This document shows positions 1-46,882 of a stretch of 46,882 nt of DNA, in pieces (position 1 is the stretch's first letter; each line of letters begins with the position of its first letter). The translations under genes and the position numbers were made by a program. The stretch spans positions 5,915,488-5,962,369 of the forward strand of contig NC_057753.1 of the NCBI RefSeq assembly GCF_004010195.1, given 5' to 3'. This DNA is from Chiloscyllium plagiosum (Eukaryota). The notes below the pieces were generated by a model. The model saw nothing but the letters and a program-made list of their open reading frames with translations. It had not been told where the DNA came from and made no database searches.

Positions 1-330
1 CGTCCTACGCAAGCGCGCTGTGCGGTTGTGATCGAAGGGTGTGGGAGAAGACGGCAAAGGGGGACAATTGGAACCAGTCTGAGAAGGAGCTCGGAGAAAC
101 ATCCGGTGTACGCCGCCACGTGCGATTTCCATGCTCCCGGTCCCGACTTTGCTGCAAATGCTAAACGGCCGAGGGCCTCGGGGTGGGGTTGCATTCGCCG
201 GCCATCTTTGTTCGGGGCAACCTGTGGCCGGCGCATGTGGATCGCCATCTTTGTTCGGGGCAGTGCGCTCCCGGGGGACGTTCGGAAGGCGAGCAGTGAT
301 ACGCGGTGCAAATTCACAGTGTGGTTCGTT
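1..330 (+). promoter_or_regulatory. CpG-rich promoter / first-exon region with two YY1-like and NRF1-like motifs
   Basis: CpG density far above the rest of the window; exact 19-bp direct repeat gccatctttgttcggggca at 201-219 and 244-262 (contains GCCATnTT, YY1-like); gcgcatg (NRF1-like) at 231-237; followed by an exon with splice sites at 491-628. Confidence 0.6.
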
Positions 331-490
331 TACTGAATTTCTGGGGGTGGGTTGCGATTTGGAAACTCCCTTTGTCAGGGAGGTTGGAAGGCGAGGACTT
401 ATGCACGAATTGCAATTTCAGAAATGTTTGTTTATTCTCAATTCCTGTGCCTGGCTGACCATGTACACTCTGTGCGCACTTTCTAAACAG

Positions 491-628
491 GATAATAGAG
501 CAGCATCCACAGACGGCAAGCTCTGAACAAACTGCACAGCGAGATCTGCCACAGTTACCCTATTCACAAGGACTTGGATATCACTGGCCTCTGACCGTGG
601 AGTGATAAAGATCTGGGAAGGATTTCAG
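491..628 (+). other. Putative non-coding leader exon of the zinc-finger gene
   Basis: Acceptor ttttctaaacag| (AG 489-490) and donor cag|gtacgg (GT 629-630); sequence resembles by eye the exon starts at 23634, 28488 and 38410(-). Confidence 0.5.
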
Positions 629-985
629 GTACGGATTTGACTGCAAAAGCACAGGGATATTGGAAATTCTGCTTAGGCCCACTCCTGGAGTCTTCAGCTC
701 TGGATACTCAGGAGGTTGATCCCATACTGGCTGCCTGAAAAATAATTCAGTTTATCTCGTTCGCTTCTCTGATCTTGGAAGCCCTGCAAGCTTATTTACC
801 TTTGGTGCTGATCGAACTTCCTTTATCTTGCACTCATCTGCACTTCCACCACCCACACAGGCAGTGTATTCTGCATATTATCAGTCACTGCATGAAAAGA
901 AAAGCTTGGTCCATTTATATCTATCAGTTTCTTTCCTCTAATCCGATGCCATCACCCTCTGGAAATAACTTTGCCTGCTTTCTTT

Positions 986-1600
986 AGAACATAGAACGTT
1001 ACAGTGCAGTACAGGCTCTTTGGCCCTTGATGTTGTGTTGACCTGTGAAAATAATCTGATGCCCATCTAATTGACACTGTTCCATTATTATCCATATGTA
1101 TATCCAATGCCCATTTAAATGCCCTTAATGTCAGCGAGTCTATTACTGTTGCAGGAAGGCGTTTCCACGCCCCAACTATTCTGAATGACAAAACTACCCC
1201 TAATATCTGTCCTAAATCTGTTACCCCTCAATTTAAAGCTCTGTCCCCTCATGTTAGTCTTCACCATCTGAGGGGGAAAAAGTACTTTATTTAAGCATTT
1301 TGTAATCTTGTACAACTCTATCAACTATCCCAACTACTTTCCTTGAAGGGGAATAATCCCAGTTTTTCCAAACCAAATCTTGTGACTAAAACTTTTTTCT
1401 TCCCAGGAATCGTCTGGTAATTTCTGCTCTGTTATCCTAAGGACATTCGTTCCTGAGGAGTGAGCAGAGATGGACACAATACTTGAGTCGTGACCAAACC
1501 AGACTTTTATAAACTTTTCCCTGCGTTTGTTCCCATTACCTCTGTTTCTGAAGCCAAGATCCAAAATAGTTTTCAACCTGCTCTCGGTATATCCTGTCAC
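986..1600 (-). mobile_element. Old CR1-type LINE 3' fragment
   Basis: tagaacatagaac tail; minus-strand remnants 'RGQSFKLRGNRFRTDIRG' and 'RIVGAWKRLP' match the CR1 ORF2 C-terminus. Confidence 0.75.
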
Positions 1601-1830
1601 CTTTGTAAAAGGTTTTGCACGCATGCGTCGGCCACAGGTTGCCCCCCAAAAAGATGGCAGGGGTGCCCGTTTCTGCATCAGCCCTCAGCCCTGCTCTTTC
1701 AATTTGTGCCCTTCAGAATATGTTCACTTGCCCCACTTCTTTTGTGTTTTCTAAAGAAGAATCAACTTTGATACAAAATATTAACTTGCCTTCTCTCCCA
1801 TTGAATCATAGAGCTTTAAAGCATGGATTG

Positions 1831-2151
1831 ATTAGATTTTAGATTAGATTACATTACAGTGTGGAAACAGGCCCTTCAGCCCAACAAGTCCACACCGACC
1901 CGCTGAAGCATAACCCACCCATACCCCTACATTTACCCCTTACCTAACACTACGGGCACTATAGCATGGCCAATTCACCTGATCTGCACATCTTTGGACT
2001 GTGGGAGGAAACCGGAGCACCCGGAGGAAACCCACGCAGACACAGGGAGAACGTGCAAACTCCACACAGTCCGTCGCCTGAGGCGGGAATTGAACCCGGG
2101 TCTCTGGCGCTGTGAGGCAGCAGTGCTAACCACTGTGCCACCGTGCCGCCC
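1831..2151 (-). mobile_element. HE1-like tRNA-derived SINE, full length
   Basis: Minus strand reads gggcggcacggtggcacagtggttagc (A box) ... gggttcaattccc (B box), V-SINE core gggtttcctccgggtgctccggtttcctccca, CR1-like 3' end and (aatct)n tail. Confidence 0.9.
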
Positions 2152-2229
2152 ACTGCCACCGTGCCTTTGACACATCATGTGTGTCATGATGTGTCAAAGG
2201 ATTGATGCCTTTGACACATCATGTTGGCT

Positions 2230-3415
2230 CTAATCTTCAAGCACCTATCTACCCTCATCCCATTTCCCAACAGCTGGCGCAAAGCCCTGTGTGCTTTGGT
2301 TCTTCAAGTGATCATCTGCATACTTAAAACATTGTCATAGTTTCTCCACCAAACTTTCAGGCAGTGAGTTCCAGATACCTCGCCACACTCTGGGTGCAAA
2401 TGTTCTTCCTTAACTGCCCTTTAAGTTTTCTGCTGTTTACAGCGATTCTATTCCCTCTGCTATTGATCCCTCTACAAAGGGATAACATTGCTTCCTAACT
2501 CTGCCCCTCATAATCTTTACACATCCATTGTGTTTCCCCATCCTCACCATCCCCAGAAGCTTTCTCTGGCCTATGAAAAATATATAATTTGTGTGGTCTC
2601 CCTTCATAGCTGAAATACTTCATCCTAGACAACATCCTGATGAATCTCCTCCATACCCCTCCCATTGCAATCTGTTCCCCCTCTAATGCATTTGAATCCT
2701 TTCTGTTGTGTGTCAACCAGAACTGCAACTCCCAGCTGTGGCTTAACTGATGTATTATACAGCTTCTTGCCTAATAAATGTAAATATGCCATTAGTGTTT
2801 ATAACCGCCTTATCCACCTGTTCTGCTGCCTTCAAGGATCTGTACACTTTACCACCAAGTTCTTTCTGATCCTCTGTACTTTCTAAGGTCTGTCTGTTGA
2901 TCATGTACTCTCTTGTCTTGTTAATTCTCTTAAAATGTATCATAGAATCATAGGATTTTACAACATAGAGAAACGCCATTCAGCCCATGTTTGTATCTGC
3001 CCTTGAATGAGCTATGCAGCTAGTTCCATCCTCCATTCCTGTCTCTGTAGCCTTAAAATTTCACCACTTTCAAATACGTAACCTGCTGTCTTTTGAAATC
3101 TCCTTTGGAATCCACCTCCATCACTCTCCCAGGCAGTTCATTCCAAATCATACCAACTGTCTGAGTGAAGAAAGTTTCTCCTTATCTCTCACATGGCTCC
3201 CTTCCTGACAGTCTTGAAATTGTGACCCCACCAGTTACTGACAAACCAACTAATGGACCTCCTTTATTCATAATTTTGAATACATCAAAAAGTTACCTCT
3301 TAATTTTCTCAGCTCCAAGAAGAATAAGCCCAGTCTCTCTGATTTTTCCTTGCATGTAAAATCCTTCATTCTGGGAAATCTCCATTGCATTTTGTTCCAG
3401 GGCTTGAATATCCTT
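2230..3415 (-). mobile_element. Degraded CR1 LINE fragments
   Basis: Minus-strand remnants 'QFWLTHNRKD..ALE..RRFIRML' and 'ELGGKVYRSLKAAEQVDKAV'; second tail catagaatcatag near 2940. Confidence 0.65.
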
Positions 3416-3417
3416 AA

Positions 3418-3546
3418 GGAGAAAGTGAGGTCTGCAGATGCTGGAGATCAGAGCTGAAAATGTGTTGCTGGAAAAGCGCAGCAGGTCAGGCAGCATCCAG
3501 GGAACAGGAGAATCGACGTTTCGGGCATAAGCCCTTCTTCAGGAAT
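3418..3546. mobile_element. Penelope-like pLTR-derived mini-element with hammerhead-like core
   Basis: gagaaagtgaggtctgcagatgctgg...; minus strand cctgaagaagggcttatgcccgaaacgtc; flanked by gaatatccttaa (3406-3417) and gaatatgcttaa (3543-3554). Confidence 0.7.
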
Positions 3547-3568
3547 ATGCTTAAATAAGGTTCCCAGA

Positions 3569-3803
3569 ATGAGTTTGCACATTCTCCCCGTGTCTGCATG
3601 GGTTTCCTCCGGGTGTTCCGGTTTCCGCCCACAATCCAAGAATGTGCAGGTTAGGTGTATTGGCCATACTAAATTGCCCGTAGTGCTAGGTGAAGGGGTA
3701 AATGTAGGGGAATGGGTCTGGGTGGGTTGTGCTTCGGCGGGTCGGTGTAGACTTGTTGGGTCGAAGGGCCTGCTTCCACACTGTAAGTTATCTAATCTAA
3801 TCT
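3569..3803 (+). mobile_element. HE1-like SINE, 5'-truncated
   Basis: Core gagtttgcacattctccccgtgtctg...gggtttcctccgggtg and tctaatctaatct tail. Confidence 0.85.
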
Positions 3804-3979
3804 AAAACGACATACAATATTCCAAAAATGGTGGAACCAATGATTTTTAGAGGTGAAGCACCATATCCTTGCTTTTGTACTCTATGCCTTTAAGTATAAG
3901 CCCAAAAGTCCTATAATCCTTCATAATAACTTTTTCAACTTGGCTGGAAACTTTCAGAGAATCATGCACATGAGCCATT

Positions 3980-4715
3980 TCACCAACCTTCGTGTCATCA
4001 GCAAACCTACCAACCCACTCTTTCACATCCACATCTAAGTCATTTATAAAAATCACAAAGAGTAGAGGTACCAGGACCGATCCCTGCAGAACACCACTGG
4101 TCACTGAGCTCCATTTACTACCACCTTCTGTCTTGTATGGGCCAGCCAATTCTGTATCCAGGTAGCCAATTTTCCTGTATCCCATGCTTCCTGAATGAGC
4201 CAACTGTGGGGAACTCAAGGACATTGTGAAACTTGTTTTGAGAAGATTTATAAGGATGTTGCCAGGGTTGGAGGATTTGAGGTGTAGGGAGAAGCTGAAA
4301 AGGCTGGGGCTTTTTCCCTGGAGCATCGGAGCTATGGGGTGACCTTGTAGAGGTTCATAAAATCATGAGCTTGGATAGGGTAAATAGACCAGATCTTTTG
4401 CCTGGGATGGGGAGTCCAGAACTAGAGGGCATAGGTTTAGGGTGAGAGGGGAAAGATATAACAGGGGCCTCAGGGTATTTTGTTCACACAGAGGGTAATA
4501 CATGTATAGAATGAGCTGCCAGAGGAAGTGGTGGAGGCTGGTACAAATACAGCATTTAAAAGGCATCTGGATGGATATATGAATAGGAAGGGTTTAAAGG
4601 GATGTGCGCCGGGTGCTGGTAGGTGGGACTAGATTGGTTTGGGACATCTGGTCGGCATGGACGGGTTGGACCTGAAGGGTCTGTTTCTGTGCTGTACATC
4701 TCTGTGACGCTGTGA
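3980..4715. mobile_element. CR1 RT segment (-, 3980-4215) joined to CR1 3' end (+, 4215-4715)
   Basis: Minus 'TSGVLQGSVLVPLLFVIFINDLD..FADDTKVG'; plus strand carries agagggcataggtttagggtgagaggggaaag and a 3' tail. Confidence 0.75.
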
Positions 4716-4719
4716 ATCT

Positions 4720-5830
4720 ATCCACTGCTCTTAACTCCATCCATGTGTTTTGTCACAGCCTCAAAGAATTCAGTCTGGAGCTATCTCTAATTAACCCAAA
4801 TGTCCCTTTGCTGCTATACTCCCTTCAAAGTTTTACATGTATTGTATTGTCTCTCTGTCTTTCTTCGAACAAGGTAACATGACTTCGCATTTCTCAGCAT
4901 TGAAGGTTGTTTGCCAGGTGTCTGCCCCATTTGGCCGACTTGTCACTGTCTCTCTCAAGTCACTCAGTGTCATCGTCAGTATTCGCTATTCGCCCTCGCT
5001 TAGTAGCATCTGCAAATTTAGAGATTTTGCCCTCAACATTAATCTCCAAATTGTTTGTACAAATTAGAAAAAAGTAAAGGTCCAAACACCAGGGAGCACC
5101 ACTTCCAAATCGTCTCCAATCTGGGAAGTGCCAATCTATATCTACCCTCTGTTTCCTTCCTTTTAGCCAACTTCTCACCCATGCTGCCGAGGACCCATCA
5201 ATGGCAAACATTTTCTAATTTGGTAACCAATCTGCCATGTAGCACCACATTAAATGCTTTTGGAAAATCTCAAAGAAGCGCCATCCACTGCACGACCCTC
5301 CTCAATGCCTGTGCAGCTTCAATTCACTCCGTTAAGTTTGTTAGACGTGACTTGCCCTTGATAAAGCCTCATTGACTGTGAGGTATGAGCTTATTATTCT
5401 CTAAGTGTATATTATAACCTCCATCAGGCAGGAGAAAGTGAGGACTGCAGATGCTGGAGATCAGAGTCGCGAGGGTGGTGCTGGAAAAGCGCAGCAGGTC
5501 AGGCAAAATCCAAGGAGCAGGAGAATCGACGTTTTGGGCCACCGGCCCTTCATCAGGAATGAGGCGGAAATGACGATTCCTAATGAAGGGCTTATGTCCG
5601 AAACCTCAGTTCTCCTGCTCCTCGCATGCTGCCTGACCTGCTGTGCCTTTTCAGCACCACACTCTCGACTATAACCTCCACCAGTTTTTCAGTTATTGAC
5701 GTCAAGCTGACAGGTCTGTAGTTCCCAGGGTTGTCCTTGGTCCCATGACTTCAAAGAAGGTTTCAGGATTACATTCAATTTGCCAGCATCTGCCAAGCCT
5801 ATCTATTCGGCCTACAGTCTAAGGCTTTCT
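4720..5830 (-). mobile_element. Old CR1 ORF2 (RT) remnant
   Basis: ORF 4960-5211: 'WVRSWLKGRKQRV...NNLEINVEGKISKFADATK'. Confidence 0.7.
5428..5669. mobile_element. Penelope-derived inverted-pair mini-element with 15-bp TSD
   Basis: Two opposed copies of the 3418 unit; flanks tataacctccatcag (5413-5427) and tataacctccaccag (5670-5684). Confidence 0.75.
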
Positions 5831-5883
5831 GCCTCACTATTTGACACACCAGATAATTTGTGTATCATCTGTTAACTTGCTGA

Positions 5884-7460
5884 TCATAGAACATAGAACT
5901 GTACTGCGCAGGAATGGGCTCTTGGTCCGGCTTTCCTGATGAACAGCTCTTGCCCGAAACGGCGATTCTCCTGCTCCTCGGATGCTGCCTGATCTGGTGT
6001 GCTTTTCCAGCATCTGCAGCCTTTACTTTCTCCTTTGGCCCACGATATTGTGCCGAACATGATGCCAAATTTAACTAATCTCTTCTGCCTGTCCATATCC
6101 CTCCATTCCTTGCAATTTTCATGTGCTGAGCTAAAAGTCCCTTAAATGCCCCATTGTATCTGCCTCCAGCACTACCCGTGGCAGTGTGCTCTACACTCCT
6201 GCCACACTGTGTTTAAAAAAAATCTTGCCCGTCACATCTCCATTCAATTTTCTCCTGCTCACCTTAAAAGCATGCCCCCTAGTTTTAGACATCAGGGGAA
6301 AGATTCTGTCTGTCACCCCTATCTATGCATCTCATAATTTTACAGACTTCTATCAAGTCTCTCTTCTGCCTCCGTCACTCCAGAGAAAACTGCCTGCGTT
6401 TTTCCAGCCTCTCCTTATAGTTCATGGCCTCTAATCCCGGCAGCATCCTGGTAAACCTCGTCTGCACCTTCTCCAAAGCCTCCACATCCTTCCTGTGATG
6501 TGGCGACTAGAAGTGAACGCGATGCTCTTAATTGCGGCCTAACCAAGGTCTTACAAAACTGCAATATGACTTCCTGACTCTTGTACTCCATTCCCTGACC
6601 AATAAAGGTGAGCATGCCATCCGCCTCCTTTCCCACCCTATCTACCAGCGTGGCCACTTTCAGGGAGCTATGGATTTGAATCCCAAGATCCCTCTGTAAT
6701 GCTCAGGGTCCTGCCATTAACTGTAAACCTTGCCTTAACATTCAATCTTATGAAGTGCAGCATCCCATGCTTACAAGGGTTAAACTCAAAGTACAGTTTC
6801 TCCACCCATATCTGCAAGTGACCTATATCCCACTGTCTCCTTTGAACATCTTTGACATAATCCACAACTCCACCAATCTTTGTATCATCTGCAAACTTAT
6901 TAATCCATCCATCCATCTACGTTTCAAGTCATTTATGTATTTATATATACACACACACAGTATGGATCCCTAGACCTTCTTCAGGAAAGGCTTATGCCCG
7001 AAACGTCGATTCTCCTGTTCCCTGGATGCTGCCTGACCTGCTGCCCTTTTCCAGCAACACATTTTCAGCTCTGATCTCCAGCATCTGCAGTCCTCACTTT
7101 CTCTTGTCCATGTGCAGGCCAGTTCTGAATCCGTGTGGCCAAGTGACCGTGGATCAAACTTATTTTAATCTTCCTGATGAGCCTATCATGAGGGACCTTG
7201 TCAAAAGCCTTACTAAAATCCGTGTAGGCAACATGCACTGCTCTACATCATCAATCACTTTCATCACATCCTAGAAAAATTCAGTCAAGTTAGTAAGACA
7301 TGACCACCCCTGCACAAAGCCATGCAAACTGTCCCTAATCAGGCCGTACGTTTCCAAATCTGCATAAATCCTATCCCTAAGAATTCTCTCCAATAGCTTC
7401 CCAACCACCACTGTGAATCTCACCAGTCTGTAGTTTCCTCAAATATCTCTTCTTGAACAG
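5884..7460 (-). mobile_element. CR1 LINE 3' half (older host element), with Penelope-derived inserts at about 5933-6032 and 6975-7105
   Basis: catagaacatagaac tail; ORFs 'INKFADDTKIGGVVD' and 'GMEYKSQEVILQFCKTLVRPQL'. Confidence 0.8.
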
Positions 7461-7465
7461 AACAT

Positions 7466-10400
7466 GAGACCATAAGACCTTAAGACATAGGAGTGGAAGC
7501 AAGCTCATTTGGCCATCCTGTCCACTCCGGCATTTAATCGTGGCTGATTGGCATTCCACTTACCCGCACTCTCCCCGTAGCCCTTAATTCCTTGTGAGAT
7601 CAAGAATTTATCAATCTCTGCCTCGAAGGCACCCAACATCGCGGCCTCCACTGCGCTCCGCGGCAATGAATTCCACAGGCCCACCACTCTCTGGCTGAAG
7701 AAATATCTGCTCATTTTTCTCACTGTTTAAAAGGTTGTCCAGGCCTGTGTTCTTTTTTTCCAAAGTGCAAGACCTCGCATTTGCTCACGTTGAATTTCAT
7801 CAGCCATTTCCTGGACCACTCTCCTAAACTGTCCAAATCTTTCTGCAGCCTCCCCACCTCCTCAGTACTACCTGCCTGTCCACCTAACTTTGTATCATCG
7901 GCGAACTTCGCTAGAATGCCCCCAGTCCCTTCATCCAGACCATTCATATATAATGTGAACAGCTGCGGCCCCAACACTGAACCCTGCGGGACACCACTTG
8001 TCATCGGCTGCCATTCCGAAAAGAACCTTTTTATCCCAACTCTCTGCCTTCTGTCAGACAGCCAATCCTCAATCCATGCCAGTAGCTCATCACGAACACC
8101 ATGGGCCCTCAACTTACTCAGCAGCCTCCCGTGAGGCACGGTAATAAAGGCCTTTTGAAAGTCTAGATAGATAACAACATCCACTGGGTTTCCCTGGTCT
8201 AACCTACTTGTTACCTCTTCAAAGAATTCTAACAGGTTTGTCAGGCATGACCTCCCCTTACTAAATCCATGCTGACTTGTTCTAATCTGACCCTGCATTT
8301 CCAAGAATTTAGAAATCTCATTCTTAATTCTATAATTTTACCTACAACCGTAGTTGGACTAATCGGCCTATAATTTTCCATCTTTTGTCTTGATCCTTTC
8401 TTGAACAAGAGGTTACAACAGCGATTTTCCAATCATCTGGGACTTTTCTGGACCCCAGAGATTTTTGAAAGATTACAACCAACGTCTCCGCTATTTCATC
8501 CGATACCTCCCTCAGAACTCGCGGACGTAGCCCGTCGGGGCCAAGAGATTTATCAATTTTTAGACCTTTTAGCTTTTCTAGCACTTTCTCTTTTGTTATG
8601 GCTACCATATTCAACTCTGCCCCTTCACTCTCCTTAATTGTTGGGATATTACTCATGTCTTCCAGTGTGAAGACTGACACAAACATTCTTCAGCTATTTC
8701 CTTATCTCCCATCACTAGCCTTCCTACATCAGTTTGGAGCGGCCCAATTCCTACTTTTACCTCTCGTTTGTTTGTTATGTATTGAAGGAAACATTTACTA
8801 TCATCCCTAATATTACTGGCTTGCTTACCTTCATATTTGATCCTCTCCTTCCTTATTTCTCTCTTTCTTATCCTCTGTTTTTGTGGTCTTCCCAATCTTC
8901 TGATTTCCCAGTGCTCTTGGCCACTTTATTAGCTCTCTCTTTTTCTGTGATACATTTCCTGACTTCCTTTGTCAGCCATGGCTGTCTAATCCCACCCCCG
9001 GATAATCTTTCTTTTCTTTGGGAAGAACCTCTGTACAGTGTCCTCAATTACACCCAGAAACTCCTGCCATTGTTGCTCTACTGTCTTCCCCGCTCGGCTC
9101 TACTTCCAGTCGATTTTCGTCAGTTCCTCTCTCATACCCCTGTAATTACCTTCATTTAACTGTAACACCATTCCATCTGACGTTGCCTTCTTGCTTTCAA
9201 ACTGCAGACTGAACTCTGCCATATTATGGCTGCTGCCTCCTAAGTGTTCCCTTACTTTAAAGCTCTTTTATAAAGTCTGGCTCATTACATAGTACTAAGT
9301 CCAGAATAGCCTGCTCCCTTGTGGGCTCTATCACAAGCTGCTCCAAAAAAGCCATCCTGTAAGTAATCCATGAATTCCCTTTCTTAGGGTGCACCGGCCA
9401 CGTTACTCACCCAGTCCACCTGCATATTGAAGTCCCCCATGATCACCGTGACCTTGCCTTTCTGACATGCCTTCTCTATTTCCTGGTCCCTGGTCCTGAC
9501 CACTGCTGGGAGGTCTGTACGTAACTCCCATTATGGGTTTTTTTTGCCTTTGTGGTTCCTTGACCGCACATCATCTGACCCTATGTCATTCAGTGCCATA
9601 GATTTAATCTTATTCTTAACTAACAAGGCAACCCCGCCCCCTCTGCCCCGTCTTTTCGATAAGTTGTAAATCCTTGGATGTTTAACTGCCAGTCCTGAAC
9701 CCCCTGCAACCACGTCTCTGTGATGCCTCCCACATCATAATCATTCACGATGATTTCTGCTGTTAATTCATCTGCTTTGCTATGAATACTACGGGCATTT
9801 AGAAGCATCTTAATGTTAATTTTCTTATCCTTTCCATCATCTCTAGTTGAATGTCCTCAGTTATCCTTCCTTTTTGCTCCTAGACTGCCTTGAACTGAAA
9901 CCCTGCACACATGCTAACCTGCTGCTTATCTTTCTACCTGATTCCATACTCTCTGTTGCTCTCCCTTTCCCTTCCCCTGACTCACAAGTTTGAAGTCCTA
10001 GTGACCACCCTATTGATCCTTTTCACCAGAACGCTGGTTCCAGATCGGTTCAGGTGGAGGCCGTCCCATTGGTACAGATCGCCCCAGTTCCAAAACTGAT
10101 GCCAATGACCCATGACATGGAATCCCTCTTTCCCACACCAATCTCTTAGCCATGTTGTTACTTCCCTAATTTTCTTATCCCTATGCCAATTAGCACGTGA
10201 CTCGGGCAGTAATCCAGAGATTATTACCCCTGAGGACCTGCTCTTCAATTTCCGTCCTAGTGCTTGATAATCCCCAAACAGATCCTCCTTCCTAGCCTTG
10301 CCGATGTCATTAATGCCAACGTGGACCACAACTGGATCCTCTCCCTCCTGCTCAAACATTCTTTCAAGCCGGTCGGAGATGTCCTACATCCTGGCACCGG

Positions 10401-10720
10401 GCAGGCAACACACCATGAGGGACTCCCGATCCGGCTCACAAAGGAATACTATCTGTCCCCCTAATTATAGAATCCCCTACAACAACAACTTGTCTGCTTG
10501 CTCCCCTGTTGAATGGCCTTCTGCACCATGGTGCCATAGTCAGCTGGCTCATCCTCCCCACAGCCCTTTCCCTCATCCATACGGGGAGCAAGAATCTCAT
10601 ACCTGTTGGACAAGGTCAAGGGCTGAGGCTCCTCCGCTCCCGAACTCAGAATCCCCCTACCTGCCTCACTTACAGTCACACCCTGTTGTTCCTGATCATG
10701 AACTGAGTTTGAATTACTTA
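7466..10720 (-). mobile_element. Long CR1 LINE (ORF1 esterase + ORF2 APE endonuclease/RT), frameshifted
   Basis: ORF1 SGNH-like 'DPVVVHVGINDIG..DGLHLNRSG' (9982-10359); endonuclease 'LNARSI..DVGGITETWL' (9620-9808); RT 'QHGF..SCLTNLL..YLDFQKAF..GVPQGSVLGP..FADDTK' (7720-8304); (tcttatgg)-like tail at 7466-7490. Confidence 0.92.
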
Positions 10721-11095
10721 ACCTGCTCAGAGGTACTTGCCAAACCTCCAGGATGTCTCCAGTGGCTGGTGAGGATACAAAGGTGTTGGTCAAGGACCCA
10801 GCAATCTCCTCTGATGCCCCCCTCAATAACCTGGGGTAGATACCCTCAGGCCATGGGGACCTATCCACCTCTTAATGCTCTTCAAGAGATCTGACACACT
10901 TCTGTCATGAACTCAAAAGTGCCCTGGCATATTAGTAAGCTCCACACAAAATTCACTATCCTTCAAATCCATTTTCTGGATTAATTCCGTTGTTAGGTAT
11001 TTATTTAGGATCTCAATATACATTCTCTGCCTCCAAGCACAAGTGCCCTCCTTTATCCTTGAGTGGTCCTACTTTATCCCGAGTTATCTTCTTCG

Positions 11096-11500
11096 AGTCA
11101 CAGAGATGTACAGCACGGAAACAGACCCTTCGGTCCAACTTGTCCACGCCGACCAAATATCCTAACCTCGTCTAGTCCCATTTGCCAGCACTTGGCCCAT
11201 ATCCCCCCAAACCCTTTCCTATTCATGTGCCCATCCAAATGCCTCTTAAATGTTGTAATTGTACCATCCTCCACCACTTCCTCTGGCAGCTCATTCCATA
11301 CACGTACCACCCTCTGTGTGAAAAGGCTTCCCCTTAGGTCTCTTTTATATCTTTCCCCGCTCACCCTGAACCTATGCCCTCTAGTTCTGTACTCCCCCGC
11401 CCCAGGGAAACGACCTTGTCTACTTGCCCTATCCATGCCCGTCATGATTTGTCAGGACACCCCTCAGCCTCCGACATTCCAGGGAAAACAGCCCCTCATT
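11096..11500 (-). mobile_element. Young CR1 (HER1-like) 3' end
   Basis: ORF 11098-11445 'RTRGHRFRVSGERYKRDLRGSLFTQRVVRVWNELPEEVV'; 3' end shared with the HE1-like SINE tail. Confidence 0.85.
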
Positions 11501-12717
11501 CTCCACGTCTGTCTCGAAGCCTTGCAATTCTGTTGAACCCTACTTGCCAAGGCCCTTGTGCTAATTCCCAGCTTGATTAGTTTGCTGCTTTCCTTAATTT
11601 CCCCATTGTCCCTGCTTGGTTTTAGCTTCCGAAACTATGCATGTGCTTCTTTTTTGCCTGATTTCCAAACATCCTCATTATCCACAGGCCCCTTTACCTT
11701 GCTATCCTTGTACTTCCACCTTACTGGACAATGCCATTCTTGAACACTTCCCAACATTAGGTACTTGCCAGTCCATCAGGACATCTCCAGTGGCTAGCGA
11801 GGATCCAAAGGTGTTGGTCAAGGACCCAGCAATCTCCTCTGATGCCCCTCTCAATCACCTGGGGTAGATACCCTCAGGCCATGGGGTCCTATCCACCCCT
11901 TAATGCTCTTTAAGAGATCTGACACACTTTCATGAACTCAAAGTGCCCTGGCGTATTAGTATGCTCCACACAAACTTCACTATCACTGCCTGAACAGTTC
12001 CCACGTGTGGACTTGCCTGATAACAGCTCCTGCCTAATACTCATGTAATTTGCCCTGCCCCAATTTCGTAGCATCCCGCAGGGTCCAGACTTATTCCTGT
12101 TCACAGCTGTCTTAAACAGAAACCTAAGGGGTTGTGATCAATGTTTCCATAATGCTCTCCCACTGAAAGGTCAGTCACCTGGCCAGGCTCATTAGTCAAT
12201 ACAAGGCCCCGTGTGGGTGCCTTCTCGAGTGGACTATCCACATACGGTTTCGAGAAACCCTCTTGCTTGCACCTGACAAATTCCGCCCCATCTAAGCCAC
12301 TTACTCTGTGAGAGTCCCCAGTCAATATTGGGGAAGTTAAAGTCACCCACTTGACAACTCTTTTTATTGCACCTTTCTGTAGTTTGCCTACATATTTGTT
12401 CCACAATCTCTCTGCTGTTGAGGGCCTATAGTATAACCATCTCACCGTGACTGCACCAATCGTATTTTTGAGCTCTTCCCAGATTGCTTCACAGGATGAG
12501 CCCTCCAGTACGTCACCTCTGAGTGCAGATGTGACATTCTCCCTAACTAGTAATACAACTCCTCCACCTCTTTTACCTCCCTCTCAATCTCGGCTAAAAC
12601 AACGAAACGTTAGCAGCCAGTCCTGTCCCTCCCTCAACCAAGTCTCTGTAATGGCCACAACATTACCGTCCAATGTAGTAATCCATGCTCTAAGCTCATC
12701 TGTTCTACCTGTGATGA

Positions 12718-13022
12718 GGGTGGCACGGTGGTTAGTACTGCTGTTGCACAGTGCCAAGGACCTGGGATCGATTCCACCTTCGGGTCACTCTCTGGGTGGA
12801 GTTTGCACATCCTCCCCGTGTCTGCGTGGGTTTCCTCCGGGTGCTTCGGTTTCCTCCCACAGTCCAAAGACGTGCAGGTCAGGGTGGATTTGCCGTGCTA
12901 AACTGTCCATCGTGTCAGTTAGGTGAGTTAATCAGAGGAATAGGGTCGGGGGAATGGGTCTGGCTGGGTTACTCTTGGGAGAGTCGGTGTGGACTTGTTG
13001 GATCAAATAGCTTGTTTCCACA
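12718..13022 (+). mobile_element. HE1-like SINE
   Basis: gggtggcacggtggttag head, V-SINE core, cttgtttccaca end. Confidence 0.85.
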
Positions 13023-13642
13023 TGTCAGCACGTTGGTACCATTGTTTTCATGTACCTTAGTCTGCCTGTCCTTTCTTTCTGAATTACTGGTCTTAGCATC
13101 TCCCTTCCCCCTCAATCCCTCCGCACTCTGACCTGTTACTCCCAACCTCCCAAACTGACGCTCTTGTACAGGTCACCTCTGCCCCAGAAGAGGTCTCAAT
13201 GATCCAAACAGCCTGAACCCTTGCACCAGCTCCTTCGCCGTGCATTCATCTGTTCTATCTTTCTATTCCTCGCCTCCCTATCATGTGGTACTGCTCGTAA
13301 CCTAGAGATTACTACCCTGGAGGTCCTGCTCTTCAGCCTCTTTCCTAACTCCCTGTACTCTCCCTACAGGACCTCCTAACTCCCTGTAATCACCCTGCAG
13401 GACCCCATCCCTCTTTCTGCCAATGTAGTTGGTACAAATGTGCACCACAACCTCTGGCCGCTCACCCTCCCCCTTAAGAATTTCACGCAACTGCTCAGAG
13501 GTGTCCCTGACCCTGGCACCAGGAAGGTGACAGGAGTCTCGGACATGACAACAGAAATGCCTGAGTGCCCCTAACTAAGGAATCTCCAACCACTGGTCAC
13601 TCGCTCAGACCTTACACAACCCTGCTCTCCAGCAGAGCCAGT

Positions 13643-13964
13643 TTAGATTAGATTAAATTCCCTACAATATGGAAACAGGCTCTTCGGCCCAACAAGTCCA
13701 CACCGACCCTCCGAAGAGAAACCCACCCCTCCATGTTTACCCCTGACTAATCCACCTAACACTACGGGCAACGTAGCATGGCCAATCCCCACCTAACCGG
13801 CACATCTTTGGAGTGTGGGAGGAAACCGGAGCACCCGGAGGAAACCCGTGTGGACATTGGGAGAATGTGCAAACTCCACACAGACAGTTGCTGGAGGCAG
13901 GAATTGAACCCGGGTCCCTGGCGCCGTGAGGCAGCAGTGCTAACCACTGAGCAACCGTACTGCC
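13643..13964 (-). mobile_element. HE1-like SINE
   Basis: Same head, core and (aatct)n tail in reverse orientation. Confidence 0.88.
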
Positions 13965-14428
13965 CTGGCCTGGCTGCTGTTGTTACCCTCCCCTGAGAGA
14001 GTATTCCACCCCCCCTCAACCCTATCCGAAACGGCATTCCTGTTACAGCGGTGCAATAACCACAAGAGACTCCTGCACTAACTTCCCGCCTCTCCTGGTG
14101 GTCATCCGTCTCCCTTACTGAAGCTGCAGTGTGGTCACCTCCCTGTAACTAGTGTCCATCACTCACTCTGTCCCCTGCACGCTCCTCGGTGTATCTGGCT
14201 GAGCAACACCGTGTGTGAGGACCTGCATTCGGTCACCCTTGCTGCATGCATCGTCGTCAGGGACATGAGACCCTTCCCTGATCTCTCCTGCATCAAGCAG
14301 GAGGAGCACACTCCTGCCCCTGACTGCCATCTCTGCTCCTGTGCACTAATACAGACAAAGAGTCTTACCTTGCCTGAACCTTCCTTGCTCACTGAAGCCC
14401 AGTATTCAACAAGCCCGCATATATCCCA

Positions 14429-14647
14429 GGAGGAGAAAGTGAGGTCTGCAGATGCTGGAGATCAGAGATGGAAATGTGTTGCTGGAAAAGCGCAGCAGGT
14501 CAGGCAGCATCTAGGGAACAGGAGAATCGACGTTTCGGGCATTAGCCCTTCTTCAGGAATGAAGAAGGGCTAATGCCCGAAACGTCGATCCTCCTGTTCC
14601 CTAGATGCTGCCTGACCTGCTGCGCTTTTCCAGCAACATATTTCCAT
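14429..14647. mobile_element. Penelope-derived inverted-pair mini-element with perfect 13-bp TSD
   Basis: Near-perfect inverted arms around about 14555; cgcatatatccca at 14416-14428 and 14648-14660. Confidence 0.8.
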
Positions 14648-15167
14648 CGCATATATCCCAACTCGCTCCGCTGACTGGTTCCTCAAATTACAGTGCAATC
14701 TTTACAAGCAGACCAAACACCCTCCAGGCTGCAACAAAACTGCCCAACTTCTCTCAATGTCTGTTTTTTTTTCTTGGTTAGAGGGGGAAGGATGGAATCA
14801 CTAATGTTTGGGGCTCGCCATGGTGTCCTTCCTTGCTCTGCTGATCAGTCACGACAACTGTTGCCAACTTCTCCTCATGATGCTCGGTGACGTCTCTCTG
14901 TCGTCCCCTATTGGATGGGAGCATACAGTGTTTTAATTTGGTGTATTGCATCTGTGTCTTCAACATATTATTGAAGAGAGTTGTTTCCTTAGGTAATGCC
15001 GACATTCTCTACCCGATAATGAGGGTAGGGTCCTGTCCCTGGGTTTATTACAACCATCGTCCGAACCATCCTGACACTTCTGATATTACCAGCCTTACAA
15101 TTCGGGACCCCTGGGTAGACCCTCGTTTGCCCTTTCTGTCTTGAGACTCGAAATCTCCTGGTCGTTT

Positions 15168-15399
15168 TTTTTTTTTCCCGAGCACCCATGTTGTGCGTGT
15201 GCAAGTGTGAGACACAGTGAAAGACGACGGGGGTACAAATCTTTATTCCGTTTCCACCACCAGGAAGAAAGGAAACAGCTGAGCGGCCAGTGACAAGCAG
15301 TGCCCTTCTCAGAGGGAAATGCTGAGCGATCAAACCGTGAAGGGGAGGGCAAGGATTAAATCAAAATAGAGTTGGACGGGGTAATAATACACTCCATTC
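15168..15399 (-). mobile_element. 5'-truncated L1/Tx1-clade LINE 3' end inserted in env
   Basis: Minus strand: ORF end 'GMECIITPSNSILI*', UTR with AATAAA (15242-15247), A12 tail; cgttt repeated at 15163-15167 and 15400-15404. Tx1 assignment is from recalled similarity. Confidence 0.6.
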
Positions 15400-15754
15400 C
15401 GTTTGTCCTTTTAATGGACAATTGCCAAACGTCCCCTTAAATTGAATGAATTGTGCCAATTGAGTGCTATTGACCCAATGACGTACCTCAATCCTGTACA
15501 TTTGATTCAAGTTGTCTTGCTTGCCTATCATCCAAAGTCCATAGGTGTGGGATAGTTGGTTTTGTTGAAGATTTGTGGTGTCCCCTCAATGAAAATAGTC
15601 TCAGTATCTTCATCAACTGTATCTTTACTGTCTTCTTCCTCAGCCCGACTTGTTCCATTTGAGTTTCTTCAGCTCGCACTATTAATTCTCTCATCATCTC
15701 TTTCAGCTTTTGTACATTTTCATTTACCGCAACCCCCCATGTATCTACAGAAAA

Positions 15755-15909
15755 CACAGTAGGTCATGCAGCGTCCGAGGAGCAGGAGAGTGGACATTTC
15801 GGGCAGGAGCCCTTCATCAGGCTTCTCGGATGCTGCCTGACCTGCTGTGCTTTTCCAGCACCCCACACACTCCACCCCGATCGCCAGCATCTACAGCCCT
15901 CACTTTCTC
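15755..15909. mobile_element. Penelope-derived mini-element inserted in env, 10-bp TSD
   Basis: ctacagaaaa at 15745-15754 and 15910-15919; minus core cctgatgaagggctcctgcccgaaatgtc. Confidence 0.75.
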
Positions 15910-16907
15910 CTACAGAAAATGCAGGATTAGCTCCCGTCACAATGTCCATTCAGTGTCGCCCTTTTGTGTCTCATGAAAGTGTGGTGTTCTCTGAATTTAG
16001 TGGTTCCCATGGCATCAGCAGCTTTGCACAATACTACATTGGTTAACATCGTGAACGTTTTCATTCGCCAATCTGAACACTATTCCGGCACCTGGATCCC
16101 GGAAACACTAATCCGAATGGATACGATCTCATGTTTTACATTAGAATACGATATCTCTCCTCCATTTAACAACCCTGACCCATTGACTGTTCCCTCTGTT
16201 AGGATTGGACACTTTAATTCCCTCCGGTTGTAGGAGAGGGAGTAGGACTGGAGTTGGCAGGGACGGGAGGGAAACACCATGATAGTGCTGGGCCCCCACA
16301 TCATGTGTCATATCCATGAACTGCTGCCATCTCCCAGTCACAGTTAATTAATGGTCGTCCATTTAGGGGGAGCCCAAAGGTGCTTCCACCCATGACTTCA
16401 AGTTCCTTCCTCAACATGCACCGAGCGGCTCTGTCCATCGGACATTACACACAGGCACACGTACGCGTGCGCACACACAGATGCACAGGTGCGTACACGG
16501 TCACAGACAATGTCTTTCCCTGGAAATACCATTAACCTTGCATTAAAATACATCCTTTCCATATTTGGGAGCATATTCACAGGTTCGCAGGTCATGTTAT
16601 ACAAAGCCCTGCTGTTTGTAAATTCATTGATGTCATTCCTGCTGGTCAGGTGTTCTCCTCCAGTCATTCCTTTCAGTGCCTTGCTCATCCTTCGGGATAT
16701 TATAGCCCCAATCCACAGCCACTGAGGTCCCTTCATCTTTGATTCCTTCTCTGCTCTGGAAATTAAACCTCAGCAACGAAGGGGTCACTTGATACTTGAC
16801 TTGCCTATTTTCCTTGCCGCGTGGAGGACACTCTTCTGTGTAGACCAATTTGGCCTGGATAGCCAGGAGTTGTAGTTATATTCTTACCATCTCTATCTTT
16901 CATACAA

Positions 16908-16992
16908 TTACAGTGTGGAAGCGGACCATTTGGCCCATCAAGTCCACACCAACCCTCCAAGTAGCATCCCACTAGACCCAGCACCCTACCCT
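16908..16992 (-). mobile_element. HE1-like SINE 3' fragment
   Basis: tacagtgtggaagcggaccatttggccc...aagtccacacc matches the SINE tail region. Confidence 0.7.
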
Positions 16993-17189
16993 ATAATCTG
17001 TTCTCTTTTTTTCTTGTTTGTGTTTCATTTGGTAATCTTGCCAATAAATCCTGTATCTCTTGGGTATCATTGACGTTTTCCCTTTGCATTGGGTTTTCAT
17101 TTCCACTAGACTGTGTCCAGTCATGAAACCGTCTTAAAAAATATACCATAATTCCTGAAAATAATAATATAATTCCTGAAGCTCCAAAT

Positions 17190-17320
17190 AATAGTTGAGT
17201 CTGATTTTGTATGCTTCGATTTTCGTGCCAACCACTCCTTGTACCCGAATTTTATGCTTCGTGTGTGGTCGGTCTCACGCTGACATTCCTGCCTCGATTA
17301 ATGCTCTGCACCACCTACTC
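17190..17320 (-). pseudogene. pro: Retroviral-type aspartic protease remnant
   Basis: Minus frame 'WCRALIEAGMSA*..KIRVQGVVGTKIEAYK': decayed LIDTGA-type active site followed by a flap-like V-x-G-V-x-G. Confidence 0.55.
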
Positions 17321-17576
17321 CTCGCATGCCCACCCCAGCTGCTGCCTTTACCCACAGGGGACCATCAGCCTCCTTTACCGAGGGCTGCTGTTACCCGTGG
17401 TGGGGGGAGGAGGGGGAGGTGGTCTCTGGTTCTTGGGAACTTCTCAGTGATGTTCAGTTGCCGTCGGTTGCTCATAACTCTTAGGTCTGCAGTAACTTGA
17501 TCTGTCCCACCATTGGGCCCCTTCCTCCTTTCTGTTCTAAATCCTCTCCCGGCAGTCCTCTTGTACATGTCCCTAA

Positions 17577-17926
17577 GGGCAGCGCGCTGGCTCAGTGGTT
17601 AGCACCGCTGCCTCACGGTACCAGGGACCCGGGTTCGATTCCACCTCAGGACAGAAAGTCTGTGGGGAGTTTGCACATTCTCCTTGTGTCTGCGTGGGTT
17701 TACTCTGGATGCTCTGGTTTCCTCCCACCATCCAAAGATATGTAGGTTAGGGTGGATTGGCCATGCAAATTGCCCGTGTGTTCAGGGATGTGTAGGTTCG
17801 GTGCATTAGTCGGGGTAAATGTACAATAATAGGATAGGGGAATGGGTTTGGGTGGGATACTCTTCGGAGGGTCAGCGTGGACTTGTTGAGCCGAAGGGTC
17901 TGTTTCCACACTGTAGGGATTCCATG
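17577..17926 (+). mobile_element. HE1-like SINE inserted in the gag zinc knuckle
   Basis: Full head (tggctcagtgg / ggttcgattcc), core and ctgtagggattc end. Confidence 0.9.
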
Positions 17927-18184
17927 ATTTGCCACAGTTGATACGTTTCAGGTTATCAATTATTGCTAAATTCACTACAGCGATGGCGTAGGCCTCCATT
18001 ACAGTAACACTTCTTCTCTCTGTCACCTTCGACTACGGTTCCTCCTCTCTCCCTGTCCTCCACAGCAGCTGCTTCAGTTTTCCGTGTTTTATCTATCCCA
18101 GTCGCCTAGCTTTCCAGATCGTCTCAGGTGTTGCGTGTAGATAGTCAGGACTGACTGATTGATTAGAAGGGCTAATCTTTATAC

Positions 18185-19105
18185 ATAGAGTCATAGAAGC
18201 GTACAGCACGGAAACAGACCTTTCAGTCCAACGCGTCCATGCTGACCAGATATCCCAACCCAATCTAGTCCCACCTGCCAGCACCTGGCCCATACCCCTC
18301 CAAACCCTTCCTATTCATATACCCATCCAGATGCCTTTTAAATGTTGTGATTGTACCAGCCTCCACCACTTCCTCTGGCAGCTCATTCCTACACGTACCA
18401 CCCTCTGTGTGAAAAAGTTCCCTCTTAGGTCTCTTTTGTATCTTTCCCCTCTCACCCTAAACCTATGCCCTCTGGTTCTTAACTCCCCGACCCCAGGGAA
18501 AAGACTTTGTCTATTTATCCTATCCATACTCCTCATGATTGTATAAACCTCTATAAGATCACCCCTCGGCCTCCAATGCTCCAGGGAAAACAGCCTTAGC
18601 TTAGTCAACATCTCCCTATATCTCACATCCTCCAACCTGGCAATATCCTTGTAAATTTTTTCTGAACCCTTTCAAGTTTCACAACATCTTTCTGATAGGA
18701 AGGAGACCAGAATTGCGTACAATATTCCAACAGTGGCCTAACCAATGTCCTGTACAGCCGCAACATGACCTCCCAACTCCTGTACTCAATACTCTGACCA
18801 TTAAAGTAAAGCATACCAAACGCCGCCTTCACTATCTTATCTACCTGCGACTCCACCTTCAAGGAGCTATGAACCTGCACTCCAAGGTCTCTTTGTTCAG
18901 CAACACTCCCTGGCACCTTGCCATTAAGTGTAGAAGTCCTGCTAAGATTTGCTTTCCCAAAACCCAGTACCTCACATTTATCTGAATTAAACTCCATCTG
19001 CCACTCCTCAGCCCATTGGCCCATCTGCTCAAGATCCCTTTGTAATCTGAGGTAACCCTCTTCGCACTCCACTGTACCTCCAATTTTGGTGTCACCTGCA
19101 AACTT
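18185..19105 (-). mobile_element. CR1 (HER1-like) 3' ~0.9 kb inserted in gag
   Basis: ORFs 18623-19072 'LQRDLEQMGQWAEEWQMEFN..YRTLVRPLLEYC' and 18315-18635; (ctatgact) tail. Confidence 0.92.
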
Positions 19106-19947
19106 TCAGAGGAATGTATTTGAACTTAACTGGAGCAACGGGCGCCTGCAGGCAATGGAGTCCATTTCCTTGGCCATGGCCACACTCTGTGGTTTCCTCC
19201 AAATGGTACACTCCAGTCAGTGACATCTCTGCTTCCCCTTCAGGTGGCGAGGCTCCTGAACACATTCCGAGGGCTGGTGACGCTGGACCTGCCAGTGTTA
19301 TTTTAATCATTCTCTGCTTCTCTAGTGATTGATTTTCATGTTTTATTAGTTCCACGTGAACTCCGAAAACTAACATTAAGGCCTCATCTTCCTACCCCTT
19401 TTTATCCTGTGACTCTCTTTGCATGTTAGGTGGCTTTGCGGGATTCCAGTTTTCTTTAATCATTCGATCAACTTCTCATTTCTATCTGCCAGAAATCGGG
19501 GGAAGGATGCTTCAGGCAACCCCCCCCCCACCAAAATCTAATTCTCCCTCTGCTGTCATGGCCATTATTACAAGGGAGCGAGTGGAAAGATCTCAAGGAT
19601 CCATGACTCAAAACAAAAACGTGCACGCACACACAGACCATGGTGAACGCTACATATGTACCTGTGGTCCGATTCTTGCCTGCTGTGCTATACCAGACTG
19701 CACATCAATTCCATCCACATCGCAGGGTGAATAACCACACCTTCGTACACTCATCAGATTCTCTTCTGCGTCCTCCTGCAGGAGTACCTGAGCCAAATGT
19801 CCTCCCAGCCCCCTCTGTAGGACATGGTGCTCCTCAGCCCTGGAGGTCTTAACACGCTGGCCCGACAGGGTATTGTGACCAACCCCACTTGCTATCCTGA
19901 TGTCCCCACTCTTTCAGAATGAATGAACTCAGTTTCAGGTACAGTAC

Positions 19948-20265
19948 GGGCGCGGTGGCTCAGTGGTTAGCACTGCGGCCTCACAGCACTAGGGTCCCAG
20001 GTTCGATTCCAGCCTCTGGTGTCTGTCTGTGTGGAGTTTGCACATTCTCCCCATGTTTGCATGGGTTTCCTCCGGGTGCTCCAGTTCCCTCCCACAGTCC
20101 AAAGATATGCTGGTTAGGTGAATTGGCCAGGCTAAATTGCCCATAGTGTTAGGTGCATTAGTCAGAGGGAATTTGGTCTGGGTGGGTTACTCTTCGGAGT
20201 GTCGGTGTGGACTGGTTGGGCCGAAGGGCCTGTTTCCACACCTTAGGGAATGTAATCTCATCTAA
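19948..20265 (+). mobile_element. HE1-like SINE
   Basis: A/B boxes, core, aatct-type tail. Confidence 0.88.
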
Positions 20266-20354
20266 TACCGACGTAACCTGACTGCCTATTTGTCTGTGGT
20301 ACTGCTCCCCACATCCTGCTCGCAGTGACAAACTGTTGGGGTGGAATGACCAAA

Positions 20355-20624
20355 TGTTTCGCTTGACCCCCAGGACTCCATTTCCAGAGGTTAGTGGGAA
20401 GAAACCCTCTGAAAATCCAGACAGCTCTTCAGTCAACAAAGGAAAGCATCCATTTTTTTATACACTTGTTTCATCCCGCCTTTAGCATTTACAAACCAGT
20501 CATGGTATTGGTTACAGAGATTTACAATTCAACTTAGTCATGTTACCCAACAGCTGGAGACGGTCCTCCATGGGCTCATGATCTTTCCCAGACTCTCTGA
20601 TCTCCCTTTTTGGGGCTTCTTACA
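20355..20624 (-). repeat. Candidate 5' LTR of the retroelement
   Basis: Minus strand starts TGTAAG, has TATAAA at 20462-20457, ends AAACA and is followed by TTTGGTCATTCC (possible PBS). No second copy and no AATAAA seen. Confidence 0.35.
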
Positions 20625-20626
20625 AT

Positions 20627-20933
20627 TAGATTAGATTCCCTACAGTATGGAAGCAGGCCCTTCAGCCCGACAAGCCCACACCAACCCTGCAAAGGGAAAC
20701 CCACCCAGACCCATTCCCCCACCCCATAAGTACATTAGTCAGGAGTAATTAACATTAGGGGCAATTTAGCATGGGCAATTCACCTCTCCTACACCTCTTT
20801 GGATTGTGGGAGGAAACCCACGCAGCCACAGGGAGAATGTGCAAACTCGACACAGACAGTCGCCCGAGGCCTGAATTGAATCCTGGTCCCTGGCGCTGTG
20901 AGGGAGCGGTGCTAACCACTGAGCCACTGTGCC
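20627..20933 (-). mobile_element. HE1-like SINE
   Basis: Reverse-orientation head, core and tail; tacaat at both flanks (20621-20626, 20941-20946). Confidence 0.88.
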
Positions 20934-20953
20934 ATCTGAATACAATAGACATG

Positions 20954-21100
20954 GTAGGACACCCCAGGATAAAGATAGGGATATCCAGTTAAAACAAAAG
21001 CATGACGCAGCTGGAAATTGTATTCATGTATGTTCATTCCCAGCTCTATCATGTTTTTGTTTTAACTAGATATCCCTATCTTTATCCTGGGGTGTCCTAC
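20954..21100. mobile_element. Palindromic MITE-like hairpin
   Basis: gtaggacaccccaggataaagatagggatatc(c)agttaaaacaaaa... pairs with ...ttttgttttaact(a)gatatccctatctttatcctggggtgtcctac; TA at both ends. Confidence 0.8.
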
Positions 21101-21400
21101 AATGTTCTCATTCAAACCACATTCCAGTGTCTGCGAGTTTCTGTGCATTGGGGCTGCTTTTACTGTTTGAGACTGGTCTTCCCTCATAATTTATTCGAAT
21201 AGTTTCCTCTAGTGCCTTCAGTGTTTTTTCTTCAGTGTTGGTGAATCTATAACTACTTCAGAATCTGTGTCGATGATTATTCGACAGATCTTAACTAAAA
21301 CCTACGATTAATATTGGAGACAGGATTCACTAATTAAACCCAGTGTGAAACGCCTTGTGTATAAATAACTGCAGCTGCCTATTCCGTCTCAGTGCTGTTA

Positions 21401-22335
21401 TTGAATTGAATTGAATTGAATTTATTGTCTCGTGTGCCGAGGCACAGTGAAAAGCTTTGTCTTGCGAGCAATACAGGCAGATCACAGAGTTAAGTAGCAC
21501 AGATAAGTAAATAATAGGGAAACAGCGGCAAAAACAAAAACACAGGGACAGACAAATGTTAAGAGTTTGAGAGTCCATTCAGTATTCTAACAGTTGGGTA
21601 GAAACTGTTGCACTTTGTGATTGTCCGGGCCGAGTTCACCACTCTCTGTAACCGTCTCCGATCTTGAATGGTACAGTTGCCATACCAGGTAGTGATACAT
21701 CCAGACAGAATGCTCTCGATGGTGCACCTATAAAAGTTGGCAAGGGTATTCACCGTCACGGCAAATTTCCTCAGCTGCCTGAGGAAGAAGAGACGTTGGG
21801 CCTTTGTGACCAGTACATCCACATGAAGAGTCCAAGAAAGCTTGTTGTAAATGAGCACTCCCAGGAGCTTGACACTCTCTACTCTAACACCACAGAGGTT
21901 TAATATGTGTCGGGGGGCATGCATAACTTCCCGCTAAAGTCAATAATGAGTTCCTTGCTTTTGCTGGCATTGAGAGCTAGGTTGTTCTCAGTGCACCATT
22001 TTTCCAGGTCTTCCACCTCCCGTCTGTAGTCTGTTTTTTCATCATCTGAGATTCGACCGACTATGGTAGTGTCATCAGTGAACTTGTAAATGGCATTAGT
22101 CTGGTATTTGGTGATGCAGTCATGGTTATACAGTGAGTACAGTAGGGGGCTGAGTGCACACGCCTGGGGGGGGGGGGGGTTCCAGTGTTGAGTTTTAGTG
22201 AGGATGAAATATTGACCCCAATCTTCACTGATTGTGGCCTGTGGGTCAGGATCCAGTTGGAGAGAGTGGGGCTTTGTCCGAGATCACTAAGTTTAGTAAT
22301 CAGTCTCAAGGAGATAATAGTGTTGAAGGCTGAAC
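21401..22335 (-). mobile_element. Rex1/Babar-type LINE, 5'-truncated
   Basis: '[17 protein letters not shown]' and 'KAQRLFFLRQLRKF..NFYRCTIESILSGCITTWYGNC..LQRVV'; (caatt)n tail; ctgtta at both flanks. Confidence 0.85.
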
Positions 22336-22484
22336 TGTTACCTTGGGTCCTCAAAGCAACAATCGCTCGTGTGAAGGCTACACAAAGCAAATATTTTCCA
22401 AGCTTTTTATCTACGGTCAGCCATGTTCTGTTGGTAATGCCATGGGTAAGCACTGGCCAGGTTATCCTTTTGCTCCTAATATAC

Positions 22485-23346
22485 TGTCCCAAACCTGGTC
22501 CTTTTTTTTTAAAAGTTATAACTTTTTTCTCATGGATACCGTGGCCTTGGCTTTTGTTTTCCAGAGGGGTTACCAACAGGCTGGGCTCCAAACCGACTGG
22601 CTTGGTACGGAGTTTGCAGGGTATTGAGAGGGCGTTTTGTTCATACATAAAGAGGTGAGACTTTAAGCCAAAGCATTTTATGATTTTTGTAAAAGAAGTA
22701 ACCTGTATAAGTCGTGAGGGCTTGGTCAGCTCTCTAGCTGAGCAGTCCATTTCAGAACTTGAGTTATGAGTTCAGCAGTGGGCTGTGTGGAAACAGGCTG
22801 CTAGATTCTCTCTCCTTCTGCCCTGCTAACTTCCACCTGTAAGGGGTTTGTTTATTGGGACTGTTATGTATATTCTGAAAAACGTAATTAACATAGAACA
22901 TTACAGCGCAGTCCAGGCCCTTCGGCCCTCGATGTTGCGCCGACCTGTCATACCAATCTGAAGCCCATCTAACCTACACTATTCCATGTACGTCCATATG
23001 CTTGTCCAATGACGACTTAAATGTACTTAAAGTTGGCNNNNNNNNNNNNNTCTCAACCTTCTTCTCTCTAACGAAAACAGCCTCCAGTCCCTCAGCCTTT
23101 CCTTGTAAGACCTTCAAAGTCTTGTTTGGGACAGTCTGAGTTCCGTGGGTATTCTCTACTCTGTTCTTTTGTGTTCATTGTGTAATTTTGTGAATACATT
23201 TATTTGTCTGTTTTAAAACCTGGTAGTCAACCCCGCTAACTGATTCCAGGTAATATTCACTGTACACTTACTGAAACAAATTGCAAACTTGTGGTCTGGG
23301 CTGCCTGCTTAAGAATGCTTTGATTGGTCTGGCCAAGTCTCTAACA
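22485..23346. mobile_element. Probable solo LTR interrupted by a CR1 3' end (about 22891-23115)
   Basis: TGT...TAACA termini, flanks atac/ataa, no coding signature; left boundary uncertain. Confidence 0.4.
23038..23050. other. Assembly gap (13 N)
   Basis: Run of n inside a young CR1 3' end. Confidence 0.99.
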
Positions 23347-23633
23347 ATAATTTGAAAGATGCATTTAGATTTTCCTTTATTATATTTGCCAGTGTTTTTT
23401 CTCATGTCCTGTCGTGTTGCTTGGGTCCAGATTGGGTGACAAGGTTCCCTACCCTGAAGGGAGTTAGGGAATTTGTTGAGTTTTTAATCACAAGTCCAAC
23501 TTTGATGGTCTCTTTGTCTCAGCATCGGCCTCACAAGTGACCAGATTGGTCCAGCTCCGTTTCGCAACTTGCTGTTTTATTTTTGTGGTTTCGTTTTCAT
23601 TGCCTTCTCTCTGTTTTATATTTGTTTTTCAAG

Positions 23634-24735
23634 GGATGGAAAAGGAAGACTTCCGTGTGGGAACATCTAACGCAACATCACGCCAGCAACCTGAAAGAGA
23701 CGTTCAGTGTATCAGAACCTGAACGTAATTAAATTTTCAACATGACAAAAAAAAATTTGCATTCCCTGTGATGGGAAAGAAGGCATGTCCTCTGTGTGTA
23801 GTCACGACTTCAGTTGATCATCTGGTTTATAAGAACAGGTGGATTTGCAGTCGGGCAACTGAAACCAATCAACACGTCAGTACCTCACAGATAAAATTAT
23901 TGTGACCTGCAATCGTTGGATATTTAACAATGGAAGATAAAAGCTCTGTTCACAGAGCGGAGGAAACATGCACGTGTTGTATGTGTGGACAGTGTTTCAC
24001 CAGATCATCCAACCTTTCAAGGCACAAGTGCAGTCACGCTGAGGAGAATATATTGAAATGTGGCCAAGCAGTCCAATCCCCATCTGAGCTGGAGACTCTC
24101 CAACCCAGTCAGACAGAAGACAAACTGTTCAGCTGCTCAGAGTGTGGCAAGGGGTTTACTCAGTCATCTGACCTGCTGAAACACCAGCGGGTTCACACCG
24201 GGGAGAGACCATTCATCTGCTCCAAGTGTGGGAAGGCATTCACCGATTCGTCCAATTTGCTGAAACACCGACGCGTGCATAGCGACGAGAGACCTTTTAA
24301 ATGCCCAGAGTGCATGAAGTGCTACAAAAGTTCCCGAGAACTGATGTCCCATCAGCGTGTTCACACGGACGAGAAACCGTTCAAGTGCTCTCACTGTGGG
24401 ACTGGCTTCAGGTGGTCCTCTCACCTCATTGTACACCAGCGCGTACACACTCAGGAGAGGCCATTTACCTGTCCTGAATGCGGCAAGGGATTCACTCAGT
24501 CATCAAACCTACTGACCCATCAGCAAGTTCATACTGGAGAGAGACCATTCACCTGTTCGGAGTGTGGGAAGGGATTCACTCACTCAACTGCTTTGCTGAG
24601 ACACCGCCAAGTTCACGAGTAATGACAGTGATTGGATTTTCTGTCATATACAAAACTGAAGCATGTTCACTGGGGCCTGTTTGTTCATCAGCTCCAGCCC
24701 GGTGTTGATTTTTCGGGGTAAAAGTCAAATAAGTC
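23634..24735 (+). other. Putative terminal exon containing the zinc-finger CDS
   Basis: Long polypyrimidine tract and aag| acceptor (AG 23632-23633); 3' end uncertain (only AATAAG near 24728). Confidence 0.55.
23930..24622 (+). CDS. C2H2 (Kruppel-type) zinc-finger protein, 230 aa, 7 intact fingers + 1 degenerate, no KRAB/SCAN/BTB visible
   Basis: Repeated CxxC-x12-HxxxH with TGERPF-type linkers; good start context acaATGg; uninterrupted frame. Confidence 0.93.
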
Positions 24736-24941
24736 AGTGCTCCATTCCTCCAAATTAAGGTTTACCCAGTTACCAAAGTACTTATCTCACGTTCAGTACT
24801 GGATGAACAGAAATACCCTCCAATTGAAATGGAGATGACCAAAGTCACTGGCTTGAGTCGCCATGACAAATTCTGTTCTGTAAATACTGAGCCTGTGCCT
24901 CTCCCCAGGAACCTATTTTGAATACGTCTGTTCACAAGCTC

Positions 24942-25930
24942 AGTGTCATCGAGTCCTATAGCAGAGACTGGCCCTTTTGGCTCAAACTGGTCCACGCTGA
25001 CCAAAAATGTCCATCCACACGAACCCCATTTCCCTGCACTTGGCCCATATCCTTCTAATCCTTCCCTATCCATGTATTTGTCCAAATGCCTTTTAAATGT
25101 TATTAATGTACCCGCCTTAACCACTTCCACTGGCAGCCCGTTCCATATCCGTCCCACCCTCTGTGTAAAAGCAAGTTGCCCCTCAGGTTCCCTTTTATTC
25201 TTTCCCCTCTAATCTTAAACTGATGCCCTCTACTCCTCGATTCCCCAACCCTGAGCACATTCACTCTATCCATGCCTCTCATGATCTTTTACACTTCTGT
25301 AAGATCCCTCCTCATTCTCCTACACTCTAAAGGAAGAAGTCCTCGCTTGTCCAACCTCTCCCTATATCTCAGACCATTGAGTCCGGGCAACATCCTTGTA
25401 AATTCCTTCTGCACTCTTCCCAGTTTAATAACATCGTTCCTACAGCAAGGTGACCAAAACTGAACACAGTACTCCAAGTGCGGCCTCGCCAACATCCTGT
25501 ACAACTGCAACATAACTTCCCAACTCCTATCCTCGACGTCCTGACTAGTGAAGGCCAGTGTACCAAAAGCCTCCTTCACTTCCCTGTCTATCTGTGATTC
25601 CACTTTTAGAGAACTATGCACCTGAACTCCAACCTCCCTCTGTTCCTGACATTCCTTAAGGCCCCACCATTCACCATCAATCTCCTAGCTTGATTTGACT
25701 TTGCAAAATGCAAGACCTCACATTTATCCATATTCAACTCCATTTGCCATTTCTCAGCCCACTTCCCCAGCTGATCAAGGTCCTGCTGTAATTTATGAGA
25801 ACCTTCCTCACTGTCCACAGTCCTGCCGATTTTAGTGTCGTCTACAAACTTACTGATTGTACCTTGTACATTCTCATCCAAGTCATTGATACAGATAACA
25901 AACTACAATGGACCCAGCACCGACTCCTGA
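24942..25930 (-). mobile_element. CR1 LINE 3' ~1 kb
   Basis: 'ISKFVDDTKIG..LQQDLDQLGKWAEKWQM', 'LARPHLEYCVQFWSP', 'WNGLPVEVV'. Confidence 0.9.
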
Positions 25931-26544
25931 GTTACATTCACCTTTTTGAGTTGTGACGATAATACCACATCTGCACGAATTGTGGATGTTTCAACACATC
26001 TCTCCCCTGTTTTCCCCCTCCCCCACCCACCCCGCTCCAGTTCATCTGTTGCTGAAACTCAACTAAAATTTGGTTACCTTTCGACTTGATGTTTCCAATG
26101 CAGTCTGAGCGAGTGTCTCTCATTCATCAGAAAAAAAAGCTATGTTGCTCCTGGTCTTTCTAAGCTATCAACCCTATGCTCCATGATTCCGGGCCAAATG
26201 TGTTTAATATGAAATTGCTCCATGAGTACATTTCCCCTCATCTGCAATTGCAACCTCACAATCTGTGTCACAATTTATTTATAATTTCTACCTGCACAAA
26301 CTGAGAGATACCTACTTTCATTTTGGTCTCTCGATCTTTCACACCCTCTTAACACCCCAAAGTGATTCACAATCGATGATCAGGTTTGAAAGGATGGATA
26401 TGCAGAGCTGAATGCTACAATTTGAAACCAGGTGACCCTGGCTCTATATGGTCATAAATCAAATAATTGAATATAACTGGTTGATAAAGGTACTGAAAAA
26501 GCTCTGTCTTTGCGGAGGGATGAATTACAAAAGAAAATAGTAAT

Positions 26545-26868
26545 TAGAATCCTGACAGTGTGGAAACAGGCCCTTTGGCCCAATAAGTCCACGCCGACCC
26601 TCCGAAGAGTAACCCATACAAAACCATTCCCCTACCTGATGTTTACCCCCTGACTAATGCACCTAACTTATATATCCCTGAACACTACGGGCAGCTTAGC
26701 ACAGGCAATCTAACCGAATGTGCACGTGTTTAGATTGCGGGAGGAAACCCACGCAGACACGGGAGAATGTGCAAACTCCACACAGAGAGTTGCCCTGAAG
26801 AGGGAATCGCACCCAGGTCCCTGGGCACTGTGAGGCAGCAGTGCTAACCACTGAACCACCATGCTGCT
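26545..26868 (-). mobile_element. HE1-like SINE
   Basis: Reverse head gcagcagtgctaaccactg and core ggaaacccacgcagacacgggag. Confidence 0.85.
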
Positions 26869-27039
26869 CCAGTAGTTAAAGTCGTTGACCTATTCACATT
26901 CTAAATCCTCTTCTGCTGAAATGGTGCATTCAGTTCTGAGCACCACACTTGGAGAAAACATGATCAGGCCTTTGGAGGTGGTGCAGAAAATGTTTGCGGG
27001 AATAGTATCAGGCACCTGCAAAGTGTAACGTAAAATGTT

Positions 27040-27450
27040 CACAGTTCCAACAATACTCAAGAAACTGGCCCCATCCAGGATTTCCAGCAGCTGCGGCATG
27101 CACTTGCTTCATGACCAGCGGGCAGCGTGTACCGTCTAAGATCCAGTGCACCGTCTCACCAAGGCTCCTTCAACAGCACATTCCAAACCCCACTACAACT
27201 GAGAAGTTAGTTGGATTACCACCATGTTACAAATTAGTTTTACCACCATTAATTGCAATCCCCCTCAAAACCGTCCTGAATTGAAACTTTATCACGATTA
27301 ACCCTCTGTCACTGGATTAGAATCCCAGAGCTACCTTCCAGACAGCACTGTGGGCGTACTTTCGGCAACTGGACCGTAGCAGTACAAATAAGCAGTTCAC
27401 CAGCTCCTTCACTGCTGGTCTGGGCGACAGAGACCACATCCCATGAATAT
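27040..27450 (+). mobile_element. Old LINE (L2/CR1 group) 3' remnant
   Basis: caacaatactcaagaaactggcccatccagga...cagcacattccaaacccca...cagttcaccagctccttc resembles a common shark LINE 3' end from memory; heavily decayed. Confidence 0.4.
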
Positions 27451-27882
27451 ATTAGAAGTAAGGTAGGTTTCTGGTTTGTGGACACCTAGCAGAAGCTAGG
27501 ATGCTCTACTTGGAGCTGAGAAAATGAACCTGTGGATTTAGTCAGATGAAGATTTGTTTCCAGGATATTTTCTCTTCAGCGAGAGATAGAAACTATTAGC
27601 ATTGATGCAACATTCGTAACGCACAGCTTTCAGAGTGGACAAATGTTGCAGGGTAAAAATGTGGAGATTATTTTACTCAGCAAGTTCTGAGGAACCAGAA
27701 TGGACTGGATGGCATCTGGAATGAGATTCAGCGATTGTTCTTAGAAGAGATTTGGAATGTAACTATTTTAAGGAACATTTTTGGGGAGTGGGGTCTATGA
27801 GCAATGGGAGTGGGAATAGATTTGCCGTGTTTTTCAACTGAGAGATAACCGTTCCAGTGCACTGAATTGCCGCTCGCCCCTG

Positions 27883-28101
27883 AGCCGTTCTGCTGTAACG
27901 TGCGTTTCGTTAACGTAAGTTTGCTGGACCGTGATTGACGAGTTGGGGACACCGTTTCTAAAGCGTGAACTTTTAAAGCGTGTGTTGGTTGTAGTTCGGT
28001 TGCATCGGCAACAGTTTAAGCACTGTTTCTAAAGTGCGATTTTTCTATAACGCAGGGTTGCACAAGGACGCAACTGTCGTGTTATAAAATGACTATCTGT
28101 A
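27883..28101. mobile_element. Tc1/mariner (Tigger/MER6-like) MITE
   Basis: Left end agccgttctgctgtaacg matches the 30608 copy; decayed right end gttataaaatgactatctgta. Confidence 0.55.
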
Positions 28102-28139
28102 CTATGCTGTCGGTCAGGAAACTCATCCAGGGCAGCTGA

Positions 28140-28330
28140 TAGGGATGCTTGTGCTCCCCTCCACACCCCTGGCTGATTGGTGGTACGTGACCAATATTGC
28201 TGAAGGGGGTTTGTGGTGGGGTTGGTTCTCCATCCAATAGGGATGACCAAAGGGCAGGGTTAATCTATATGCGCATGACTATGCTCCTGGGTAGCAGCAG
28301 TGCTGCTGCCAGTGAGGTCTGGGCGCGTGA
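28140..28330 (+). promoter_or_regulatory. Second promoter-like module (CCAAT boxes, NRF1-like)
   Basis: ctgattgg, gaccaat, tccaatag and tgcgcatg clustered upstream of exon 28488-28595. Confidence 0.45.
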
Positions 28331-28487
28331 GTGATGCGAAGGAGATTGTAAAAGGGAGGCAACAGTGGGGACAGGGGGAGGCAGACATAGGGGTGTGGAC
28401 TGGAGCTGGGCTCGACGTAACAGCTGTCAAAGGAGAGAATTTCTATCCTGGACTGAGGGCAATAACTTCAGTGAACTCGTTTTTCAG

Positions 28488-28595
28488 CATGTTGCAAATG
28501 GAGGATTTGCATTCGGGAACCAAAACCAATCATCACATTGAGGTCTGACGGTGTTCCTCGATTCATCAGAACCTGGGCATTCGGGACGTTTGAGG
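28488..28595 (+). other. Putative non-coding ZNF-family leader exon
   Basis: tttttcag| acceptor and gag g|gtaag donor (GT 28596-28597); similar to the starts of exons 491 and 23634. Confidence 0.5.
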
Positions 28596-28729
28596 GTAAG
28601 CAGTGAGCTCCAGCATCTTTGTTGCTGTAAAAGAAATACCTTTCTCTCCTCTCCCCTGGAGATGTTCATGAAAATCTGACACCCTTGTCCCTTAATCATT
28701 TCATCTGTGGCAGGTCTCCCTCCAATCGA

Positions 28730-28812
28730 AAACAAAAGCAGAATTGGCTGGAGAAACTCAACAGGCCTGGCAGCATCTGTGGAGAGAAACGGGCCTTCAT
28801 CCGGAGACTCAG
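28730..28812. repeat. Short Penelope-derived fragment
   Basis: aaaagcagaattggctggagaaactcaacaggcctggcagcatctgtgg, related to the 3418 unit. Confidence 0.5.
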
Positions 28813-28819
28813 GTAATGT

Positions 28820-30210
28820 TAGACCGTAAGACATAGGAGCAGACATGAGGCCATTCGGCCCATCGAGTCCTTTCGCCGTTCAATCGTGGCTGATAAAGTT
28901 TCTCAACCCTTATTCTCCCACCTTATCTCCATAACCTTTGATCCCTTTGACAGTCAAGAACCTATCTATGTTTATCTTAAATATATTCAGTGACCTGGCC
29001 TCCACAGCCTTCTGCGGCAATGCATTCCAAAGATTCTCCACTCACTGCCTGAAGACGTCTCTCCTCATATCCGTTCTAAAGGTCTTCTCTTTGTTCTGTG
29101 GCTGTGCCTTCTGGTTCTCAACTGCTAATAGAAACACCTTCCCAATGTCCATGCTATCTAGGCCATTCAGTATTCTGTAAGTTTCAATTGGATTCCCCCC
29201 CTCATCCTTTGAAACCCCATTGAATGCAGATCCCAGAGTCCTCAAATGTTGCTTACATTTAAGCCTTTCATTCCTCGGATAATTCTCCAGGACCTCCTCT
29301 GGGACCGCTCTAGGGCTGGTAAATCCTTGGAGGTAAGGAGCCCAAAATTGCTCTGTGTTCTAAATGTGTCTGACCAGAGCCTGGTAAAGCCTCCAAAGTA
29401 CATCCTGCTTTTGTATTGTAGTCAGCTTCAAATAAATGCTAACGTTTATTTGTCTTCCCAAATACCTGCAAGTTTACCGACTGAGACTCCTGGGCTGGGT
29501 CTTCCAAGTTCCTTTGCAGTTCAGATTTCTGAATTTTATTCCTGTTTAGAAAATAGCCTGTGCCTCTATTTATCTGACTGATGTGCATGACCTGTTGTGT
29601 TCCATCTGCCCATCATCCTTGCCCATTCTCCGAACCTGTCAAAATCCATCTGCAGCCTCCCTGCCTCCTCAGTAGAGTCATAGAGATGTACAGCACGGAA
29701 ACAGACCCTTCGGTCCAACCCATCCATGCTGACCAGATATCCCAACCCAATCTAGTCCCACCTGCCAGCACCCAGCCCGTATCCCTCCAAACCCTTCCTA
29801 TTCATATACCCATCCAAATGCCTCTTAAATGTTGCAATTGTACCAGCCTCCACCACTTCCTCTGGCAGCTCATTCCATACACGTACCATCCTCTGTGTGA
29901 AAAAGTTGCCCCTTCGGTCTCTTTTATATCTTTCCCCTCTCACCCTAAACCTATGCCCTCTAGTTCTGGACTCCCCGACCCCAGGGAAAAGACTTTGTCT
30001 ATTTACCCTATCCATGCCCCTCATGATTTTGTAAACCTCTATAAGGTCACCCCTCAGCCTCTGACGCTCCAGGGAAAACAGCCCCAGCCTGTTCAGCCTC
30101 TCCCATATAGCTCAAATCCTCCAACCCTGGCAACGTCCTTGTCAATCTTTTCTGAACCCTTTCAAGTTTCACAACATCTTTCCGATAGGAAGGAGACCAG
30201 AATTGCACAC
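28820..30210 (-). mobile_element. Two CR1 3' fragments (old 28820-29670; young HER1-like 29673-30210)
   Basis: Tails agaccgtaagacatagg and agagtcatagag; ORF 29752-30024 'RTRGHRFRVRGERYKRD..FFTQRMVRVWNELP'. Confidence 0.85.
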
Positions 30211-30224
30211 AATAATCTAGCAGA

Positions 30225-31500
30225 GATAGTATGGCTTCATGAATGGAAATTACACCTGAATAATTTATTACAATTTGAAGAGGTAACAATCGGAATAGGT
30301 AAATGTGCACCAGTAATCATAATATAATTGGATTTCTAGACGTTATTCGATAAGGCATTACACATTCGGCTACTCAATAAGACAAGAGCCCATGTAACAT
30401 ATCAGCATGGATAAAGGATCGACTAACTGACAGAACACAGTCGGGGCATAGTGGCCATTTTCAGGATGGCAGCCTTTAACTAGTGGATTGCCACAGGAAT
30501 CAGTACTGACCACAGTAATTTACAATAGCTATGAATAACTTGGATGAGGGAAGTAATTGTACCAAAGTCAAGTTTATGGATGAGTCAGAATAGATGGGAT
30601 GCACGTACAGTCGGTTCTGCTGTAACGTGTATTTCTTCAACGCGAATTGGCTTTAATGTGATTGAAGAATTTGGATTATCCTTTGTAGAATGTGAACTTT
30701 CCTTACCTGCACTGGCCATAAGGTGACTCTGGCCCTGTTAGTTTAAATGGTGCAGCTATTGCACAATTTTCTTACAACGTAAGTTGGCTTCAGAACAGAC
30801 CTGTCACGCTGTATCAGAACCGACGGTACTGAGTTTGACAGGGCTTGCAGAGATGTGGACAGCTAAGGTTATTGGCAAGAAAATGGCAGATACAATATGC
30901 TGTGGGAAAGTGTGACGTGATGCACCTTGGCAGGGAAGCAGAGGAACTGAATGCCAATTAGAGAAAGGCTGCAGAGTAGAAAGATTTCAGAGTCCTACAT
31001 AAACCACAGAAAGCGAGCATCCATGTGCCGGTGATAGGGAGGGCAAACTGATTTTCTGCCCTTATATCAAATGCAATGAAGAACAAAAGTATGGAAGCCT
31101 TGTTGTTTTAATATGAGGAGAAATTGAATAGTTCGGGCCTGTACTCTTTGGAGTTTAGATGACTTTGCTGAAACATGAAATTTTCTTGGGTGCATGACAA
31201 GATGGTTGTAAAAAGGTTGGTTTCCCTTGCTGGAGAATCGAGGATGAGAGGGCACGTCTGAGCATTTTATAGTTAAGACAGAAATGAAGACAAATTTCTT
31301 TTCTCCGGGCCTTGTGAATCTGTAGAATCATTTACCCACAAAGGGCTGTTGAAGCTTCCTCATTGAGTATATTCAAGGCTGTGATGGATTTTTAATCGGT
31401 AAATGCAATCAGAGATTATGGCTGAAAGGCAGCAGAGTGGTGCGGAGGATTCTCAAATCTGCCATGACTTCATTGAATAATGAAGCAGAGTTCAAAAGCA
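30225..31500 (+). mobile_element. Old CR1 ORF2 remnant
   Basis: Decayed RT motifs (gtggattgccacaggaatcagtact = GxPQGS; tggcagatacaatatgctgtgggaaagtgtga). Confidence 0.6.
30608..30826. mobile_element. Tc1/mariner (Tigger/MER6-like) MITE with TA TSD
   Basis: ta-cagtcggttctg ... cagaaccgacgg-ta; terminal 12 bp match at 11 of 12. Confidence 0.75.
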
Positions 31501-31615
31501 AATTCACTACCCAGCCAGTAAACTTACTGAAGTGATTTTAACAACAAAATATCTTAAACAAGACAAGTAGACTGTTCACTGCACTCCAGCTGTGGTCTCA
31601 TTCATGCCTCATTAG

Positions 31616-31841
31616 CGTCAGCAGGTAGCCCAGGTTCGGTTCCAGCCTCCGGGTGCTCCGGTTTCCTCCCACAGTCCAAAGATGTGCAGGTCAGAGTGAA
31701 TTGGCCGTGCTAAATTGCCCCAGAGTGTTAGGTACGTTAATGAGAGGGAAATGGGTCTTGCTCGGCTACTCTTCGGCGGGTCGGTGTGCACTGCTTGGGC
31801 TGAAGGGCCTGTTTCCACATTGTAGGTAATCTAATCTAATC
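31616..31841 (+). mobile_element. HE1-like SINE, internally deleted
   Basis: B-box remnant joined to core ctccgggtgctccggtttcc; aatctaatctaatct tail. Confidence 0.85.
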
Positions 31842-32103
31842 TGGTAAAAAAAAAACTCTGTTTCTATGCCCCATTCCCTTTGAAATAAAAGCAAACTTTG
31901 CATTTGTCTTCCGATATCTGCTAAATGTTCGCTTTTGTGCCTGACAATCCTAAATCCCTTGGTGATGCAGCTTTCTGGTGTCTTTCCTCATTTAAAGGGT
32001 ATCCAGCACCTTTACTTATCCTGCAGAAGTGTATTCTATTCCTTCTGCCTGGTTGTTACCCACTCACTTTTTAACCTGTCAATAGCCTTGTGTAGACTGT
32101 TTG

Positions 32104-32248
32104 GAGACAAAAACATAACTGCTGATGCTGGAATCCAAGGTAGACAGGCAGGAGGCTGGAATGACACAGCAAGCCAGGCAGCGTCAGGAGGTGGCGAAGT
32201 TGACAGTTCGGGTGTAACCTTTCTTGTCCTGTGTTCTTCCAGCCTACT
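32104..32248. mobile_element. Penelope-derived mini-element variant with 16-bp TSD
   Basis: ttgtgtagactgtttg (32088-32103) and ttgtgtagactctttg (32249-32264) flank ...actgctgatgctggaatcc...cagcaagccaggcagcgtcagg. Confidence 0.65.
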
Positions 32249-32727
32249 TTGTGTAGACTCTTTGTCAACTTTATCACTTGTTTGCTTATTGGTGTCTGTG
32301 TCATGCATAAAAGAGGTTGCAAGGCATTCATTTTCCGCATTTAAGTCATGAATATAAGTAGCGATGGCCTCAGCATTGTGGCGGTCCACGTTGCAAGTTG
32401 CCATCCTGCAAATGCCATCCATCTCCCATAGCTGTATCTACTATTTCTTAGCCAATTGTGTCCATGATAATATACTACCACCAACACCATGCATCCTTTC
32501 TCACTGAATAGCCACGTGCAGCTTGGTATGGAACATTTTTAAAAAAAAAAATCCAAACATACTTCCACTTTGTCTATTTTGCTCATTGCCACCTCGGAGA
32601 ATTCTTGTCCATTTGGTCAACATGATTCTCCCCTCAAGAAGCCACGCTGACTTTACCTGATTGTTATGTGTGATTGAATAACAGAAACATGATCTGGAGG
32701 AGCAGCTGTGTTGGACTGGGCCGGACA

Positions 32728-32840
32728 AAGTTTAGAAAAAAAAATCACGCAACACCAGGTTATCGTCCAACAGGTTTATGTGGTGCCTCCAAATAAACCT
32801 GCTTAGCTAATGACCTGGTGTGTGTTGTTTTTTAAACTTT
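32728..32840. repeat. Imperfect palindrome, probably Penelope-derived
   Basis: aaaaatcacgcaacaccaggttatcgtccaacaggtttatgtgg pairs with ccaaataaacctgcttagctaatgacctggtgtgtgttgtttttt. Confidence 0.6.
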
Positions 32841-33049
32841 TGAATGAGAGATGTTGATCCCTGTGTGAAATAGCAACTGGCTAAACGCGAAGAAAAATCC
32901 TTCCATGCACCCAAGGAGCGACACATTCCATTTCCCGAGGGAGTGGCGTGGATCCTGCTGGGATTTGATGGCGACTGGAGATTTGCTGTCCGCAAATTGC
33001 CTTCAAGATGTTCAGTCTGAGAGCATGACCCCTGCCCACTCTCCCAGCA

Positions 33050-33250
33050 ATGATACAGCTAACCATGGGGGCCTGGCTGATTGACAGCAGCTCTGGGCCA
33101 ATCGGTGAAGGGGCGTGGGTTTGGTTGCCCAATCAGTCGGGAGAAATTGCAGGGGTGGGGCTGGTGGAAAGTCACATGGTCACACTCCTGTGCAGGTGCA
33201 GTGGGGCTGAGAGGTGTGGGCGAGTGTGGCGGAGGGGGGGGAGACTGTGT
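33050..33250 (+). promoter_or_regulatory. Third promoter-like module (CCAAT and GC boxes)
   Basis: ctgattgacag, ggccaatcgg, ggggcgtggg, cccaatcag, ggggtgggg; donor ga|gtaag at 33385 and acceptor ttttttgcag|gatatt at 33478. Confidence 0.55.
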
Positions 33251-33511
33251 GAACTGAAATGTTTCATGGATATTGGATGGAGGCTGCGGGTTCACGTTAA
33301 ACTCTTATTGGCAGCAAATGGGGAAAATACCTGCGGGCATCAGGGGCAGCTGTTTGCAAGTCAGCAGGGATGCATTTGCACAGAGTAAGCTCAAACCATG
33401 ATCAGTGTGAGACTCCCTTCCAATTGCTGTCATGCATCGACAGTACTGGATTTAATTTTGTAAACTGTTTTTTTGCAGGATATTAAATGAGGCGAATCTG
33501 ACTGTTCACCT

Positions 33512-33600
33512 CATGAGGGGCTTATTTTCGAAATGTCGATTCACCTGCTTCTCCGATGCTGCCTGACCCACTGTGCCTTTTCAGCGCCACACTCTCGACT
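33512..33600. repeat. Penelope-derived mini-element fragment
   Basis: gggcttattttcgaaatgtcgattcacctgcttctccgatgctgcctgaccc matches the 5580-5669 arm. Confidence 0.7.
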
Positions 33601-33689
33601 GTCAAACAATCTTCGACCAGGCAAGAAAGAGACTTTTCTGTGGGAACACATTTCAAGTATCGTTATGAGTGGAAAAGCAACAAGGTCTA

Positions 33690-35145
33690 CCAAATCCAAG
33701 TTAGATCACACTTGGATTAAGTGTTCAGTTCTGGGACCACACCTGAGGGAGAAACGATCTGTGTTGGAGGAAGTAAATGGCAGATTCACCAGAGTGATCT
33801 CTTCATTTGAGGAATTGTTATGAGACAAGGCTGCCACAATGAGTTATAGTCATTACAACATAGAAACATGCTAATTGGCCCATGTGACCTCCAGCACTCA
33901 ATATTCCATTAGTTTTGAAATAGTTATGGAGAAGCTTTGTATAAAATTTAAAGTTCATAATTGGAGTAAGGCAAATTTTGATGGTAGAAGGCAGGGACTT
34001 TCAAAACTTGACTGGGGTAGTCTGTTCGTGGGATAACTGGCAAGTGGGAGGCTTTCAGAAGTGAGATGCTAAGTTCAGAGGCATTATGTATCTGTTAAAG
34101 TGGAGGGTAAGGTTGGGAAGAGTAGGGAACAATGGATGAATAAAGATATCGAGGATCTGCTCAAACAGAAAAAAAGAGGCATATGCTAGGTAAAGGCAGC
34201 TGGGATCAAGTGAATCTCTTGAAGCATGTAGGAGCTTTCTTAAGAGGGCAATCAGGAGGGCTAAATCGAGATTATTAGACAGTCATTGCAAATAACATTA
34301 AGGATAATCCAAAGAGGTTCTACAGGGGTACGTAAAGAGCAACTGTGTGCGTTCATGCACTTTGATAGTAAGAATACATCCATGAACTATATTCTAAATT
34401 AAGAGAAAAATCAGAAATCTGAAATGCAAATGGACTTGGGAGTTTTTGTCCACGTTTCTCTTTAGATAAAATGGCAGGTCAAGTTGATGGTTAGGAAGGG
34501 AAATACATCATTGTCATTCATGTTGAGAAGACTGGAATTTAAAAAAAAAGCAATGTATTTCGGAGGCATTATGAGGCTCTCGTCAGACAACATTTAAAGT
34601 TTTGCGAGCAAGCTTTGGTCCCATACCTCAGGCAACATGTATTGGGCATGGAACGAGTCCAGAGGAGGTTCACGACAATCATCTCAGGAATGAAAGGCTG
34701 AGCACATGAGGAATGCTTGAGGGTTCCGTGACTATACTCAATGGAGTTTAGAAGAACGAAAATTGATCTGATTAAACCTTATAGAGTATTGAATGGCGTA
34801 GACAGAATGGACATTGGAAAGATGTTTCCATTGGTAGGAGAGACTAGAGCACGAGGGCACAGCCTTAGAGTAAAGGGAAGACCTTTTTGTACAAAGAGTA
34901 GGATAAACTTCAGTCAGACAGTGGGGAATCTGTGAAATCAGTTACCAAAGAGGGCTGTGGAGGCCAGTTCAGTGAGTATGATAAAGACAGAGATAGATAA
35001 GTTCTTGATTGCCAAGGAGATCAAAGGTTGATGGAAGAAAGTGGGAAAATGGCGTTGGAAACCTTATTAGCCATGATTGAATGGTAGACTGGCATCGATG
35101 GGCCTAATGACCTAATTTCTGCTGCTATGTCTTATGGTCTTATGT
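33690..35145 (+). mobile_element. Old CR1 fragments
   Basis: ORF 34741-34935 'DLIKPYRVLNGVDR..RARGHSLRVKG'; tail tcttatggtcttatg. Confidence 0.75.
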
Positions 35146-35274
35146 TTTTAATAACATTTAAAAAGATAGTCAATGAGCTCCTTGCATAGGGGAGAGTGAG
35201 CCCTTCAAAATGATATTAAGGAAAAGAATTCAGCATCCAGTTTGCTCAGCAAAAAGCTGACAATTATATGAACA

Positions 35275-37865
35275 CACATAGAAGCATAAGAATTGGGAGT
35301 GGAGCAGGACATTTAGATCCTCCAGCCTGTTCTGCCATTTGATAAAACCGTACCAGATTTGATTGCAGCCTCAACTCCACATTCCCACACATCTCAGATA
35401 TACTTTGATTCCCCTACGGTCAAGAATCTGTCTATTCATCTCTGCGCTGAACATATTTTAATCACCCTGACTCCATCGGTTTCTGGGGCTACGTTCCTAA
35501 GACCCATGACCTTGTGAGGGAAAACACTTTTGACACCTCCATCTGAAATGGGTGACTCCATATTTTCAAGTGCACCCCTGTTTTCTAGTCCCTCTTATAA
35601 GAAGAAACAATCTTTTTTAGATTCCAACTGGTCAAGATTTCTCATAATCTTAAATGTTTTAATAAGATTCCCTCAAAATACCAATCAAAATAAGCCCGAT
35701 CAGCAACTACAATATTATCCTGTCCTTTGAATTAATTCAGAGTTTTTTTTTTCTGTGAATGCATCGCATTCCTATAGTGTGGAAGCAGACCATTCAGCCC
35801 ATTGAACCCACACCACCTCTGAAGGGCATCCAAGCCAGACGTACCCTGCTACCTTATCCCTGTAATACTGTATTTCCCATAGCTTTCACGTGCTTGGATT
35901 CTGGGAGGAAACTGGAGCACCCATAGTAAACATGGGGAGAATGTGCAAAACCTCACTGGCTGGAATCGAATGCACGTCCCTGGTGATGTGAGTAGCAGTG
36001 CTAACCACTGAAACATTACATTATTCCCCTTCGCTGCAATGCAACCGCAGATTTATATCTTTTCTGAATAAAGGACACCAAAACGGTATACAGATGTGCT
36101 CTCACCAACCCCTTGGAAACTGGAGCAAAACATCACAACTTGTATACTCGATTTCCTTTGCAATAAGGAACAATTAATTTCTCTTTGTAAGCACTTGCTA
36201 TACTTGCATAAGTTTTTGTGATGCGTGTACTAAGGCACTCAGATCCCTGTGAGCCTCATACTTTTCCAGTTCCTGTTCATTTAAATAAACTACTTTTCCA
36301 TTCTTATTGCCGAAGTGAACAATTTCATGTGTTCCTGCAGTATATCACATTTCGCATAGTATCATAGTAATAGAAGCATGAGTAGGCAATTTGTCCCATT
36401 GATCCAGCATCACATTCATTAAGGTCATGAGTGACCTATGCATTGTCTCAGCTCCTCGAACCTATATTATCAGAATCATTAATTCCTCTACCATACAAAA
36501 CCCATCCAACTGTATCTTCTATGTATTTAATGAAGCTGCCTCTACTGCTTCCTTGTGCAGAGAATTCCACAGATGCTCTACTTTCTGGGAAAAGCAGTTC
36601 CTCCTCATTTCTATCCTAAATCTACTCTCCCTGAGCCTGAGGCCATTTCCCCTAGTCCTAGTCTCACCCACCAACAATAGCAATTTGCCCATCTCTATAT
36701 TATCATTCCTATAATAACTTTATATGTTTTCATCAGATCCCCTCTCCATTTTCTAAACTCTTGTGAGTAGAATCCCAGGCAGGTCAACCTCTCCTCATGG
36801 AAATCAACCTGATGAATCTCCTCTGCAGCACCTCACGTACGCAATACTCGAAGTGCGGCCACACCAGAGATTTGTACAGCTGTAGAAGGACCTCATGATT
36901 CTGAAACTCAATCTGTCTACCAATAAAAACTAATGCACCATATGTTTTCTTAACAACCCTCTCAACTTGGGTGGCACCTTCCAGGGATCTATGTACATGG
37001 ACACTGGGGTCTCTCTGCTCATCGACATTGCCAAGAATCTTACCATTATCCCAGTACACTTTATTCCTGTTGCTCCTTGCAAAGTGAATCACCTCACCCT
37101 TTTCCACATTAAACTCCATTTGCCAGTTCTCATCCCAGCTCTGCAGGTTATCTACATCCCTCTATAACTGCAACATTCTTTGGCACTACCACAACTCCAC
37201 CAACTTTGGTGTCATCTGCAAATTTACTAACTCATTCTTTTACGCACTTATCCAGGTCATTCATAAAAATGACAAACAGCAGTGGACCCAAAACATCCTT
37301 GCAGTACACCACTAGTAATTGAACTCCAGGATGAACATTTCCCATCGACCACCGCCCTCTGTCTTCTTTCAGCTCGTCAATGTCTGTTCCAAACCGCAAA
37401 ATCAACCTCAAACTCGTGCCTCCATATTTTGTGCAATGGCCTACTGAGGGGAACCTTAATAAATGCCTCACTGAAATGCAAACACATCACATTAACTGCT
37501 CTACCCTCATCCACCTGTTTGTTCACCATCTCTAAGAACTTAATAAGGCTTGTGAGGCACGACCTACGTTTCACAAAACCATGTTGACTATCCCCAATCA
37601 ACTTATTCCTTTCTAGATAATTATAAGTCTTATTTCTTATTACCTTTTCCAACACTTTACCCACAACTGAAGTAAGGCTCACTGGTATGTAATTACCAGG
37701 GTTGTCTCGACTCTCCTTGAACAAGGGGACATTTGCTATCCTCCAGTCTTCTGTCACTATCACTGTAGACAGTGACGACATAAAGATAAAAGCCATAGGT
37801 TTCTGCAATGTCCTCCCTGGCTTCCCAGAAAATCCAAGGATAAATCCCACCCAGCCCATGGGTCT
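35275..37865 (-). mobile_element. Stacked CR1 fragments with an HE1-like SINE at about 35772-36010
   Basis: ORFs 37377-37868 'EDWRIANVPLFK..PGNYIPVSLTSVVGKVLE..QHGF..SCLTSL' and 36784-37119 'MEFNVEK..LYKSLVWPHFEYC'. Confidence 0.8.
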
Positions 37866-37909
37866 CATTTATGTTCACACGTTAGTGTTTAGTTCGTTTG
37901 GTTGGGAGT

Positions 37910-38410
37910 CATGAGACGATTTCCATAGAGATTGCAAATGAGTGGTCTCTTAGTGTCTGCACATTGATGGGATATCATTTTCCAGGAACATTTGTAGTAT
38001 TTTGATACACTCTGGGCATTAAGAAGATATTTAATCAGTGTCGTCACGTTGGTGTTCCAAACAACTAGAGGAATTGTTGGATCCCTTCTCACAATCCATT
38101 CAGATGAATGGCCTTTCCCCAATGTGACTGTGAGGATTCACTTCCAACTCAGAATGGTATCTGAATCCCTTCCCACCATCTCCTCATTTCCACTGGCTAG
38201 GACTGTATTTATCTTCCGACAGACCAGCTGACTGGTTAAAGTCTCGACCGCACATGCAACATTTAAAGGTTCTTTCTCTACTGAGACCTGTACTTTTTCC
38301 GTCCATGATCTCAACCTGACGATGTTCAGCGTACAATGCATCACCATCTCCAACAAATTCTAGCATAGTCACTTTTAGTTTTCCAACTGCAAATGGTTCA
38401 CCTCTAAATC
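37910..38410 (-). pseudogene. C2H2 zinc-finger pseudogene paralogous to 23930-24622
   Basis: Acceptor ttctctag|gatttagag; 'MDGKSTGLSRERTFKCCMCGRDFNQSAGLS..*..GKGFRYHSELEVNPHSHIGERPFI*MDCEKG..CPECIK/YYKCSWKMISHQ' is collinear with the intact gene; multiple stops and a frameshift. Confidence 0.85.
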
Positions 38411-38496
38411 CTAGAGAAATTGATTTGAAATAGGAAAATGGTGTCAGGGAAACCCACAAAAAACAAAATGGCAGGTTGTGAAATTGAACTTATAAA

Positions 38497-38735
38497 TCAC
38501 AGAATCCCTTCAGTGTGGAAAGAGGTCATTGAGTCCATTGAATTGACAATGACCTCCAAAGAGCATCCCACCCAGACCCTCATCTTAGACCCATGAGCCC
38601 ACATTTACCAAATTAATTCACCTGCAATCCTGGGCACCACAGGACAATTTAATATTGCCAATCCACCTAAGCTGCAAGTCTTTTGACTGTTTCATGAAAC
38701 CTGAGAAGCATACACAGACATGGGGAGAACATGCT
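38497..38735 (-). mobile_element. Old HE1-like SINE fragment
   Basis: cagtgtggaaagagg...ccacccagacc...cacagacatggggagaac. Confidence 0.6.
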
Positions 38736-41700
38736 CTCTGAATCTGATAAAATGTGGGGTTGCCAATTAGAAAATGCAACCATGAAAGCTGTTAGTGAAA
38801 CAACTGTTTCACTGATGTTCGTCAGGGTAGTGAATCCGTCTCTACACACAGCTCTAACCTCAATGGGAGAAGAGAGAGACCAAGAAGGAAGTGTTAGAGT
38901 ATAAAGGAGAGGGATTTTATTTATCTTTCGCGTGAGCAGAACTTTGACGGAATCACCTGTGATCCTGTTCCCTTTTTAGAGTTCTATCCTTTAATGCATT
39001 GACTTGGTAGTACAAAACTGCACTACTGCTGTAAAAATTCACATCTGGTCAAAGCTGTCTATTTTGCTCTTGTCAGGACAATTTCCAAGAAACAGCAATG
39101 GAAAATGGAAAAACAAAACAACATGAATTCTATGTTAGGAGTGAGTGTAGACTTTCTATGTAAAACTAATGATATCACATTTCTACACATTAACATCATT
39201 ATCTGCTTATATTCTCACTTCATTCACATTGTTGTGTCCTTTTGATGTTTTACACGCTACGCTTCAGTTTAAAATGCTTCCAAGTTTCACATTACCTGCA
39301 GGTTGTGCGATTGTGGCCTACACACCAAGGTCCATCAATAGATATCTGGAAGTGCAAAGGTCCTAAAAAGGAACCTTTGAGGAATGCCCCTGCAAATGTA
39401 CATTCAGCCCATCAAGCCTGCATTAAACATGGCTGTTTTCTGAGACCCAGCTTCTTTTGTTACAGTTGATGATGTTGAACCTTGGTCACAGGTTTGCTGT
39501 GAGGTATTGTATCAAATGCCATCTGGAAGTCTGTGTATACCACACCAACAGTATTGCCCTGATCAAGCCTTCCTAGTTGTGCTAATCTCTATCTCTGATA
39601 TCCTCCAGCCTTTGGTATCTTTTACCTAAAATGTAGTGCAGGCTGTACCACTGAGTTTATTTAATGTAGAATTACATCCGTTTTCAGTTGACAGGGCTAT
39701 CAATGGTTGGGGCAGCAAGCAGGAAAATTGGACTGAGACCATTCGATGAGAGAGGAGGTTCAATGGCCAAATTGGCAACCCTGTTGTGAATTATTACATC
39801 CTCTCTCTGCAACGCTCCAAATTTCTCCATCTTGATCCTTCCCGATTTTAATAGCTACACTATACATGACTGTTCTTTTGTCACTGAAGCAAGAAGTTTT
39901 GGAATTTCCTTCATTTACCTGTTGTCTGCATGACTTTCCTTCTTGAGGAAACCCATTGAAACTGACTTCTCTCACCAAGCTGTTAATGACTTGCTATAGC
40001 CTCTGATTTGTCAATGTCACTTTGTAACACTTCTGTCAAACGATCTGGAATGTTTCATTACTTCAACAGATAACTACTGATTAGTACCATTCAGCTGGAC
40101 AAAGCTGAAGTATACCCAGGACTGGAAACAGATTATGTCAGACAATAGCGGTGGAGTGATGAAGGAAGGCAGAAGTGACACAGGGCCGAGGGTGGACATG
40201 GATTCAGATTAATAGCACAGGAGTCACACCAACCTCGCAGCCTGAGCACCTGTCATACATAACAGGACAGAGAACTGCAAGCTCCAAATTGAAGTCAAAA
40301 ATACTTACCTCTGAAACAACTTAAACTTTTAACGTGAAGAAGGTGCCTTTTCCTTTCTGACGCATCCAAATACGGAAACGTTTGCATGTTTTAACCAAAA
40401 ATGAAGATTTTCCTTTAAATTCTCTCAACAAAATATTTTTTTAAAGACTGGTTCAGGAGTTTGGATAACTATGTTTGTTATCCATGTTAATTAATGTCAT
40501 GGAACCTTTGAAATCTATTCCATAATTAGAAAGAAGGGCAAGTCTAACATTGGACATATTTTTGCACGGAAATCACTGCGAAATATGAAAAAAAAAGTCA
40601 TCAAATTGCGCATTTGGAGAATTGGCTGAATGAAGAATCAATTATTTAATTCTTTCAGGTAACATGCTTAGAGCACAGATGTGAGAGTGTAGTTAATGGT
40701 CTAATGACAGAACTATTAAGAAACGTTTCTTGCATTGGCACAACTTGCAGCATGAAATAACAAATCTGAAAGAACAGTGATTGGTAGGATATAGGAACGT
40801 AAGTGTACATGGCCTTGCAACAATCAACAAAATTTTACTAAGGAATTCCACTTGTCTGCTGTAATCCGCATACACATTGTGTGTCTTGGATTGACTTTGA
40901 AATAAATGTGTTATTTCTTAACAAATAACTTCTGTTTCGCATGCAAATGAAAAAGAAAGGACATTGTTTGGTTCTATTAGTATTTCATGCAACAAAAGCT
41001 CATCGGTCGATTAGAGAAACAACAATCGACTGAAATAAATAATTATGTAGATTAATCGAATATAAAGACAACTGAATACAAAAAGTATAATGCATTGTTT
41101 GTTTGAAATATGAAAGCAAAAACGGCGCAAATGACAAAAAAACCTGGAAAGTTTAGGATCAGATACGGCTATAGATAGTTGCGGACACATTAAAGTACTC
41201 CCATTATTTGCGTTTGAATTTCACTGTAATTATAATCTCACTGAAGTCGCACTGTTCACGCTGACAGCGGATGTTTCAGCCTGAGTACATACACGTTATA
41301 GGGAATAATACTGAATAAAAAATCTTGTCAACAAAAAGCATATTGCAGTAGACAGAATGTAACTGTTCTGAACTTATACTGTGAAAGTGGAATGTAATTA
41401 TTTAGAGCTGGGCTTCACTACACCTAATCCAACTGAGCTGAATAAGACCACATGCACTGCGTATACGGAACTGGTCTTGTCAACATTCAATGTTAATGTG
41501 TAGAACAAGTGTGACAAATTATGTTAACCAAAAACATAACCTTACTGCCCTCAACAATTTTGTTCTGCCAATAAAGATACTGAAATGGATTAGTACATAC
41601 TGGATGTTAACCTATCACCAAAAATCTATATAGAATCTCTTACTTTGTTCTCCATATTATGTATGAATTATTTAATTCAAATAGTTTTCTTAGCTTCAAT

Positions 41701-42069
41701 TTTGCTGGTAGTTATACGATTCACCACAATTAGATTTTATTTTTTCCCCACATTAAACAGCACTGACTGTTTCACATCACAAGTACAATGTCATCCATGG
41801 GCGCACTTCATTAAATTTTCTATGTGCACCTCACACCACAAAAACACATTCTGTATACACTTTAACCGTGGGTCAGTTATTTCGTTGTACTCTCCATATT
41901 AAAGTGATTCCTTCATATTATGTTGCATGGATTAACATACTGTTGCTGCAACACAGCGTTATAATCGCTGTGTCATTGATGTTGTGCCATGTCTTTCACT
42001 GTTGTATAATGGAAGAGAGTATAGTCTCACACTTCTGCGTGATGAGAGAGGATTAATTAGTAATCTGGT

Positions 42070-43330
42070 ATACAAGCTTTTTTGGGGAAGAGTGACCTTA
42101 ACATGGTAGAATTCTTCATTAAGATGGAGAGTGACACAGTCAAATCTGAGATTAGGATCCTGAACATAAAGATAACTAAATTTGGCAGTTGGAAGCATGC
42201 ACTGGCTAGAATAAGGTGGTCAATGATACTTAAGACGTTGGTCGTGGATGTGCAACAGCAGAGCAATTACATGAACTCCAACAACTGACTGGCTTAACGG
42301 TAGAACAGAGAAGATGTTTCAACCATGCCTAAGATAAGGAAGTGAGAGATAGTGTTAATGTCAAAGAGGAGACATATAATTTGGTCAGAAAGAAAAAAAC
42401 CCAGCAAAATGGAGGACTGGCAGAAATTTAAAATTTAGCAGAAGGGGATAAAGATTTTAACTTGGCAGAAGAAAATAGAATACAAAGGTAAGCTTTTAGA
42501 AAATGTTTTTAAAAAAGCTTCTAGAGATATGTAAAGAGAAAAATCCTATTGAAGATAAATGTTGTCCCCTTACAGTCAGAATCAAGTAAATTCATAACCA
42601 AAAATGAAGAGATAGCAGACCAGTTGAACAAATATTTTCAATCTGTCATCTCCAGGGAGGACAGTAACAAGCCTGAGAGTCAAGCATGAAAGCGGAACTG
42701 AAGGAAATCCTTATTAGTCAGGAAATGGCTTTGGGGAAATTGATGCGATTAAAAGCCAATACGTCCCCAGGGTCTGATGCTCTGCATCCGGAGTACTAAA
42801 GGAATTGGACCGAGAAATGTTGGACAAATTTGTTGATCATTTTCCAGCATTATATAGACTCTGGAAGACTTCCAGTGGACTGGAGGGTAGCTATTGTAAT
42901 TCCACTTTGTACCAAAGGAAGGAGAGAGAAAACAGAAATGATCACCTTTTTAGCCTGGCATCAGTGGTGAGGTAAAGGCTGGAATCAATTACTAAGGACG
43001 TGATAACTGAACATTTGGAAAGATATAGCAGGATCAGTTAGCAGTCAGGAAGCGGAGAGTTAGAATAAGTATATCCTTTTCAGAGTGGTAGACAGTGAAA
43101 AGTGAGGTACTGCAGGGAGTGCTGGGACCCCAGCTATTCATAACAGACATTTAAGATTTGGACAAAGGAATTGAATGCAATATCTCCAAACTTACAGAAC
43201 GTGAAGCTGTGGAATTCTCTACAACAGAAAGCTCTTGGGCCCAGTCCATTGATAGATTCAAGAGCTGGATGTGGAGCTTATAGCCAAAGAGATAAAGGCG
43301 TATGGAGAGAAAGTTGGAATGGGATGTTGA
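42070..43330 (+). mobile_element. Old CR1 ORF2 remnant
   Basis: Decayed 'SPGxDxxHP..LKE', 'DWRVA' and 'QGxLGP' segments. Confidence 0.7.
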
Positions 43331-43335
43331 AATTG

Positions 43336-43828
43336 CATGATGGCTTAGTGGTTAGTACTGCTGTTTCACAGCGCTAGGGACCCAGGTTCAATTCCAGCCT
43401 CAAATCACTGTCTCCTCATTCCCTCCCCACGTCTGTGTGGGGTTCCTCCCACAGTTCAAAGATATGCGAGTGAGGTGAACTGTCCATGCTAAATTGCCTG
43501 TAGTGTTCAAGGTTGTGTCGGTTAGGTTAGTTAGGGGAATGAGTCTGGGTGGGTTATCCCTCGGAGAGTCAGTGTGGACTTGGTGGGCCAAATAGCCTGT
43601 TTCCATACGATCAGGATTCTATAGGGGTGGCAAGATGGCTCAGTGGTTAGCACAGCTGCCCGTGTCTGCCTGGGCTCCGTCCGGGTGCTCTGGTTTCCTC
43701 CCACAAGCCAAAGATGTGCAGGCCAGGTGAATTGGCCACGCTAAATTACGCATAGTGTTGGATGTATTAGTCAGGGGTCAGTGTGGACGTGTTTCGCTCA
43801 ATGGCCTGTTTCCACACTTTCGGGAATT
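43336..43828 (+). mobile_element. Two tandem HE1-like SINEs (43336-43622, 43624-43828)
   Basis: Two heads (tggcttagtggttag, tggctcagtggttag), two cores and two cctgtttcca ends. Confidence 0.8.
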
Positions 43829-44399
43829 TCATCAATGTAATCTGGTTTTGGAGATTAAATTAAAATACTATACATCACCAGCATGGAATGAAAATAACTA
43901 GATTTTGGTAAAAACAAAATACCTTTTTTCCCCATTAATTCTGATTTTACAGCTTAATACTCCAATAGTCAGGCCTAGCTTTGTGCCAATAGAGCTGACA
44001 GAAGGTTGGGATCCCTAAGCAATGGAGAGAACGGGGGTAAATCCAGTGTTGGTGAAAAAGAAAAAAAGTCAGTTTGATCACTCTTTGCAATTTCAGGCAG
44101 TATAACCTTGTTGTATTATTAATCTTTGCAATGATCCTGAATATCCAAATTATGAATGTAACCTCTTCTAAAGGTTAAGATTTTAGTGACTTAACATTTA
44201 GTCTGAAGAAAAACTGTCATATATATCATTTTTTGAGCTCCTGCAGCAACCTGTTTCTTTATGACAGGACTCAGCTAAAATAGGGTAAAATCGCCTCTGG
44301 TTGTAATTGCTTGACTATTTAAATGATGAAAGTCGTACAATAAAAAGTGAATTCTATATTATATTGTTTAATATACTATTTCCAGTGTTACTCAGGGAC

Positions 44400-45650
44400 T
44401 CCACTATTATGGACTTATTAGCAATAAGCAACATAGTTTTGTGCAAGGAAAGTCATGTTTCCCAAACTTGATTGAGTTTTTTTGAGGAAGTGACAAAGGT
44501 GAACTATGAGGGCAGTGCAGTGGATATTGACTTTGCGATCTTTAGCAAGGCCTTTGACAAGTTCGCTCATAGCAAGCTAAAATAAATGCAGATATCACAT
44601 CAGATCCACAGTGAGGTCTAGGATGGATACAGCAGGCAGACAGTAGCTGTGGGAGGTTTTTTTTATTTCAATTGTGATGAGTGTCGTTTTACAGTGTTCA
44701 GTACCGAGACCCCAGGTGTTTCTGTGACGTGGAGGAGAAGGTAGGTGACCTATTTAGTAAGTCGGTAGATGGCACAATGATTGGGAAAGCTGCAGATAGT
44801 GTGAGGACAATTTACAAAGGAGACACACTAGATAGGCTTCGCTATAGAAATGACAAATTGAGTTTAATCTAAATAAATGTGAGGTGGTGCAATTTGGAAG
44901 GTCTAATGCTAGAGGGAAGTAAATGGCAGACTCCTTTGTAGCAGCAAAACACAGAGGGACTGAGGAGGACATGTCCACGGTTCCAACTCAACTGAATAAG
45001 GTCAGCTTTCCTTCACCTATCGGAGAATCGAGTATAAGAATAGGGAAGTCATGTTGCAGCTGTAACAAACTTTAATTAGGCCACGTTTGAAATATTGTTT
45101 GCAGTTCTGGTCGCCACACTACCAGGAGGATGTAAGGGCTGTCCAGAGGGTACAGCAATAGTTTTACTGTGATGTTGTCTGCTTTGGAGTGCGTTAAATG
45201 TGAGGAGAGGTTGGGCAAATTTGGTTTGTTTTCACATCAGCTGTGAAGAATGAGGAGTGACCTAATGGAAATGTACAAAATTATGAGACAGGTGGATAGA
45301 ATGGACAGCCAAAGTCTTTTTTCCACCCCACCCCCGGCCAAAGGAGCAAATGTCAATTAATACAGGACATAGCTTGAAGGTAAAAAGGGAGAACATTTAA
45401 TGGAGATATGAGAGGTGAAGTTTTCACACAGAGGGTGATACGTGACGGGAATGCACTGCCAAAAGAGGTGATAGAGACGGATACAATAGTTACGTTAAAG
45501 AGGCATCTTGAGAGATGTATGAATAGGCATGGAGTATAAGGAAAAGGACTGCACAGAGGCGAAAAGGTTTTCTAGTTTAGAGAGTCATCACGTGTCAGTG
45601 CAGTCTCGGTGGGCTGAAAGGCCTGTTCCTAATCTGTGCTATCCTTTAGT
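44400..45650 (+). mobile_element. Old CR1 ORF2 3' half
   Basis: aaggcctttgacaag (KAFDK), aggccacgtttgaaatattgtttgcagttctgg (RPxLxYCxQFW), ttcacacagagggtg (FTQRV). Confidence 0.75.
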
Positions 45651-46179
45651 TCCTTTCGATTCAACTTCTCCATCCATGCAGAGGTTTATGCATAGTTGCA
45701 CCAGACTGTTTTTCAACGTGGACATTTATCTGTATTAGGATATTTGATTTGTTGAACAGCTTGGTTAGAAGTCTTCCCTTACTTTTAATAAACAACGTAA
45801 AATTGTACAGCTTGAGGTATGGTTCAGATCATACTTTGCAACATTGTATTTAAAACAGTTAAAAAAAAGCTAATCCAATTGTAAATCGCGCCACCTTGCT
45901 TGTACTCTCACTCGTAAGTGGATGAAACTTTAGAAAGAAACGGTTTATGAAGAAAACAAGTAACTGGCAACGTGATTTGACAGACATTCCAAGTCACAGT
46001 GAAGTTATAAAAGAACGACAATAGTTGCTTCTAAAGTTAGATTTTTTTTCCCACTTAACACGGGGCTGGTCCAAAGTAATTATTTTTAAAATGTGCATGC
46101 ATGTCACTACACAATTGGGATGCGGCGATGAGAAGAATCTCCTTATGTTGCAGATGGTCTGTCCTTGCACTTCTCGAAT

Positions 46180-46575
46180 TAGAAATTGTTTACTCAGACT
46201 TTAGTAAAGCTTTTAGCAAGGTTTTATATGATGGACTATTCAGCAAAGTTAGATCACTGGGCAATCAAGCTGATCTTGCCAACTGTGTACAACATTGGCT
46301 TAGCGGCAGGTGAGAGAATGTAATGGTGGAGGGTTGTTTTCAGACTGGAGGTCTGTGACCAGCCGTGTTTCAGATCGGTGCCAAGTACACTTGTATTTGC
46401 CGTTTATATAAATGCTTTAGATGATAATATAGAAGGCATGGTTAATAAATTTGCGGATGACACCAAAATTGGCAGACAATGAGGAAGGTAATCTAAAATT
46501 AAAACGAGGTTCTTACTGATTGGGTCGATGGGCTGAGGAGTGCCAAATGGACTTTAATTTGCATACATGACAGGT
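46180..46575 (+). mobile_element. CR1 RT fragment
   Basis: 'DFSKAFSKV..WLSGR' and aaatttgcggatgacaccaaaattgg (KFADDTKIG). Confidence 0.8.
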
Positions 46576-46576
46576 A

Positions 46577-46882
46577 TAGAACATAGAACATAGAAGAATA
46601 CAGCGCAGTACAGGCCCTTCGGCCCTCGATGTTGCGTTGATCCAAGCCCACCTAACCTACACTAGCCCACTATCCTCCATATGCCTATCCAATGCCCGCT
46701 TAAATGCCCATAATGAGGGAGAGTCCACCACTGCTACTGCAGGGCATTCCATGAACTCACGACACGCTGAGTAAAGAACCTACCCCTAACATCTGCCCTA
46801 TACCTACCCCCCCTTAATTTAAAGCTATGCACCCTTGTAATAGCTGACTCCATACGTGGAAAAAAATTCTCACTGTCGACCC
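46577..46882 (-). mobile_element. Young CR1 3' end running off the window
   Basis: tagaacatagaacatagaa tail and cagcgcagtacaggcccttcggccctcg, same family as 22891. Confidence 0.85.

Follow-up and report, generated by a model that had tools for sequence, protein, structure and literature searches.

A broken envelope gene with a predicted F-protein-like fold in a decayed, probably SnRV-like endogenous retrovirus of the shark Chiloscyllium plagiosum

The window analysed here, a 46,882-nucleotide stretch of the Chiloscyllium plagiosum genome, carries a decayed provirus that spans about 22446-14922 on the minus strand, with env cut off at 14922 (Table 1). Its 5′ LTR pieces are split by later insertions; by blastn they match both ends of sister elements (L032; L026 together with L027) and also the DNA 3′ of env in L030, L033, L034 and L035. 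A LINE fragment (18150-19105) separates the gag 5′ remnant from the gag 3′ end, and a SINE (17577-17930) parts the two halves of the decayed gag zinc knuckle. The pol deletion point falls near 17190-17230, and tblastn found no match to RT, RNase H or integrase in the window. This copy later lost pol and its 3′ end and received SINE and LINE insertions. Elsewhere in the window, a C2H2 zinc-finger array with an 84-nt period occupies 23906-24622 on the plus strand, its linkers read by eye.

Table 1. Features of the decayed provirus and its env remnant (window coordinates).
Feature	Position	Strand	Basis
5′ LTR remnant, three pieces (20264-20626, 21009-21400, 22335-22446)	20264..22446	-	
Leader and gag 5′ remnant	19055..19944	-	blastn to L027, L029, L032
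gag 3′ end, then protease-side DNA	17189..18127	-	blastn to L029, L026
Post-integrase spacer and env start region, interrupted by SINE fragment (16908-16994)	16635..17227	-	blastn to L026, L028, L034, L035; downstream of integrase remnants in L028
env 5′ part: decayed N-terminal Cys-rich head, F2-like segment, furin site	15933..16634	-	tblastn (P0003 aa 46-92 and 165-261; P0015 aa 52-270); profile 34.5 bits
Insertion 1: short interspersed repeat, 10-bp target duplication	15755..15909	.	repeat and duplication analysis
env middle: HR1-like heptad piece and helical domain after it, two frames	15403..15754	-	P0003 aa 269-317 and 337-405 (tblastn); profile 33.5 bits
Insertion 2: high-copy repeat unit with A-run, flanked by 12-bp duplication	15136..15399	.	
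env piece with F1-like core beta strands; element truncated here	14922..15135	-	P0003 aa 395-458

The env remnant consists of five minus-strand pieces, spread over three frames within 14920-16736 and collinear with residues 46-458 of P0003, an intact 714-aa shark Env, at 31-43% identity (tblastn; E 1.7e-15, 6.7e-14 and 1.6e-9, plus one weak piece at 0.018). When the profile of the Env family was run on the 46.9-kb window, three env pieces scored 34.5, 33.5 and 16.1 bits, with no other match; the heptad piece stands at -1 against this profile. Judged by sequence, the remnant is real and more than chance, given the ordered matches to P0003 and the profile scores. The copy is nevertheless dead, non-coding debris that makes no protein. 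The reading frame shifts near 15950 and again between 15605 and 15582, and stop codons interrupt the pieces at 16082, 14991 and 14970. Homology to sister copies stops at 14922 (blastn, 4 sister copies), and Env residues of about 460-714, with the Cys-rich domain, HR2 and TM, are absent together with the 3′ LTR.

An initial annotation of this DNA had proposed that removing two nested insertions rejoins one minus-strand polypeptide. The pieces are indeed in order and collinear, but they do not share one frame, lying in three with the stops and frame changes given above. The peptides quoted from env are all found on the minus strand, the RHKR furin site lies at 15960-15971, and the reported lack of CX6CC agrees with the absence of any CX6-7CC from all minus frames of 14600-17000. 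The reading given for the peptide directly after the furin site crosses a frame change, and the segment there described as hydrophobic is only weakly so in an intact relative (mean 0.39 vs 1.96 in loki Env).

The first insertion lies exactly where it had been placed, with a perfect target duplication. Its repeat family (D15) has several copies in the window, and the insert may have a hammerhead-like look. The second is likewise an insertion with a flanking duplication, but its bounds, given as 15168-15399, needed correction: the 12-bp duplication, with 1 mismatch, lies at 15124-15135 and 15400-15411, and the insert therefore extends over about 15136-15399. Its high-copy unit corresponds to 15168-15400 in a genome search (40 scored of 1740 candidates). 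An Rfam search of both inserts returned nothing real. At 14431-14658, two repeats of the first type form an inverted pair (I16) with 4 nt between them, and the second repeat often occurs elsewhere in the genome (L017-L025) as tandem arrays with about 400-bp spacing.

Relatives of this env are numerous in the same genome. At the DNA level, 15910-16900 as query has 24 matches besides self, at 63-79% identity, and a protein search with one env frame gave at least 101, among 150 scored of 175 candidates. They fall into an old, decayed group and a young one. Old copies are 60-72% identical to the window in nucleotides and have remnants of gag, RT, RNase H and integrase upstream of env, with gag/pol remnants in this position in L026, L028/L029, L034 and L035. 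In the young group, about 40% identical in amino acids to the window env piece, gag, RT, tether, RNase H, integrase and env are all present as long natural frames. Across 14 loci, the env copies of this group share 88.9-96.9% identity with L070, and LTR pairs were found at 3/5 tested loci, with 93-97% identity. The gag of these relatives carries a zinc knuckle. As primer site the young family has an 18-mer present in 17 gamma and delta reference genomes, which we take to be that of tRNA-Pro. Multicopy homologs linked to gag/pol, on whose existence the initial annotation had let its reading depend, are thus present in both groups.

Open frames of 1700-2100 aa in some relatives were rejected as polyproteins, being runs of N, and Pfam returned nothing on the read-through frames of one old sister copy. 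In two neighbouring copies (L026:4928-5800 and L028:3371-4265), 3′ LTR-like DNA is inverted with respect to its own element, unlike in five other sister copies. At L074/L075, on the same contig and 1.6 Mb off, an old env remnant adjoins a 277-aa ORF that is GPCR-like by eye. One young copy (L066:1762-4086) has env closely after gag and represents another pol-deleted form.

The Env family extends beyond this species. A protein search with the young Env gave 15 matches, and all those with an assigned organism are sharks: Chiloscyllium punctatum (up to 88% identity), Mustelus asterias (P0003, 61%, from a 7-member cluster), Pristiophorus and Heterodontus are among them. Among 1.84 billion representatives searched with a profile there were 64 matches; the organisms of 10 were checked, comprising 7 sharks and 3 frogs (Pelodytes, Mantella and Xenopus). 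The Mantella aurantiaca cluster P0109 has 16 members, most of 677 aa, and represents a frog ERV of this Env type that has expanded recently. The same Env core is combined with different N-terminal heads in other lineages of sharks and frogs (P0091, P0105, P0109 and P0098); P0091 bears an Ig-like UniRef name. In the Pristiophorus entry P0097, the annotation fuses an F-like env piece to a Niban-1-like protein, which may be a gene-model artefact.

Intact relatives display, from the N terminus, a signal peptide region, a Cys-rich head of about 140 aa, a Pro/Thr hinge and an F2-like segment, followed by the furin motif, an ectodomain of about 400 aa and a C-terminal TM, with no CX6CC. In the intact 714-aa Env the furin motif is at residue 249 and the TM near 656-680, and there are four sequons. 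No Pfam family matches the head, and an Ig fold for it is therefore unsupported here. Shark Envs have no Pfam match to Fusion_gly or TLV_coat, and Pfam and PDB sequence searches with a shark Env or a shallow alignment gave nothing meaningful. A genome search with Pfam PF00523 yielded 0/4 candidates, its controls being equally silent.

The core of the natural L070 Env was modelled as a monomer from a 37-row alignment (pLDDT 72.7, pTM 0.53); a full-length model from a 15-row alignment reached pLDDT 31. Foldseek found 243 PDB matches to the core model at E<=0.001. Those listed are all paramyxo/pneumovirus F proteins, including parainfluenza F, the best being RSV F at E 1.1e-10, with TM-scores of only about 0.4 and rmsd of 15-30 Å for this monomer model. 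Against BFVD, the matches were F proteins of Mononegavirales and baculoviruses, together with the retroviral Envs of WEHV-1 (1.6e-8), feline foamy virus (2.9e-5) and WDSV (1e-4). ESM features of the shark Env point the same way (0.94 Baculo_F/Gypsy env, 0.93 Fusion_gly). The initial annotation had suggested a paramyxo/pneumovirus F-like layout and a structural comparison with RSV and paramyxovirus F; the ESM features and the Foldseek results support the layout, and the comparison found its match in the predicted model. The family Env is thus predicted to have a paramyxovirus-F-type fold, and the description 'F-like' holds for the model.

Paramyxo-/pneumovirus F, baculovirus F and the errantivirus F-type Env resemble the shark protein in predicted fold and ESM features. 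They differ from it in sequence (8-14% identity), and the shark Env has an N-terminal head and a retroviral context. By analogy with F and foamy Env, host furin would cut the Env precursor, and the N-terminal cleavage piece would stay within the fusion core of a trimer. HR1 would then refold into a trimeric coiled coil and zip with HR2, leading to membrane fusion. The extra head might be the receptor-binding part, which is a guess from the same analogy.

The profile of the shark-frog Env family, built without SnRV or loki rows, links this Env to those of several other retroviruses. Loki Env, taken from two metagenome contigs that carry both loki RT and loki Env, was the top named scorer at 39-43 bits, and on this profile evidence the shark Env is homologous to it. 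SnRV Env scored 22.6 bits, against 3.6 for the best shuffle (300 shuffles, 120 reported), foamy Envs 2.5-19.8 and WDSV Env 11.3 (biased); gamma Envs gave no match. The best PDB sequence match to the profile is the foamy Env 8ozh (E 0.0015). Comparison with SnRV Env by hhalign covered 144 columns at E 0.007. The deeper profile alone finds SnRV Env, which scored 0.1 bits against a shallow Env profile, and a homolog search with SnRV Env as query gave none. On its own, SnRV Env is assigned 0.95 to F-type clusters in the Atlas, the recognition value being low. Loki Envs have weak Pfam Fusion_gly matches.

The Envs of three exogenous fish retroviruses, SnRV (L076:6131-9532), WDSV (L085:5962-9648) and WEHV-1 (BFVD), match the F-like profile or fold and have no TLV_coat match. 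Because SnRV, walleye epsilonretrovirus and foamy Envs all match the same profile or fold, an F-like layout is not diagnostic of lokiretroviruses. The Env tree is a star in which neither of the groupings compared is rejected (p 0.19 and 0.10).

The lineage was examined through the pol genes of relatives, the window copy being without pol; it is tied to them through the old sister copies, by nucleotide identity, and the young family, by Env. References were viral contigs, with SnRV and WDSV identified against supplement rows of PMC7947760. The RT tree used 37 rows picked from 74 plus 2 loki, under LG+G4 without a mixture model, ERV-L/S and fish foamy-like elements lying outside the sample. SnRV is the best viral RT match among 43 loci. 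The shark clade (100/99) falls outside both gamma/epsilon/delta (100/98) and loki plus gypsy (97/96), in a polytomy with SnRV, foamy, eel, gar and other elements. A quick tree joined sharks with SnRV at 87 SH-aLRT, a position that is an open fork in the careful tree; in the quick tree, two old-family RT fragments nest within the shark clade, with the young family, on a long branch. AU tests rejected shark+loki (p=0.032) and shark+epsilon (p=0.0002) and left shark+SnRV alone (0.09), shark+foamy (0.18) and a broad SnRV-like group (0.34) unrejected. In the RNase H tree, sharks group with SnRV and three other elements, including eel (89/93), and loki plus foamy, as one group, stand apart from the rest at 99/99.

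A reading as epsilon/gamma, drawn early from PDB scores, was dropped after the RT tree and the AU tests. The shark RT does not fall inside the gamma/epsilon clade (class I), and the Env is not of the gamma type, having no TLV_coat domain, no CX6CC and a TM ectodomain that is not short.

The initial annotation took the env to be loki-like; a true lokiretrovirus of sharks would have been overlooked by the 2020 screen. The shark family and lokiretroviruses share a homologous F-like Env with an RXKR site, HR1 and TM, as well as a tether plus RNase H; this dual RH is present in the relatives and is not loki-diagnostic, since it is common to all retroviruses. The RT and RNase H lineages differ: RT motifs of the relatives are unlike those of every loki row compared, and the tree tests above largely refute this identity. 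An exact-match scan of the genome, which cannot show absence, did not find the exact loki RT motif. The shark Env also differs from loki Env in its extra head of about 140 aa, its polar fusion peptide and its lack of a Pfam Fusion_gly match. In the accessible text of PMC7947760 (Wang and Han), loki hosts range from lampreys to reptiles and 0/6 chondrichthyan genomes were positive, in line with the initial annotation, in which cartilaginous fishes were missing from the host list: they had been screened and were negative. A shark lokiretrovirus is accordingly hardly tenable.

A fish foamy-like ERV with a shortened Env would account for the best PDB sequence match and for the RT test that leaves shark+foamy standing; foamy Env is F-like according to the portion of PMC11468914 available to us. 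The shared feature is the F-like core. Foamy Env, at about 990 aa, has two membrane spans and an internal receptor domain, whereas the shark Env has 714 aa and an N-terminal signal peptide. Pol differs as well, the relatives' RNase H being of MLV/SnRV type with no foamy match, and the zinc knuckle in gag also counts against this reading, which is very improbable within trees that hold no fish foamy-like reference.

A third alternative is a mosaic, in which recombination in a fish host joined an SnRV-like pol to an env, and perhaps an integrase, from a loki-lineage virus. Loki Env heads the named scorers, tblastn gives integrase its highest score against loki (223 bits vs 123 for SnRV), and domain swapping is reported in the part of PMC7947760 consulted. 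In the integrase tree (CGIN1 left out), an open group (89/92) unites the sharks with SnRV, foamy and loki, and loki is not their sister. Since SnRV's own Env is itself homologous, well above the shuffled maximum, no env swap is needed; the star-like Env tree favours neither origin, and loki Env differs in having no head domain and a hydrophobic fusion peptide. We consider the mosaic unlikely.

The window thus probably holds the broken env of a decayed, pol-deleted shark ERV with a predicted F fold, likely SnRV-like (clade Huo, class III-like) and not loki. SnRV is the closest viral RT to the shark family and groups with it in RNase H. The SnRV Env resembles the shark one in its match to the family profile, its long ectodomain after the furin site and the absence of CX6CC. 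The two are distinct in other respects: SnRV is not a supported RT sister, its Env has 1134 aa against 714 with heads that look unrelated, and the gamma/delta-type primer site of the young shark family was not found in the SnRV genome.

SnRV-like ERVs are already known from cartilaginous fish, namely the elephant shark (CmiERV lineage I; PMC4422223, as far as its accessible text goes), and this locus, taken alone, is a dead provirus of an ordinary kind. A vertebrate-wide SnRV-like clade is described in the sections seen of PMC6001957, PMC8922424 and PMC4977317, clade Huo being the name for SnRV and SnRV-like ERVs that goes with the first of these. The F-like fold of foamy Env is solved, and excerpts of PMC11468914 treat orthoretroviral Env as a separate fusion subclass, with no mention of loki, snakehead or epsilon in those excerpts. 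Further F-like cases in Retroviridae are expected in the available part of PMC12583693, and vertebrate ERVs are deferred in that of PMC13524379; the portions seen of PMC11521997, PMC10435555, PMC13709493 and bioRxiv 2024.03.17.585361 do not cover such F-like Envs. A description of SnRV or walleye-virus Env as F-like was not found in the literature searched, in which work from 2023-2024 is incompletely covered.

Published work, in the passages available of PMC9040795 and PMC11468914, places Envs of the F-like kind in loki and foamy viruses only. In the shark family the Env predicted to be F-like accompanies an SnRV-like pol, and profile or fold extends to the Envs of SnRV, WDSV and WEHV-1. An F-like env by itself does not identify a lokiretrovirus. 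It is conceivable, if somewhat short of an even chance, that the F-type Env is the ancestral retroviral envelope, inherited by loki, foamy, SnRV-like elements (shark, frog, fish) and walleye epsilonretroviruses, with the gamma-type Env a later replacement. This would contradict the independent-acquisition scenario of PMC9040795, whose accessible text finds no detectable similarity of canonical Env to loki Env and prefers independent gain. With multicopy genes that are intact and a head of its own, the shark family would then be a living link. With an F-like Env predicted beside an SnRV-like pol, the number of retroviral envelope gains becomes testable with intact shark and frog genes, and the wider spread of such Envs over several deep retroviral lineages is worth following.
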